A DNA stretch of 57,604 bases from positions 13,482 to 71,085 of the forward strand of contig PBCY01000020.1 in NCBI GenBank assembly GCA_002717245.1, written 5' to 3'. The stretch's first letter is position 1. Every line of letters begins with the position of its first letter. Made by a program: the position numbers and the translations under genes. The notes beneath the pieces were generated by a model, which worked only from the letters and a program-made list of their open reading frames with translations, searched no databases and had not been told where the DNA came from. Below are positions 1-57,604 of this stretch, in pieces. This stretch comes from Pelagibacteraceae bacterium. GTDB lineage: Bacteria > Pseudomonadota > Alphaproteobacteria > GCA-002720895.

Positions 1-347
1 ATCCCTTTTAAAGTACCCCCTTCGGCACTGTCTTTTGTTTTTTTTTCAACAGATTTTTCTTGAGGCAAAACTTTTTTTACATCAATTTTTTTTTTAATTT
101 TTTTTTTAGCTTTTTTTTTAAGTTCTTTAATTTCAGGTATTTGTTTTTTTATAATTTTTTCTTTTTTAATAGATTCTTTAGGTGCCTCTTCGATATTTCC
201 AATAGCAGATAAGGTTATTGTAATTCGCTCTTCTTTTTTAAAAAGATTAATGTCAAAATCATTAAGAAAAAAAACAATGTAAACATGTAATAAAATTGAT
301 AAAAAGAAAGCAAAATTTAACGTCCAAATACTTGTTTTTTTTTCCAT
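1..347 (-). CDS. tonB: TonB-family energy transducer, N-terminal part (runs off window start)
   Basis: Not in ORF track. Read manually from ATG at 347: MEKKTSIWTLNFAFFLSILLHVYIVFF, a TM anchor with the S-x3-H motif, then a Lys-rich spacer open to position 1. Directly follows exbB-exbD-exbD. Confidence 0.8.
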   Translation of the reverse strand, partial: MEKKTSIWTLNFAFFLSILLHVYIVFFLNDFDINLFKKEERITITLSAIGNIEEAPKESIKKEKIIKKQIPEIKELKKKAKKKIKKKIDVKKVLPQEKSVEKKTKDSAEGGTLKG

Positions 348-348
348 T

Positions 349-744
349 TTATTTTTTTACGTAATTAGTTTCTACCACTACTTTTTTTATTTTTTCAGTT
401 TCTAATATTTTTAAAACTTTTAAAAAGTATTCTGAAGGTGTTTCAGCATCTATTTTTAAAGATATTTCGCTTGGTTTTCTTGCTCTAATAATTTCTAAAT
501 AGTTACTCTTTTTTAGTTCTTTTTTTCTATTTTGACTGTCGATAAAAACTTCTCCATTTTTTTTTACAATAATTGTTAAAAAAGGCGTTAAAGGATCATT
601 TTTAATTATAGATTCTGGTATATTAATTTTATGTGGGTCAATTTTAGTTATTGTTCCTGCTAACATAAAAAAAATTAACATTAAAAAAATAATGTTAATT
701 AGTGGAATCAAATTGATTTGTTTAATTTTTTTTTTTGTAGACAT
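349..744 (-). CDS. exbD: ExbD/TolR family protein (Asn at the conserved TM Asp position)
   Basis: INLIPLINIIFLMLIFFML TM motif; C-terminal LKIDAETP. Confidence 0.88.
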   Translation of the reverse strand: MSTKKKIKQINLIPLINIIFLMLIFFMLAGTITKIDPHKINIPESIIKNDPLTPFLTIIVKKNGEVFIDSQNRKKELKKSNYLEIIRARKPSEISLKIDAETPSEYFLKVLKILETEKIKKVVVETNYVKK

Positions 745-746
745 TA

Positions 747-1154
747 TTATATATTTACCAATTTAATATTATCTGTACCAGCAAGCCTAACTTCTTCTAT
801 AAGTCTTATTACATTTTGTACAGGAATTTTTTTATGACTTTTAATTAAAATAGTTTTTTTTGAATCGTTTTTAATACTATTAATTATTTTTCCTCTAATA
901 TTATCAATATCAATTTTTTTATTATTTAAATAAATAAAACCTTTTTCATTTAAAATTATTACAATTGTATTTTTTTTACTTTCTATCTGTATAGACTCAC
1001 TGCTATCTAAATTAACTTCTATTGTGCTTTTTTGAATAAATGAGGTTGCTAGCATAAAAAAAACAAGTAAAAGAAAAACTATATCAATTAAAGGAGTAAT
1101 ATTAATTGATATTAATTCCTTTTCTTCTTTTTGATAAAAATTATGGGTTTTCAA
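747..1154 (-). CDS. exbD: ExbD/TolR family protein (canonical Asp)
   Basis: INITPLIDIVFLLLVFFML motif; TTG start. Confidence 0.92.
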   Translation of the reverse strand: MKTHNFYQKEEKELISINITPLIDIVFLLLVFFMLATSFIQKSTIEVNLDSSESIQIESKKNTIVIILNEKGFIYLNNKKIDIDNIRGKIINSIKNDSKKTILIKSHKKIPVQNVIRLIEEVRLAGTDNIKLVNI

Positions 1155-1157
1155 TTT

Positions 1158-1814
1158 TTATTTTTTAAAATTTAGCAGAGTATTAGTTCTTACAACGGTA
1201 TCATTTATTTTATCTCTTGTATTACTAATTTTATTTTCGAAAAGATGATACGCAGCTAAAGCTGGTATAGCAATTGCAAGTCCAAATGCAGTTGTTAAAA
1301 GAGCTTCCCATATTCCCCCAGCTAGTAATGCTGGATCTATTTGTGAACCAGCTTTTTCTAAATTTAGGAAAGCTTTTATCATTCCAAGAACAGTTCCGAA
1401 TAAACCTAAAAGTGGGCTAATACTTGCTACAACTTCCAACCCTCCAAGGTAATTTTCTAAATTTCTTATTTCTTGAGAAATGATTCTTGAAATTTCAGCT
1501 TCTCTTGATTCTTTATCAAATCTTCTATCATTTTTTGTAATAATAACTACTTCTATAATTCTTGCTAAAGGGTTTTTAATTTTTTGTATATCGGTTAAAA
1601 GTTTTTTCGCATTACTACCATTTAATTTAGTTAAAATTTCTTCAATTTTATTTGTTCTTGATAAAGCCGCAGCAAAAAATTGTATTAATTTAATGAAAAT
1701 TATTGCAAAAGCAAATATAGAAAAGCCAAGCAAAATAAACATTACAGGACCTCCCTTTGCTAAAAGATCTAAATTGTTTAGGTTATCTAAATTTATGAAT
1801 TCTAATATATCCAT
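1158..1814 (-). CDS. exbB: MotA/TolQ/ExbB proton channel protein
   Basis: SPLLGLFGTVLGMI and GGIWEALLTTAFGLAIAIPA motifs. Confidence 0.93.
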   Translation of the reverse strand: MDILEFINLDNLNNLDLLAKGGPVMFILLGFSIFAFAIIFIKLIQFFAAALSRTNKIEEILTKLNGSNAKKLLTDIQKIKNPLARIIEVVIITKNDRRFDKESREAEISRIISQEIRNLENYLGGLEVVASISPLLGLFGTVLGMIKAFLNLEKAGSQIDPALLAGGIWEALLTTAFGLAIAIPALAAYHLFENKISNTRDKINDTVVRTNTLLNFKK

Positions 1815-1842
1815 TAATAAAAATAATAATTAAACCATTACC

Positions 1843-2121
1843 TTATTTCATACAATCTTCAATCATCTTTGATCTACTTTTAGATAGTTTTATTTCATCA
1901 ATCTCATTTTCGATATTATAAAAGTCAATCATTGTATCATCAGTTTGAAGCATTTCATTTCTATCTTGATTGATATTTAACTTTGTTTCAATATTACGAT
2001 TAGCATCTTTAAGACAAATTTTATATTTTTTACTTTGTTGATTATATTGCAAAGTATTAAAATTTTGTCCGCATGATACAATTAAAAAAGATAAAGATAT
2101 AATAAAAATACTTTTTTTCAT
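1843..2121 (-). CDS. Hypothetical small lipoprotein
   Basis: Signal peptide with lipobox IVSC; co-oriented upstream of exbB. Confidence 0.7.
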   Translation of the reverse strand: MKKSIFIISLSFLIVSCGQNFNTLQYNQQSKKYKICLKDANRNIETKLNINQDRNEMLQTDDTMIDFYNIENEIDEIKLSKSRSKMIEDCMK

Positions 2122-2206
2122 AGGGTTTGTGTTGTTTAAAAATTAATTAAATATAATATTACATTAATTTTAAAAAAATAGTTTTAATAATTTTCTTTTT
2201 CTATTA

Positions 2207-2626
2207 ATGGTAAAAAAAACATATTTTAACAATTTAAAGGTAAATCAATCTTATACAGAAAGTATAAAAGTTACAGAAACTATCATTAAAAGATTTGCCA
2301 GTGCTTCAAAAGATAAAAATCCAATACATTTAAATGAAAAATTTGCAAAAAAAACAATTTTTAAAACTAGAATTGCACATGGTATGTTAATAGCTTCATT
2401 TATTTCTTCGGTTATCGGAAATAAATTCCCAGGCCAAGGTACAATATATGTCTCTCAAAATTTAGAATTTAAACGACCAGTTAAAATTAACGATATTGTT
2501 AAAATTAAAGTGGTTTTAGAAAAAAAAATAGAAAAAAAAAGATGGTGTCAACTTAAAACAATCTGTTTTGTAAAAAATAAAATTGTTTTAGAGGGAATAG
2601 CTGTTGTTATACCTCCTAACAAATAG
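2207..2626 (+). CDS. MaoC-family (R)-specific enoyl-CoA hydratase/dehydratase
   Basis: D-x-N-P-I-H and IAHGML hotdog motifs; usual position before ribF. Confidence 0.9.
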   Translation: MVKKTYFNNLKVNQSYTESIKVTETIIKRFASASKDKNPIHLNEKFAKKTIFKTRIAHGMLIASFISSVIGNKFPGQGTIYVSQNLEFKRPVKINDIVKIKVVLEKKIEKKRWCQLKTICFVKNKIVLEGIAVVIPPNK

Positions 2627-2636
2627 ATAAACTGAT

Positions 2637-3563
2637 ATGAAAGTCCTAAATGGATATTCAAAAATAAAAAAAGATACTGTTTTAACAATTGGAAATTTTG
2701 ATGGAGTTCATAAAGGACATAAAAAAATTATTAAACAAACGGTTCAGCTTTCAAAAAAAAATAATTTAAAATCTGTTGTTGTAACCTTTAATCCGCATCC
2801 AATAGAGTTTTTTAAAAAAAATCACGAACCATTTAAATTAACAAATAATATAACTAAAATTGATGAAATTAAAAAATTAGGAGTTGATTATATAGTTTTT
2901 TTAAAATTTAATAGAAAGCTAAACAAATTACCACCTGAGGACTTTATAAAGAAACTTATAAAATTTAAGCCAAAATTTATTGTAGTTGGATATAATTTTC
3001 ACTTTGGATATAAAAGAAAAGGAAATACAAGTTTATTAAGAAAATTTGCATTAAAATACTGCTACTCACTTAAAGTCGTTAAACCAATTGTAAATAAAAA
3101 TAAAAAAGTATTTAATTCCACATTTATTAGAAAAAAATTAAAATATGGAGAATATAATGTTGCAAAAGAAATGTTAGGACGAAATTGGCTAATAGAAGGT
3201 ACAATTATTAAGGGTAGCGGTAGAGGACAAAAAATAGGTTATAGAACAGCAAATTTTCTATTAAAAGACTACATTGTGCCAATGAAAGGTGTGTATTTAA
3301 CACAAAGTTATTTTGAAAAAAATAAAAAAAAAAAATATTTTGGATTAGCAAATATAGGAACTAGACCAACATTTAAAGGAAAAAAAATTTTTTTTGAAAA
3401 TCATTTTTTTAACTCTAAAAAATTTTTGTATGGAAAAAAAATATTTGTTGAATTATTAGAGTTTTTACGTAAAGAAAAGAAATTTGCTAATATTATTAAA
3501 TTGAAAGAACAAATAGAAAAAGATATTTTACTTGCAAAAAAAATTATAAAAGGAAATAAATGA
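2637..3563 (+). CDS. ribF: Bifunctional riboflavin kinase/FAD synthetase
   Basis: IGNFDGVHKGH, TAN and NIGTRPT motifs; ribF-ileS-lspA order. Confidence 0.96.
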   Translation: MKVLNGYSKIKKDTVLTIGNFDGVHKGHKKIIKQTVQLSKKNNLKSVVVTFNPHPIEFFKKNHEPFKLTNNITKIDEIKKLGVDYIVFLKFNRKLNKLPPEDFIKKLIKFKPKFIVVGYNFHFGYKRKGNTSLLRKFALKYCYSLKVVKPIVNKNKKVFNSTFIRKKLKYGEYNVAKEMLGRNWLIEGTIIKGSGRGQKIGYRTANFLLKDYIVPMKGVYLTQSYFEKNKKKKYFGLANIGTRPTFKGKKIFFENHFFNSKKFLYGKKIFVELLEFLRKEKKFANIIKLKEQIEKDILLAKKIIKGNK

Positions 3564-6331
3564 ATTATAAAGATACGCTATTTTTACCTGAAACAGAGTT
3601 TAGTATGAAGGCTAGCTTGCCAACTAATGAACCTAAGATTTTACAAAAATGGAAAAAAGAAAATCTTTATGAGAAGTTAAGAAAGAAACTAAAAAAAAAT
3701 AAAAAATTTACTTTACATGACGGACCACCTTATGCAAATGGACATTTGCACATGGGTCATGCGTTAAATAAAATTCTGAAAGATATAATTGTTAGATCAA
3801 AACAAATGCAGGGTTTAGACGCAGCTTTTGTTCCAGGATGGGATTGCCATGGCTTGCCTATTGAATGGGAAGTCGAACAGGAAATAAGAAAAAAAGGAGA
3901 AAATAAAAAAAAAACTTCAATTAAAGAATTTAGAAACAAATGCAGAGTGTTTGCAGAAAACTGGATAAAAGTTCAAAAAGAAGAATTTGAACGTTTTGGA
4001 GTTTTAGGCGATTGGAATAATTTTTATTCAACTATGTCGTATAAAGCTGAGGCGCAAATAGTTAGAGAATTAGGAAAATTTTTATTAAATGGGTCTTTAT
4101 ACAGAGGGTCTAGACCAGTAATGTGGTCAGTGGTTGAAAAAACAGCTTTAGCTGATGCAGAAGTTGAATATAAAGATAAAACCGATAATGCTATTTATGT
4201 TTTATTTCCAATTGATAAAACAAATCTAAAAATTAAAAATATAGAAAATACAAATATTTTAATTTGGACAACAACTCCATGGACCATACCAGGAAATAGA
4301 GCTTTAGCTTTTAATAAAAATTTTTCATATAGTTTAGTAAATGAAAAAAAATCTAATAATAAGTTTATAGTTGCAAGTGATTTAATTGATAAATTAAAAA
4401 AAGAAACTGAACTAGAAATCGAAGAAATTGAAAAATTTTCTGGCATTGAACTTGAAAAAACTATATGCAAACACCCTTTGCATGGCGACGGTTACAAATT
4501 TCAAGTACCTTTATTAGCTGCAGAATTCGTTACAAAAGAAGAAGGAACGGGAATTGTTCATATAGCACCTGGACACGGTATTGATGATTTTAATCTTGCA
4601 AAAAAAAATAATATATCAGTCCCAAAAACTGTAGATGAAAGGGGAATTTATTATAATGATGTTCCTTTATTAAACGGAACACATGTTTTTAAAGCTGATG
4701 ATAAGGTTATAGAATTATTAAGTAAAAATAAGAAACTTCTTTATAAAACAAACATTTTTCATAGTTACCCCCATTCATGGAGATCTAAAAAACCTTTAAT
4801 ATACAGAAATACAACTCAGTGGTTTATTTCTTTAGAAAAAAAAAAATTAAGAGAAAAAGCTTTAGAAGCTCTTAAAAATATAAAATTTTTTCCTGAGAAA
4901 GGAAAAAATAGAATTACTTCAATGATAAAAGATAGGCCTGATTGGTGTATTTCCAGGCAAAGATTTTGGGGAGTACCAATTCCAATATTTGTAAATAAAA
5001 AAACAAACGAACCATTAATTGACGAAAATATAATAGAAAATGTTGCAAAAATTTTCGAAAAAAAAGGGAGCGACTCATGGTTTGAATTAGATAATAGCGA
5101 GTTTCTTGGTAATAAATATGATAAAAATAATTTTGATAAAATTAATGATGTTATAGAAGTTTGGTTTGATAGTGGATCAAGTCATTCATATGTGCTAGAG
5201 AAGAGAAAAGATTTAGAATGGCCAGCAGATTTATATTTAGAAGGGTCTGATCAGCATAGAGGTTGGTTTCATTCATCTTTATTAGAATCTTGTGGAACAA
5301 GGAATAAAGCTCCTTATAAAAGTATTTTATCTCATGGATTTGTTGTTGACGGAAAAGGAAAAAAAATGTCGAAATCTGAAGGTAATGTGTTTTCCCCTAA
5401 AGAAATTATAAATAAATATGGAACAGATATCTTGAGATTATGGACTGTTGCCTCAGACTATTTTGAAGATATTAAAATTGATGAGAATATAATTAAATCA
5501 CAAGTTGATTCATATAGAAGAATTAGAAATACATTTCGCTTTTTAATTGGAAATCTTAGAGACTATAAGGAAACAGAAAAAATAAGTTATGAAGATCTTC
5601 CTGATATAGAAAAATATATATTATTTAGAATATGGGAAATTGATGAAATAATAGAAAAATCTATCAAAGAAAATAATTATCATAAAATATATAAAGTATT
5701 ACTTGTTTTTTGTTCAAATGATTTATCTTCATTCTATTTTGATATTAGAAAAGATTGTTTATATTGCGATGATTATAAAAGTAAAAAAAGAAAAGCTTGT
5801 AGATATACTTTAAAAATAATTTTTGATTTTTTAACTGCTTGGTTTGCACCAATATTATGCTTTACTGCAGAAGAAGCATGGCTTTCTAATAATTTTAATA
5901 ATAAAGAAAGTGTGCATTTAAGACTATTTCCTAAAGCTGAAAAAAATTGGGGAAAAAAAGATATAGGAAATAAATGGAAGGCAATAATTAGTTTAAGAAA
6001 AGTTGTTACAAGTGCAATTGAAATTCAAAGAGAAAAAAAAATCATTGGTTCCAGTTTAGAAGCATCAACTGAGTTAAAAGTTTCAGAAAAAATAAATAAA
6101 TATTTGAATGATATTAACTTAAATGATCTTTTAATAGTTTCTTCAGCAAAAATAGTAAACAAATTATCTGGAGAAACCTTTACTTTAGAAGATGTAAAAG
6201 ATATACATGTAAAAATAAAAAAAGCGGATGGAGAAAAATGTGAAAGATGTTGGGTTATATCTCCTGATGTTAAAAATAATCAAAATTTGTGTAATAGATG
6301 TAAAAAAGTAGTTCAAAATGAGCAAGATTAA
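3560..6331 (+). CDS. ileS: Isoleucine--tRNA ligase (type 1)
   Basis: LHDGPPYANG-HMGH, WTTTPWT, WCISRQR, KMSKS, C-terminal CERC..CNRC zinc finger. Confidence 0.98.
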   Translation: MNYKDTLFLPETEFSMKASLPTNEPKILQKWKKENLYEKLRKKLKKNKKFTLHDGPPYANGHLHMGHALNKILKDIIVRSKQMQGLDAAFVPGWDCHGLPIEWEVEQEIRKKGENKKKTSIKEFRNKCRVFAENWIKVQKEEFERFGVLGDWNNFYSTMSYKAEAQIVRELGKFLLNGSLYRGSRPVMWSVVEKTALADAEVEYKDKTDNAIYVLFPIDKTNLKIKNIENTNILIWTTTPWTIPGNRALAFNKNFSYSLVNEKKSNNKFIVASDLIDKLKKETELEIEEIEKFSGIELEKTICKHPLHGDGYKFQVPLLAAEFVTKEEGTGIVHIAPGHGIDDFNLAKKNNISVPKTVDERGIYYNDVPLLNGTHVFKADDKVIELLSKNKKLLYKTNIFHSYPHSWRSKKPLIYRNTTQWFISLEKKKLREKALEALKNIKFFPEKGKNRITSMIKDRPDWCISRQRFWGVPIPIFVNKKTNEPLIDENIIENVAKIFEKKGSDSWFELDNSEFLGNKYDKNNFDKINDVIEVWFDSGSSHSYVLEKRKDLEWPADLYLEGSDQHRGWFHSSLLESCGTRNKAPYKSILSHGFVVDGKGKKMSKSEGNVFSPKEIINKYGTDILRLWTVASDYFEDIKIDENIIKSQVDSYRRIRNTFRFLIGNLRDYKETEKISYEDLPDIEKYILFRIWEIDEIIEKSIKENNYHKIYKVLLVFCSNDLSSFYFDIRKDCLYCDDYKSKKRKACRYTLKIIFDFLTAWFAPILCFTAEEAWLSNNFNNKESVHLRLFPKAEKNWGKKDIGNKWKAIISLRKVVTSAIEIQREKKIIGSSLEASTELKVSEKINKYLNDINLNDLLIVSSAKIVNKLSGETFTLEDVKDIHVKIKKADGEKCERCWVISPDVKNNQNLCNRCKKVVQNEQD

Positions 6332-6794
6332 AATATTATTTTTTATATTAATACCTGTTTTTGTTTTTTTTGATCAACTGAGCAAAAGATGGGCATTAGA
6401 AAATGTTTTCAAACCAAATACAGTCATAGAAATTAATGAATATTTAAATTTTGTTCCAGTGTGGAATGAAGGAATTACTTTTGGTTTATTATCAAATATC
6501 GTAAATATAAATTTTTTCATGATCATAATAACCACAATTATCATCTTGTTTCTTTTTTTATGGTTTATAAAAACAAAAAAAATAAACTTAAATATTTCTT
6601 TAACATTTATAATTTCAGGAGCATTAGGAAATCTTTTTGATCGGTTCAATCACCAAGCTGTAGTTGATTTTATAGATATTCATATTGGGAAATACCATTG
6701 GCCAGCATTCAATTTAGCAGATAGTTGTATAACAATAGGCGCATTTATATATATTTTTATTATTTTTACTAGCCAAAAAGATAATATTGCTTAA
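6318..6794 (+). CDS. lspA: Lipoprotein signal peptidase II
   Basis: DQLSK, GALGNLFDR, VVDFI, WPAFNLAD motifs. Confidence 0.97.
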   Translation: MSKIKILFFILIPVFVFFDQLSKRWALENVFKPNTVIEINEYLNFVPVWNEGITFGLLSNIVNINFFMIIITTIIILFLFLWFIKTKKINLNISLTFIISGALGNLFDRFNHQAVVDFIDIHIGKYHWPAFNLADSCITIGAFIYIFIIFTSQKDNIA

Positions 6795-6805
6795 GTTTAT
6801 AAGTA

Positions 6806-7468
6806 ATGAGATATTTAAAAAAATTTTATTTTATCGTAATTTCAGTAATTTTACTTTCTTCTTGCGGATTAGTAGGAGGAGGAGATGAAGTAGAAGTAAG
6901 CGAAAATTCTGTTTTATCTGGCCCGCCTCTCGCAATTCCACCAGAGTTTGATATTGATGGACAAAATGCACAGCAACAATCGTCACCTAATTATGATCTA
7001 CAAAATTCAAATGAATTAGAAGAAACTGAAAATTTTGAGAATATACCAACATACCAAGAAAATGAAAATGAAGATGTTTATTTTGAAAATGTTCCAAATG
7101 TTGCAAACATTGATAATGATGTACAAAGTAATGATGTACAAAGTTTTGAAAATTACAATCCAAACTTAAACCAAGTCTCAAAACAGACACAAGTTAATAA
7201 TAATGTTAGAGTACAAAGAGTTAATAGGTCATCTGTTCCTTCGGATGCTTATAATTTTGGAAAAGTCATAACAAATAAAAGAAAAACTTATGCGCAAAAA
7301 AAAGAAAGTTTTTCAGGTTTTGGAGTGCAAAATTTTGAGCAAACACAAGGTATAGGAAATAATAATAATTTATCAAAAGAAGAAGAATTTTTGTTAGAAG
7401 ATCTTATTAATCAACAAAATACGATATCTGAACCCGATGAATTTGATACTAGGGGAGACTCTGAATAA
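6806..7468 (+). CDS. Lipoprotein, DUF3035-like N-terminus with acidic low-complexity tail
   Basis: Lipobox LSSC; PPLAIPPEF motif; position between lspA and M16 peptidases. Confidence 0.7.
   Translation: MRYLKKFYFIVISVILLSSCGLVGGGDEVEVSENSVLSGPPLAIPPEFDIDGQNAQQQSSPNYDLQNSNELEETENFENIPTYQENENEDVYFENVPNVANIDNDVQSNDVQSFENYNPNLNQVSKQTQVNNNVRVQRVNRSSVPSDAYNFGKVITNKRKTYAQKKESFSGFGVQNFEQTQGIGNNNNLSKEEEFLLEDLINQQNTISEPDEFDTRGDSE
7115..7144 (+). repeat. Perfect 15-bp tandem duplication (AATGATGTACAAAGT x2, NDVQS x2), in frame
   Basis: Read directly: 7115-7129 is identical to 7130-7144. Confidence 0.9.
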
Positions 7469-7527
7469 ATCTTTTTTTTTTTTAAAAAAAAATTAACTTA
7501 TTATTCAATCTTTTTATATTTTTAAAA

Positions 7528-8841
7528 ATGAGAATTTTTTTATTATTGATAATATTCTTTTTTTCAAAGCAGGTTTCTGCTGAATTTAACCCTAAAACTT
7601 ACACTTTAAAAAATGGATTAGAAATTGTTGTACTGGAGAATCATAAAGTACCTGCAATAGCTCATTCTATTTGGTACAAAGTTGGTTCAGCTGATGAACC
7701 AAATGGTAAGTCTGGTATAGCTCATTTTTTAGAGCATCTTTTATTTAAGGGAACTGAAAAATTAAAACCTGGTGAATTTTCTCAAATAATTGCAAAAAAC
7801 GGTGGAAAAGAAAATGCTTTTACAAGTAAAAATTATACTGGTTACTTTCAACTAATTCATAAATCTAAACTAGATTTAGTTATGTCTTTAGAGGCAGATA
7901 GAATGAAAAATATAAAATTAATTGAAAAAGAATTTGAAAGTGAAAAAACCGTTGTATTAGAAGAAAGATATTCAAGAGTAGATAACAATCCATCTGCTTT
8001 ACTTTCAGAGCAGATTAATGCTTCTTTATTTATGAATCATCCATATCGAAAACCAATTATAGGATGGGAGCATGAAATAAAAACTCTAAGCTTGAAGGAT
8101 GTTATGAGCTTTTATAAAAAATATTATGCACCTAATAATGCTATTATTGTTATTTGTGGCGATGTCTACTTAAAAGATGTTGTTAAAGTTGCAAAAAAAC
8201 ATTTTGGATCAATTAAACCATCAAAAATTGAAGAGAGATTATGGACAAAAGAACCAACACAACATGCCCCGAGAGCAGTTTTTTTAAAATCTGAAAATAC
8301 CGCTATACCAGTTTTTAAAAGATATTATTTAGCTCCAACTTATACTAAATCAAAAAAAGAATCTATTGCTTTAGAGGTTTTCACTGAAATCTTTGGCAAT
8401 CCCTCAACAGGAATGTTGTTTGAAGAATTTGTGAAAAATAAGAAAATAGCAACTAGTGCATCTGCTTATTATTATCCAGATGGTTTCGGTGAAACTAGTT
8501 TTACTATAAGTATTGTCCCAAAAAAGGGAATTACTTTAAATAAGATAGAATCCGAATTAAACAGATATCTAAAAGAAATTAAAAAAAATTCTATTAGTGA
8601 TATTGAATTAAAAAGTACTAAGAAAAGATTGGTTAATGAAACTATTTTTGCACAAGATAGTTTATATATGGGTATGAGAATATTTGGATCGTCACTGTCT
8701 ACGGGATATTCTTTAAAAGATATAATTAATTGGCCTAATGATATCCAAAAAGTTTCTCAAAAAGATTTACAAAATATTTTTTTAAGTTTTTTTGATTTAA
8801 ATAAGTCGGTTACAGGACTTTTATTGCCGAAGGATAAATAA
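7528..8841 (+). CDS. M16B (pitrilysin-family) zinc peptidase, catalytic subunit
   Basis: HFLEH (HxxEH), NAFT, EER; signal peptide. Confidence 0.93.
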   Translation: MRIFLLLIIFFFSKQVSAEFNPKTYTLKNGLEIVVLENHKVPAIAHSIWYKVGSADEPNGKSGIAHFLEHLLFKGTEKLKPGEFSQIIAKNGGKENAFTSKNYTGYFQLIHKSKLDLVMSLEADRMKNIKLIEKEFESEKTVVLEERYSRVDNNPSALLSEQINASLFMNHPYRKPIIGWEHEIKTLSLKDVMSFYKKYYAPNNAIIVICGDVYLKDVVKVAKKHFGSIKPSKIEERLWTKEPTQHAPRAVFLKSENTAIPVFKRYYLAPTYTKSKKESIALEVFTEIFGNPSTGMLFEEFVKNKKIATSASAYYYPDGFGETSFTISIVPKKGITLNKIESELNRYLKEIKKNSISDIELKSTKKRLVNETIFAQDSLYMGMRIFGSSLSTGYSLKDIINWPNDIQKVSQKDLQNIFLSFFDLNKSVTGLLLPKDK

Positions 8842-8844
8842 TAT

Positions 8845-10167
8845 ATGAGAAAATTATTTTTTTTATTATTTTTTTTTATTTTAGTTAATTTTAATTATTT
8901 GCATGCCTTAGATGTTAAAGAAATTAATTATTATAAAGACAAAAAAGCATGGCTTGTAAATGATAATAATTTACCAATCATAGCTATTAAATTAGCATTT
9001 AAAGCAGGATCGGGGCTTGATCCTATAGGAAAAAAAGGATTAGCTAACATGACAGTATCTCTTTTAGATGAAGGAGCAGGAAATTATTCTGCAAAAGAAT
9101 TTAAAAGAATTTTAGCTGATAACTCAATAACTCTTAATTTTAATGTAAGTCACGATAATTTTTATATAAATTTATACACTTTAAAAGAAAATTTAGATCT
9201 TTCATTTCAACTTTTAGATTTAGCATTAACAAAACCAACGTTTAAATTACAAGAAATTGATAGAATTAAAGGTAATATAAAATTAATACTAGAACAATCT
9301 TATAAAGATCCTAATGAGATAGGCACAAGATTGTTTAGAGAAATTCTTTTTGAAGGTCATCCGTATCAATATGATACATTAGGCATAAGAGAGGATATTG
9401 ATAAAATAGAAAAAAAAGACTTAGAATCTTTTTTAAATAATAATTTAACGTTAGAAAATTTATTTGTAGCAGCTTCTGGCGATATCAATGAATCTGAACT
9501 AAAAAAATATTTAGAAAAATATTTTATAAAATTTGATAAAGAAAAAAAAGTAAATAAAGTTCCAATACATAAAAAAAATATTAAACCAAATATTTTCTTA
9601 CACAAAAAAGATTTAAGACAAAGTAGCATTCTATTTGCTGGCGAAGGTATTTCAAAAACAGATCCTTATTTTTATCCCGCATATGTTATGAATTATATTC
9701 TAGGAGGAGGAGGTTTTTTTTCTCGTTTGACTACAGAAGTAAGAGAAAAAAGAGGATTAGTTTATTCCGTGTATTCTTATTTATATAGGTATGATAAATA
9801 TAATTTTTTTTCAGGAGGAGCGCAGACAAGTAATGAAAATGTTAATAAAGTTATTAAAATTATAAAAGAAGAATTAGTTAAAATTAAGAATCAAGGAGTT
9901 ACTGAGAGCGAACTAAATGATGCAAAAAATTATTTAATTAATTCATATGTTTTAAGATTAGATAGCAATAAGAAAGTAGCATCTATACTTTTAAATACAC
10001 AGATGGATGGTTTAAATACAGATTTTTTTAAAAAAAGAAATGATTATATTAATTCGGTTTCTTTAGAGGATATAAAAGTAGTTGCTAAAAAAATTTTAGA
10101 TGAAAATCAAATATTCTTTCTTATTATAGGAAATCCATCTAATTTAAAAAATATAAATGAAATATAA
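8845..10167 (+). CDS. M16B peptidase, non-catalytic partner subunit
   Basis: No HxxEH; GGGGFFSRL..EVREKRGLVYSV motif; signal peptide. Confidence 0.9.
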   Translation: MRKLFFLLFFFILVNFNYLHALDVKEINYYKDKKAWLVNDNNLPIIAIKLAFKAGSGLDPIGKKGLANMTVSLLDEGAGNYSAKEFKRILADNSITLNFNVSHDNFYINLYTLKENLDLSFQLLDLALTKPTFKLQEIDRIKGNIKLILEQSYKDPNEIGTRLFREILFEGHPYQYDTLGIREDIDKIEKKDLESFLNNNLTLENLFVAASGDINESELKKYLEKYFIKFDKEKKVNKVPIHKKNIKPNIFLHKKDLRQSSILFAGEGISKTDPYFYPAYVMNYILGGGGFFSRLTTEVREKRGLVYSVYSYLYRYDKYNFFSGGAQTSNENVNKVIKIIKEELVKIKNQGVTESELNDAKNYLINSYVLRLDSNKKVASILLNTQMDGLNTDFFKKRNDYINSVSLEDIKVVAKKILDENQIFFLIIGNPSNLKNINEI

Positions 10168-10185
10168 AAAATTTATTATTTCTTT

Positions 10186-11439
10186 ATGAAACATAATATA
10201 AACAACTGTTTTCTTGATCCTGTTATAAAAAAAGATTTATTTAAATCGACTTTAAATAATATTGTAAAAATAATAGATAAAATTAAAAATCCCAAGGATC
10301 CTTTATTACTATCTTTTTTAAATCAATTTAATAGTTATGAAAAAAAAATAATTAATAAATTAGCTTTATACCATCAAAAAAATTTTAAAGATGTGATTGT
10401 TTTAGGAACCGGAGGTTCGAGTAAAGCAGGTCGAACTTTTGTGCAAATAGCTTATAGGACTTTTGGAAGAAATCCTAAATTTCCTAAAATTACTTTTTTA
10501 GAAAATATAGATTTTCAAGATTTTAATGATTTATTTAAAAAAATTAATTTAAAAAAAACTGGTGTAATTGTTATTTCAAAATCTGGTGAAACAAACGAAA
10601 CATTAGTCCAATTTTTAATATTTTTATCAAAATATAATTTGAATTTTAAAAAAGGAGATATCAAAAAACATTTTACAGTAATAACTAAAAAAGAAAATAA
10701 TTCATTAAGAAGTTTAGCAAAAAACTTCTCAATAAATGTTATTGATATTGATATTAATTTATCAGGAAGATTTTCAGCATTCTCACCAGTTGGACTTTTA
10801 CCAGCTGCAATTTCTGGATTAAATATTAAAAAAATAATTGATGGAGCTTTATTTATATTAAGTGAATCTTTAAATAAAAAACAAAAAATTCCATTTGAAG
10901 GAGCCATTTTACATTATGTTGCTCAAAATTCTAAGATTAATATATCTGTTTTGTTAACATATACTGAACGTTTAAGAAATTTTGGCTATTGGCATGAGCA
11001 ATTAATGGCAGAAAGTTTAGGAAAAAAAAACTTAGGTTTTACACCTATACATTCTATGGGAGCTACTGATCAACATTCATTATTACAATTATTTTTAGAA
11101 GGTCCTAAAGATAAGTTAATAACATTTGTTACTTTAAAAAAACAAAAAGATAAAATAAAAATTAGTAGTAGTTTAATTTCAAAGATAAAAAAATTATCTT
11201 TTTTAAAGAAGAAATCTTTAAATAAACTTTTAGATTTTGAAATGGATAAAGTTTGTAAAATGCTTAAAGATTACAAAAGACCTTTTAGAATAATTACACT
11301 TAAAAAATGCGATGAATTTGAAATAGGATGCTTGATGATGAATTTTATGTTAGAAACTATTACTTTAGCTTATTTAAATAATTTAAATCCCTTTGATCAA
11401 CCAGCCATTGATAAAGGTAAATCAATTAATTTAAAATAG
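10186..11439 (+). CDS. pgi: Glucose-6-phosphate isomerase (short type)
   Basis: GTGGS, SKSGETNET, GRFS, QLMAESLGK, DQHS, NPFDQP motifs. Confidence 0.92.
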   Translation: MKHNINNCFLDPVIKKDLFKSTLNNIVKIIDKIKNPKDPLLLSFLNQFNSYEKKIINKLALYHQKNFKDVIVLGTGGSSKAGRTFVQIAYRTFGRNPKFPKITFLENIDFQDFNDLFKKINLKKTGVIVISKSGETNETLVQFLIFLSKYNLNFKKGDIKKHFTVITKKENNSLRSLAKNFSINVIDIDINLSGRFSAFSPVGLLPAAISGLNIKKIIDGALFILSESLNKKQKIPFEGAILHYVAQNSKINISVLLTYTERLRNFGYWHEQLMAESLGKKNLGFTPIHSMGATDQHSLLQLFLEGPKDKLITFVTLKKQKDKIKISSSLISKIKKLSFLKKKSLNKLLDFEMDKVCKMLKDYKRPFRIITLKKCDEFEIGCLMMNFMLETITLAYLNNLNPFDQPAIDKGKSINLK

Positions 11440-11445
11440 AATCTT

Positions 11446-12627
11446 ATGCATGCTTTATTTTTGGTTGTTTTCTCAAATCTTTTAGGATTTGGAATTATAA
11501 TTCCATTACTCCCTTATTATGCTGAAAAATTTGGTGCAGAGCCAAATGAAGTAACTTTATTAATGGCCAGTTATTCACTTATGCAACTTATTTTTAGTCC
11601 AATACTAGGTAGAATAAGCGACATTTATGGAAGAAAAAGAGTGTTAATTTTATGTTTAATTGGATCTGCAGCTTCTTATGCTTTTTTATTTTTAGCTAAT
11701 AGTTTTGTATTAGTTTTACTTGCTAGATCTTTAGCGGGTATATTTGGATCAACCACTGCTATAGCAAATGCTTATGTTACTGAAACTACTTCACCTGAAA
11801 ACAGATCAAAAGGAATGGGTTTAATAGGAGCTGCTTTTGGGTTAGGTTTAGTTTTTGGACCAGTTATAGGAGGTTTTTTTGGAGGAGGAGATATAAACAA
11901 TATTGATTTTCAAACACCTTTTTTATTTGCTTTAATAGTATCTATAATCTCTTTTATTCTTGCTTATTTTTTATTAAATGAACCAAAAAAAAGAAATAAA
12001 CAATTTATTTCTATGAACTTTTTTAATTCTTTCAAAGATCTTCTAGGCTTATTTAAAATCAATGCAATTTTATTTTTAACTACAGCCTTTTTTCTAGTTA
12101 CATTTTCTTTTGCAGGTTTTGAAACAACTTTTGCCTTATGGACTGAAAGATCAATGGATTGGGCATCTAAACAAACAGGCTATGCTTTTACTTTTACTGC
12201 TTTATTAGTAGCAATTATACAAGGTATGTTGATAGGAAAATTAACTAAAGTTTTTGGTGAATTAAAACTTTTAATTATAAGTTGTTTTTTAATGTTAGTA
12301 GGTTTGTTTTTTATTACTTTATCAGTACAAAATTTATTTAATCTTATAATTGCTTTAAGTATTTTAGGTGTTTCAGTTGGATTAGGGAACCCGTCAATAA
12401 ATAGTTTATTATCAAAAAATTTAAATAAAAAAATTATAGGATCTTCTTTTGGAGTTTTTCAATCTGTTGGTAGTTTAGCTAGAATATTAAGTCCATTAAT
12501 AATGGGGAATTTTTTCTATTTTTTTGGAATTAATTCGCCATATAAACTGGGATCTTTTTTAATGTTTTTTTTACTTTTATTATTTATTTATTATTTTGTT
12601 TTTTTAAAAAAAAGTATAAAAACTTAA
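11446..12627 (+). CDS. MFS transporter (TetA/DHA1-like)
   Basis: GRISDIYGRKRV motif A; GLVFGPVIGG motif C; many TM segments. Confidence 0.9.
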   Translation: MHALFLVVFSNLLGFGIIIPLLPYYAEKFGAEPNEVTLLMASYSLMQLIFSPILGRISDIYGRKRVLILCLIGSAASYAFLFLANSFVLVLLARSLAGIFGSTTAIANAYVTETTSPENRSKGMGLIGAAFGLGLVFGPVIGGFFGGGDINNIDFQTPFLFALIVSIISFILAYFLLNEPKKRNKQFISMNFFNSFKDLLGLFKINAILFLTTAFFLVTFSFAGFETTFALWTERSMDWASKQTGYAFTFTALLVAIIQGMLIGKLTKVFGELKLLIISCFLMLVGLFFITLSVQNLFNLIIALSILGVSVGLGNPSINSLLSKNLNKKIIGSSFGVFQSVGSLARILSPLIMGNFFYFFGINSPYKLGSFLMFFLLLLFIYYFVFLKKSIKT

Positions 12628-12628
12628 T

Positions 12629-13201
12629 TTATTTTAATTTAACTAAAGTAAGCCCACTATTTCCATAATATTTTTCTTTAATTATTTCAAAGTCTTTTGG
12701 GATTGGTATTTTTTTTTTATTTGAATGTTCTAAAACAATTAAAGTTTTTTTTTTTATAATTTTAAAATCTAAAATTTTCTTTAGTGTTTTTTTAATAATT
12801 AAATTCATTTGATATGGGGGATCAATAAAAATTAAATCAAATTTTTCTTCTATTTTTTTTACTTTTCTTATGCTTCTTTTAATAATTTTTACATTTTCGT
12901 TAACTTTCAAATGATCTACGTTTTTATATAGTACACGCAAATTATCTCGAGATTTTTCAATAAATGTTACATTTTTAGCACCTCTTGATATTGCTTCTAA
13001 ACCTAACGCCCCTGTTCCTGCAAATACGTCTAATATATTAAATCCTTCAAATTGATTTTCTCCATTCTTCCCATTAATTTTTAAATAACTTATAATAATA
13101 TTAAATACAGATTCACGGATTTTGTCAGTTGTAGGTTTTATACCTTTTTGATTAAATTTTGTTAATTTTTTTCCTCTGAATTTTCCAGAAATTATTCTCA
13201 T
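12629..13201 (-). CDS. rsmD: 16S rRNA m2G966 methyltransferase
   Basis: MRIISGKFRG, LDVFAGTGALGLEAISRGA, DPPY. Confidence 0.96.
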   Translation of the reverse strand: MRIISGKFRGKKLTKFNQKGIKPTTDKIRESVFNIIISYLKINGKNGENQFEGFNILDVFAGTGALGLEAISRGAKNVTFIEKSRDNLRVLYKNVDHLKVNENVKIIKRSIRKVKKIEEKFDLIFIDPPYQMNLIIKKTLKKILDFKIIKKKTLIVLEHSNKKKIPIPKDFEIIKEKYYGNSGLTLVKLK

Positions 13202-13912
13202 TTTATTTTTTTAAAATATTTGTTTACATTTATTTCTTTAATTTCATTTTTTTTAAGATTTTTTAATTGAATCGGACCATAACTTATTCTTTGTAATTTA
13301 ATTACAAAATATTTAAAAAAACTCATTATTTTTCTAATTTCTCTATTTTTTCCTTCTACCAACTTCATTTTTATTATCGCAGTATCTTTTTTTTTTTTCT
13401 AATATACTAGTTTTTATACTTTTATATTTAATACCTTTAATTTTTATACCATTTTCTAAATTTCTTAATTTTTGTTTATCTATATTTCCTTTAATTTTTA
13501 CTTTGTATTCTCTAGTAAATGAATTTTTTGGTAACTCAAGATATCTAGCTAAAGTTCCAGAGTTTGTAAGTAATAATAAACCTTCAGAATTAAAATCAAG
13601 TCTTCCTACAGTTACAACCCTAGGTAATTCCTTAGGTAAATCTTCAAAGATTGTTTTTCTACTTAAAGGGTCATAGTTAGTAGTTAATTTTCCAATTGGT
13701 TTATTATATTTCCATAATCTTATTTTTTTATCTAATTTTATTTTTTTATTATCAACTTTAATTAAATCTTCAGTGGTAGCTCTTTCTGGTACAGACTTAA
13801 GTACTTTATTATTTAGTTGAACTCTACCTTCTTTTATTAGTGTTTCTGCTTTTCTTCTAGAACATATTCCAGCATCAGCTATAAGCTTTGAAACTTTATA
13901 AGTTTTTTTCAC
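13198..13912 (-). pseudogene. rluB: RluB/RsuA-family rRNA pseudouridine synthase, frameshifted at an A12 run (13387-13398)
   Basis: S4 domain and GRLDFNSEGLLLLTN in the ORF 13343-13912. The C-terminal motifs EGKNREIRK and RISYGPIQL continue in a shifted frame to a TGA at 13200-13198 overlapping the rsmD ATG. May be a sequencing error. Confidence 0.85.
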
Positions 13913-13915
13913 TTT

Positions 13916-14629
13916 TTATTTTTGACAGGCCTTAATAAATGCTTTAAAAATTTTTTTATCGTAATTGCTTATAAAAAATTCAGGATGCCATTGAATTCCT
14001 AAAAAAAATTTATGACTATCTGATTCTATTCCTTCAATTATACCATCATCAGCTATTGCATTTATACTTAAATTTTTACCAACTTTTTTAACCGCTTGGT
14101 GATGAGCACTATTAACTTTAAATTCTTTTTTTTTTACAATTTTAAATAATTTACTTTTTAAATTTATTTTAACTTTATGACTAGCCTTATTTCTTGGTTC
14201 GGGCTGTTCATGTTTTATAAAAGTTTTTTTAATATGTTGAATAAGAGAGCCATTTGATGCAACATTTAAAAGTTGTTGACCTCCACAAATACCTAAAATC
14301 GGTTTATTTTTTTTTAAAGCAAGTTTAGCTATTTTAATTTCAAATTTTGTTCTTGGAATATCTAAATGGTTTACTTTTTTTTCTTTTTTTTCTCCATAAA
14401 TTTTTGGATCAATATCAAAATCCCCTCCCGTAAGTAATATTCCATCAATTATATTAAAATAATGATTTGCTAACTCTGGTTTAGAGGGTAGCATCAAAGG
14501 AACCCCATTTGCACTTATAATACTATTAATATAATTTATTCGTACTGCGTACCATGGAAACTTTGAGTAGGTTTTATTTGATCCTGTATCAATTGAAATT
14601 CCAATAATAGGTTTTTTGTATTTTTTCAT
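13916..14629 (-). CDS. Gamma-glutamyl-gamma-aminobutyrate hydrolase family (peptidase C26, class I glutamine amidotransferase)
   Basis: LLTGG-DIDP, LGICGGQQ, VNSAHHQ, GIQWHPE. Confidence 0.9.
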   Translation of the reverse strand: MKKYKKPIIGISIDTGSNKTYSKFPWYAVRINYINSIISANGVPLMLPSKPELANHYFNIIDGILLTGGDFDIDPKIYGEKKEKKVNHLDIPRTKFEIKIAKLALKKNKPILGICGGQQLLNVASNGSLIQHIKKTFIKHEQPEPRNKASHKVKINLKSKLFKIVKKKEFKVNSAHHQAVKKVGKNLSINAIADDGIIEGIESDSHKFFLGIQWHPEFFISNYDKKIFKAFIKACQK

Positions 14630-14683
14630 TTTTTTTATTTTATGTATTTATAATAGTTCTTAAATAATTTTTTTTGTAAAATT

Positions 14684-15133
14684 TTGTTACCAAATAAAAA
14701 AATAATAGATGAATTAAAAAAATTAGCTATAAAAGCAAAGAATAATAACGAAGTACCTATTTCTGCAATTATAGCTAAAAAAAACAAAATATTTTTTTCT
14801 GCTTATAATACATGCCATAAGACTAATAATCCATTAAACCATGCAGAAATGATTGTTATCAATCATGCATTAAAAGAAACAAAACAAAAATTTTTAAATG
14901 AATTTGATATTTATTCTTCTTTAGAACCATGCGCATTATGTGCTAGCGCAATATCCTTTTGTAGGATTAAAAGAATTTTTTTCTGCGCCTACGATAAAAA
15001 ATTTGGCTCTATTATTAATGGTGCAAAAATATTTAAAATTAAAAATGCAATGTATAAGCCAAAAATATTTGGCGGTATAGAAGAAAAGTTTTTTTCTCAA
15101 ATACTTAAAGATTTTTTTAAAAATAAAAGATAA
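14684..15133 (+). CDS. tadA: tRNA adenosine(34) deaminase / nucleoside deaminase
   Basis: EVPI, HAE and EPCALC zinc motifs. Confidence 0.88.
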   Translation: MLPNKKIIDELKKLAIKAKNNNEVPISAIIAKKNKIFFSAYNTCHKTNNPLNHAEMIVINHALKETKQKFLNEFDIYSSLEPCALCASAISFCRIKRIFFCAYDKKFGSIINGAKIFKIKNAMYKPKIFGGIEEKFFSQILKDFFKNKR

Positions 15134-16411
15134 TTATTTTAATTTTTTTGCCCTATATCCAATATCTTTTCTAAAAAAACTATTTTTCCACTTTAATCTT
15201 CTTACAACTTCATAAACTTTTTTTTTTGCTATATTAAAATTTTTATTTTTTGAGGTTACTGATAAGACTCTACCTCCAGTTGCAATAATATTATTTTTTG
15301 TATCAAGACTTGTGCCAGAATGAAAAATTTTTGTATTCATATCTTCTTTTATTAAATTTAAATTTTTAATTATATTATTTTTTTTGTACTTACCTGGGTA
15401 GCCTTTATTAACCATAACAACGGTTAATGCATATTCTTTTTTCCATTTAATTATTGTTTTATTTAATTTTTTGTTTACACAGTTAATTAAAATTTTTAGT
15501 AAATCTGATTTTAATAAAAAAATTAAAGGCTGACATTCTGGGTCACCAAAACGAACATTATATTCAATTAAATAAATTTTTTCTTTAACTAACATTAGTC
15601 CAGCATAAAGAATTCCATTAAAATATATTTTTTCCTTATCTAATGCTTTAATTGTTGGCTCAATTATTTCTTTTTTAATTTTATTGGTAATATTTTTTTT
15701 TAAATATGGAAGAGGGCAATATGCTCCCATTCCTCCTGTATTTGGGCCTTTGTCTTTTTCATAAATTTTTTTATGATCTTGAGATAATAAAAGTGGAATA
15801 TAGTTTTTTCCATCTACTAAAGATAAACAACTTATTTCTTCTCCTTCAAGATAATCTTCAATAACAACTTCTTTTCCAGAATTACCTAAATTCTTTTTTA
15901 ACATTAAGTTTTTTAATACTTTTTCTGCTTCAAGTTTTTTTTTTACTATAAAAACTCCTTTTCCTGCTGCAAGGCCACTTGCTTTAATTACTATTGGATA
16001 TTTAATTTTTTGAATGTAACTAATGGCATTAGTAAAATTTTTAAATTTTTTATATTCTGCTGTAGGAATATTATGCTTTTTACAAAAATCTTTTGTAAAG
16101 CTTTTCGAAGATTCTAAAATTGAAGCTTTTTTATTTGGGCCGAAAGCTTTTATTTTTATTTTATTAAGTTTATCAACAATACCATTTACTAAGGGATCTT
16201 CAGGACCTACAATTACAAAATCAATTTTTTCTTTTTTTATAAATTGCTTTATAGAATTAAAATTATTTATATTAATATCTATACATTCAGCTACGTCTTT
16301 AATACCTGCGTTACCAGGAATACAAAATAATTTTTTACATAAAGGTGACTTTGATATTGCCCAACTTAAAGCATGTTCTCTTCCACCTGATCCTAAAATT
16401 AAAATTTTCAA
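15134..16411 (-). CDS. purD: Phosphoribosylamine--glycine ligase
   Basis: GSGGREHAL, GLAAGKGV, GPNTGGMGAY, EYNVRFGDPE. Confidence 0.98.
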   Translation of the reverse strand: MKILILGSGGREHALSWAISKSPLCKKLFCIPGNAGIKDVAECIDININNFNSIKQFIKKEKIDFVIVGPEDPLVNGIVDKLNKIKIKAFGPNKKASILESSKSFTKDFCKKHNIPTAEYKKFKNFTNAISYIQKIKYPIVIKASGLAAGKGVFIVKKKLEAEKVLKNLMLKKNLGNSGKEVVIEDYLEGEEISCLSLVDGKNYIPLLLSQDHKKIYEKDKGPNTGGMGAYCPLPYLKKNITNKIKKEIIEPTIKALDKEKIYFNGILYAGLMLVKEKIYLIEYNVRFGDPECQPLIFLLKSDLLKILINCVNKKLNKTIIKWKKEYALTVVMVNKGYPGKYKKNNIIKNLNLIKEDMNTKIFHSGTSLDTKNNIIATGGRVLSVTSKNKNFNIAKKKVYEVVRRLKWKNSFFRKDIGYRAKKLK

Positions 16412-16465
16412 TTGAATTTTTTTATATTAATTTTTTTTAATAAATTTATCATAATTATAAATAAA

Positions 16466-17698
16466 ATGACTGACAATAAATTAATAGATAAAATTGATAA
16501 TGACAACATCCCAACTTTTAGTGTATCTGAAATAACTAAAGAAATAACAGATTTACTTGAAGATAAATATAGTTATGTGAAGATAAAAGGAGAAATTTCA
16601 GGAGAAACCGGAAATAAATACCCTGAAATTTATTTTACACTTAAAGATGAAGAAAATGTTATTAGTGCAATAATAAAAAGAAATAAAATTCCTAATTTAA
16701 AATTCTTACCTGAAGATGGATTAGAGGTTGTTTGTATAGGAAAAATAACAGCTTACACAAAAAGAGATTCTAAATTTCAAATTGATGTTGATTTTATTTC
16801 TATAGAAGGAGAAGGCCAGCTCCTCAAAATGAAAGAAAAGTTACGAAAAAAATTAGAAATTGAGGGTCTTTTCGATAGTAAATACAAAAGAGATATCCCG
16901 CTTATTCCTGATAAAATAGGGATAATAACTTCACCTTCAGGATCAGTTATTAAAGATATGCAAAGAATTATTTTTGAAAGATTTTCTGTTCCTATAGATT
17001 TATTTAGAGCAACTGTCCAAGGTGACAAAGCAGTTAAAGATATTATTTCAGGAATAGAATATTTTAATAGTCAGAAAATTAATTTAAAACCTAATGTTAT
17101 TATAATTGCTCGGGGAGGAGGTAGTATAGAAGATTTATGGTGTTTTAATAATGAAGAATTAGCAAGATCAGTGTTTAATTCAAAAATACCTATTATTTCT
17201 GCTATTGGGCACGAGCCTGACATTAACATAATTGATTATGTTGCTGATTTAAGTTTAGCAACACCTTCGCATGCTGCTAAAAGGGTTGTTCCAGAAAGAA
17301 AAGAATTATTATTAAGAATAAAAAATATTGTTAATATTTTTGTAAATAATTCTTCAAATTATTTTTCTAATAAAAATAAAAAATTAGATTTATTGTTTAG
17401 TAAGTTAAAAAAACCTGATGTTTTATTAAATTTAGCTTTTAGTACTTTAAACAAAATTGAAAAAAAATTTATTGATTCAGAAAAAAAATTTTTTTGTTTA
17501 TTAAGTGATAAATTAAAAAATGAAGTAGGGAAATTAGAGATCGGTTCTCATCAAAATACATTAAAAAGGGGTTATACTTATATTAAAGATTCTAAAAATA
17601 ATTTATTCTTAAAGAGAGTTAAAAATATTAAAAACGAAACTAATTTAAAAATTACATTTTATGACGGAACTATTGATGCAATACCTAAAAAAAAATAG
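16466..17698 (+). CDS. xseA: Exodeoxyribonuclease VII large subunit
   Basis: YFTLKD, ARGGGSIEDLWCFN, SAIGHE. Start moved to the in-frame ATG at 16466 because the track's TTG at 16412 abuts the divergent purD start. Confidence 0.93.
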   Translation: MTDNKLIDKIDNDNIPTFSVSEITKEITDLLEDKYSYVKIKGEISGETGNKYPEIYFTLKDEENVISAIIKRNKIPNLKFLPEDGLEVVCIGKITAYTKRDSKFQIDVDFISIEGEGQLLKMKEKLRKKLEIEGLFDSKYKRDIPLIPDKIGIITSPSGSVIKDMQRIIFERFSVPIDLFRATVQGDKAVKDIISGIEYFNSQKINLKPNVIIIARGGGSIEDLWCFNNEELARSVFNSKIPIISAIGHEPDINIIDYVADLSLATPSHAAKRVVPERKELLLRIKNIVNIFVNNSSNYFSNKNKKLDLLFSKLKKPDVLLNLAFSTLNKIEKKFIDSEKKFFCLLSDKLKNEVGKLEIGSHQNTLKRGYTYIKDSKNNLFLKRVKNIKNETNLKITFYDGTIDAIPKKK

Positions 17699-18527
17699 TT
17701 TTTTTAAATATTTTTTCTTTTTAATTATTTTTTTTTGTAATACGCAAGTTTCTTACGCAAAAGTTTATTCAGATTTTTTAGATCTTGAAGGTAGCTTTAT
17801 GCAAGGAGGACTTTTATTTGGAAAAACTAAGCCAAAAAATAAAGTTTTTTTTAATGATAATAATATTTTTGTTAATCAAGAAGGAGATTTTGTTTTAGCT
17901 ATAGGAAGAGATCATAAATTAGAAAATTTAATTACAGTTCAAGGGTTAGAAAAAAAGGAAGTTCATAAAATAAAAATTTCTAAAAGAAAATATAAAATTC
18001 AAAGAATAGATGGGTTGCCAAAAAATAAAGTTACACCTAGCGAAGAGGAAATGAGAAGAATAAAGAAGGAATCTAAAAAGATTATAAAATCTAAGAATGT
18101 ATTTATTAATCAAACTTTATATAAAAGTGGATTTATTTGGCCAGTAAAAGGGATAGTAACAGGTGAATATGGTAATCAAAGAATTTTAAATGGAAAACCA
18201 CGTAGACCTCACTATGGATTAGATATAGCTGCTCCATCAGGAACAAAAATAGTTTCTCCTTCAGATGCAGAAGTTGTATTAACTTTAGAAGATAGCTTTT
18301 TTAATGGAAAAATGATTATTTTAAATCATGGATTGGGATTAAATTCAATATATTCACATTTAAAAAATATTCATGTAAAAGAAGGTGATAAAATTAAAAA
18401 AGGTAGCGTAATTGCAGAGGTAGGAAGTACTGGAAGATCTACAGGCCCTCATTTAGATTGGCGTATAAACGTTTATAGTAAAGCAGTTGACCCTCAGTTA
18501 TTATTATTAAATCAGCCAAAGTTTTAA
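17661..18527 (+). CDS. M23 family metallopeptidase
   Basis: HYGLD, YSHL, GSTGRSTGPHLDW; true start may be the ATG at 17676. Confidence 0.92.
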   Translation: MTELLMQYLKKNSFFKYFFFLIIFFCNTQVSYAKVYSDFLDLEGSFMQGGLLFGKTKPKNKVFFNDNNIFVNQEGDFVLAIGRDHKLENLITVQGLEKKEVHKIKISKRKYKIQRIDGLPKNKVTPSEEEMRRIKKESKKIIKSKNVFINQTLYKSGFIWPVKGIVTGEYGNQRILNGKPRRPHYGLDIAAPSGTKIVSPSDAEVVLTLEDSFFNGKMIILNHGLGLNSIYSHLKNIHVKEGDKIKKGSVIAEVGSTGRSTGPHLDWRINVYSKAVDPQLLLLNQPKF

Positions 18528-18528
18528 T

Positions 18529-19395
18529 TTACCATCTTTTATGTAACCAAAGCCACTGGCCAGGATTTTTTCTTATCCACTTCTCCATTATTAAATTTAC
18601 TTCAGTCATTATTTCTAAAGGTGTTTTTTTTTTACCTTTTTTTATAATTTTTAGCGGATTATGAAAAGTAATTTTAAAGTTTGTGTTTTTTATTCTTTCA
18701 ACTTCAACAGGAACAACTAATGATTTTATTCTAAGGCATAATTGAGCTAAAGCATCAGATGTCATAGCAGGTTTATTAAAAAAAGGCACTTTAATCCCAT
18801 CATTCATTTTTTGGTCTATAACCAAACCAATGCTTCTTCCTTTTCTTAAAGAGTAAATTAGTTGTTTTGCTCCTTCTTTACCTTTAGGAGCCATAGGTAA
18901 ATTTGATCTTAAATATTTTATAAGAAAATTTACAATTGGATTATTTGGTCTTCTAAATATTGATAAAACTGGAACACCATTTTTAATAGATGCAATTGGT
19001 GAAATTTCCCAGTTTGCTAAATGACCTGAAAAAAAAATTGCAGGAGTTTTAGTTCTTTTAATTAGTAATAAATTCTTTTTTCCATAAACTTGGATTTTAT
19101 TATTTTTTTCTGGATCTAATTTTGATAAATGAGGATATTCTCCTAAAACTTTACCTAAATTTTCCCACATATCTTTTATAATATTTTTTATTTCTTGTTC
19201 ATTTTTTTCTGGCATTACTTTTTTTATATTATTGTATGCTTTTTTTGTAACTCCTAGTTTAGGCCCGATTAAAGATGCAAATTTTCCCATTAAAAAAGAT
19301 GAAACATTTAATGGTAATATTTTTAAAATAATAAATAAAAATAAAAGTAAAAAACCTTCTATAAAGTAGAGAAATATTTTAAATAGTTTATACAA
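18529..19395 (-). CDS. lpxL: Lipid A late acyltransferase (LpxL/HtrB family)
   Basis: GHLANWE, DQK, PGQWLWLHKRW. Confidence 0.88.
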   Translation of the reverse strand: MYKLFKIFLYFIEGFLLLFLFIILKILPLNVSSFLMGKFASLIGPKLGVTKKAYNNIKKVMPEKNEQEIKNIIKDMWENLGKVLGEYPHLSKLDPEKNNKIQVYGKKNLLLIKRTKTPAIFFSGHLANWEISPIASIKNGVPVLSIFRRPNNPIVNFLIKYLRSNLPMAPKGKEGAKQLIYSLRKGRSIGLVIDQKMNDGIKVPFFNKPAMTSDALAQLCLRIKSLVVPVEVERIKNTNFKITFHNPLKIIKKGKKKTPLEIMTEVNLIMEKWIRKNPGQWLWLHKRW

Positions 19396-20392
19396 TTTTT
19401 TTTTTCTTTAAAAAATTAATAAAAAAATCTTTTTCTTTTAATTTTAGTTCTAAATTAAGAAATAATATTTTTTTTCTTTGTTTTGCATCAATTCTTTGTT
19501 CATCTTTTAATGTAGAAACAAGTATTGAATTGTTTTTTTTTGCATAATTTATTAAGTAATTAATTTTTTCTTTACTAAAATTATAATGATCTGGGAAAGG
19601 GAAAAATTTTATAATATTTAATTTTTTTTTGCGTAAAGAATCTAGAAATTTTTCAGGTCTTCCTATACCAGAAAAACCTATTATTTTTTTATTTTTTACT
19701 TTTTCGTATTTGTTTATTTCAGAATTGATATGAAAAACAGGAATTTTTTTTTTTATTTTTTCTTTTATATTATTTTCATCTTTGTTAAATAAAATTAATA
19801 CATCTGATTTTTTTAATCCTGAATTAATAGATTCTCTTAAAGGCCCTGCTGGTAAAATTAATTCATTACCAAATCCAAAGCCACCATCAACAATCATAAT
19901 TTTTAAATCTTGATAAAGAGAATTATTTTGTAAACCATCATCAAGTATAATTAAATCAGCACCATCTAAAGTGGCCATAAGAGCTCCTTCATATTTATTT
20001 TTCGATACCCATGTTGTTGCTGATTGAGAAAGGATTAATGCTTCATCTCCCACATCTTTAAAAGTGTGTTTATTTTTATCTACTTTTATTGGCCCATTTA
20101 ATTTACCTAAGTAACCCCTAGTAACGATATGAATGTTTATTTTTTTTTTTAATAAATTAGTTAAATATATTACAAAAGGTGTCTTGCCAGATCCTCCAGC
20201 ATTTATATTACCAACACAAATAACAGGTATACCAACTTTTTTTTTATTTTTTTTGATAACTTTAGAAATAATTAAATATAAAAAACTTAGAGGTAATAAA
20301 AAAATAATAATAATCTTTCCAAATATATTATTATTTTTTTTCCAAAAATTTGGATAGCCTGATTTAAATAATATTAAAAATTTTTGTAACAA
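19388..20392 (-). CDS. lpxK: Tetraacyldisaccharide 4'-kinase
   Basis: VGNINAGGSGKTP, GDEA, LDDGLQ, PAGPLRE, FPDH. Confidence 0.96.
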   Translation of the reverse strand: MLQKFLILFKSGYPNFWKKNNNIFGKIIIIFLLPLSFLYLIISKVIKKNKKKVGIPVICVGNINAGGSGKTPFVIYLTNLLKKKINIHIVTRGYLGKLNGPIKVDKNKHTFKDVGDEALILSQSATTWVSKNKYEGALMATLDGADLIILDDGLQNNSLYQDLKIMIVDGGFGFGNELILPAGPLRESINSGLKKSDVLILFNKDENNIKEKIKKKIPVFHINSEINKYEKVKNKKIIGFSGIGRPEKFLDSLRKKKLNIIKFFPFPDHYNFSKEKINYLINYAKKNNSILVSTLKDEQRIDAKQRKKILFLNLELKLKEKDFFINFLKKKKIV

Positions 20393-20407
20393 TGTAAATT
20401 TTATATT

Positions 20408-21079
20408 TTAATTACAGTAATGATCTGCTTCTTTAGTTAATTTTAAAAGAATTTTTTCTAATTTATTAGATAATTTTAAGTCCTCTTCTTTAGTAATTTT
20501 TTTCTTTATTTTTAATGGTTCGCCCCAAGCAAAACATCCTTTTCCAAATGGTAAAGCAACTAAGAATTTATCCCAACTTTTTAAAAAGAATTTATTTTTT
20601 ACTGAACATGATAAAGGAAGAATTTTAAAACCTGTTAAGCTGGCAATTTTTATTATTGCAGAATTTATTTTCATTTTTGGTCCTCTTGGCCCATCTGGAG
20701 TAATTCCTACTGATTGACCTGATTTTAAACTTTCAATAATATTTCTAATTGCTTTAGTTCCCCCTTTAGACGTTGAACCGTGAATAGTATTAATACCAAA
20801 ATATTTAACAGTTTTTGAAATTAATTGCCCATCTGGATGTTCACTAATTAACATATTTATTTTTTTTTCTTTTTTCCATGATAATGGCATCATTAATAAT
20901 CTTCCATGCCAAAAGCATAAAATAAAATTTTCATTATTTTTCCAAAGTGTATCAGCATGTTTTTTATTTAAATACTTCCATTTTAAAGTTAATGATACAA
21001 ATTTTATATATTTTGAAGCTATCCAGCATATAAAACTATATGCTAATTTTGTTCTAAGAATTTTTTTATAGCTAAACAC
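20408..21079 (-). CDS. DUF374 / LpxJ-like acyltransferase
   Basis: FWHGRL, S-x-H-x-DG, TPDGPRGP, SWDKF..PF. Confidence 0.88.
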   Translation of the reverse strand: MFSYKKILRTKLAYSFICWIASKYIKFVSLTLKWKYLNKKHADTLWKNNENFILCFWHGRLLMMPLSWKKEKKINMLISEHPDGQLISKTVKYFGINTIHGSTSKGGTKAIRNIIESLKSGQSVGITPDGPRGPKMKINSAIIKIASLTGFKILPLSCSVKNKFFLKSWDKFLVALPFGKGCFAWGEPLKIKKKITKEEDLKLSNKLEKILLKLTKEADHYCN

Positions 21080-21086
21080 TTATAAA

Positions 21087-22895
21087 CTAAATTTTTTTGT
21101 CTATATAATCTTTTAAATTTACGATTTTATTTGTTGAACTTTTTTGGCCAGCAAATTGAAGTTTATATAATTTTGAATATAGGCCTTTATTTTTCATTAA
21201 GGCTTTATGATTCCCTTTTTCTAATACTTTTCCATTATCAATAACATAAATTAAATTAGCATCTAAGATTGTTGAGAGTCTATGAGCTATAACTAAGGTA
21301 GTTTTATTTCTCATTAATTTTTTTAAACTTTTTTGTATATCTTTTTCTGAATTTGAATCCAATGATGCAGTAGCTTCATCTAACAATAAAATTGGGGCAT
21401 CTTTTAAAATAGCTCTAGCAATTGCTATTTTTTGTCTTTGACCTCCTGATAATTGTATTCCATGTTCTCCAACTATAGATCTATATCCGTTTTTAAAAGA
21501 AATTATAAATTCATGTGCATCAGCTTTTTTTGCTGCTTCTATTAATTGTTTTTCTGAACAATTTGGATTTCCATAAGCTATATTAGCGCGTATAGTATCA
21601 TCAAACAAAGTTACTTCTTGACTAACTAAAGCTATTTTTTCTCTTAAACTTTGTATTTTGTAATTTTTTATATCTTTTTTATCAACTAAAATTAAGCCTT
21701 TTTGTGTATCATAAAATCTTGGAATTAAATTAAGAATAGTAGATTTACCTGCCCCTGTTTTTCCTACTAAGGCTACAGTTTTTCCTCCAGGAATTTTTAA
21801 ATTAATATTATTTAATGCATGAGATGATTTAGAACCATATGAAAACCTGACTTTTTTAAATTCTATTTCACCTTTTTTATGTATGTATTTTTTTGAATTA
21901 GGTTTGTCAGATATTTCAGGTTTTTGATCAAGTAGTTGAAAAATTCTATCAGCAGCAGCTAAGCCATCTTGTATATTTACATTAAAATTTGCTAATCTTT
22001 TTAATGGCTGATATGCCATTAAAAGAGCAGTTATAAATGAAAAAAATGTACCTGGAGTTGTAGTTCCACTTATTACTTTTGAACCACCATAAAAAATTAC
22101 TAATGCTATAGCAATTCCTCCAAGAGATTCTAAAATAGGACGAGTTCTTGATCTAACTCTTACAGATTTGTATATTAAATTAAATAAGTCTTCAACAATT
22201 TTTTTTGCTCTCTTTTTTTCATATTTTTGCATTGTATATGCTTTAACATATCTAGCGCTTTGAAAAATTTGACTAAGAAGGCTAGCAAAAGATCCGATTT
22301 CATGTTGTGTAGATGTTGAAATTTTTCTTATTTTTCTTCCAATATAAAGTATTGGCAGTACTGCAGCTGGAAAAACAAAAAAAGCAATAATTGCTAGAAA
22401 CCAATCTTGATAAAACATTAATGCAACTAAAAAAGTTAATGTCATAGTATCTTTAGCAATTCCTGTAAGTGCTGTAGATACTGAAGCTCTTAATAATCCT
22501 ACATCATAAGTAAATCGTGATATTAATTTTCCTGATGAGGTGTTATGAAAAAAATTTAAATCTGCATTCATTAAATGAGAGAATAATCTGTATCTTACAT
22601 CTGAAATAATTCTTTCTCCCGAGTATTCCATAAAGATAGATTCGCCATATGACGCTACTCCTTTAACTATCGCTATTGTCATAACTGCAATTGGTACTAG
22701 AAGCAGTAATTGAGCATTTTTATTTAAGAAAACTTCATCTAAAACAGGCTGCATTAACCAAGCATTAGTAGCAGTTGCTGCTGAAACTACAGCCATACAT
22801 AGTGCAGCAAGTAATAATTTGCCAAAATAAGGTCTTACATGTTCTTTTATTAATCTTTTAATGAGTTTAATACTTTTTTCGCTTTTAATTTGCAT
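21087..22895 (-). CDS. msbA: Lipid A ABC exporter
   Basis: TMD plus NBD (GKTGAGKS, LSGGQRQ, LLLDEAT, IAHRLST); lipid A gene context. Confidence 0.9.
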   Translation of the reverse strand: MQIKSEKSIKLIKRLIKEHVRPYFGKLLLAALCMAVVSAATATNAWLMQPVLDEVFLNKNAQLLLLVPIAVMTIAIVKGVASYGESIFMEYSGERIISDVRYRLFSHLMNADLNFFHNTSSGKLISRFTYDVGLLRASVSTALTGIAKDTMTLTFLVALMFYQDWFLAIIAFFVFPAAVLPILYIGRKIRKISTSTQHEIGSFASLLSQIFQSARYVKAYTMQKYEKKRAKKIVEDLFNLIYKSVRVRSRTRPILESLGGIAIALVIFYGGSKVISGTTTPGTFFSFITALLMAYQPLKRLANFNVNIQDGLAAADRIFQLLDQKPEISDKPNSKKYIHKKGEIEFKKVRFSYGSKSSHALNNINLKIPGGKTVALVGKTGAGKSTILNLIPRFYDTQKGLILVDKKDIKNYKIQSLREKIALVSQEVTLFDDTIRANIAYGNPNCSEKQLIEAAKKADAHEFIISFKNGYRSIVGEHGIQLSGGQRQKIAIARAILKDAPILLLDEATASLDSNSEKDIQKSLKKLMRNKTTLVIAHRLSTILDANLIYVIDNGKVLEKGNHKALMKNKGLYSKLYKLQFAGQKSSTNKIVNLKDYIDKKI

Positions 22896-22900
22896 AAATA

Positions 22901-24238
22901 TTATCCAGCTACTGTCATATTTTCAATAAGCATAGTTGGTGAATTTAATCCTTGTTTAAATTCAAGATCATCAGCTAAAATAATTCTTTTAAACATTTCA
23001 TTAAGATTGTCTGCAATTGTTATTTCGTTTATAGGATATGTTATTTCACCTTTATCTATCCAAAATCCTGAGCCACCTCTACTGTAATCACCGTTTATTA
23101 AATTAACACTTGACCCCATTAATTCTGTTAAATAGATACCTTTTTTAATATTACCAATTAAATTTTTTTTTGAAATATTTCCTGGTTCAAAATAAAGGTT
23201 AGTTGGATTTGGTGAAGGAGGGCTAGATATGCCTCTTGATGCATGTCCAGTTGATTTTAATTTTAATTGTTTAGCGGTAGATAAATCTAAAATCCATGTT
23301 TTTAATTCACCATTTTTTACAATTTCTGTTTTTTTAGTTTCTAAACCTTCACCATCAAATGGTTTAGATTGCAAACCACCTTTTTTTAAAGGGTTATCAA
23401 CTATATTAATATTTTCTGAAAATATTTTTTTATTTAATTTTTTTTTTAAAAAACTCGTACCTCTAGCAATAGAATTTCCATTTATAGAACTTGATAAATA
23501 TCTTAAAAAGCTATTAGCAACTCTAGGAGAAAAAATAACTGGAATTTTAGAAGTTTTAATTTTTCTTGGTTTAAGTCTTTTTACAGCTTTTTCGCCAGCT
23601 TTTTTTCCAACTATTGATGGTTTTATTAAATCTTTTTCAGAAACACTACTTGCAAATTCATATTCTCTTTCCATAGATGTACCTTTTCCAGCAATCAATA
23701 CTACATAAATGCTATAATTAGAGGATTGATAATTTACATTTAAACCATTGCTATTGAATAAATGTATTTTTGATTTGTTCCAACCAATCTCTGATCCTTC
23801 TGAGTTAGTTACACCATTAACATTTAATCCAGCTTTCTCAGCTTCAATTACTTTATTTTTTAAAGAATTAATTGATGGTTCTTTATTTTCTAAAATATTA
23901 AGATTTGGTATTTTTTTTATCAAATCTTTTTTTTCAGCAATTGAGCAGTAAGGGTCTTTAGGTACAGCTTTTACCATATTTGAAGCTTTATAAACTAATT
24001 CTTCAAGACTTTTATTACTTAAATCATTTGACGAAACAATAACTTGTTTTTTATTTTTTATAAATCTTAAACCCAAGTCATTACTTTCTGATCTTTCTAA
24101 TTTTTCTATTTTTTTTAATCTACAACCAACGTCAATATTTGTATTTTCAACATAAACAACATCTACATCTTCAGCCCCAGCTTTTTTTGATTTTTTAATT
24201 AAATAATCAGCTTTTTCATTTATTTGTGTTTTGTTCAT
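22901..24238 (-). CDS. pmbA: TldE/PmbA family protein
   Basis: PFDGEG, TGHASRG, GDYSRG; no HExxxH. Confidence 0.93.
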   Translation of the reverse strand: MNKTQINEKADYLIKKSKKAGAEDVDVVYVENTNIDVGCRLKKIEKLERSESNDLGLRFIKNKKQVIVSSNDLSNKSLEELVYKASNMVKAVPKDPYCSIAEKKDLIKKIPNLNILENKEPSINSLKNKVIEAEKAGLNVNGVTNSEGSEIGWNKSKIHLFNSNGLNVNYQSSNYSIYVVLIAGKGTSMEREYEFASSVSEKDLIKPSIVGKKAGEKAVKRLKPRKIKTSKIPVIFSPRVANSFLRYLSSSINGNSIARGTSFLKKKLNKKIFSENINIVDNPLKKGGLQSKPFDGEGLETKKTEIVKNGELKTWILDLSTAKQLKLKSTGHASRGISSPPSPNPTNLYFEPGNISKKNLIGNIKKGIYLTELMGSSVNLINGDYSRGGSGFWIDKGEITYPINEITIADNLNEMFKRIILADDLEFKQGLNSPTMLIENMTVAG

Positions 24239-24256
24239 TTTAAAAATATATAAATA

Positions 24257-25117
24257 TTATATATAGTTAAATAATAATCCAATTGTTATAAAAAAACCGT
24301 ACCATGAGTTCATTTTAAAAATTTTCATAAAATTATTAGATTTTGATTTTTTTATTTTATGAAATTCATTTAAAATAATTAGTGCATATAATATTACTAT
24401 AAAGTAAAAAATTTTATCAAAATCATTTAATATTCCTATAAATGTAAACATACAGACAAAAAGTATATAAAAAACCATTATCCAAAAAGTTATATTATTT
24501 TCTAAATATATTGCTAGCGATTTTATTCCAATTTTTTTATCATCTTTTAAATCTTGATAAGCGTAAATTGTGTCGTAACCTAAAGTCCAAAAAATACAAG
24601 TTAAATATAATAATAAACATTTATAATCAAATTCTCCATTAGCAGCTGTCCATGAGATTAGAACACTAAAATTAAAAACAATAGCAAGAAAAACTTGAGG
24701 AAAATAAGTATATCTTTTCATAAAAGGGTAAAGTAAGACTAAAGGAAAAGCGGCAAAACCTAGTAAAATACATATTGGATTTAAGGTTAATAATATTGAA
24801 AGGCCAATAGATATAAAAATTATAAATAATATTATTGCATCAGTGACTTCTAAATCTTCAGATGCTAAAGGTCTAAATTTTGTTCTTTTAACATTTTTGT
24901 CAAATTTTTTATCTATTATATCGTTTATTATACATCCTGCAGATCTCATTATAAAAGAACCGTATGAAAATAAAAAAATTAGATAAATATTAATTTCTTT
25001 TAATACAATTAATATTGACCAAATTGCTGGAAACATTAATAACATAATTCCAGTTGGTTGATTTATTCTTATTAGAATAAGAAACTTTTTTAAGTAATAT
25101 AAAATATATTTAAACAT
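24257..25117 (-). CDS. ubiA: 4-hydroxybenzoate polyprenyltransferase
   Basis: RSAGCIINDIIDKKFD..RT..RPL, YPFMKR, YDTIYAYQD. Confidence 0.96.
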   Translation of the reverse strand: MFKYILYYLKKFLILIRINQPTGIMLLMFPAIWSILIVLKEINIYLIFLFSYGSFIMRSAGCIINDIIDKKFDKNVKRTKFRPLASEDLEVTDAIILFIIFISIGLSILLTLNPICILLGFAAFPLVLLYPFMKRYTYFPQVFLAIVFNFSVLISWTAANGEFDYKCLLLYLTCIFWTLGYDTIYAYQDLKDDKKIGIKSLAIYLENNITFWIMVFYILFVCMFTFIGILNDFDKIFYFIVILYALIILNEFHKIKKSKSNNFMKIFKMNSWYGFFITIGLLFNYI

Positions 25118-25123
25118 AAAAAT

Positions 25124-25861
25124 TTGAAAGATATTCTGCCATTAAAACGATTATTTATAAAGACTGAACTTAAAGAGAAATCTTTAGTTAATCTATCAAC
25201 TTCTAATACACATTATATATCAAATGTTTTAAGAATAAGAGAAAAACAAAAAATTTCTGTTTTTAATGGAATTCAAGGAGAATGGGAAGGAATTATAAAA
25301 AGTTTAAATAAAAAGAAAGGGGAAATAATAATTGAAAAACAAATAGAAAAACAAGAAAAAGAAAATTTAATTAATTTGATTTATACTCCAATAAAAGGTC
25401 AAAGAAATTATTATTTAATAGAAAAAATAACCGAGCTTGGTGTTACAAATATCTATCCAGTTATTTCAGAACGATCTGTTATTAAAAAATTTAATTATAA
25501 GAAAGCTGTTGCGTGTTCAATAGCTGCCTCTCAGCAATCTGGAAGACTGTCTGTTCCAAAAATACATGAAATTAAAGATTTAAAAAAATTATTAAATATT
25601 TGGAATAAAAAAGATCAAATTATATTTTGCGATGAAACAGAAGAAAAAAAATTATTTGTTGATTTATTTAAATCAGAAAGAGAAAAACAAATAAATAGTT
25701 TACTTATTGGACCAGAAGGAGGATTCTCCATAACTGAAAAAAATTTTTTAGAAAAATTAAATTATATTTATGGAGTAAGTTTAGGTAAAAGAATTTTAAG
25801 AGCTGATACAGCTGCAATAACTGCTTTATCTTTATTAATAGGTGAAAAATATTTGAAATGA
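25124..25861 (+). CDS. rsmE: 16S rRNA m3U1498 methyltransferase
   Basis: HYISNVLR, EKITELGV, IGPEGGF, LGKRILRADTA. Confidence 0.96.
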   Translation: MKDILPLKRLFIKTELKEKSLVNLSTSNTHYISNVLRIREKQKISVFNGIQGEWEGIIKSLNKKKGEIIIEKQIEKQEKENLINLIYTPIKGQRNYYLIEKITELGVTNIYPVISERSVIKKFNYKKAVACSIAASQQSGRLSVPKIHEIKDLKKLLNIWNKKDQIIFCDETEEKKLFVDLFKSEREKQINSLLIGPEGGFSITEKNFLEKLNYIYGVSLGKRILRADTAAITALSLLIGEKYLK

Positions 25862-27201
25862 AAAAATTTTTAGAAAATAAAAATGATTTAATTAAATATT
25901 TTGAAAAAGGTTCTAAACAAAAAAAATTTTGGAAAATTGGAACAGAACATGAAAAATTTATTTATGATTTAAACACTTTAAACCCAATTGATTATAATGG
26001 AAGAAATGGGATTAAATCATTATTCAAATTGTTTAAAAAAAAAGGTTGGAAAGAAATTAGTGAAAATAAAAACCCAATAGCACTAAAAAAAAGTGGATCA
26101 ACAATTTCTCTTGAGCCTAGATGTCAAATCGAACTTTCTGGTGGCACAGTTAAATCAGTCCATGAGACATGTAAACAAGCAAAAAATTATTTAGATGAAC
26201 TTAAAAAGATTTGCATTAAAAAAAAATTAGGAATTCTTGGTCTTGGTTATTATCCAAAAAATTTCAAAAAATATACTGGATGGGTTCCAAAAAAAAGATA
26301 CACAATTATGAGGAAAAGAATGAAATCAACAGGGTCACACGGTTTAGAAATGATGTCTTCAACTTGTTGTATACAAACTAACTTAGATTATTCAAATGAA
26401 AATGATATGTTTAAAAAAGTAAGAGTAGGATTTGCTTTACAACCATTTGTTACAGCTTTATTTGCTAATTCTTCCATTATAAACAAAAAAAAATCTAAAT
26501 ATTTAAGTTATAGAAGTTATATTTGGTCTAAAACAGATAAGAATAGATGCGGGATAATTTCTGATGTTTTTTCAGAAAAATTTACATTTGAGAAATACGT
26601 TAACTATTTACTTAAAGTTCCAATGTATTTTGTTTATAGAAATGGAAAATATTTTGAAATAAATAACCAAAATTTTGAAGATTTTTTAAATGGAAAATTA
26701 AAAAAACTTCCTAATCAATTACCAACTTTAAATGATTTGGAAAATCATATTAGTACTATCTTTACCGATGTAAGAATAAAGCAATACATTGAAATGAGAG
26801 GAGCTGATAGTGGATCATGGAATAAAATATGTGCTCTGCCAGCTTTTTGGGTAGGTCTTTTATATAGTGAAAAAATTTTAGATGAAGTTTTTTTTATGAT
26901 TAAAGATTGGAATTTAGATGAAATTTATGAATTAAATAAAGATGTTCAAAAATATGGATTAAGATCTCAATTAAGAAAAAAAAAAATTCAAAGTATTTGT
27001 ATTGAAATTTTAAAATTATCAAAAAAAGGCTTAAATATTAGGAATTATTTAAATAAAAAAAAAGAAACAGAAGAACATTTTTTAAATATTTTGTTTGAAA
27101 TAGCAAATTCCGGAAAAACTCCTGCTGAAGAATTGATAAATAATTATGTTGATAAAAATAATAATTGTTCTGATGACATATTTAGTGATAATTCTTATTA
27201 A
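25858..27201 (+). CDS. gshA: Glutamate--cysteine ligase (alphaproteobacterial/plant type)
   Basis: IGTEHEKF, SLEP..Q.ELSG, QTNLD, ALFANS, EMRGAD. Confidence 0.93.
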   Translation: MKKFLENKNDLIKYFEKGSKQKKFWKIGTEHEKFIYDLNTLNPIDYNGRNGIKSLFKLFKKKGWKEISENKNPIALKKSGSTISLEPRCQIELSGGTVKSVHETCKQAKNYLDELKKICIKKKLGILGLGYYPKNFKKYTGWVPKKRYTIMRKRMKSTGSHGLEMMSSTCCIQTNLDYSNENDMFKKVRVGFALQPFVTALFANSSIINKKKSKYLSYRSYIWSKTDKNRCGIISDVFSEKFTFEKYVNYLLKVPMYFVYRNGKYFEINNQNFEDFLNGKLKKLPNQLPTLNDLENHISTIFTDVRIKQYIEMRGADSGSWNKICALPAFWVGLLYSEKILDEVFFMIKDWNLDEIYELNKDVQKYGLRSQLRKKKIQSICIEILKLSKKGLNIRNYLNKKKETEEHFLNILFEIANSGKTPAEELINNYVDKNNNCSDDIFSDNSY

Positions 27202-27230
27202 AAAAAATTAATACTTATTTTAAAAAATAT

Positions 27231-27518
27231 ATGAAAAAAAAATTCAAAAATTTAAAAGATGTTAGAAAAAGTATAGATAATGTTGATGCTCGTTTAGTAA
27301 AATTAATTGGTGAAAGAGAATTTTACGTTAGAGAAGCACTTAAATTTAAAACAAATAAAAAACAAATTATTGATCGAAAAAGAATAAGTATGGTCTTAAA
27401 GAAAACAAAGAATTTATCAAAAAAATATAAAGCAAATAATTTAATTGTAGAAAGAATCTGGAAATTAATGATTAAGAATTTTATTATTCTAGAAAATAAA
27501 TTATTTAAAAAAAATTAA
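27231..27518 (+). CDS. Monofunctional AroQ-type chorismate mutase (or PchB-like)
   Basis: L-x2-VR-x2-ID-x2-D-x2-LV-x-LI-x2-R...K....D-x2-R pattern. Confidence 0.85.
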   Translation: MKKKFKNLKDVRKSIDNVDARLVKLIGEREFYVREALKFKTNKKQIIDRKRISMVLKKTKNLSKKYKANNLIVERIWKLMIKNFIILENKLFKKN

Positions 27519-27527
27519 ATAATAATT

Positions 27528-28970
27528 TTATACGTCTGTGCCGCCAACCAAAATTTCATCTACTAAAATAGTGGGTTGTCCTACTCCTACAGGTACACCC
27601 TGTCCTTCTTTGCCACAAGTGCCAATTCCACCATCAAGAGACATATTATTTCCGACTAATGAAATTTTTTTTAAAACTTCTTCACCCTTTCCAATTAATG
27701 TTGCTCCTTTAACTGGGTTTGTAACTTTGCCATTTTCTATCATATATGCTTCAGAAGCTGAAAATTCAAATTGTCCAGAAGTTATATCAACGCTTCCACC
27801 TGAGAAATTTACCGCGTATAAACCTTTTTTTACAGATTTAAATATATCTTCTTCTGGAACATCTCCACCAAGCATGTATGTATTTGTCATTCTCGGCATA
27901 GGTAAGTATTCATAACTTTCTCTTCTACCGTTACCAGTTGATTTTGTTTTCATTAAATTTGCGTTTAATCTATCTTGCATATGACCAACCATTATTCCAT
28001 TTTCAATTAATGTAGTACATTGACTAGGCGTACCTTCATCGTCAACAGTTATAGATCCTCTTCTATTATCAATAGTTCCATCATCAACTACAGTCACATT
28101 TTTAGAAGCAATTTTTTTTCCTAAAAGTTCTGAAAAAACAGATATTTTTTTTCTATTAAAATCTCCTTCTAGTCCATGCCCTATTGCTTCATGAAGAATT
28201 ATACCAGGCCAACCAGGGCCTAAAACAATTGGCATTTTTCCTGCAGGAGCTGATTTAGATTTTAAATTAGTTAGAGCCTGCCTTAAAGCATCTTCAGTTT
28301 GTTGTTTCCAAATTTTTTCATTAAAAAAATCTACATAATTTCTTCTTCCTCCTGCTCCGCTAGAACCTGTTTCCATTCTTTTTCCATCATCAACTGTTAT
28401 AGAAATATTTAATCTAACTAAAGGTCTAATGTCACCACAATGATATCCACCTTTTCTTAATATATGTACAGCTTGCCATTCTCCATGAAGCGAGGCTGAA
28501 ACTTGTTTAACTTTTTTGTTTAATTTTCTTGCATATTCATCAATTGATTTTAAAAGTTTTGTTTTTTCATTAGATGAAAAACCATTTAAAGGGTTTATAT
28601 TTGAGTAGTGTTTTTTGTTTGTTCTTACAGGATTAATAATTTTTGATTTAGAAGAAGTTGATAATATTGATTGAACTACTTTGCTAGCATTTTTAATACT
28701 AGTTTCGTTTATATTAGAAGAATGAGAATATGCTGAAGTTTCATCTTTTACTGATCTAAGGCCAAAGCCTTTATCAGTTGATATGCTTGCATTTTTTATT
28801 TTTTTATCATCATAAACAAAACTTTCTGATTGTTTAAATTCTAAGAAAAGTTCTCCGTCATCAGCTTTTTTTAGGGAATCATTAACTATTTTTTCAGTTT
28901 TATTAAAATCTAAATTTTCTTTTTTAAAAAAAAGATCGTATGAATTATTGATTTTATTCATATTATTCAT
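27528..28970 (-). CDS. tldD: Metalloprotease TldD
   Basis: LHEAIGHGLEGDFNRK, PRMTNTYM, CGKEGQGVPVGVGQPT. Confidence 0.97.
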   Translation of the reverse strand: MNNMNKINNSYDLFFKKENLDFNKTEKIVNDSLKKADDGELFLEFKQSESFVYDDKKIKNASISTDKGFGLRSVKDETSAYSHSSNINETSIKNASKVVQSILSTSSKSKIINPVRTNKKHYSNINPLNGFSSNEKTKLLKSIDEYARKLNKKVKQVSASLHGEWQAVHILRKGGYHCGDIRPLVRLNISITVDDGKRMETGSSGAGGRRNYVDFFNEKIWKQQTEDALRQALTNLKSKSAPAGKMPIVLGPGWPGIILHEAIGHGLEGDFNRKKISVFSELLGKKIASKNVTVVDDGTIDNRRGSITVDDEGTPSQCTTLIENGIMVGHMQDRLNANLMKTKSTGNGRRESYEYLPMPRMTNTYMLGGDVPEEDIFKSVKKGLYAVNFSGGSVDITSGQFEFSASEAYMIENGKVTNPVKGATLIGKGEEVLKKISLVGNNMSLDGGIGTCGKEGQGVPVGVGQPTILVDEILVGGTDV

Positions 28971-29051
28971 TTAATTAATATAGTTTAAATAATATAATTT
29001 GCTTAATTTTTTTTGTTGATAAAGTTATATTTTCTTTTACTTTATTTGTGT

Positions 29052-29058
29052 AAGGGAG
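29052..29058 (+). promoter_or_regulatory. Shine-Dalgarno sequence of coxB
   Basis: AAGGGAG 5 nt upstream of the in-frame GTG at 29064. Confidence 0.6.
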
Positions 29059-29063
29059 TAAAT

Positions 29064-29894
29064 GTGAAAAAAGTATTATTGTTTTTAGCATGTTTTTTTG
29101 GTTTTTACAGTAGCGTATTAGCTAATGGGGGTCCAAAACCTTGGCAAATGGATTTTAGACCAGCTGCTACTCCAACAATGGAAAAGGTTGTTGCCTTTCA
29201 TAATTTTGTAAACCCAATAATTATTGCAATTGCAGTATTTGTTATAGTATTAATGGCCTATATAGCTATAAGATTTAGTGCTAAAAATAATCCTAAACCA
29301 TCGAAAACTACACATAACACATTTTTAGAAATAATTTGGACAGTTATTCCAGTTTTAATATTAGTTGTTATATCTGTGCCAGCATTTAAATTGTTATATT
29401 TTTCTCATTCTAATCCTAATACTGAAATGACGATTAAAGCAATAGGAAACCAGTGGTACTGGTCTTATGAGTACCCAGATCACGGGATCGTATTTGATAG
29501 CAATATGCTTTGTGGAACAAAAGAAGAATGCGATGCTTTAACTGAAGAAACAGGAAAAAAATATGTAAGACTTCTTGATGTCGATGAACCTATAGTAGTT
29601 CCTGTTAATAAAAAAATTAAAATTATTTCAACTGCATCTGATGTTATCCATAGTTTTGCGGTACCATCATTTGGTATAAAAATAGATGGTGTGCCTGGTA
29701 GGGCCCAAGATACTTGGTTTGAAGTTAATAATGAAGGAACATATTATGGTCAATGTTCTGAATTGTGCGGAATGTTACATGGTTTTATGCCGATTGCTGT
29801 AAAAGCAGTATCTGAATCTGAATTTAATACATGGGTTGAAGCAAAAAAAGCAGCCGCAAGTAAAGATAAAGAAATAGAAAAAGCAGAATTTTAA
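29064..29894 (+). CDS. coxB: Cytochrome c oxidase subunit II
   Basis: LEIIWT, QWYWSYEY, DVIHSF, CuA motif CSELCGMLHGFM. Start set to the GTG at 29064 (SD plus signal peptide) instead of 29013. Confidence 0.97.
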   Translation: MKKVLLFLACFFGFYSSVLANGGPKPWQMDFRPAATPTMEKVVAFHNFVNPIIIAIAVFVIVLMAYIAIRFSAKNNPKPSKTTHNTFLEIIWTVIPVLILVVISVPAFKLLYFSHSNPNTEMTIKAIGNQWYWSYEYPDHGIVFDSNMLCGTKEECDALTEETGKKYVRLLDVDEPIVVPVNKKIKIISTASDVIHSFAVPSFGIKIDGVPGRAQDTWFEVNNEGTYYGQCSELCGMLHGFMPIAVKAVSESEFNTWVEAKKAAASKDKEIEKAEF

Positions 29895-29907
29895 ATAATT
29901 AAATTTT

Positions 29908-30768
29908 ATGAAATTTGAAAAACATAATTATCATTTAGTAGATCCTAGCCCATGGCCTTTTTTGGGATCAATTGCAACTATCATACTAGCTTTTGGAGCA
30001 GTTCATTATTTTGGTAGTGGAAATTCATTTGTGTCACCAGGATTAGATCCTAATGAAGTTGCACGTGGCTCAATGACCCCGATGCTTGTTGGTTTAGGCC
30101 TAGTAGTACTTACAATGATTCTTTGGTGGAGAGATGTTATAAAAGAGTCTCATGGAGGGTTTCATAATGAGATAGTTCAAATTGGTTTAAAATATGGAAT
30201 GGTTTTATTTATCGCATCAGAAGTATGTTTTTTTGTAGCTTTTTTCTGGGCTTTTTTTGATGTTAGTCTCCCAGGGCAACATGAATGGAGAGCAGCTATT
30301 GGCGGTGCGTGGCCTCCACAAGGAGAAGGTTATTTAAAACCAGAAACAATGCATGCTATGGGAGTGCCACTTTTAAATACTATTATTTTGCTTACATCAG
30401 GAGCAACGCTCACATGGGCGCATCATGGGCTTAGAGAAAATAATAGAAAAAAACTTATTGTTGGTTTAATAGTAACTTTAATTTTAGGTTTTACTTTTAC
30501 TTTTTTTCAAGCTTATGAATATCATGAAGCAAAATTTGGATTTACTGAAGGCATTTACTCATCAACATTTTATATGGCAACAGGATTTCATGGTTTTCAT
30601 GTTTTAGTTGGATCTGTTTTTTTATTAGTTTGTTTAATTAGATCTATTCAAGGTCATTTTTCAGCAGATCATCATGTAGGTTTTGAAGCAGCTGCATGGT
30701 ATTGGCATTTTGTTGATGTAGTATGGATTTTTTTATTTACTGTTGTATATTGGTGGGGGACTTTATAA
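29908..30768 (+). CDS. coxC: Cytochrome c oxidase subunit III
   Basis: YHLVDPSPWP, FIASEV, TGFHGFHV, AAWYWHFVDVVW. Confidence 0.97.
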   Translation: MKFEKHNYHLVDPSPWPFLGSIATIILAFGAVHYFGSGNSFVSPGLDPNEVARGSMTPMLVGLGLVVLTMILWWRDVIKESHGGFHNEIVQIGLKYGMVLFIASEVCFFVAFFWAFFDVSLPGQHEWRAAIGGAWPPQGEGYLKPETMHAMGVPLLNTIILLTSGATLTWAHHGLRENNRKKLIVGLIVTLILGFTFTFFQAYEYHEAKFGFTEGIYSSTFYMATGFHGFHVLVGSVFLLVCLIRSIQGHFSADHHVGFEAAAWYWHFVDVVWIFLFTVVYWWGTL

Positions 30769-30771
30769 CAA

Positions 30772-32358
30772 ATGGCATATTCAGCAACAGCAGAACATCA
30801 TGATCATGGACATCCTACAGGATGGAAGAGATGGGTATTTTCAACAAATCATAAAGATATAGGCACAATGTATATAATTTTTGCAATTGTTGCAGGATTA
30901 ACTGGTTTAGCAATGTCTTTGGGAATGAGATCTGAGTTAGCAGAGCCAGGCTTACAAGTTTTAGGAGGAGATCATCAGCTTTATAATACACTCGTGTCAA
31001 TGCATGGATTAATCATGATATTTGCAATGGTTATGCCTGCAATGATAGGAGGCTTTGGAAATTGGTTTGTCCCTATTATGATCGGAGCGCCTGATATGGC
31101 ATTTCCAAGAATGAATAATGTAAGTTTTTGGTTATTGATACCAGGATTTTTATGTTTATTAATGGCATATAAAACTGGCATGGGTTCTGGTTGGACATTT
31201 TATCCGCCACTTAGTTCTAAGATTGGACACCCTGGCAATTCTGTAGATTATTTAATTTTAGGAGTTCATATTTTAGGAGCTTCCTCGATATTAGGTGCAA
31301 TTAATTTTATTACTACAATTTTTAATATGCGAGCGCCTGGAATGACATTACATAAAATGCCATTATTTGTATGGGCTATTTTAGTTACTGTATTTTTATT
31401 ACTTTTATCATTACCAGTACTAGCTGGAGCAATAACTATGCTTTTAACAGACAGAAATTTTGGAACCAGTTTCTTTGACCCAGCCGGTGGAGGAGACCCA
31501 GTTTTATTTCAACATCTTTTTTGGTTTTTTGGACATCCTGAAGTTTATGTGTTAATCATTCCTGGCTTTGGTGTAATTAGTCATATAGTTTCAACTTTCT
31601 CAAAAAAACCAATATTTGGTTATTTAGGAATGGCATATGCGATGGTTGCAATTGGAGTTGTTGGTTTCGCTGTTTGGGCACATCACATGTATACAGCTGG
31701 TATGGATATAGATACGAGAGCTTATTTTAACGCAGCTACTTTGGTTATAGCTGTACCAACAGGAATTAAAATTTTTAGCTGGCTCGCAACTATGTGGGGC
31801 GGTTCGATTAGTTTTAAGACACCAATGTTATGGGCACTAGGTTTTATCTTTTTATTTACTGTTGGTGGTGTAACAGGAGTTGTTTTAGCAAATGCTGGTT
31901 TAGATTTTGCTTTACATGACACTTATTATGTTGTTGGTCACTTTCACTACACAATGTCTATCGCAGCATTATTTGGAATTTTTGCATCATTTTATTATTG
32001 GTTTTCTAAAATGTTTGGAAAAGAATATTCTGAAAGTTTAGGAAAGCTTCATTTTTGGATAACTTTTATTGGTGTAAACGTTACTTTTTTTCCAATGCAT
32101 TTTTTAGGTTTAGCTGGAATGCCTAGAAGAATTCCGGATTATCCAGACGCATACGCAGGTTGGCATGGGATATCAACAATAGGATCTTATATTAGCGCTG
32201 TAGGTGTTGTCGTATTTTTATATTTAGTTTTTAAAGCTCTAGCAAGTGGTAAAAAAGCTGTAGCAAACCCTTGGGGTGAAGGAGCTACAACTTTAGAATG
32301 GACTGTAAGTTCGCCTCCACCTTTTCATACATTTGGCGATAAAGTTCCAAAAACTTAA
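30772..32358 (+). CDS. coxA: Cytochrome c oxidase subunit I (A1 type)
   Basis: [41 protein letters not shown]. Confidence 0.99.
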
Positions 32359-32389
32359 ACATTAATGCTAAAATTAATTGAGGTTATAA

Positions 32390-33310
32390 ATGATAGCAAA
32401 AACTGCTTCTATCTATAAAAAAACTTCTACTGATTCTGATTATATTTTTTTTATAAAAGAATATTTTAGTTTAGTTAAACCAAAAGTAATGACTTTGGTT
32501 GTTTTTACAGCATTTACTGGTATTTTTATTGCGCCTGTAACAATACACCCATGGATTGCATTTATATCTATATTTTGCATAGCTTTAGGTTCTGGTGCAG
32601 CTGGAGCATTTAATATGTGGTATGAAAAAGAATTAGATTTAAAAATGCTTAGAACACGCAAACGACCTTTGCCTTCAAAAGTAATAAAAAAGAATGAAGC
32701 ATTGGGTATAGCAATTTTTTTATCTTTTATTTCTGTGTATGTTATGGCTTTAACCGTCAGTTATTATGCTGCTGCTTTTTTAGCTTTTTCAATTTTTTTT
32801 TATGTAGTTATATACACTATGTGGCTTAAACCAAGAACAAAATATAATATAGTAATTGGCGGAGCTGCAGGAGCATTTCCTCCTGCAATTGGGTGGCTCT
32901 CAGTTACAGGAAGTTTAGATGTATTACCATTTTTAATGTTTTTAATAATTTTTATGTGGACTCCACCACATTTTTGGGCTTTATCTCTTTATTGTTTAAA
33001 AGATTATAAAACTGCCGGATTTCCGATGCTACCTGTTGTGTCAGGTATAAAAAAAACGAAAGAGCAAATAGTAATTTATTCTATTTTAATGTTTTTAATC
33101 ACTTTAATTCCTTTTATTTTAGGTTATTTCGGAATGGTTTATTTGTTTTCATCTTTAATACTGGGCTTATATTTTATTTTTCATTCTTTTAAAGTTTATT
33201 TTGATAAAGGCGCAGAAAACAAATCAATAAAAATGTTTCTTTATTCTATAATTTATTTATATTTTTTATTTTTAAGCATGATTATTGATCATTTAGGATT
33301 ATTTAATTAA
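32390..33310 (+). CDS. cyoE: Protoheme IX farnesyltransferase (heme o synthase)
   Basis: KPKV, D..M.RT..RPLP, NIVIGGAAGA, WTPPHFWAL. Confidence 0.96.
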   Translation: MIAKTASIYKKTSTDSDYIFFIKEYFSLVKPKVMTLVVFTAFTGIFIAPVTIHPWIAFISIFCIALGSGAAGAFNMWYEKELDLKMLRTRKRPLPSKVIKKNEALGIAIFLSFISVYVMALTVSYYAAAFLAFSIFFYVVIYTMWLKPRTKYNIVIGGAAGAFPPAIGWLSVTGSLDVLPFLMFLIIFMWTPPHFWALSLYCLKDYKTAGFPMLPVVSGIKKTKEQIVIYSILMFLITLIPFILGYFGMVYLFSSLILGLYFIFHSFKVYFDKGAENKSIKMFLYSIIYLYFLFLSMIIDHLGLFN

Positions 33311-33312
33311 TT

Positions 33313-33435
33313 ATGAGTAATAAATTTAATAATAATGATTTAAAAAAAAGGAAGGCAAAAAATTTAGCTTTATTAATAATATTATTGATATTAGTTATTA
33401 TTTTTTATGTCTTAACTTTTATAAAGTTGTCATAG
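33313..33435 (+). CDS. 40-aa single-TM CoxF-like protein
   Basis: Not in ORF track. MSNKFNNNDLKKRKAKNLALLIILLILVIIFYVLTFIKLS fills the cyoE-ctaG gap and fits the basic-N-L-A...FY..T..K pattern of the small protein found here in alphaproteobacterial cox operons. Confidence 0.8.
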   Translation: MSNKFNNNDLKKRKAKNLALLIILLILVIIFYVLTFIKLS

Positions 33436-33441
33436 TATAAA

Positions 33442-33999
33442 ATGAAAAGTAATAATCTAAGAATTACATTAGGATTAGTTTTTTTAATAAGCTTTATGCT
33501 TTTTTTATCCTTTGCAGCTGTTCCATTATATAAACTATTTTGTCAAGTTACTGGCTATGGAGGAACACCTAAAATAGTTAACATTGAAGATGAAATAAAA
33601 ATTTCTGAAAAAAAAATAAAAATTGAATTTAATTCAGACATAAATAAGAGTTTAAATTGGAGTTTCAAACCGGAACAAAGAAGCATAGAGTCTAATATTG
33701 GAGATTCAGTTCTAGCTTTTTATAAAGTAAAAAATAATGAAAAAAAAAGCATAACAGGCATTGCTACTTATAATATTTTGCCTTTTGAAGCAGGACAATA
33801 TTTTAATAAAGTAGATTGTTTTTGTTTTGAAAATCAAACATTAGAACCTGGTGAAGAGGTTTTATTACCTGTTAATTTTTATATAGATCCGAAAATTTTA
33901 GATGATCCTAATGTAAAACATTTAAATAGCATTGTCTTATCATATACTTTTTTTCAATCAGATGAAAATTTGGAAAAAATTTCAAAGAACGATAATTAA
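33442..33999 (+). CDS. ctaG: Cytochrome c oxidase assembly protein CtaG/Cox11
   Basis: AVPLYKLFCQVTGYGG, CFCF copper motif, LSYTFF. Confidence 0.97.
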   Translation: MKSNNLRITLGLVFLISFMLFLSFAAVPLYKLFCQVTGYGGTPKIVNIEDEIKISEKKIKIEFNSDINKSLNWSFKPEQRSIESNIGDSVLAFYKVKNNEKKSITGIATYNILPFEAGQYFNKVDCFCFENQTLEPGEEVLLPVNFYIDPKILDDPNVKHLNSIVLSYTFFQSDENLEKISKNDN

Positions 34000-34002
34000 A
34001 TT

Positions 34003-34344
34003 TTGAAAAAAAAACTATCACTTTTGTATATTTTAAGAAATTCCTGTTGTCCTAAATGTGGTAATTATTCTATTTTTAAAAGTTTTTTGGAGATAAAAAA
34101 AAAATGTAATTGCGGTTTTAAATTATCTAACCATGATATTGGTGATGGCCCTAGTTTTTTTGCTATTTTTTTTTTAAATATTCTTATAATTTTTTTTGCA
34201 CTAATAGTTGAAATAAAATTTTCTCCATCATTATGGGTACATTTAATTTTATGGACTCCTTTAGTAATAGTTTTTTCGATTTTATTAATAAAATATTTAA
34301 AAATAATTTTTTTGTTTTTAAATTTTAAATATAGAAATAAATAA
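34003..34344 (+). CDS. DUF983 domain protein
   Basis: CPKCG..C.CG, D.GDGP, WVHLILWTP; cox operon context. Confidence 0.85.
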   Translation: MKKKLSLLYILRNSCCPKCGNYSIFKSFLEIKKKCNCGFKLSNHDIGDGPSFFAIFFLNILIIFFALIVEIKFSPSLWVHLILWTPLVIVFSILLIKYLKIIFLFLNFKYRNK

Positions 34345-35019
34345 GTGTCACCAAAAACAAGAAATATTACCTTAATGTCAATATTAGTTTTTTTCATATG
34401 CTCATCATTAAGTATTTGGCAAATTAAAAGACTTAAGTGGAAAGAAGATTTAATAAATAATATTACAGAAGCTTATAATTCAGATTCAATTAATATAAAT
34501 AAATTAACTGGTGATTTAAGTAATTTTAATTTCAAGAAAGTTTATATAGAAGGTTTTTTTATTAATAATAAAAGTATGTTTTTAGGCCCTAGAGTTCATA
34601 AAGAAAGAGTAGGGTATAATTTAATTACACCTTTTTTATTAAAAGATGAAAGATATATTTTAATTAATAGAGGGTGGATTAAAGAAAAAAAAATAATTCA
34701 AGATGTAAAAAATAAATATGAAATTGAAGGAATTTTAAAAGAAGGTAACATAAAAAATTTTTTTACACCAAAAAATTCAATTAAAAATAATTTATGGTTT
34801 TATATTAATACTTACCAAATGTCAGAATTTTCAGGTTTAAAACTTTCTGATAATATTTTTTTAGATTTAATAAGAAGCAAGCCAAATGATAATATAACAA
34901 TTATAAATTCTTCAATGCCAAAAATAGTAAATAATCATTTACAATATGCATTAACTTGGGCAATACTTGCAGTGCTATTTTTAGTCATGAATTATATTTA
35001 TTATAGAAAATATAGATGA
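34345..35019 (+). CDS. SURF1/Shy1 family oxidase assembly factor
   Basis: WQIKRLKWK, INRGWI, NNHLQYALTW. Confidence 0.93.
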   Translation: MSPKTRNITLMSILVFFICSSLSIWQIKRLKWKEDLINNITEAYNSDSININKLTGDLSNFNFKKVYIEGFFINNKSMFLGPRVHKERVGYNLITPFLLKDERYILINRGWIKEKKIIQDVKNKYEIEGILKEGNIKNFFTPKNSIKNNLWFYINTYQMSEFSGLKLSDNIFLDLIRSKPNDNITIINSSMPKIVNNHLQYALTWAILAVLFLVMNYIYYRKYR

Positions 35020-36509
35020 AAAGAGAATTTTATAAAGATTTAGAGAATAAGTATAAAGAAGTATCTTTACTCTATGAAATAATGGGAATTTTGCATTGGG
35101 ATCGATCAACAGTCATGCCTGAAAGTAGTGTTGTAGGAAGGACAGATCAACTAACTAATTTATATGTTTTATCTCATAAAATGTTAAAAGATAAAAAAAT
35201 TTATAATTGTATAAAACAATCTGAAAAGATTAAAAAATTAAATATTTGGGAGAAAAAAAATTTAAAATTAATAAAGAAAGAATTTATTATTAATAATTCT
35301 TTAGATAAAAAGTTATTGGAGAAGATATCACTAGCAACATCAAAATGTGAAATGCAGTGGAGAATTTCAAAAGAAAATAATGATTTTAAGTCTATAATTC
35401 CATATTTAGAAGAAGTAATAAAATTAAGAAAGATTGAAGCAAAAATAAAAAGTAAAGTTTTAAAATGTAGTTTATATGATGCTTTGTTAAATGATCATGA
35501 AGATGGGTTAAGTTCAAAAAAAATAGATAAAATATTTGATCAACTAATTTTGTTTTTACCTAAATTTTTAGAAGAAGTTTTAGATTTTCAAAAAAAAAAT
35601 AAAAAAATAATACCTATTAAAGATAAAATTGAAATACAAAAACAAGAGAAACTTGGGAGACTTTTAATGCAAAAAATTGGCTTCGATTTTTCCTATGGTA
35701 GATTAGATGTAAGTATGCATCCTTTTTGTGGCGGGGCTTACAAAGATTCAAGAATAACAACTAGATATAATGAAAAAAATTTTATTGAAAGCCTTATGGG
35801 CGTTCTTCATGAAACAGGACATGCGTTATATAATTTAGGTTTACCAGAAAAATGGAAATACCAACCAGTTGGTGATGCTCTAGGAACAGTTGTGCATGAA
35901 AGTCAGTCTCTTTTTATGGAAATGCAAATTTGTAGGAGTTTTGAATTTTTAAAATTTGCTTCACCTTTTATGAGAAAAGTTTTTAATAAAAAAGGAAAAC
36001 AATGGGAAGCTAATAATTTATATAATATTTATACTTTAGTTAAACCAAGTTTTATTAGAGTTGATGCAGATGAAGTTACTTATCCATTGCATGTAATTAT
36101 TAGATATAAAATTGAAAAAGATCTTATTGAAGGAAATATTAAAGTTAAAGAAATACCAAATGTGTGGAATATGTATATGAATGATTTTTTAAATATTAAG
36201 CCTAAAAATAACAAAGAAGGGTGTTTGCAAGACATTCATTGGTTTGATGGGACATTTGGTTATTTTCCTACATATACATTAGGTGCTATTTATGCATCTC
36301 AATTATTTTCTAAAATTAAAAAAGAATTACCAAATTTAAATATTCAAATTGCTAATGGTAAATTTAATCATTTAATAAATTGGTTAAGAAGTAATGTTCA
36401 TTCAAAAGGATCATTATCAAATAGCGAAGATTTAGTTAAAAAAGTTACAGGAGAAGAATTAAATATTGAATATTTTAAAAAACATTTAATAAATAGATAT
36501 CTTAATTAA
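35016..36509 (+). CDS. Carboxypeptidase, family M32
   Basis: HPFC, RITTR, HETGHA, HESQS, IRVDADE, GCLQDIHW, GYFPTY. Confidence 0.95.
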   Translation: MKREFYKDLENKYKEVSLLYEIMGILHWDRSTVMPESSVVGRTDQLTNLYVLSHKMLKDKKIYNCIKQSEKIKKLNIWEKKNLKLIKKEFIINNSLDKKLLEKISLATSKCEMQWRISKENNDFKSIIPYLEEVIKLRKIEAKIKSKVLKCSLYDALLNDHEDGLSSKKIDKIFDQLILFLPKFLEEVLDFQKKNKKIIPIKDKIEIQKQEKLGRLLMQKIGFDFSYGRLDVSMHPFCGGAYKDSRITTRYNEKNFIESLMGVLHETGHALYNLGLPEKWKYQPVGDALGTVVHESQSLFMEMQICRSFEFLKFASPFMRKVFNKKGKQWEANNLYNIYTLVKPSFIRVDADEVTYPLHVIIRYKIEKDLIEGNIKVKEIPNVWNMYMNDFLNIKPKNNKEGCLQDIHWFDGTFGYFPTYTLGAIYASQLFSKIKKELPNLNIQIANGKFNHLINWLRSNVHSKGSLSNSEDLVKKVTGEELNIEYFKKHLINRYLN

Positions 36510-36532
36510 AAAATTTTTTAACAATAATAATT

Positions 36533-37936
36533 TTGCATTACGAAAGCACTAGAAATAATAAAATAAAAAAGACTTTTTCTGAAGTTTTACTTTTAGGCCT
36601 TGCGGAAGACGGAGGTTTATTTGTTCCAAAGAAATGGCCTAAAATTTCTAAAAATGAAATATATAAATTTAAAACTATGAGTTATCAACAAATAGCTTTT
36701 CATGTATCAAAAAAGTTTATAAATGGCGAAATAGATGATAAAAATTTAAAAAAAATTATAAAAAAATCGTTTAAAAGTTTTTCAAAGAAAGAAATAGCAT
36801 ATCCAAAAAAATTTGATGAAAATAAATGGCTTTTAGAATTATATCATGGGCCAACGCTTGCTTTTAAAGATTATGCATTACAAGTTGTAGGAAATTTATT
36901 TCAGTATGTTTTGAAAAGGGAAAAAAAAAAAATTACTATAATAGGAGCAACTTCTGGAGATACTGGATCCGCAGCTATAGATGCCTGTAAAAATAAAAAT
37001 ACAATGGAGCTATTTGTATTTCATCCATATAAAAAAATTTCAAATATTCAAAGAAGATTAATGACAACGGTTAAGTCAAAAAATATATATAATATTGCAA
37101 TTAAAGGAAATTTTGATGATTGTCAGAAAATAGTAAAAAAATTATTTGTTGATGTTGATTTAAAAAAAAAGTTTTCTTTTTCTGCAATTAATTCTATTAA
37201 TTGGGCAAGAATTTTATTTCAAATTATTTATTATTTTTATTCTGTATCAAAAATTAAATCAAAAAATAAAAAATTTATTTTTTCAGTACCTTCTGGAAAT
37301 TTTGGTAACGTATATTCAGGCTATGTTGCAAAAAAAATTGGATTACCTATAGATAAATTGATTATTGGAACAAATAAAAATGATGTTTTATCTACTTTTA
37401 CAAATAAAGGTTTTATTAAATTAAAAAATGTAAAACAAACAATTTCTCCTAGTATGGATATACAATTACCAAGCAATTTAGAAAGGTATATGTATGATTT
37501 ATTTAGTAAAAACAATGATTTGGTAAAGATTAAATTAAATGAATTAAATAAAAATAAAAAAGTTTTTATAGATAAAAATAAGATTAAGGAAATACAAAAT
37601 TATTTTAAATCATCTAAAGTAAGTGAAAAAGATACTTTAAAAACAATAAAAGTTTTTTTTAATAAATACGATATCATACTTGACCCACATACAGCTATTG
37701 GAATTGCTGCAGATAAAGATAAAAAACTATCAAATAGATCAGTTGTGTATATATCAACAGCGCATCCATCAAAATTTTCAGAAACAATAAAGAAAGTTAT
37801 TAAAAGAAAGGTAAACCTACCAACAAAACATAAAGATTTATTAAAATTTAAAGAAAATTATAAGATTTTAAATTTAAATTATAATAAAATAAAAAATTAT
37901 TTAATAAATAAATCTAAATTTGTAAAAAATGTATAA
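36533..37936 (+). CDS. thrC: Threonine synthase
   Basis: YESTR, HGPTLAFKD, ATSGDTG, NSINWAR, PSGNFGN, TAHPSKF. Confidence 0.97.
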   Translation: MHYESTRNNKIKKTFSEVLLLGLAEDGGLFVPKKWPKISKNEIYKFKTMSYQQIAFHVSKKFINGEIDDKNLKKIIKKSFKSFSKKEIAYPKKFDENKWLLELYHGPTLAFKDYALQVVGNLFQYVLKREKKKITIIGATSGDTGSAAIDACKNKNTMELFVFHPYKKISNIQRRLMTTVKSKNIYNIAIKGNFDDCQKIVKKLFVDVDLKKKFSFSAINSINWARILFQIIYYFYSVSKIKSKNKKFIFSVPSGNFGNVYSGYVAKKIGLPIDKLIIGTNKNDVLSTFTNKGFIKLKNVKQTISPSMDIQLPSNLERYMYDLFSKNNDLVKIKLNELNKNKKVFIDKNKIKEIQNYFKSSKVSEKDTLKTIKVFFNKYDIILDPHTAIGIAADKDKKLSNRSVVYISTAHPSKFSETIKKVIKRKVNLPTKHKDLLKFKENYKILNLNYNKIKNYLINKSKFVKNV

Positions 37937-38501
37937 TATTTTTTTACTAAAAAAAGAAAAAAAGCTAATTGGTGAAAAAGTTCTATTGAGGAAGCCAAAA
38001 ATAGATAATTGGAAAGAGTGGGCAGAATTAAGACAAAGATCAAGGAACTTTTTACAACCCTGGGAACCAAAATGGCCAGATAATTTTTTAACTCGTGAAT
38101 CTTTTACAAGTTTTGTAAACATTTCCAATATTTCATTAAAAAAAAAAGATAATTACAACTATTTTATTTTTAATAAAGAAACAAATAGTTTAATGGGAGG
38201 CATTAGTTTAACTAACTATAAATCTGAGGCATATAAAAGTATAACTATTGGATATTGGATGGGAAAAGAATATGCAGGAAAAGGATATATGAGAGATGCG
38301 CTTAATTTAATATGCGAGTATTGTTTTAATGATTTAAATTTAAATAGAATTGAAGCAGCCTGTTTGCCAAAAAATTTAGTTAGTAAAAAAGTGTTACTTA
38401 ATGTTGGTTTTAAAGTTGAAGGATACGCAAAAAAATATTTAAATATAAATGGAAAATTAGAAGATCATTTACTTTTAGCAAAAATTAAAAAAAGCATTTA
38501 G
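37929..38501 (+). CDS. RimJ-like GNAT N-acetyltransferase
   Basis: WAELRQRSRNFLQPWEP, GYWMG..YAGKGYM, RIEAACLP. Confidence 0.88.
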   Translation: MYNIFLLKKEKKLIGEKVLLRKPKIDNWKEWAELRQRSRNFLQPWEPKWPDNFLTRESFTSFVNISNISLKKKDNYNYFIFNKETNSLMGGISLTNYKSEAYKSITIGYWMGKEYAGKGYMRDALNLICEYCFNDLNLNRIEAACLPKNLVSKKVLLNVGFKVEGYAKKYLNINGKLEDHLLLAKIKKSI

Positions 38502-39064
38502 CATTTGCCAGAGCTAGAGTTAAGAAAGTCAGGATTTATACCAATAGATTTAATTGCTTCTTCCCATTTCTTTTCTGCTTTACATTCAAAAATTAAATTA
38601 GAATCTCCTGGAGCAACTAACCATCCATCTTGGGTAAGTTCTTCTTCTAATTGTCCAGCAAACCAACCAGCATATCCTAAAGCAAAAAGAGTTTTTTTTG
38701 GTCCATGACCTTTTACTATCGATTTAAGAATGTTGATATTAGATGTTAAAAAAATTTTATCAGCAACTTCTATTGTGGTTTCATCTTTAAATTCTTTTGT
38801 ATGCAATATAAATCCTTTTTTTGTATCAACAGGACCCCCGTATGTTATTGGAATATTATCAATATTAGAATTATTTTTTAATTCTTCATTATCAATTATA
38901 TTTTTTATTTTAGTTTCTATTATTGGCTGATTTATAACAATTCCCATTGCTCCTTCATTTTTATGTGTAATCATATAAATGACTGATTTATGGAATCTCG
39001 GATCCATCATTGCAGGGGAAGCAATTAAGAATTTTCCAGATAAAAATTTTTTTTTTCTTTTCAT
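38498..39064 (-). CDS. YqgE/AlgH (UPF0301) family protein
   Basis: LIASP.M.DPRF, GGPV, GYAGW..GQLE.E. Confidence 0.93.
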   Translation of the reverse strand: MKRKKKFLSGKFLIASPAMMDPRFHKSVIYMITHKNEGAMGIVINQPIIETKIKNIIDNEELKNNSNIDNIPITYGGPVDTKKGFILHTKEFKDETTIEVADKIFLTSNINILKSIVKGHGPKKTLFALGYAGWFAGQLEEELTQDGWLVAPGDSNLIFECKAEKKWEEAIKSIGINPDFLNSSSGKC

Positions 39065-39142
39065 AAGTAATTAATATGAAATATATCATTTATTATAATA
39101 AAAATTAATACATATTGTTTATAGTTAATTTAAATTATTAAA

Positions 39143-40783
39143 ATGTTATTAACTTTTGTTAGAAATATTACTTTACTAGTTTTTTTTATTTTGAATTTTA
39201 CAGCTTTAGGTTTGGCTAAAAATCAAAATTATGTAGAACACGAACATGTGTCTATAAAACTTATTTCTTCAATAGAATCAATATCGACTAATAAAGAAAT
39301 TTATTTAGGTCTTCATTTTAAATTAAAACCTGATTGGAAAATATATTGGAAATATCCTGGAAAAGCAGGATATCCGCCTGAAATAAATTCAAGTAATTCA
39401 AAAAATATTAAAAATATTGAAATATTGTGGCCAAAACCTAAGAAGTTTGAGATTTTAGGGATGGAAAGTATAGGTTATTCCAATGAAGTAGTTTTGCCAA
39501 TTAAAACTAATTTAGAAACAATTAATAATGAAGTTTTAGTAAATTTTAATATTGATTATTTAACATGCAAAAAAATTTGTGTTCCATTTAATGATAATTT
39601 AAAACTAATAATACCTGTTGGAGACGGACAAAGTTCAGAATATGAAAAAATTATTAATAAATATATAGATAAATCTAATTATTTAACCTATTCAAGTTTT
39701 TTTAATCAAGATAGTATTTTTTTCTTTTTATTTATTGCTTTTATTGGCGGGCTTATATTAAATTTTATGCCATGTGTATTCCCTGTTCTATCTATAAAAA
39801 TCTATAATATCCTATCTCAAAAACAAAAAAATATAAATTATAGAAAAATTAAGAATAATTTTTTAGCTACAGTACTAGGAATAATATTTTCTTTTTTAGT
39901 TTTATCATTTGTAACAGTTATTTTAAAAAACTTAGGTCAGAATATTGGGTGGGGATTTCAATTTCAGTCACCTTATTTTCTTACTTTTATGATTTTTATA
40001 CTAATTATTTTTTCATTAAATTTAATGGATGTATTTTTAATTGATATACCAAACTCTTTTAAAACCCATTTAATTAAAGTTATTAATATTAGTAAAAAAA
40101 ATTCAGATTTTTTTCATAATTTTTTTTTAGGAACTCTTGTAACAGTTTTATCTACTCCATGCTCTGCACCTTTTTTAGGTACAGCATTGGGATTTGCATT
40201 TTTAAGTTCAAATCTAACAATTTTTTTAATTTTTTTTTGTATTAGTTTAGGATTATCTTTTCCTTATATCATTCTAGCTACTAGCCCAAAAATTTTATCT
40301 TATTTACCTAAACCAGGCATATGGATGAAAAAATTAAAATATTTCTTAAGTTTTTTATTAATTTCAACTGCATTTTGGTTATTTACTGTTTTATTAATTC
40401 AAATCAATATTACAAACAATAAGTTTAAAAATGATTCATGGGAAAAGTTTGATCAATTAAAATTAAATAAATTAATAAATGAAAAAAATATTATATTTGT
40501 CGATATTACAGCAGATTGGTGTCTAACTTGTTTTTATAATAAAACTACTGTAATAAACAGAAAAAAAATCAAAATGATTTTTAATGAAAATAAAGTGATA
40601 AAAATGCGCGGTGATATAACTAAACCAAATAAAAAAATAACCGAATATATAAATTCTTTTGGTAGATATGGCATACCTGTAAATATTTTATATAGTTCTT
40701 CTTCTCCACAAGGAATTTTATTATCTGAAGTCTTGACTGTTAGTGAACTTTTAAGTACCTTCGAGAGTATAAAAAATGATTAA
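39143..40783 (+). CDS. dsbD: DsbD-family (ScsB-like) protein-disulfide reductase
   Basis: WKIYWKYPG and CKKIC in the N domain; LNFMPCVFP and TPCSAPF in the TM domain; TADWCLTC in the thioredoxin domain. Confidence 0.88.
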   Translation: MLLTFVRNITLLVFFILNFTALGLAKNQNYVEHEHVSIKLISSIESISTNKEIYLGLHFKLKPDWKIYWKYPGKAGYPPEINSSNSKNIKNIEILWPKPKKFEILGMESIGYSNEVVLPIKTNLETINNEVLVNFNIDYLTCKKICVPFNDNLKLIIPVGDGQSSEYEKIINKYIDKSNYLTYSSFFNQDSIFFFLFIAFIGGLILNFMPCVFPVLSIKIYNILSQKQKNINYRKIKNNFLATVLGIIFSFLVLSFVTVILKNLGQNIGWGFQFQSPYFLTFMIFILIIFSLNLMDVFLIDIPNSFKTHLIKVINISKKNSDFFHNFFLGTLVTVLSTPCSAPFLGTALGFAFLSSNLTIFLIFFCISLGLSFPYIILATSPKILSYLPKPGIWMKKLKYFLSFLLISTAFWLFTVLLIQINITNNKFKNDSWEKFDQLKLNKLINEKNIIFVDITADWCLTCFYNKTTVINRKKIKMIFNENKVIKMRGDITKPNKKITEYINSFGRYGIPVNILYSSSSPQGILLSEVLTVSELLSTFESIKND

Positions 40784-41255
40784 AGAAGAAGAAACATTTC
40801 CTAATAATAAAGTAGTTTTAGTTGGCAATGATTTTAAAGAAATTGATACTGATCAATTTTTTACTGGAAAAAAAGTTCTTTTATTTGCTGTTCCTGGAGC
40901 TTACACGCCAACTTGTAACAATTCTCATTTGCCTTCATTTATTGATAAATATGATGAAATAAAAGAAAAAGGAATAGATAATATAATTTGTTTATCAGTA
41001 AACGACCAGTTTGTTTCCAAAGCTTGGAGGGATAGTAAATCTATAAAAGATGATTTTTTATTTCTAGCTGATGGTAACGGTAAAGTAACTGAATCTATTG
41101 GCATGACCTTAGATTGTTCAGGTTTTGGTATGGGGAATAGATCAAATAGATATGTAATGCTTATAGAAGACAAAGTGGTAAAAAAATTAATTTTAGAAGA
41201 TAATCCTGGTGTTTGTGAATTAACAAATGCAACAGAAATCTTAAAATCACTCTAA
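40776..41255 (+). CDS. Peroxiredoxin (Prx5 type)
   Basis: AVPGAYTPTC..HLP, SVND.FV, ADGNG, RSNRY. Confidence 0.93.
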   Translation: MIKEEETFPNNKVVLVGNDFKEIDTDQFFTGKKVLLFAVPGAYTPTCNNSHLPSFIDKYDEIKEKGIDNIICLSVNDQFVSKAWRDSKSIKDDFLFLADGNGKVTESIGMTLDCSGFGMGNRSNRYVMLIEDKVVKKLILEDNPGVCELTNATEILKSL

Positions 41256-41683
41256 ATACCTATAGCTTTTTTTGCTAGCTTATCTGCCTTTTCATTTAAA
41301 GTATCATCATTATGTGCTTTTACCCAGCTCCATTTTATAAAATGATTTTTTGTTTCATTTTCTAGTAATTTCCATAAATCAGAATTTTTTACATCTTTTT
41401 TATTTGATGTTTTCCAATTATTTATTTTCCACTTTTTTATCCATATAGTTATTCCATTTTCAAGATATTTGCTATCCGTATAAATATTTATTTTTGTTTT
41501 CTTTTTAAAATATTTAATAGCTTCTATAGCGGCTATTAATTCCATTCTATTATTTGTTGTATTTTTTTTTGAACCACTTGATTCTTTTATTTTTCCATTT
41601 TTATAACGAATAATAAAAGACCAACCTCCAGGACCAGGATTTCCTAAGCAAGAACCATCTGTATAAATATCAACCGTTTCCAT
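41252..41683 (-). CDS. rnhA: Ribonuclease HI
   Basis: YTDGSCLGNPGPGG, TTNNRMEL, WVKAH, NE.AD.LA. Confidence 0.97.
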   Translation of the reverse strand: METVDIYTDGSCLGNPGPGGWSFIIRYKNGKIKESSGSKKNTTNNRMELIAAIEAIKYFKKKTKINIYTDSKYLENGITIWIKKWKINNWKTSNKKDVKNSDLWKLLENETKNHFIKWSWVKAHNDDTLNEKADKLAKKAIGI

Positions 41684-41684
41684 T

Positions 41685-42626
41685 TTAAAAATAATTTTTT
41701 AAATCATTTATTTGAAAAAATTTTAGTTTATTTAGGTATTCTTTTGGATTTTTTTTATATTTTAATGGAATTTTTTTATTTTGAAGGTCCATTAATCTTG
41801 ATAAATAAAATCTTAAACTACTTGCTCTTAAGAATAAATTAAGATTTTTAATTTCTTGAGTACTTATTTTTCTAATAGAATTATAGCCTTTAATCAATAA
41901 TTTCATCTTTCTTATATTTATTTTTTTTTCAAAACACCAAGCATTTATACATATTGCAATGTCATAACAAAAGAAATCACAACAAGCGTTAGATAGATCT
42001 ATTATTCCAATAATTTTTTTGTTTTTAAAAAAAACATTATCTGGAAAAAGATCACCATGAATAATTCCAGAAGGTAGTTTTTTTGGCCAATTTCTTTTTA
42101 AAAACTTAATTTCATTATTAAGAAAATTAATTTCTTCTTTTTTTAATTTTATTTTTTTTAATAACTTACTCCATTCATTTAAAGAAAAGTCATTTCTTCT
42201 TTTTTTTTTAAAATTCTTAGTTTTAATATGAAGTAAGCCTAATTCTTTACCTAATTGATAGCAATCATTTGCGGTATTTTTTTTTTTTATCTTTCCATTT
42301 ACGAAGTTAGTTATTGTGTATTGTTTTTTTTTATAAGAACTTAATTGTTTTTCATAGTTATTATAAATTATATTTGGACAAGGAAATTTTTTTTTGATTA
42401 AAAAATTTATTAATTCTATAAAAAAAGATAAATTTTTATTTTTAATTCTTTCAGTAATTTTATTCTCGAATATTGTTAGAATAAATTTATTATTTTTTAT
42501 TTTAAATAAATAATTTGTGTTTTCTATTCCTTCATTTATTCCTTTAAAATAATCTATTTTTCCAAGAGAATAATTATTTAAATAATTCTTAAAATCATTT
42601 TTGTTAATTTTTGTATAATATGCCAA
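41685..42626 (-). CDS. thrB: Homoserine kinase, type II (APH fold)
   Basis: MAYYT, GI.EGIENTNY, HGDLFPDNVFF; thrB-rnhA order. Confidence 0.93.
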   Translation of the reverse strand: MAYYTKINKNDFKNYLNNYSLGKIDYFKGINEGIENTNYLFKIKNNKFILTIFENKITERIKNKNLSFFIELINFLIKKKFPCPNIIYNNYEKQLSSYKKKQYTITNFVNGKIKKKNTANDCYQLGKELGLLHIKTKNFKKKRRNDFSLNEWSKLLKKIKLKKEEINFLNNEIKFLKRNWPKKLPSGIIHGDLFPDNVFFKNKKIIGIIDLSNACCDFFCYDIAICINAWCFEKKINIRKMKLLIKGYNSIRKISTQEIKNLNLFLRASSLRFYLSRLMDLQNKKIPLKYKKNPKEYLNKLKFFQINDLKNYF

Positions 42627-42642
42627 TTTAATATTTATAAAT

Positions 42643-42658
42643 TGTGACGAAAGTCATA
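42643..42658. promoter_or_regulatory. Imperfect palindrome TGTGA-N6-TCATA (CRP/FNR-like box or hairpin) upstream of thrB
   Basis: TGTGACGAAAGTCATA in the 37-bp atpF-thrB gap. Confidence 0.35.
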
Positions 42659-42663
42659 GTTAT

Positions 42664-43188
42664 TTATAAACTTTTACTTTTTTTTTTATTGAATAAATTT
42701 GTTACAGATTGAGCAATAAGATTTGTTTGATCTATATCTTTTTCTTTTTCAAACAACTCAAGAATACTCTTCATTGATACTTTTAATGCCATTTTTTTTA
42801 TATCTAAAATAGCTTGATTTCTTGATTGTTCAATTCTATCTATAATTTTTTTATTTGATCTTTGTTTATTAATTTTTTCGTCATCTAAAAGTTTTTTTTT
42901 AATTAGCTCAGCTTCCTCATTGGCATTTTTTATAATTTTTTCTTTATCATTTATTAGTTTTTTTAGATTTTTTTTTGCTTCTATTAAATTTATTTCAGCT
43001 TCTTCTTTTAATTTTTTTGCTTCATCAATTCTTTTTTTAATTTCTTCAATTCTTTTATCTAATGATTTTATAATTATTTCTTTACTTTTTTTATAAGATA
43101 GAGCTATAAAAATAGCAAAAGCTACTGCGACCCAAAAAGATTCGCTATGAAGAAGACTGGAAATTATACTATTATCAGGAACTTTCAT
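42664..43188 (-). CDS. atpF: ATP synthase F0 subunit b
   Basis: FWVAVAFAIF TM, LDKRIEEIK coiled coil; operon context. Confidence 0.92.
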   Translation of the reverse strand: MKVPDNSIISSLLHSESFWVAVAFAIFIALSYKKSKEIIIKSLDKRIEEIKKRIDEAKKLKEEAEINLIEAKKNLKKLINDKEKIIKNANEEAELIKKKLLDDEKINKQRSNKKIIDRIEQSRNQAILDIKKMALKVSMKSILELFEKEKDIDQTNLIAQSVTNLFNKKKSKSL

Positions 43189-43681
43189 TTCTAATATTTT
43201 TTAAATTATTCTTTATTATTTGTTTCAGTTTATTTTTTTTTACATTTTTGTTATTTGATATTTTTTTGATAATTTCTTGCGATAAATTAAATGCAATCTT
43301 ATTGATTTCTTTTAAAACCTTTTCTTTTTTTTTAAAAATATTTTTTTCATCTTTTTCTAATTTTTTTTCAAGTTTATTTTTTAGAATTTGGTTATTTTCA
43401 TTTATTTTTTTATTTATATTAATTCTTAAATTGTTTATTATTTCTCTTGCTTCTGTTTCTGTATCATTTTTAATCTTTTCTATTTCATCGTTAATGATTT
43501 CTGTATCTCTATAAAGTTGTTCTGAAATATGAATATTATTTTTAATTTCATTTTCTCTATTTTTAATTACAGAGGATATCCTTGGAACTATTACTTTAGC
43601 CATTATTATGTAAAGTATTAAAAAACTTACAACAAGCCAAAAGATTTGACTTGGAAAAGTTGAAATTTCCAATTGCGGCAT
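43175..43681 (-). CDS. atpF2: ATP synthase F0 subunit b'
   Basis: MPQL...FPSQIFWL N-terminus. Confidence 0.92.
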   Translation of the reverse strand: MPQLEISTFPSQIFWLVVSFLILYIIMAKVIVPRISSVIKNRENEIKNNIHISEQLYRDTEIINDEIEKIKNDTETEAREIINNLRININKKINENNQILKNKLEKKLEKDEKNIFKKKEKVLKEINKIAFNLSQEIIKKISNNKNVKKNKLKQIIKNNLKNIRNESS

Positions 43682-43699
43682 TTTTTAAATCCTAAAAAA

Positions 43700-43924
43700 T
43701 TATAAAAATAGAACTAAAAATGCAATTAATAAAGCATATAAGGCCACTGCTTCTACCAATGCAAATCCTAACATCCCCATTGGAAATACTTGTGGTCTAG
43801 CAGACGGGTTTCTTGCGATAGCAGATATAAGTGATGCAAAAATATGCCCAATACCCGCTCCTACTCCTCCAAGTCCTATAACCGCAAGTCCTGCTCCGAT
43901 TAATTTAGCTGCTTCTACTTCCAT
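43700..43924 (-). CDS. atpE: ATP synthase F0 subunit c
   Basis: GxGxGxG, ARNP, ALVEA. Confidence 0.98.
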   Translation of the reverse strand: MEVEAAKLIGAGLAVIGLGGVGAGIGHIFASLISAIARNPSARPQVFPMGMLGFALVEAVALYALLIAFLVLFL

Positions 43925-43932
43925 ATTTTATT

Positions 43933-43938
43933 CCTCCT
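43933..43938 (-). promoter_or_regulatory. Shine-Dalgarno sequence of atpE
   Basis: AGGAGG 8 nt upstream of the atpE ATG. Confidence 0.75.
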
Positions 43939-43941
43939 AAG

Positions 43942-44664
43942 TTAATGTAGATTAATAGCGTCATTTAAATATAAACAAGTTAATACAGTAAATACATAAG
44001 CTTGTAAAAAAGCAACAAGAACTTCAAAAGCGGTTAAAGCAACATCAACAAATAATGGCGCAATACCAAACACTCCTAAAGAGAATATAAATCCTGCAAA
44101 AACTTTTAACATTGTATGTCCAGCCATCATATTGGCAAATAATCTTATAGATAAGCTAACTGGTCTAGATAAATAAGATATTACTTCAATTGGTATCATT
44201 AATGGCAACATTACCATCGGTACACCTTTTGGAACAAATAGTCCAAAAAATTTAAAGCCGTGCATTAATATTCCAATTATAGTTACAAACAAAAAAATGA
44301 ACATTGCTAATACAAAAGTAACAATTATATGGCTAGTAAAAGTAAAACTATAAGGTAATAAACCTAATAAATTTCCAAACAAAATAAATGTGAATAATGT
44401 AAATATAAGTGAAAAAAATTTTTGACCTTTATTTCCAATATTATCATTAATCATATTAGCGATAAATTCATAAAAAATTTCAGAAATACTTTGTAACCGG
44501 CTAGGGATAATACTTTTTTTTTTAATAGATGAAATTAATAAAATTGAAATAACAGAAATTGTTAAAATCATAAACATTGACGAATTAGTGAATGAAATAT
44601 CAATATTATTTAAATTAATAGGAAATATTTCTTTTATTTCAAATTGATGTATTGGATCTGCCAT
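43942..44664 (-). CDS. atpB: ATP synthase F0 subunit a
   Basis: DPIHQF, RLFANMMAGH, LQAYVF. Confidence 0.98.
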   Translation of the reverse strand: MADPIHQFEIKEIFPINLNNIDISFTNSSMFMILTISVISILLISSIKKKSIIPSRLQSISEIFYEFIANMINDNIGNKGQKFFSLIFTLFTFILFGNLLGLLPYSFTFTSHIIVTFVLAMFIFLFVTIIGILMHGFKFFGLFVPKGVPMVMLPLMIPIEVISYLSRPVSLSIRLFANMMAGHTMLKVFAGFIFSLGVFGIAPLFVDVALTAFEVLVAFLQAYVFTVLTCLYLNDAINLH

Positions 44665-44683
44665 AATAAAAAAAAAAAATTAT

Positions 44684-44992
44684 TTAATGCAATTTATCAT
44701 TTTTTTTTTTAAAACCAACCTCAAATCCTAATCTTTTTACAGATCTAAAAACATTAAAAATTCCTGATGCAAAACCAAGAATTAAAAAAATTATTAAAAA
44801 AATTGGTTTAGTTTGAAAATAGTTATCAAGAATAATTCCAATAACAACACCCACTATGATTGCTGAAATTAGTTCTACTCCTGATTTTAAAAAGATTCCT
44901 AAATCTTTAAAACTATTCTTTTTTTTAATTTTTTTATTTGAAAGCTTTAGGGTTTCAAGTTTTTTACCAAAATCTTTAAGTTTTTTCTTCAA
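44684..44992 (-). CDS. atpI: AtpZ/AtpI family protein
   Basis: ELISAIIVG..IG..LD.YF.TKP; first gene of the F0 cluster. Confidence 0.9.
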   Translation of the reverse strand: MKKKLKDFGKKLETLKLSNKKIKKKNSFKDLGIFLKSGVELISAIIVGVVIGIILDNYFQTKPIFLIIFLILGFASGIFNVFRSVKRLGFEVGFKKKNDKLH

Positions 44993-44997
44993 TATTT

Positions 44998-47451
44998 TTA
45001 ACTAACTTCTCTAAGTTTTTGAGCTTCTTCTAGTTTAACAGAAATTAATTTTGAAATGCCAGTTTCTGCCATTGTTACACCGTATAGCCTATCCATATGC
45101 GCCATTGTAATAGGATTATGTGTAATTAGAATAAACTTTGTTAAGGTTTCTTGATTAATTTTTTTTATTACTTTACAGTATTTTTCTATATTTATATCAT
45201 CTAATGGAGCATCAACCTCGTCTAAAACACAAATCGGAGAAGGGTTCTGTAAAAAAACTGCTAAAATTAAAGCTGTTGCTGCCATTGTTTTTTCTCCACC
45301 AGATAATAGCGATAAAGTATTCATTTTTTTTCCTGGAGGTGAAGCAAAAACTTCTAGTCCAGATAACAACGGATCTGATGATCCAACCATTTTTAAATAA
45401 GCTTTTCCACCATTAAAGAACTGTGTAAAAAGTTCTATAAAATTTTTATTTACACCATCGAAACATTTGTGGATTTTTTCACGGCCTTCTTTATTTATAT
45501 TGGAGATGGTTTCTCTTAATTTTAATATTGCTTTTTCTACATCAATTTTATCATTAATCATTTTTTCAATTTTTTTATTTGTTTCTTTAGCTTCATTCTC
45601 TGCAGCAAAATTTATTGGTCCAATATTATCAAATTTTCTTTTTTCTGAATTAAGGTCATTTTGTAAAATATTTTTTGCAGGCAAGTCTTCGATTTTAATA
45701 TCTTCTTTTTTTAAAATCTCTTCATTTAATTTTAATGAAAAATTATTTTCACTTTCTTCATAAGCATTAACTAGATCATTTTTTAAATATTCTAAATCTG
45801 TTTCTAGTCTAGTTTTCTCTTCATGGCTTTTTATTTTTTTTTCAGAATTAATTTTTATTTTCTCATCTATTTCTTTAGTTTGTTCTGGGTCAACTATAAC
45901 TTCTTTACTTAAACTATTAATTTTTTCATCTAATAATATTATTTTTGATTCTAGGTTAGAATTTTTTTTTTTTATTTCTTCTGGTTTATTTTTAAGATTT
46001 TCTAATTCATTATTTGTAAATTTTTCTCTTTCCATTAAATCATTCATATGTTTTTTAGTATCTTCAATTCTTTTGCTCCATTTGGCGTGCTCTTCTTCAA
46101 AATCAAATATTTTATCTAAATTAGTTAATTTAGAAAAATTATTCTTTATACCTGTAAAGGATGTAAATATATTATTAATTTTTTCAGAAATTATATCGAA
46201 AGTATTTTTGATTGGGTTTATTAATTCTTTATTTTTACTTATTAAGTCATTAATTTTAGAATTTAATTCATTCGATTTTGAAATAATAAATTCAATTTTT
46301 TTTATTTCATTTTCTATATCTTTTTTTAAATTAATAAAATTTTCTTTATCACTATTTTTTTCCGTATTTGATATTTTCATATCTAATTCTTTTGTTTCAT
46401 TAAATATATTTTTTTGAAGTTTAGATAATGAAAAATTTGCATCTTCAAGAAATTTTTTCTCTCTTAAAATATCTTCAGATAGTTGTGTTAATCTATTTTT
46501 TAAATTATCTTTTTGAATAGAAATTCTATTGATTTCATCTAAATTCTTTTGTTTTTCTATAAGGTGATTTTGTTTTTCAATTTTTAAATCATTTAATTCT
46601 TTATTTTTTTCAGTATTTTTACTTAAAAATTTGTTTTTTTCATTTTTATAATTTTCTAATAAGTCATCAATTTCATTTATTTCGGAATTTATTTTTTCAA
46701 GTTTTTCACTTTTTTTATTTATTTTATCTATATTGCTAATGCATCTAATTTTTATAAGTGTAATTTCTAAATTATTTATTTTATCTTTTACTGTTTTATA
46801 TTTTTCCGCTTCTTTTACTTGTTTTGAAAGTATTTTGTATTGGTCTTTATGTGTCTTAATAATATCATCCAATCTTGAAAGATTAACTTCAGCAGATTTT
46901 AATTTTAATTCAGCTTCGTGCCTTCTTGCATGTAGACCAGTAATTCCAGCTGCTTCTTCTAAAAGAATTCTTCTTTCTTCTGGTTTTGATGATATTAACC
47001 TATGCACTTGCCCTTGTGCCACAATAGAAGTTGTATCAGGGCCTGAAGACGCATCTGCAAATAATAAATGCACGTCTTTAGCTCTCACTGTTTTGTTATT
47101 TATGTAGTAGGTTGACCCTTTTTCTCTTTCAATTTTTCTTTTAATTTCTATTGTTTCGTAACTATTAAATAATTCAGGAGCTTTTTTTTTTTTATTATCT
47201 ATTGTTATTTCAATTTCAGCTAAATCATTTTGTGGTCTTATTGATGTTCCATTGAATATAACATCATCCATTCCTTTTCCTCGCATTTCTTTAGGTGATG
47301 TTTCACCCATTATCCATTTAAGAGCATCTACTATGTTTGATTTTCCACATCCATTTGGTCCAACAATACCAGTTAAGCCTTTTTCTATATTTAATTCAGT
47401 TTTATCAACAAATGATTTAAAGCCAGTTATTTTTAGTTTTGTAAAATCCAT
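44998..47451 (-). CDS. smc: Chromosome segregation protein SMC, short form without recognisable hinge
   Basis: GFKSF, GPNGCGKSN, QG Q-loop, EEAAGI, LSGGEK, LDEVDAPLD, ITHN; dsbA-smc-atpI synteny. Confidence 0.92.
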   Translation of the reverse strand: MDFTKLKITGFKSFVDKTELNIEKGLTGIVGPNGCGKSNIVDALKWIMGETSPKEMRGKGMDDVIFNGTSIRPQNDLAEIEITIDNKKKKAPELFNSYETIEIKRKIEREKGSTYYINNKTVRAKDVHLLFADASSGPDTTSIVAQGQVHRLISSKPEERRILLEEAAGITGLHARRHEAELKLKSAEVNLSRLDDIIKTHKDQYKILSKQVKEAEKYKTVKDKINNLEITLIKIRCISNIDKINKKSEKLEKINSEINEIDDLLENYKNEKNKFLSKNTEKNKELNDLKIEKQNHLIEKQKNLDEINRISIQKDNLKNRLTQLSEDILREKKFLEDANFSLSKLQKNIFNETKELDMKISNTEKNSDKENFINLKKDIENEIKKIEFIISKSNELNSKINDLISKNKELINPIKNTFDIISEKINNIFTSFTGIKNNFSKLTNLDKIFDFEEEHAKWSKRIEDTKKHMNDLMEREKFTNNELENLKNKPEEIKKKNSNLESKIILLDEKINSLSKEVIVDPEQTKEIDEKIKINSEKKIKSHEEKTRLETDLEYLKNDLVNAYEESENNFSLKLNEEILKKEDIKIEDLPAKNILQNDLNSEKRKFDNIGPINFAAENEAKETNKKIEKMINDKIDVEKAILKLRETISNINKEGREKIHKCFDGVNKNFIELFTQFFNGGKAYLKMVGSSDPLLSGLEVFASPPGKKMNTLSLLSGGEKTMAATALILAVFLQNPSPICVLDEVDAPLDDINIEKYCKVIKKINQETLTKFILITHNPITMAHMDRLYGVTMAETGISKLISVKLEEAQKLREVS

Positions 47452-47452
47452 A

Positions 47453-48046
47453 TTAATTAATTAATTTTATAATAATTTTTTCAAAATTTTCATAACTCAT
47501 TGCACTATATTTTTTTTCATTAATTATAAATGAAGGAGTAGAATTTATATTATATTTTTCTTCAGCTAGAGTTCTTGTTTTTATTATCTCATCAACTAAT
47601 TTCTCATCTGTGAAGCATGAGTTAATTTTATCTTCCTTTAACCCTGCAAGCTTGCCAATATTTGTAAGTTTTTCTATAAATGAGTCATCATTTGATATCC
47701 ATTTTTTTTGAGTATTTAGAATCAATTTAACAAAATCAAAATATTTTTCTTTAGGAGCACATTTAGCAAGAACCGATGCAAATAACGCTTGTTTATCTAA
47801 AGGAAAATCTCTATAAATAAATTTAATTTTATTTGTATCAATAAAATTCTTTTTTATTTCTGGATAAATTTCTTTATGAAAAGTAGCACAATGATTACAT
47901 GTCATTGACGCATATTCAATTATTATTACTTTTGCTTCTGCGTTTCCTACAAATGCTTCATTTTCTGTTTTTGCATTAGAAATTTGTGATTTTGAGAAAA
48001 CAATTAAAATTAATATAATTAAATATTTGCAAATATTGTATTTCAT
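47453..48046 (-). CDS. DsbA-family thioredoxin-fold protein
   Basis: EYASMTCNHCA, RDFPLD, STPSF; signal peptide. Confidence 0.92.
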   Translation of the reverse strand: MKYNICKYLIILILIVFSKSQISNAKTENEAFVGNAEAKVIIIEYASMTCNHCATFHKEIYPEIKKNFIDTNKIKFIYRDFPLDKQALFASVLAKCAPKEKYFDFVKLILNTQKKWISNDDSFIEKLTNIGKLAGLKEDKINSCFTDEKLVDEIIKTRTLAEEKYNINSTPSFIINEKKYSAMSYENFEKIIIKLIN

Positions 48047-48073
48047 TTATTTTTTACCACTATATATAGTATA

Positions 48074-48101
48074 ATTATAAAATTAATATCTTTGTGGGCA
48101 A
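48074..48101 (-). promoter_or_regulatory. Putative sigma70 promoter for dsbA-smc-atp
   Basis: TTGCCC-N16-TATAAT on the minus strand in the 66-bp gap; weak evidence in an AT-rich background. Confidence 0.4.
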
Positions 48102-48112
48102 GTTTTAATTTA

Positions 48113-48574
48113 CTAATCAAATAAAGTTTTGTTTAGTCTTTTCAAAGCATTTTTTAAAGAATTTTTTTTTAATTTATTAACTTCTTTTAAGTCTATTTTT
48201 TTTTTATTTTTTTTTACAAATTCTTTTTTTTTATAGTTATTTTCTACTTTAAAATCTTGTACTATGCTAATTTTGCTTATGGCTTTGTAACCAAAGTACT
48301 GGTTTAACTTTTCAATAATTTCTTCATTTTTAAACTCGATTTCCATTGATTTACCACGAGATGTTTTTAAGAAGATAATTCCATTTGAATTATTAATATT
48401 TTGAAAAGAAACTTTAATTGGCCAACAAAATTCTGCAATGTTATTTCCAATAATTTTTTTCCAATTTTTTATTAATGAAATTTCAATAAAATTTTTTTCT
48501 TTAACTTTTTTATCAATAATTTTAGGAAGACTACTACTAATTTTTTTAAAATAACTTTGTTTTCTTTCTTTCAT
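48113..48574 (-). CDS. DUF721 / DciA-family protein
   Basis: W..IIG..IA..C.P.K and IIEKLNQYFGYKAISKI.IVQ; usual neighbour of dsbA-smc. Confidence 0.85.
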   Translation of the reverse strand: MKERKQSYFKKISSSLPKIIDKKVKEKNFIEISLIKNWKKIIGNNIAEFCWPIKVSFQNINNSNGIIFLKTSRGKSMEIEFKNEEIIEKLNQYFGYKAISKISIVQDFKVENNYKKKEFVKKNKKKIDLKEVNKLKKNSLKNALKRLNKTLFD

Positions 48575-48579
48575 TTAAC

Positions 48580-49665
48580 CTAAGTTAATTGCAATTCTGA
48601 TCTAATTTTTTCTCTTAGAATATCTATACTTATAGAATTATTTTTTTCATTCTTATACCAAAATGTCCAACCGTTACATGATGGTAAATTTAATAAGTTA
48701 GCTGCAACACTATGTATTGACCCCTTAAAATTTTCTGCAATTAATGAGCCGTCAACTCTTACTTTTGCATACCACTTTTTATTTATATCATGAAGTAAAT
48801 CACCTGGTTTTATTAAATTAAATTCTATTAAATTTCCAAAAGGAATTCTTTTTTGTTGTCTTTTTTCATTAACTTTAAGCATATTTTTATTTTTTAAAGG
48901 TTTAATTAAATCAATTCTTTTTTTTGCGAATTTAATATATTTTTTTTCACTTTCTATTCCTATGAATTTTCTATTATATTTTTTTGCCACAGAGCCAATA
49001 GTTCCAGTTCCAAAAAAAGGATCTAAAACTACATCTCCAGGATTAGTTACAGATAATAAAATTCTAGCAATTAAAGATTCAGGTTTTTGTGTAGGGTGTA
49101 CTTTTTTGCCTTTATATTTTAATCTTTCAGAACCATTACATATTGGAAAAGTCCAGTCACTTCTCATTTGTAAGTCATCATTGAGAGATTTCATAAGATT
49201 ATAATTAAATGTATATTTTGAATTTTTATTTTTTGAACACCAAATTAAAGTTTCATGAGCATTTGAGAATCTAGTACCTCTAAAATTTGGCATAGGATTA
49301 GTTTTTATCCAAACAATGTCATTTAAAATCCAGAAATTTAAGTCCTGCAATATTTTTCCAATTCTAAAAATATTGTGGTATGTTCCTATTACCCATATTG
49401 TTCCATTATCTTTTAGTAATCTTTTTGCTGAAGATAACCATTCTTTTGTAAAATTATCATATTTTTCAAAACTTTCGAATTTATCCCATTTATTTCTTAC
49501 ACCATTTACTTTAGATTGGTCAGGCCTTTTTAAATCTTTTTCTAATTGAAGATTATATGGAGGGTCAGCAAATATTAAATCAACTGATTTATCAGGTAAT
49601 TTTTTCATTTCTTTAATACAATTACCTAAATATATTTTATTAAGTGCTAGATTTTTAATTTTCAT
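48580..49665 (-). CDS. ccrM: CcrM-type adenine DNA methyltransferase (GANTC)
   Basis: FADPPYNLQL, NPMPNFRG.RF.NAHET, QMRSDW, HPTQKPE, DPFFGTGT, C-terminal SIH..CNGWTFW; follows rnhB; no restriction enzyme nearby. Confidence 0.93.
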   Translation of the reverse strand: MKIKNLALNKIYLGNCIKEMKKLPDKSVDLIFADPPYNLQLEKDLKRPDQSKVNGVRNKWDKFESFEKYDNFTKEWLSSAKRLLKDNGTIWVIGTYHNIFRIGKILQDLNFWILNDIVWIKTNPMPNFRGTRFSNAHETLIWCSKNKNSKYTFNYNLMKSLNDDLQMRSDWTFPICNGSERLKYKGKKVHPTQKPESLIARILLSVTNPGDVVLDPFFGTGTIGSVAKKYNRKFIGIESEKKYIKFAKKRIDLIKPLKNKNMLKVNEKRQQKRIPFGNLIEFNLIKPGDLLHDINKKWYAKVRVDGSLIAENFKGSIHSVAANLLNLPSCNGWTFWYKNEKNNSISIDILREKIRSELQLT

Positions 49666-49683
49666 TTTGATCCCGATTGTTAA

Positions 49684-50298
49684 TTATCTTATCATTTTTA
49701 TTATTGGTTTAAAAGATTTTCTATGATGAGGGGTTATCCCTAATAATTTAATTTTGTTTATATGTATTTTTGTTCCGTAACCTGAATTTTTATGCCAAAA
49801 AAAATTTGGGTATTTGTAAGATAATTTTTTCATTAAATTATCTCTTACAACTTTAGCAATTATTGAAGCAGATGCTATAGATATAGATTTATTATCACCA
49901 TTTTTTATAGCTTCGACTTTTGCTTTTATTTTTGGCTTGTAAATACCATCAACTAATACAAAATCAGCATCAATTTTTAAAGAAGAATATGCTCTTTCCA
50001 TAGCTATTAAAGATGCTTGTAGAATATTCTTTTCTTCAATTTCTTTAACACTTGCCGCACCAATTCCAAAATTAATAATTTTTATTAGGATTTTATATAA
50101 TTTTTCTCTAACTTTTTTTGAGATTTTTTTTGAGTCATTAATTTTTATTATATCTGGGTATTTTTCTAAAAAATTTTTCCATAAAGATCTTTTTATATAT
50201 ACGGCAACAGCTACTACAGGCCCAGCAAGAGTTCCTCTCCCAACTTCATCGATTCCAACAATAATTTCTCCAAACTTTTTTTCTATATCGAAATTCAT
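49684..50298 (-). CDS. rnhB: Ribonuclease HII
   Basis: GIDEVGRG.LAGPV, DSKK, ASIIAKV.RD, HRKSF. Confidence 0.97.
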   Translation of the reverse strand: MNFDIEKKFGEIIVGIDEVGRGTLAGPVVAVAVYIKRSLWKNFLEKYPDIIKINDSKKISKKVREKLYKILIKIINFGIGAASVKEIEEKNILQASLIAMERAYSSLKIDADFVLVDGIYKPKIKAKVEAIKNGDNKSISIASASIIAKVVRDNLMKKLSYKYPNFFWHKNSGYGTKIHINKIKLLGITPHHRKSFKPIIKMIR

Positions 50299-50300
50299 TA

Positions 50301-50834
50301 TTATAATTTTGGAAGAATTTCAACTAAATTACATGGTTTAAAAGATGAATCTAATTGATACTTTATAATTTCATCCCAAGCATCTTTGCATGCACCTGGA
50401 GACCCAGGCAATGAAAATAAAAATTTTCCTTTTGAAATTCCTGCACAAGTTCTAGATTGGATAGTAGAGGTTTTAATTTTTTTATAGCTAATCATTCTAA
50501 ATATTTCTCCAAAACCTGGTATATCTTTTTCAAAAAAAAATTTAAATGCTTCAGGAGTTACATCTCTTTTTGTTAAACCAGTACCCCCAGTTGCAATGAT
50601 AACATTTATTTTTTTTATTTTTAACCACCCATTAATAACTTTTTTTATTTCTATTACACTATCTTTGCAGATTTTTTTTTCGAATAAATTATGATGTGAA
50701 CTCATTATCTTTTTTTTTAATAATTCACCTGATTTATCAGTTTTTGAATTTCTAGTATCTGACACTGTAAGAAGTGCTATATTTAATTTTTTTTTTTTCA
50801 TATCGATTTTTTTTGTTATGTTATGATACAACAA
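50301..50834 (-). CDS. moaB: Molybdenum cofactor biosynthesis protein B
   Basis: LTVSDTR, TGGTGLT.RDVTPEA, LPGSPGAC, PCNLVE; start may be the ATG at 50801. Confidence 0.94.
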   Translation of the reverse strand: MLYHNITKKIDMKKKKLNIALLTVSDTRNSKTDKSGELLKKKIMSSHHNLFEKKICKDSVIEIKKVINGWLKIKKINVIIATGGTGLTKRDVTPEAFKFFFEKDIPGFGEIFRMISYKKIKTSTIQSRTCAGISKGKFLFSLPGSPGACKDAWDEIIKYQLDSSFKPCNLVEILPKL

Positions 50835-50895
50835 TTTATTTATGACTAAAGAAACAAATTTGATAAGTTAAATATTTTGCTTATATCTTTACTAT

Positions 50896-52527
50896 ATGAC
50901 TAGAGAATCAATGAATTTTGATGTTTTAATAATAGGCGCAGGCCCTTCTGGACTTGCAGCTAGTATTAGGCTATCGCAACTTGCAAAAAAAAATAATAAA
51001 GAATTAAATATCGGCGTTGTTGAAAAAGGTTCAGAAGTCGGAGCACATATACTTTCTGGAGCAGTTTTAGAAACAAAAGCGTTAGATGAATTAATACCAG
51101 ATTGGAAACAAAAAGATTCTCCATTAAAAACTGAAGCTAAAAAAGATAATTTTTTATTGTTAACAAAAAATAAATCTTTTAAATTACCAACCCCTCCACA
51201 GATGAAAAATGATGGAAATTATATTATTAGTTTAGGAAATTTTTGTAGATGGTTAGCTAAACAGGCAGAAGAATTGGGTGTTAATATTTTTCCCGGATTT
51301 GCTGCTTCAGAAATTATTTATGATAATGATCAAAACAAAGTTGCTGGTATAAGAACTGGAGATCAAGGAATTGATAAAAATGGAGAGAAGTTGGAAAATT
51401 TTCAACAGGGATATGATTTATTAGCTAAGCAAACAATTTTTGCAGAAGGTTGCCATGGTTCTTTAACAAAAAAATTAATTAAAAAATATGATTTAAGAAA
51501 AGATAAAGATCCTCAAACATACGGTATTGGTTTAAAAGAATTATGGGAGATTAAACCAGAGAATCATAGGCAGGGAGAAGTAATTCATTCTATAGGATGG
51601 CCTTTAGATAATAAAACTTACGGAGGTTCATTTTTATATTATTTAGAAAATAACCAAGTTTCAGTTGGATTTGTTATTGGTTTAGATTATAAAAATCCAT
51701 ATTTAAGTCCATTTGATGAATTTCAAAGATTTAAAACTCATCCAAAAATAAAGAAAATTTTTGAAGGAGGTAAGAGAATATCTTATGGTGCAAGAGCTTT
51801 AAATGAAGGAGGTTTTCAATCAATTCCAAAATTGACTGTACCAGGAGGGTTATTGGTTGGTTGTACAGCAGGATTCATGAATGTGCCTAAAATTAAGGGT
51901 ACACACACAGCTATGAAATCAGGAATGATTGCAGCAGATGAAATATTCAAAAATATTTTTGATAGTAAAAAAATAGAAATTTCTTCATATGAAGATGAAA
52001 TTAAAAAATCTTGGGTTTGGAAAGAACTTTATAGTGTTAGAAATATAAGACCGGCTTTTCAATGGGGATTTTGGCCTGGTTTAATATATAGTGCTATTGA
52101 TACTTTTCTATTAAGAGGTAAAGCCCCTTGGACATTAAAACATCATTATGATCATAAATCTTTAAAGGAAGCAAATAAATGTAAAAAAATTGAATATCCA
52201 AAACCAGATGGAGTAATTACATTTGATAAATTATCTTCAGTTTTTATTTCAAATACTAATCACGCAGAAAATCAACCTTGCCATTTAAAATTAAAAGATA
52301 TTTCAATACCTATTAAATATAATTTAGAGAATTATGATGCTCCTGAACAAAGATATTGTCCTGCAGGAGTTTATGAAATAATAGATGTTGAAAAAAATTC
52401 ACCAAAATTGCAAATTAATGCTCAGAATTGTGTACATTGCAAAACTTGCGATATAAAAGATCCAAGCCAAAATATTAACTGGGTAACTCCTGAAGGAGGA
52501 GGCGGCCCTAGATATCCTAATATGTAA
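50896..52527 (+). CDS. Electron transfer flavoprotein-ubiquinone oxidoreductase
   Basis: GAGPSG, EKGSEVGAHILSGA, CPAGVYE, NCVHCKTCDIKDP. Confidence 0.97.
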   Translation: MTRESMNFDVLIIGAGPSGLAASIRLSQLAKKNNKELNIGVVEKGSEVGAHILSGAVLETKALDELIPDWKQKDSPLKTEAKKDNFLLLTKNKSFKLPTPPQMKNDGNYIISLGNFCRWLAKQAEELGVNIFPGFAASEIIYDNDQNKVAGIRTGDQGIDKNGEKLENFQQGYDLLAKQTIFAEGCHGSLTKKLIKKYDLRKDKDPQTYGIGLKELWEIKPENHRQGEVIHSIGWPLDNKTYGGSFLYYLENNQVSVGFVIGLDYKNPYLSPFDEFQRFKTHPKIKKIFEGGKRISYGARALNEGGFQSIPKLTVPGGLLVGCTAGFMNVPKIKGTHTAMKSGMIAADEIFKNIFDSKKIEISSYEDEIKKSWVWKELYSVRNIRPAFQWGFWPGLIYSAIDTFLLRGKAPWTLKHHYDHKSLKEANKCKKIEYPKPDGVITFDKLSSVFISNTNHAENQPCHLKLKDISIPIKYNLENYDAPEQRYCPAGVYEIIDVEKNSPKLQINAQNCVHCKTCDIKDPSQNINWVTPEGGGGPRYPNM

Positions 52528-54222
52528 ATGTTTTTAATGAAAAAAATTTTAATTTTATTTTTCTTTGTTTTTTCTTGTTTCAATAAGCCCTTGTTATCTA
52601 TAGATTTTGGAAGTTATTTAGCTGGGGAAAGTGCATATGTGAATAAAGATAATAAGGCTGCCATTTATCATTTTAATAAAGCGTTAAATTTAAATGAAAT
52701 TAATACAGAATACGGACGCGATATTGCAGAAAAATTATGTTCTTTATATCTTTTAGAAGGAAAGATTGAAGAATGCGTTTTATTAGCTGAAAGGATTGAG
52801 AGAGATTTAGAATCTGAATCTATTGATAGTACTAATATTAGGATGGCTTTAGTAGTTAGTGATATAAAAAAAAAAAAATATAATTCGGCTTTAAACAGAT
52901 TAAAAAAAATAAAAAAAAGTTCTTATGAAAGATTTTCTGTTCCAATTATTGAAGCATGGTTAATTGCCGAAGAAAAAAATAATTTTAATTTAGCAGAACA
53001 AAAATTAAATGAATTAGAGGCTGACATTGTTGTAAGTGGTTTAAGAAATTTAAATTTAGCTTTAATTCATGATTATTTTGATAAAAATCAAGAAGCATTA
53101 AAATTTTATCAAAAATCTGTTAATGCATTCAATAAGCCTTCATATAGATTGGTTGAGATTACAGCTAATGCGTTTCAAAGGAACAAAGATTTCGAAAAGG
53201 CAAAAAATATTTTTGATAAATTTCTATCTGATTCTAATGATTATTTATTAGTAAAAAAACACTTAAATCAAATAGAAAAAAGAGAAATACCTAAAAAATT
53301 AATTTTAGATTTAAATGATGCTGTTGCTGAATTATTTAGCACAATTGCAAGTACTTTTAGTTCTGACTTTACAAATAATTTTTCTATTATTTATTCTAAT
53401 TTTTCTATTTATTTAAAAAAAGATTTTGAAGTAGCAGAATTATATTTAGCGGAGTTATTAGAAGATAATAATAGATATGAAGAAGCAAATAATTTGTATA
53501 AAAAAGTTCAACCATCATCAAGTTTTTTTTGGCATTCAAAATTAAAAACTGCAAGAAATTTAGAATTATTAGGAGATACTGATAATGCAATTTCAATTTT
53601 AAAAAAAATGAGTAATGAAGAAAAAGGGAGATATGATTCTTTAAAGCTCTTAGGAGATATATATAGGAATTACGAAAAATATGATGAAGCTATAAAATCT
53701 TATAATGAAGGAGTAAATAGAATAGATAACATTGAAATCAGACATTGGGATTTACTTTATTCAAGAGGAATGGCTTATGAAAGAGATAATCAATGGAAAT
53801 TAGCAGAGGAAGATTTTTTAAAGATTCTAGAACTTGTTCCTGACCAGCCTGATGTTTTAAATTATCTGGGGTATTCATGGATAGAAAAAGACATTAATTT
53901 AGAAAAAGCCAAAACATTTATTCTTAAAGCTGTAGAGTTAAGACCTCGAGATCCTTATATAGTAGATAGTTTAGGTTGGGCTTATTATAATTTACAAGAA
54001 TATGATAATGCTGTTGAAGAACTTGAAAGAGCCATTAGTTTGAAACCTACCGACCCTATAATTAATGACCATCTTGGAGATGCTTATCTAAAAGTGAATA
54101 GAGAACTTGAAGCTATATATCAATGGAAAAAGGCTATAGAATTTAAAGCTGATGATAAGTTAAAGAAAAAAATAAAAAAAAAACTAAAAAAATATAATAA
54201 TAACGATTTAGATATTCTGTAA
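52528..54222 (+). CDS. Exported TPR-repeat protein
   Basis: GSYLAG, VLNYLGYSW, YIVDSLGW, INDHLGDAY; typical gene between ETF-QO and ispE. Confidence 0.9.
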   Translation: MFLMKKILILFFFVFSCFNKPLLSIDFGSYLAGESAYVNKDNKAAIYHFNKALNLNEINTEYGRDIAEKLCSLYLLEGKIEECVLLAERIERDLESESIDSTNIRMALVVSDIKKKKYNSALNRLKKIKKSSYERFSVPIIEAWLIAEEKNNFNLAEQKLNELEADIVVSGLRNLNLALIHDYFDKNQEALKFYQKSVNAFNKPSYRLVEITANAFQRNKDFEKAKNIFDKFLSDSNDYLLVKKHLNQIEKREIPKKLILDLNDAVAELFSTIASTFSSDFTNNFSIIYSNFSIYLKKDFEVAELYLAELLEDNNRYEEANNLYKKVQPSSSFFWHSKLKTARNLELLGDTDNAISILKKMSNEEKGRYDSLKLLGDIYRNYEKYDEAIKSYNEGVNRIDNIEIRHWDLLYSRGMAYERDNQWKLAEEDFLKILELVPDQPDVLNYLGYSWIEKDINLEKAKTFILKAVELRPRDPYIVDSLGWAYYNLQEYDNAVEELERAISLKPTDPIINDHLGDAYLKVNRELEAIYQWKKAIEFKADDKLKKKIKKKLKKYNNNDLDIL

Positions 54223-54226
54223 ATTT

Positions 54227-55081
54227 ATGGTTAAAGCGAAAATCTTTAAATCTAAAGCTTACGCTAAAATAAATTTGTTTTTAAATGTTTTAGGAAAAAC
54301 AAATGAAAATATGCACAAATTAAAAAGCTTGGTTTGTTTTATTAATTTGTATGACGAAATTGTTATCTCTGAGAATAATAAATTTTCAATTAGTATTAAA
54401 GGCCCTTTTAAAAAATTAATAAAAAAAAAAAATATTATAGAAAAAACATTTTCAATTTATTCAAATTTTTTAAATATAAAGAATAATTATAAAATTTCTT
54501 TAAATAAAAAAATCCCTGTTTCGGCAGGTCTAGGAGGTGGTTCTGCAGATGCGGCAATTGTGTTAAAAGGATTAAATTATTTAAATAATAATAAAATAAA
54601 ACAAAAAGATTTATTTAGTATTGCCGCGCAAATTGGATCAGATGTTCCTGCCTGTTTATATAATAAAAATGTTTTTTTTTCTGGTTATGGAGAAATTTTA
54701 AAAAAATCTCCAAGAATTCCTAAATTTTTTTTATTATTAATTAATCCAAGAAAAGAACTTTCTACTAAAAAAATTTTTGAAATGTTCAAAGAAAAACAAA
54801 AATCAAATAAAAAAAATATTTTTAATTATAAAAATTTTTTTCCATGGGCTGCAAAGCAAAACAATGATTTGCAAAAATATTCTGAAAAAGTTATGCCAGA
54901 TATTAGAAAAATGCTTTTTTTTTTAAATTCTTTAGATACCTGTTTCTTTTCAAGAATGACAGGTAGCGGACCAACAGTTTTTGGTTTATTTAAAAGAAGA
55001 ATTGATGCAGAAAAGGCTTTTCATTTATTAAAAAAACAAAATTCTAATTGGTGGGCAGGCGTTTATTCAATTAAAACTTAA
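54227..55081 (+). CDS. ispE: 4-diphosphocytidyl-2-C-methyl-D-erythritol kinase
   Basis: AKINLFL, IPVSAGLGGGSADAA, GSDVP, MTGSGPT. Confidence 0.96.
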   Translation: MVKAKIFKSKAYAKINLFLNVLGKTNENMHKLKSLVCFINLYDEIVISENNKFSISIKGPFKKLIKKKNIIEKTFSIYSNFLNIKNNYKISLNKKIPVSAGLGGGSADAAIVLKGLNYLNNNKIKQKDLFSIAAQIGSDVPACLYNKNVFFSGYGEILKKSPRIPKFFLLLINPRKELSTKKIFEMFKEKQKSNKKNIFNYKNFFPWAAKQNNDLQKYSEKVMPDIRKMLFFLNSLDTCFFSRMTGSGPTVFGLFKRRIDAEKAFHLLKKQNSNWWAGVYSIKT

Positions 55082-55130
55082 TCTTTGAATAAATTTACTT
55101 TTTAAGATAAGTTTATATAAAGAATAATTT

Positions 55131-55205
55131 TGGGGCGTCGCCAAGTGGTAAGGCACGAGTTTTTGGTACTCGCATTCGCAGGTTCGAATCCTGCCGCCCC
55201 AGCCA
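55131..55205 (+). tRNA. tRNA-Gln (anticodon TTG)
   Basis: Acceptor stem TGGGGCG/CGCCCCA (U1-A72), anticodon arm CGAGT-TT TTG GT-ACTCG, GGTTCGAATCC T arm, encoded CCA. Confidence 0.97.
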
Positions 55206-55694
55206 TTAATTCAAAATCCAAATATTAAAAGTAAGTATAGAAGCGTAAATAACCCATAAAAGGTAGGGAACTAATAGGTAACTTGCAATTTTATTCGTTT
55301 TAAAAAAATAATTTATATTTAAAATAATTAAAAAAATTAAAATTATTATCTCAAAGAAACTTGCCCCAATTTTTTGAATACCAAAAAATAAATATGTCCA
55401 AAAAATATTAAAAAAAAATTGTAAACAAAATATTATAATTCCTAAAGTTCTGTTTTTACTTGAGTTACTTTTCCAAATTAACCAAATAGAGATACCCATA
55501 AAAATATAAAGAGTAGTCCACACAGGTGCGAATATCCAATCTGGAGGGTTAAAATTTGGTTTATTTATTGTTTGGTACCATGTTTCAACGGAAATAAATG
55601 TAAAATATCCACCTAGCCCATTACCAAGAAGAAGGCATAAAATTACAAAAAGAAATAAATAAATAATATTTTTTTTATCTAAATTTTCCATCAA
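55206..55694 (-). CDS. tspO: TspO/MBR family tryptophan-rich protein
   Basis: WY..INKP.FNPPDWIFAPVWTTLY, LLVPYLLWV.YA. Confidence 0.94.
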   Translation of the reverse strand: MMENLDKKNIIYLFLFVILCLLLGNGLGGYFTFISVETWYQTINKPNFNPPDWIFAPVWTTLYIFMGISIWLIWKSNSSKNRTLGIIIFCLQFFFNIFWTYLFFGIQKIGASFFEIIILIFLIILNINYFFKTNKIASYLLVPYLLWVIYASILTFNIWILN

Positions 55695-56112
55695 GAGATA
55701 AATTTCCTGAACCTTTAAGAAGTATTGCGAAAGTAACTACCCCCCACATTAAAGGGTATTCATATCCTTGTTTTGTCCAAAAAAAACCTTGTTCTAAATG
55801 TTGTTCAACAGCAAAAGCCATAAATATAGTTATTGAAAGCGCTGCTATTCTTGTAAAAAATCCTAAAGCTATACATATACCTCCTAAAAATTCAGTTAAA
55901 GCAATTAAATATGCTAAAAAAACACCGGTAAAAACAGGATTTGAATATTCTTTATCTAAAAAATTGATAAATCCGTCAAGATTGCCATTAAAACCTTTAT
56001 GTAGTTTTCCATATCCATGTGGAATTAATAAAATTCCAGTTATAAATCTTATTAAAGGATATGAAAGGTACTCTCCAATTGAGTCTAAATTTCTTAAAAA
56101 TGGATTTATCAT
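55675..56112 (-). CDS. DoxX family membrane protein
   Basis: R..G..HG..K, EFLGG....LGFFTR.AA, GYEYP, G.G.LSLD. Confidence 0.92.
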   Translation of the reverse strand: MINPFLRNLDSIGEYLSYPLIRFITGILLIPHGYGKLHKGFNGNLDGFINFLDKEYSNPVFTGVFLAYLIALTEFLGGICIALGFFTRIAALSITIFMAFAVEQHLEQGFFWTKQGYEYPLMWGVVTFAILLKGSGNLSLDGKFR

Positions 56113-56159
56113 AAAATTTATTTTACTTTATAATTATATTTAATTTCATATTAAGTGTA

Positions 56160-56633
56160 TTGAATCAAAAAAAAAATATAATAAAAAAATTTCCTATAAA
56201 AATCAAATCTAATGGTGATTGGTTATATAAAAATAATTTAATAAAAAAAGAAGCTTTAATAAAATTATTTTCTTCTGTGTTAGTTGTAGATAAAAAAAAT
56301 AATTTTTATTTAGAAACACCAGCAGAAAAAGGCCAGATTGAGGTAGAAGACGCTCCTTTTGTTATAAAAAATTTTGAAATCAAAAATGTAAATAATAAAC
56401 AAGAAATTAGTTTTAAAACAAATATTGGTGAAGAAATTATTTTAAGTAAAGTTAATCCATTAATTTTTAAAAAAAATAAAAAAAACACTGTTCCTTATGT
56501 TGTTATTAAAAAAAATATAAATGCTAAGATATTAAGATCTGTTTATTATCAATTAATAAATAAATTTATTAATAAAAATACGAAAAAAAAATTAAAAATT
56601 AAAAGTAAAGGGTATGAGGTAACATTAAAATAG
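56160..56633 (+). CDS. DUF1285 domain protein
   Basis: G.W.Y, LIKLFSSVL, L.TPAEK..I.VEDAPF, F.TN.GE, PY. Confidence 0.88.
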   Translation: MNQKKNIIKKFPIKIKSNGDWLYKNNLIKKEALIKLFSSVLVVDKKNNFYLETPAEKGQIEVEDAPFVIKNFEIKNVNNKQEISFKTNIGEEIILSKVNPLIFKKNKKNTVPYVVIKKNINAKILRSVYYQLINKFINKNTKKKLKIKSKGYEVTLK

Positions 56634-56638
56634 AAAAT

Positions 56639-57604
56639 ATGAATATTGATATAAAAAAATGGCAAAGAAATAAGGATATTAAATTAATATTTAATCTTTT
56701 AAAAAAAAAAAATGAAGAAACCAGGTTTATTGGCGGATGTTTAAGAAATTTATTATTAAATAAAGATACAGATGATATAGATATTGCAACAAGCATTGAG
56801 CCAAGAATAGTATTAGGAATATTAAAAAAAAGAAAAATAAAAACAGTTATAACCGGCATTAGTCACGGAACAATTATTGCAATAATAAATAATAAAAAGA
56901 TTGAGGTTACAACTTTAAGAAAGGATATAAAAACTGACGGAAGATATGCTAAAGTAAAATTTACAAAAGACTGGGTTGTTGATTCTAACAGAAGAGATTT
57001 AACTATAAATGCATTATCATGTAATTTTAAAGGGGAATTATTCGATTATCATAATGGTCTCGATGATCTCAAAAAAGGTAATATTCAATTTATTGGCGAT
57101 ACAGAAAAAAGAATTAAGGAAGATTATTTAAGAATTCTTAGATATTTTAGATTTTATGGTCTTTACGGAAGAAAAAAAATTAATGAAAAAGATATAAAAA
57201 TTTTTAAAAAATTTTCTGCTAATTTAAAAAAATTATCATCTGAAAGAATTTATTCTGAATTTAAAAAAATTTTATTGTCAAAGAATTTATATGAAGTTTT
57301 AGTTTTATTAAAAAAATCAAAGTTATTAAAATACATTATATTTGAACACAATGATTTAAAAAGAATAAAAAATTTAGAAAAAATTTCTAAATCTTCTAAT
57401 TCTATTGATTTTTCTACATTATTATCATTAATAATTAAGGAAAAAAATTTATTAAAAGTTTTTAATAATTTAAAATTATCTAATTCTGAGAAAGAAAAAA
57501 TTAAAAATATTATTAATTATCAAAAAAAAATTAATATTAAGGAAATAGAAAGTAATTTATTAAAATTTATTCATAAATATGGAAATGATTTATGTTTTAG
57601 TTTA
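56639..57604 (+). CDS. cca: CCA tRNA nucleotidyltransferase, partial (runs off window end)
   Basis: Not in ORF track. From the ATG at 56639: RFIGGCLRN, DIDIAT, EVTTLRKD..TDGR, RRDLTINA, RIKEDYLRILRYFRF. Confidence 0.93.
   Translation, partial: MNIDIKKWQRNKDIKLIFNLLKKKNEETRFIGGCLRNLLLNKDTDDIDIATSIEPRIVLGILKKRKIKTVITGISHGTIIAIINNKKIEVTTLRKDIKTDGRYAKVKFTKDWVVDSNRRDLTINALSCNFKGELFDYHNGLDDLKKGNIQFIGDTEKRIKEDYLRILRYFRFYGLYGRKKINEKDIKIFKKFSANLKKLSSERIYSEFKKILLSKNLYEVLVLLKKSKLLKYIIFEHNDLKRIKNLEKISKSSNSIDFSTLLSLIIKEKNLLKVFNNLKLSNSEKEKIKNIINYQKKINIKEIESNLLKFIHKYGNDLCFSL

Follow-up and report, generated by a model that had tools for sequence, protein, structure and literature searches.

The smc gene occupies the reverse strand of the window, by which we mean the whole stretch of 57,604 nucleotides that was analyzed, and it reads from an ATG through 817 codons to a stop codon with no internal stops (Table 1). 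All six motifs of the ABC-type ATPase head were found in the encoded protein, split between its N- and C-termini, which agrees with the preliminary description of an uninterrupted 817-aa open reading frame with an intact head. The protein as a whole scores above the curated equivalog cut-off of the model SMC_prok_B (TIGR02168), and it matches Pfam SMC_N with 162.5 bits, along with related P-loop families. When the PDB was searched with a profile of the short family, the Smc head chains 3zgx and 5xg3 matched residues 3-220. Cysteines are present at positions 35, 237, 663, 741 and 759. None lies between residues 238 and 662, and the protein contains no CxxC, as had been noted for the hook of the Rad50 type. 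The gene is directly preceded by a dsbA-like thioredoxin gene and followed by an atpI-like gene and atpB. Among 62 alphaproteobacterial smc loci, a dsbA-like homologue was located just upstream in 50 and atpB downstream in 31, so that this gene order represents the usual alphaproteobacterial position of smc and the locus is orthologous. A BLASTP comparison with an SMC of 1154 aa aligned residues 1-345 with residues 2-346 (48% identity) and residues 363-815 with residues 703-1152 (36% identity), and in both trees the heads group with alphaproteobacterial Smc. By position and by sequence, the 817-aa protein is an orthologue of alphaproteobacterial Smc. While it is an Smc orthologue by descent, it is a non-canonical SMC by architecture because it has no hinge.

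Table 1. Features of the smc locus and of the encoded 817-aa protein (positions are those of the window).
Feature	Residues	Position	Strand	Basis and remarks
dsbA-like thioredoxin gene, directly upstream of smc		47453..48046	(-)	Pfam Thioredoxin_4, E 4.4e-40
smc ORF, hinge-less short-armed Smc	1-817	44998..47451	(-)	817 codons plus stop; TIGR02168 695.6 bits (cut-off 567.35)
ATPase head, N-terminal half	1-170	46942..47451	(-)	Pfam, motifs; boundary at residue 170 is an estimate
Walker A	31-38	47338-47361	(-)	GPNGCGKS
Q-loop	145-147			AQG
N-terminal arm strand	171-360	46372..46941	(-)	Heptad scan; contains D327 and a stretch of weak heptads (269-303)
Heptad missing from 803-aa relatives	291-297	46561..46581	(-)	Absent in 5 of 18 aligned rows
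Polar break in N-terminal strand	361-371	46339..46371	(-)	SNTEKNSDKEN; no hydrophobic residue
Distal hairpin, ascending helix	372-409	46225..46338	(-)	Continuous 3-4 hydrophobic repeat; a/d occupancy in the family 0.73
Proposed tip loop	410-413	46213..46224	(-)	LINP; suggested by Pro, indels, register change and low conservation
Distal hairpin, descending helix	414-451	46099..46212	(-)	Most regular heptads of the arm; 6 aromatics
EEEHAKW	452-458	46078..46098	(-)	W458 is the C-arm landmark common to full-length SMCs
C-terminal arm strand	459-610	45622..46077	(-)	Weak heptads 514-548, including P522; joint region near GPINFAAENE
Heptad missing from 803-aa relatives	503-509	45925..45945	(-)	Partner of the 291-297 deletion
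ATPase head, C-terminal half	611-817	45001..45621	(-)	Pfam, PDB profile search, motifs
Signature motif	716-720	45292-45306	(-)	LSGGE
Walker B and D-loop	740-745; 744-751	45199-45234	(-)	ICVLDE; DEVDAPLD
H-loop	776-778			ITH
atpI-like gene, downstream of smc		44684-44992	(-)	Pfam; block with atpB 43942..44992
atpB, downstream of smc		43942-44664	(-)	Pfam

The hinge is the textbook defining part of every SMC protein. To delimit its loss we made use of two arm residues, D327 (46471-46473) and W458 (46078-46080), which are invariant in all 59 aligned rows (48/48 and 11/11). These landmarks bracket the entire length difference between the 817-aa Smc and its full-length relatives: 467-468 residues separate them in all 29 full-length rows, 131-134 residues in 18 of 18 rows of the short family, and 131 residues here. 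Outside the landmarks the lengths are shared with canonical Smc, D327 being 319-327 residues away from the N-terminus in all rows and W458 353-364 residues away from the C-terminus. The 131 residues between the landmarks are too few for a hinge of 156 residues. What is missing amounts to 336 residues, namely the hinge (about 156) and, on both strands of the arm next to it, about 84-97 residues, or roughly a quarter of the arm. This leaves an arm of about 240 residues compared to about 325-335 in canonical Smc, in a protein of 817 aa compared to 1152-1158 aa. The loss is internal and comprises the whole hinge with the flanking parts of both strands. Head and joint, as well as the two thirds of the arm nearest to the head, have retained their exact ancestral lengths.

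Profile searches gave the same picture. A Pfam scan of the protein detected no SMC_hinge domain (PF06470) at E≤1, but this model is insensitive in Alphaproteobacteria, responding in only 20 of 61 related genomes and with weak E-values even though many of the 61 have a full-length SMC. The Pfam result alone is therefore weak evidence, and for this reason we used a custom hinge profile built from 29 full-length alphaproteobacterial SMCs. This profile recognized all 80 positive controls (20/20 held-out full-length SMCs with E-values of 4e-16 to 7e-65, plus 60/60) and none of 8 short-family forms including the 817-aa Smc, six of which gave no match and two of which gave E-values of 2-3.5 with negative bit scores. 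Applied to all open frames of at least 40 aa in the genome, its best match had an E-value of 3.1 over 19 residues. A further custom profile (A4) likewise found no candidate in the genome, and the hinge motif G-x6-G-x3-GG is absent throughout the 817-aa protein. The PDB profile search returned head and arm chains and no hinge-only chain, but a full-length control of 1154 aa gave no hinge-only chain either, so that this search carries no information on the hinge. Together the other data show that the hinge has been lost from the 817-aa Smc, and they establish the anatomy of this loss.

The preliminary description had similarity to alphaproteobacterial SMCs stopping at A338 and resuming at E452, and both positions are right (codons 46438-46440 and 46096-46098). 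As it had also reported, the 113 residues in between (339-451) include a single Gly (G434), a single Pro (P413) and no G-x6-G-x3-GG motif. Its view that several hundred residues including the hinge had given way to a short helical apex holds for the loss and for the helical apex, but the term 'replaced' is too strong. Among 48 aligned rows, which include full-length SMCs, at least 90% have E454 and all 48 have W458, and the flanks on either side are of exactly ancestral length; the apex is a remnant of the ancestral arm and not a replacement.

The course of the arm can be followed in its heptads. Breaks in the heptad pattern pair between the two strands, residues 269-303 of the N-terminal strand with 514-548 of the C-terminal strand and residues 346-373 with 444-478 (residue sum about 820). 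Moreover, the 5 of 18 aligned rows that lack the heptad at 291-297 also lack the one at 503-509, one per strand. The heptad pattern, the matched breaks and the paired deletions are compatible with an antiparallel, intramolecular coiled-coil arm of about 240 residues, as opposed to about 330. In the descending helix the a/d occupancy reaches 1.0 in windows 409-443 (0.90 family-wide). Conservation peaks in windows centred on residues 431-451 and is lowest within the central region in windows centred on 401-421. The tip loop contains P413, the sole Pro of the central region. Family indels of 2-3 residues fall at 402-413, and the heptad register shifts at 402-409. On this basis the chain would ascend an arm strand of about 240 residues, turn at approximately residues 408-413 and return. 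Beyond a conserved coiled-coil break, the distal 38 residues of either strand (372-409 and 414-451) are predicted to pack tightly into a helical hairpin. An apex at residue 400, as suggested by the paired heptad deletions (sum 800), was rejected because P413, the matched breaks, the shift in register and the positions of the indels point to 408-413 (sum about 820), and heptad-sized deletions need not be exactly opposite one another. Of the whole arm, it is the distal hairpin whose hydrophobic core is the most regular and the best conserved. Its outer faces are conserved no better than those of other arm segments, and extra hydrophobic positions in the hairpin are modest; tests for an additional hydrophobic or conserved face gave no clear signal in either direction. 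A search with the central 200 residues against 1.84 billion representatives yielded 6 matches, of which 4 belong to the protein's own family and 2 are repetitive coiled-coil proteins (21% identity).

The paired heptad deletions and matched breaks fit antiparallel pairing within one chain or between two chains, and in the latter case the arms of two molecules would form a long rod with two heads, and the hairpin would not fold back. This arrangement is highly improbable. P413, the indels of 2-3 residues and the register change at 402-413 argue for a loop and against a continuous helix. Furthermore, each head would then be assembled from two chains, with the heads too far apart to sandwich ATP, whereas the motifs for head engagement are all conserved. 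In addition, the arms of canonical SMCs are intramolecular.

A shortened gene in a genome of 27 contigs that is 90% complete with 6% contamination might be regarded as an assembly artefact or a decaying copy, but several observations make this extremely unlikely. In sequencing run X2 a single contig spans positions 45777-46989 with 1 difference and no gap, and contigs from runs X1 and X18 tile the same interval; these runs come from other studies, which makes three studies in total. The same short form was found in 66 independent protein clusters of 803-820 aa, and no cluster sharing more than 68% identity exceeds this length. Of 10 other genomes of the host order, 9 have the short gene, in 7 cases as complete, stop-free copies and in 2 cases cut by contig ends. 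Over the whole gene the dN/dS ratio was 0.06-0.21, and residues 361-462 gave 0.08-0.39, with dS near saturation in most pairs; the short smc is under purifying selection. The checks that the preliminary description had proposed on read support, the length of orthologues and a second or decaying copy all speak for a genuine gene, as do the negative hinge scans for a genuine loss. A metatranscriptome run (X20) contained three exact pieces of smc; this library may contain DNA, and the pieces are not proof of transcription.

The partners of a condensin, which had likewise been proposed as a check, are all present in the genome. ScpA (55.2 bits) and ScpB (151.8 bits) are encoded by adjacent genes on contig C15. 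ParB carries the motif GERRLRA and its gene adjoins that of ParA, and a firm parS-like site with 1 mismatch is located 3 kb from parB (versus 0 in controls), with a second, weaker site 430 bp away. Within the host order, ScpB and ParB were each found in 8 of 11 genomes. A genome-wide search detected neither a MukB-type N-terminal domain (PF04310) at E≤1 nor an SbcC_Walker_B or SbcC-MksB-type match above the cut-off, and the other SMC_N matches in the genome are RecF and ABC ATPases. One of the latter, a 580-aa match on contig C14, was considered as RecN and rejected since it is an MsbA-like ABC exporter. No second or full-length smc and no free hinge were found in this genome (90% complete, 6% contamination), and in the other hinge-less family, two genomes that are complete on a single contig likewise gave no hinge match. 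The short Smc is the sole condensin-type SMC of the organism, as judged from a genome that is 90% complete.

A head and coiled coil without a hinge are also found in RecN and Rad50, and no RecN is present among the SMC_N matches of this genome, so one could imagine that the short SMC has changed its job and now serves as a RecN- or Rad50-like ATPase for repair or tethering. Rad50/SbcC and RecN similarly combine an ABC head with a coiled coil that is folded back and has a small apex at its end. Nevertheless, a change of this kind is very unlikely. The protein reached 56 bits with the RecN model TIGR00634 (cut-off 407.85) and at best 46.9 bits with Rad50 models (cut-off 1087), and it lacks the CxxC hook of Rad50/SbcC. 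Its partners are ScpA and ScpB, both of which have been kept. The gene is still at the orthologous smc position, and its heads group with alphaproteobacterial Smc in both trees.

Hinge-less SMCs are not restricted to the host order. As the preliminary description had suggested, SAR11 has short SMCs: all 9 named Pelagibacteraceae open reading frames are hinge-less, as are those of a family (f113) with short forms in genomes G122 and G251. Its suggestion that streamlined marine genomes in general share this trait holds for SAR11 but is too broad, because in a sample of 301 alphaproteobacterial genomes a complete hinge-less SMC was found only in the host genome and one other family, and two other small-genome families retain the hinge on shortened arms. 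In two genomes (G040 and G195), SMCs of 865-877 aa that had been candidates for 'half hinges' turned out to have nearly the whole hinge (model positions 17-152) on short arms, and four genomes that were SMC-positive and hinge-negative (G027, G059, G159 and G261) have only head pieces at contig ends. The short SMCs of SAR11 and f113 are colinear with the 817-aa Smc from end to end and share its gene neighbourhood, with 127-128 residues between the landmarks compared to 131 here. However, they belong to another taxonomic order (the host order has only 11 genomes in the collection), they are only 36-40% identical to the 817-aa Smc and no closer to it than full-length SMCs, and their apex sequence has no detectable relation to its apex. 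Some SAR11 forms have about 46 extra residues at the apex. A single clade of the host-order and SAR11/f113 short SMCs was not rejected (p-AU 0.80), and the full-length SMC of genome G183 falls within the same weakly supported group of the tree; one loss or two are therefore both compatible with the data. Feature neighbours in the ESM Atlas are other SMC_N clusters of 736-882 aa from several phyla, which serve as leads only.

The preliminary description had regarded the short Smc as a candidate for an undescribed system. It is not wholly undescribed, as a 2025 publication reports a hinge-less SMC clade in marine Actinobacteria that is abundant in ocean metagenomes and was judged not to be a paralogue of normal SMC (PMC12153180). 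The host Smc fits the traits given there for the hinge-less variant: an SMC head with coiled coil, no hinge or CxxC, and sole SMC of the genome. The likeness to the actinobacterial clade is one of description, and that clade belongs to another phylum, hence its loss of the hinge was presumably independent. The main-text portions of PMC12153180 make no mention of Alphaproteobacteria or SAR11, and within the open literature on SAR11 or Pelagibacter together with SMC, hinge or condensin we found no paper on an alphaproteobacterial hinge-less SMC. Since hinge-less SMCs are already in print, what is added here is one more lineage at the level of an order, together with a precise anatomy; the principle itself is not new.

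Compared to canonical Smc-ScpAB (B. subtilis/Caulobacter type; TIGR02168; 3zgx, 5xg3), the system described here has the same head motifs, ScpA, ScpB and ParB/parS, and differs in the hinge and the length of the arms. It resembles in several respects the Smc proteins engineered in B. subtilis, for which sections of PMC5344682 report that arms of 253-267 residues are functional, that natural arm lengths have modes at 238 and 341 residues, that abolished hinge dimerisation inactivates Smc and that the Rad50 zinc hook can substitute for the hinge. As in the engineered proteins, a shortening of about 100 residues has brought the arm into a permitted length class. The break points in the profile, at about 438 and 774, are close to those of the engineered constructs 1-438/733-1186 and 1-398/773-1186 and of the hinge fragment 400-776, where equating profile numbering with B. 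subtilis numbering is an approximation. In both cases the hinge fold is dispensable provided that the dimer is held otherwise. The engineered proteins have a hinge, a zinc hook or a disulfide as dimeriser, whereas in the 817-aa Smc no such element is visible. A second precedent is the JET 'core' that lacks the segment from elbow to hinge; according to parts of PMC12647877 it works on naked DNA but cannot bypass obstacles, and it needed an artificial cross-link to work. The same source describes the hinge as a gate that passes single-stranded nucleic acid linkers, letting the motor pass transcription complexes and other SMCs, and distinguishes it from a 'core' that extrudes loops. It also discusses Wadjet II/III, MukBEF and Acetobacter Smc as systems in which the hinge channel has been lost. 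MukB, JetC of Wadjet II/III and the Acetobacter-type Smc thus share with the present protein a natural loss of the single-strand channel and a predicted loss of hinge bypass (as far as those parts of the source go), but they keep a dimerising hinge on mostly longer arms, while the 817-aa Smc has no hinge at all and has shorter arms.

The explanation that we consider probable is that the 817-aa protein is the sole condensin orthologue of its host, that it has lost the hinge and parts of the arm, and that the tips of the hairpins together with contacts along the arms hold the dimer. Loaded by ParB, the Smc-ScpAB complex would still extrude DNA loops. By analogy it could be a natural equivalent of the 'core' SMC that was engineered without the 'periphery' between elbow and hinge. 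As such a core lacks this periphery, the single-strand hinge gate, which serves to bypass obstacles from transcription and other SMC complexes, would be missing too. The arm of about 240 residues would fall into a length class that both natural and engineered Smc proteins tolerate. Ring closure is the least certain step, and we propose that the two distal hairpins and Smc-rod contacts from arm to arm take the place of the hinge. A ring-closing contact at the tips seems required because B. subtilis Smc needs hinge dimerisation and the JET core needed a cross-link, as stated in the respective portions of PMC5344682 and PMC12647877.

A RecN-like tip contact, as put forward in the preliminary description, would be one candidate mode of dimerisation. 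With respect to any tip contact, it should be noted that no part of the protein is less conserved than the tip loop. This observation would be in line with an open clamp, in which hinge-less hairpins are joined only by ScpA, by the ATP-engaged heads and perhaps by loose zipping of the arms; the SMC compartment would not be closed at the top, and the complex would still organise or segregate the chromosome. The lack of a specially conserved outer surface on the distal hairpin, and of detectable relatives of the central 200 residues outside the family among the 1.84 billion representatives, are also compatible with such a clamp. On the other hand, the hydrophobic core of the hairpin is the most regular and best conserved of the arm, and the requirements for ring closure in the JET core (PMC12647877, in the parts cited) and for hinge dimerisation in B. 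subtilis (PMC5344682, likewise) weigh against an open top, which we regard as rather unlikely. An SMC dimer whose arm tips have neither covalent continuity nor a dedicated closure, held only by the kleisin, head engagement and reversible zipping of the arms in both the host lineage and SAR11, is to the same extent doubtful. If the arms were open after all, condensin could function without a topologically closed SMC ring in bacteria that rank among the most abundant of the ocean.

Under the probable explanation of a dimer held at the hairpin tips and arms, the short Smc would be a natural case in which the hinge 'periphery' has been removed from the only condensin of a free-living bacterium, with the same situation in SAR11, while the heads, the joint, two thirds of the arm, ScpAB and ParB/parS have all been retained. 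This offers a natural test of hinge function and makes two questions testable, namely what closes the ring without a hinge and whether a cell can live without hinge bypass. With regard to the latter, the single cluster of parS-like sites near parAB fits the collision-avoiding regime that has been seen with engineered Smc.

The smc gene of the window is an uninterrupted frame (Table) in a genome (G000) of about 24-26% G+C. Its 817-aa product, hereafter the query, carries the full set of SMC-type ABC head motifs and exceeds the cut-off of the bacterial Smc equivalog TIGR02168 of NCBIfam (695.6 bits, cut-off 567.35), with a Pfam SMC_N match of 162.5 bits; the models for archaeal-type Smc, RecN and Rad50 scored far under their own cut-offs. 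The preliminary description had proposed an SMC with complete ATPase heads but apparently no hinge, the dimerisation domain between the arm strands. Its coordinates and residue counts were right: residues 339-451 number 113, include one Gly (G434) and one Pro (P413), and contain neither G-x6-G-x3-GG nor CxxC. In line with that proposal, a Pfam SMC_hinge scan found no match in the query. Because this model is insensitive in Alphaproteobacteria, where it matched 20 of 61 related genomes, most of them having full-length SMCs, we built our own hinge profile of 156 positions from 29 full-length rows. This profile matched all 20 held-out full-length SMCs of other genomes (E 4e-16 to 7e-65) and all 60 non-Pelagibacteraceae ORFs from named records. 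Among the query and seven other short-family forms, six gave no match and two gave E-values of 2-3.5 with negative scores. Across all open frames of at least 40 aa in G000 (completeness 90%, contamination 6%), its best match had an E-value of 3.1 over 19 residues, and another hinge profile, A4 (built from 43 rows), gave no candidate in this genome. A search of G000 with a full-length SMC gave matches to residues 3-346 and 771-1152 of that SMC alone, both within the smc gene.

To place the loss, we aligned 29 full-length relatives (1152-1158 aa) with 19 short forms. In this alignment two arm landmarks, D327 on the N-terminal and W458 on the C-terminal strand, are invariant in 48 of 48 rows. Since the flanks are of constant length (Table), the entire length difference sits between these landmarks. 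In full-length relatives the interval is made up of about 168 N-strand residues, the 156-residue hinge and about 144 C-strand residues, and in the query of about 84 and 47 residues flanking a turn. Because of this difference in content, the query is, on the alignment, a Smc shortened by 336 internal residues, namely the hinge plus some 84-97 residues from each of the strands next to it, which bears out the earlier claim that several hundred residues including the hinge are missing. By the same residue counts, a 156-residue hinge cannot fit into the 131 residues between the landmarks, and the head, joint and head-proximal arm are untouched. The query aligns to the 1181-position Smc model as two blocks, 2-438 and 774-1181. 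If model numbering is equated with B. subtilis numbering, which is an approximation, the break points 438/774 lie near those of the B. subtilis constructs 1-438/733-1186 and 1-398/773-1186 and of the hinge fragment 400-776 (these as given in partial source texts), and near the end of the crystallised middle segment 246-379/793-929.

Features of the smc gene and product, aligned intervals, parS-like sites (C4, a contig of G000) and other genes of the window
Feature	Position or length	Strand	Remarks
smc ORF, 817 codons	44998-47451	-	uninterrupted, ATG to stop
Walker A GPNGCGKS	residues 31-38		motif reading of query
Q-loop	residues 145-147		motif reading of query
Signature LSGGE	residues 716-720		motif reading of query
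Walker B ICVLDE	residues 740-745		motif reading of query
D-loop	residues 744-751		motif reading of query
H-loop ITH	residues 776-778		motif reading of query
N-terminus to D327	319-327 residues		every row
W458 to C-terminus	353-364 residues		every row
D327-W458, full-length relatives	467-468 residues		29/29 rows
D327-W458, short family	131-134 residues		18/18 rows including query
parS-like site, 1 mismatch to consensus	C4:24910-24925 or C4:25342-25357		one member of the pair in the next row; 3 kb from parB
parS-like pair, 1 and 2 mismatches	C4:24910-24925 and C4:25342-25357		430 bp apart, ~3 kb from parAB
DciA-family gene (helicase loader)	48113-48574	-	PF05258, E 1.4e-10; upstream of dsbA-like gene
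CcrM-like N6/N4 DNA methylase, C-terminal RAMA domain	48580-49665	-	upstream of dsbA-like gene
tRNA gene	55131-55202	+	sole Rfam match above gathering score in window

The remaining arm was analyzed with a simple home-made heptad scan, the head/arm boundaries being estimates. The 803-aa relatives are without exactly one heptad per strand (residues 291-297 and 503-509), as expected if both strands pair. Weak heptad stretches are likewise matched (N 269-303 with C 514-548, N 346-373 with C 444-478), with residue sums of about 820. The register shifts at 402-409, and the most regular heptads of the arm follow at 409-443. P413, the only Pro of the region, coincides with the 2-residue indels of the family and with the minimum of conservation in the central region (windows centred on 401-421). 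Because the matched breaks, register shift, P413, indels and low conservation agree, the arm would turn at about 408-413. Beyond a polar break at 361-371, which faces EEEHAKW at 452-458, residues 372-409 and 414-451 would form a hairpin of 38 residues per strand. Taking an estimated start at about 170, the arm strand measures about 240 residues in the query versus about 325 in full-length relatives; natural Smc arm lengths have modes at 238 and 341 residues, and engineered arms of 253-267 are functional (PMC5344682, partial text).

The partners expected of a Smc are present in G000. The searches suggested earlier for scpA/scpB and parB found ScpA (242 aa) and ScpB (178 aa), encoded by neighbouring genes on a different contig from smc, and a ParB with a GERRLRA box adjoining ParA. 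Apart from the pair of parS-like sites (Table), the 1.14-Mb assembly holds only two further sites with 2 mismatches, and a reversed parS control pattern gave none at up to 2 mismatches. Within the order of the query (11 genomes), ScpB and ParB were each found in 8, the misses being confined to genomes that are 54-73% complete. No MukB domain was found in G000, nor any match above cut-off to an SbcC/MksB-type Walker B. The remaining SMC_N matches of this 90%-complete genome are RecF (216.6 bits, cut-off 172), the only protein besides smc to exceed its family cut-off, and ABC ATPases, with no RecN-like protein among them.

SMC complexes have been divided into a loop-extruding core and an elbow-to-hinge 'periphery', the hinge being a gate for single-stranded linkers that lets the motor bypass obstacles; a JET core without periphery is active on naked DNA provided that its arms are cross-linked, yet it is unable to bypass obstacles (PMC12647877, partial text). 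B. subtilis can grow with a shortened Smc, which aligns the chromosome arms better with only one parS left (10.1101/2020.12.04.411900, partial text). The query looks like a natural core-only Smc. ParB would load it at the single parS-like cluster, composed of one firm site and a weaker one beside it, and together with ScpAB it would extrude loops without hinge bypass. The weak point of this proposal is ring closure, for which the dimer could be held by the distal hairpins and by arm-to-arm contacts of the kind known from the Smc rod (PMC5526789). A clamp that stays open, with no closure at the tips, is also possible, because the tip loop is poorly conserved, the outer faces of the distal hairpin have no special conservation, and its extra hydrophobic positions are only modest.

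The short form is a maintained, orthologous protein that has been recovered independently many times. In a protein search the short family formed 66 clusters at 90% identity, 9 with a length of 817 aa, 51 with 803 aa and 6 with 819-820 aa, and gave 10 further pieces of 449-675 aa; the sequences come from ENA, JGI, NCBI, Tara and Logan. No relative above 68% identity exceeds 820 aa, the next matches being full-length SMCs. In the order, whose 11 genomes in the collection are all less than 90% complete, the 10 other genomes comprise 7 with complete short frames (806-822 aa), 2 with contig-cut copies and one, 54% complete, in which no smc copy was found. At least 94% of sampled words of 45800-46800 are present in 19 DNA runs, six of which name a study (three studies in all). 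As to read support, a contig of run X2 spans 45777-46989 with 1 difference and no gap, and tiled coverage of this region also comes from runs X1 and X18. Summed contig depth (X1 and X2) at 45929-46022 is 10-50 times that of neighbouring bins, which probably reflects AT-rich low-complexity words common to other metagenome organisms, not a gene feature. With dS near saturation in most pairs, dN/dS was 0.06-0.21 for the whole gene and 0.08-0.39 for residues 361-462, and the values of the least diverged pair were 0.13 (whole gene) and 0.19 (central module). Expression evidence consists only of three exact pieces from one metatranscriptome library. The gene is flanked by a dsbA-like gene and atpI/atpB; of 62 alphaproteobacterial loci, some with a full-length and some with a hinge-less smc, 50 have a dsbA-like homologue immediately upstream of smc and 31 have atpB downstream. 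With the nearby DciA-family and CcrM-like genes (Table), smc thus lies in a cluster with several genes of replication and the cell cycle.

We surveyed 301 alphaproteobacterial genomes, all at least 90% complete save G000, and found a Smc match (E ≤ 1e-60) in 210 and a hinge match in 203. G225, an unpublished genome of the sample that served for the counts alone, has a normal, hinge-containing SMC. The seven Smc-positive, hinge-negative genomes are G000, two single-contig genomes of family f113 (G122 and G251) with hinge-less frames of 809-810 aa, and four assemblies with only smc head pieces at contig ends. The preliminary description had pointed to short SMCs annotated in SAR11, and indeed all 9 named Pelagibacteraceae ORFs, one from a complete genome, are hinge-less. 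Three of these loci (L087, L099, L102) encode about 809-812 aa and six (L084, L100, L101, L103, L113, L115) about 855 aa, with about 46 extra apex residues (173 vs 127 between the landmarks) that include a Gly-Pro-containing stretch and may constitute a small apex module. In a heads-only tree f113 is sister to the named Pelagibacteraceae (SH-aLRT 100). Query identity to the f113 and SAR11 hinge-less SMCs is 36-40%, no closer than to full-length SMCs, and among 1.84 billion representatives none outside the family is detectably related to the central 200 residues of the query. Both trees weakly group the short family, the SAR11-type forms and the full-length, long-branched G183 (SH-aLRT 87 and 83). 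A single hinge-less clade was not rejected (p-AU 0.80), its constrained tree being 18.8 log-likelihood units better than a quick free search, for a group named after the tree was seen and whose rows may be drawn together by base composition or long branches. From this joint group and the non-rejected clade, one ancestral hinge loss is therefore plausible; two parallel losses are possible.

Hinge-less SMCs of Actinobacteria from ocean metagenomes were described in 2025 with AlphaFold models and have no CxxC (PMC12153180, partial text). A discussion of channel-less hinges covers those of Wadjet II/III, MukBEF and Acetobacter Smc (PMC12647877, partial text), and another text speaks of 'naturally occurring short variants' of Smc (10.1101/464701). 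In the main texts of non-subscription literature, our search revealed no study of a hinge-less Smc from SAR11 or any other Alphaproteobacteria. As hinge-less SMCs, a phenomenon only now reaching the literature, are already published, what the window contributes is a lineage separate at the level of the order and an anatomy at residue resolution.

SMCs of 865 aa (G040, L012:2696-5293) and at least 877 aa (G195, L019:1-2631) occur in two other alphaproteobacterial families with small genomes. Both keep nearly the whole hinge (own profile E 1e-24 and 1e-28, model positions 17-152), and in G040 the D and W landmarks enclose only 182 residues, versus 467 in full-length SMCs, which leaves it with arms of only about 200 residues; a short SMC is reached here by another route. 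Open frames of 1385-1523 aa surround smc in G037 and G304 (family f28), G133, G196, G231, G249 and G300, and may represent either the long-armed Smc type mentioned for Acetobacter relatives (PMC12647877, partial text) or merely long upstream open frames.
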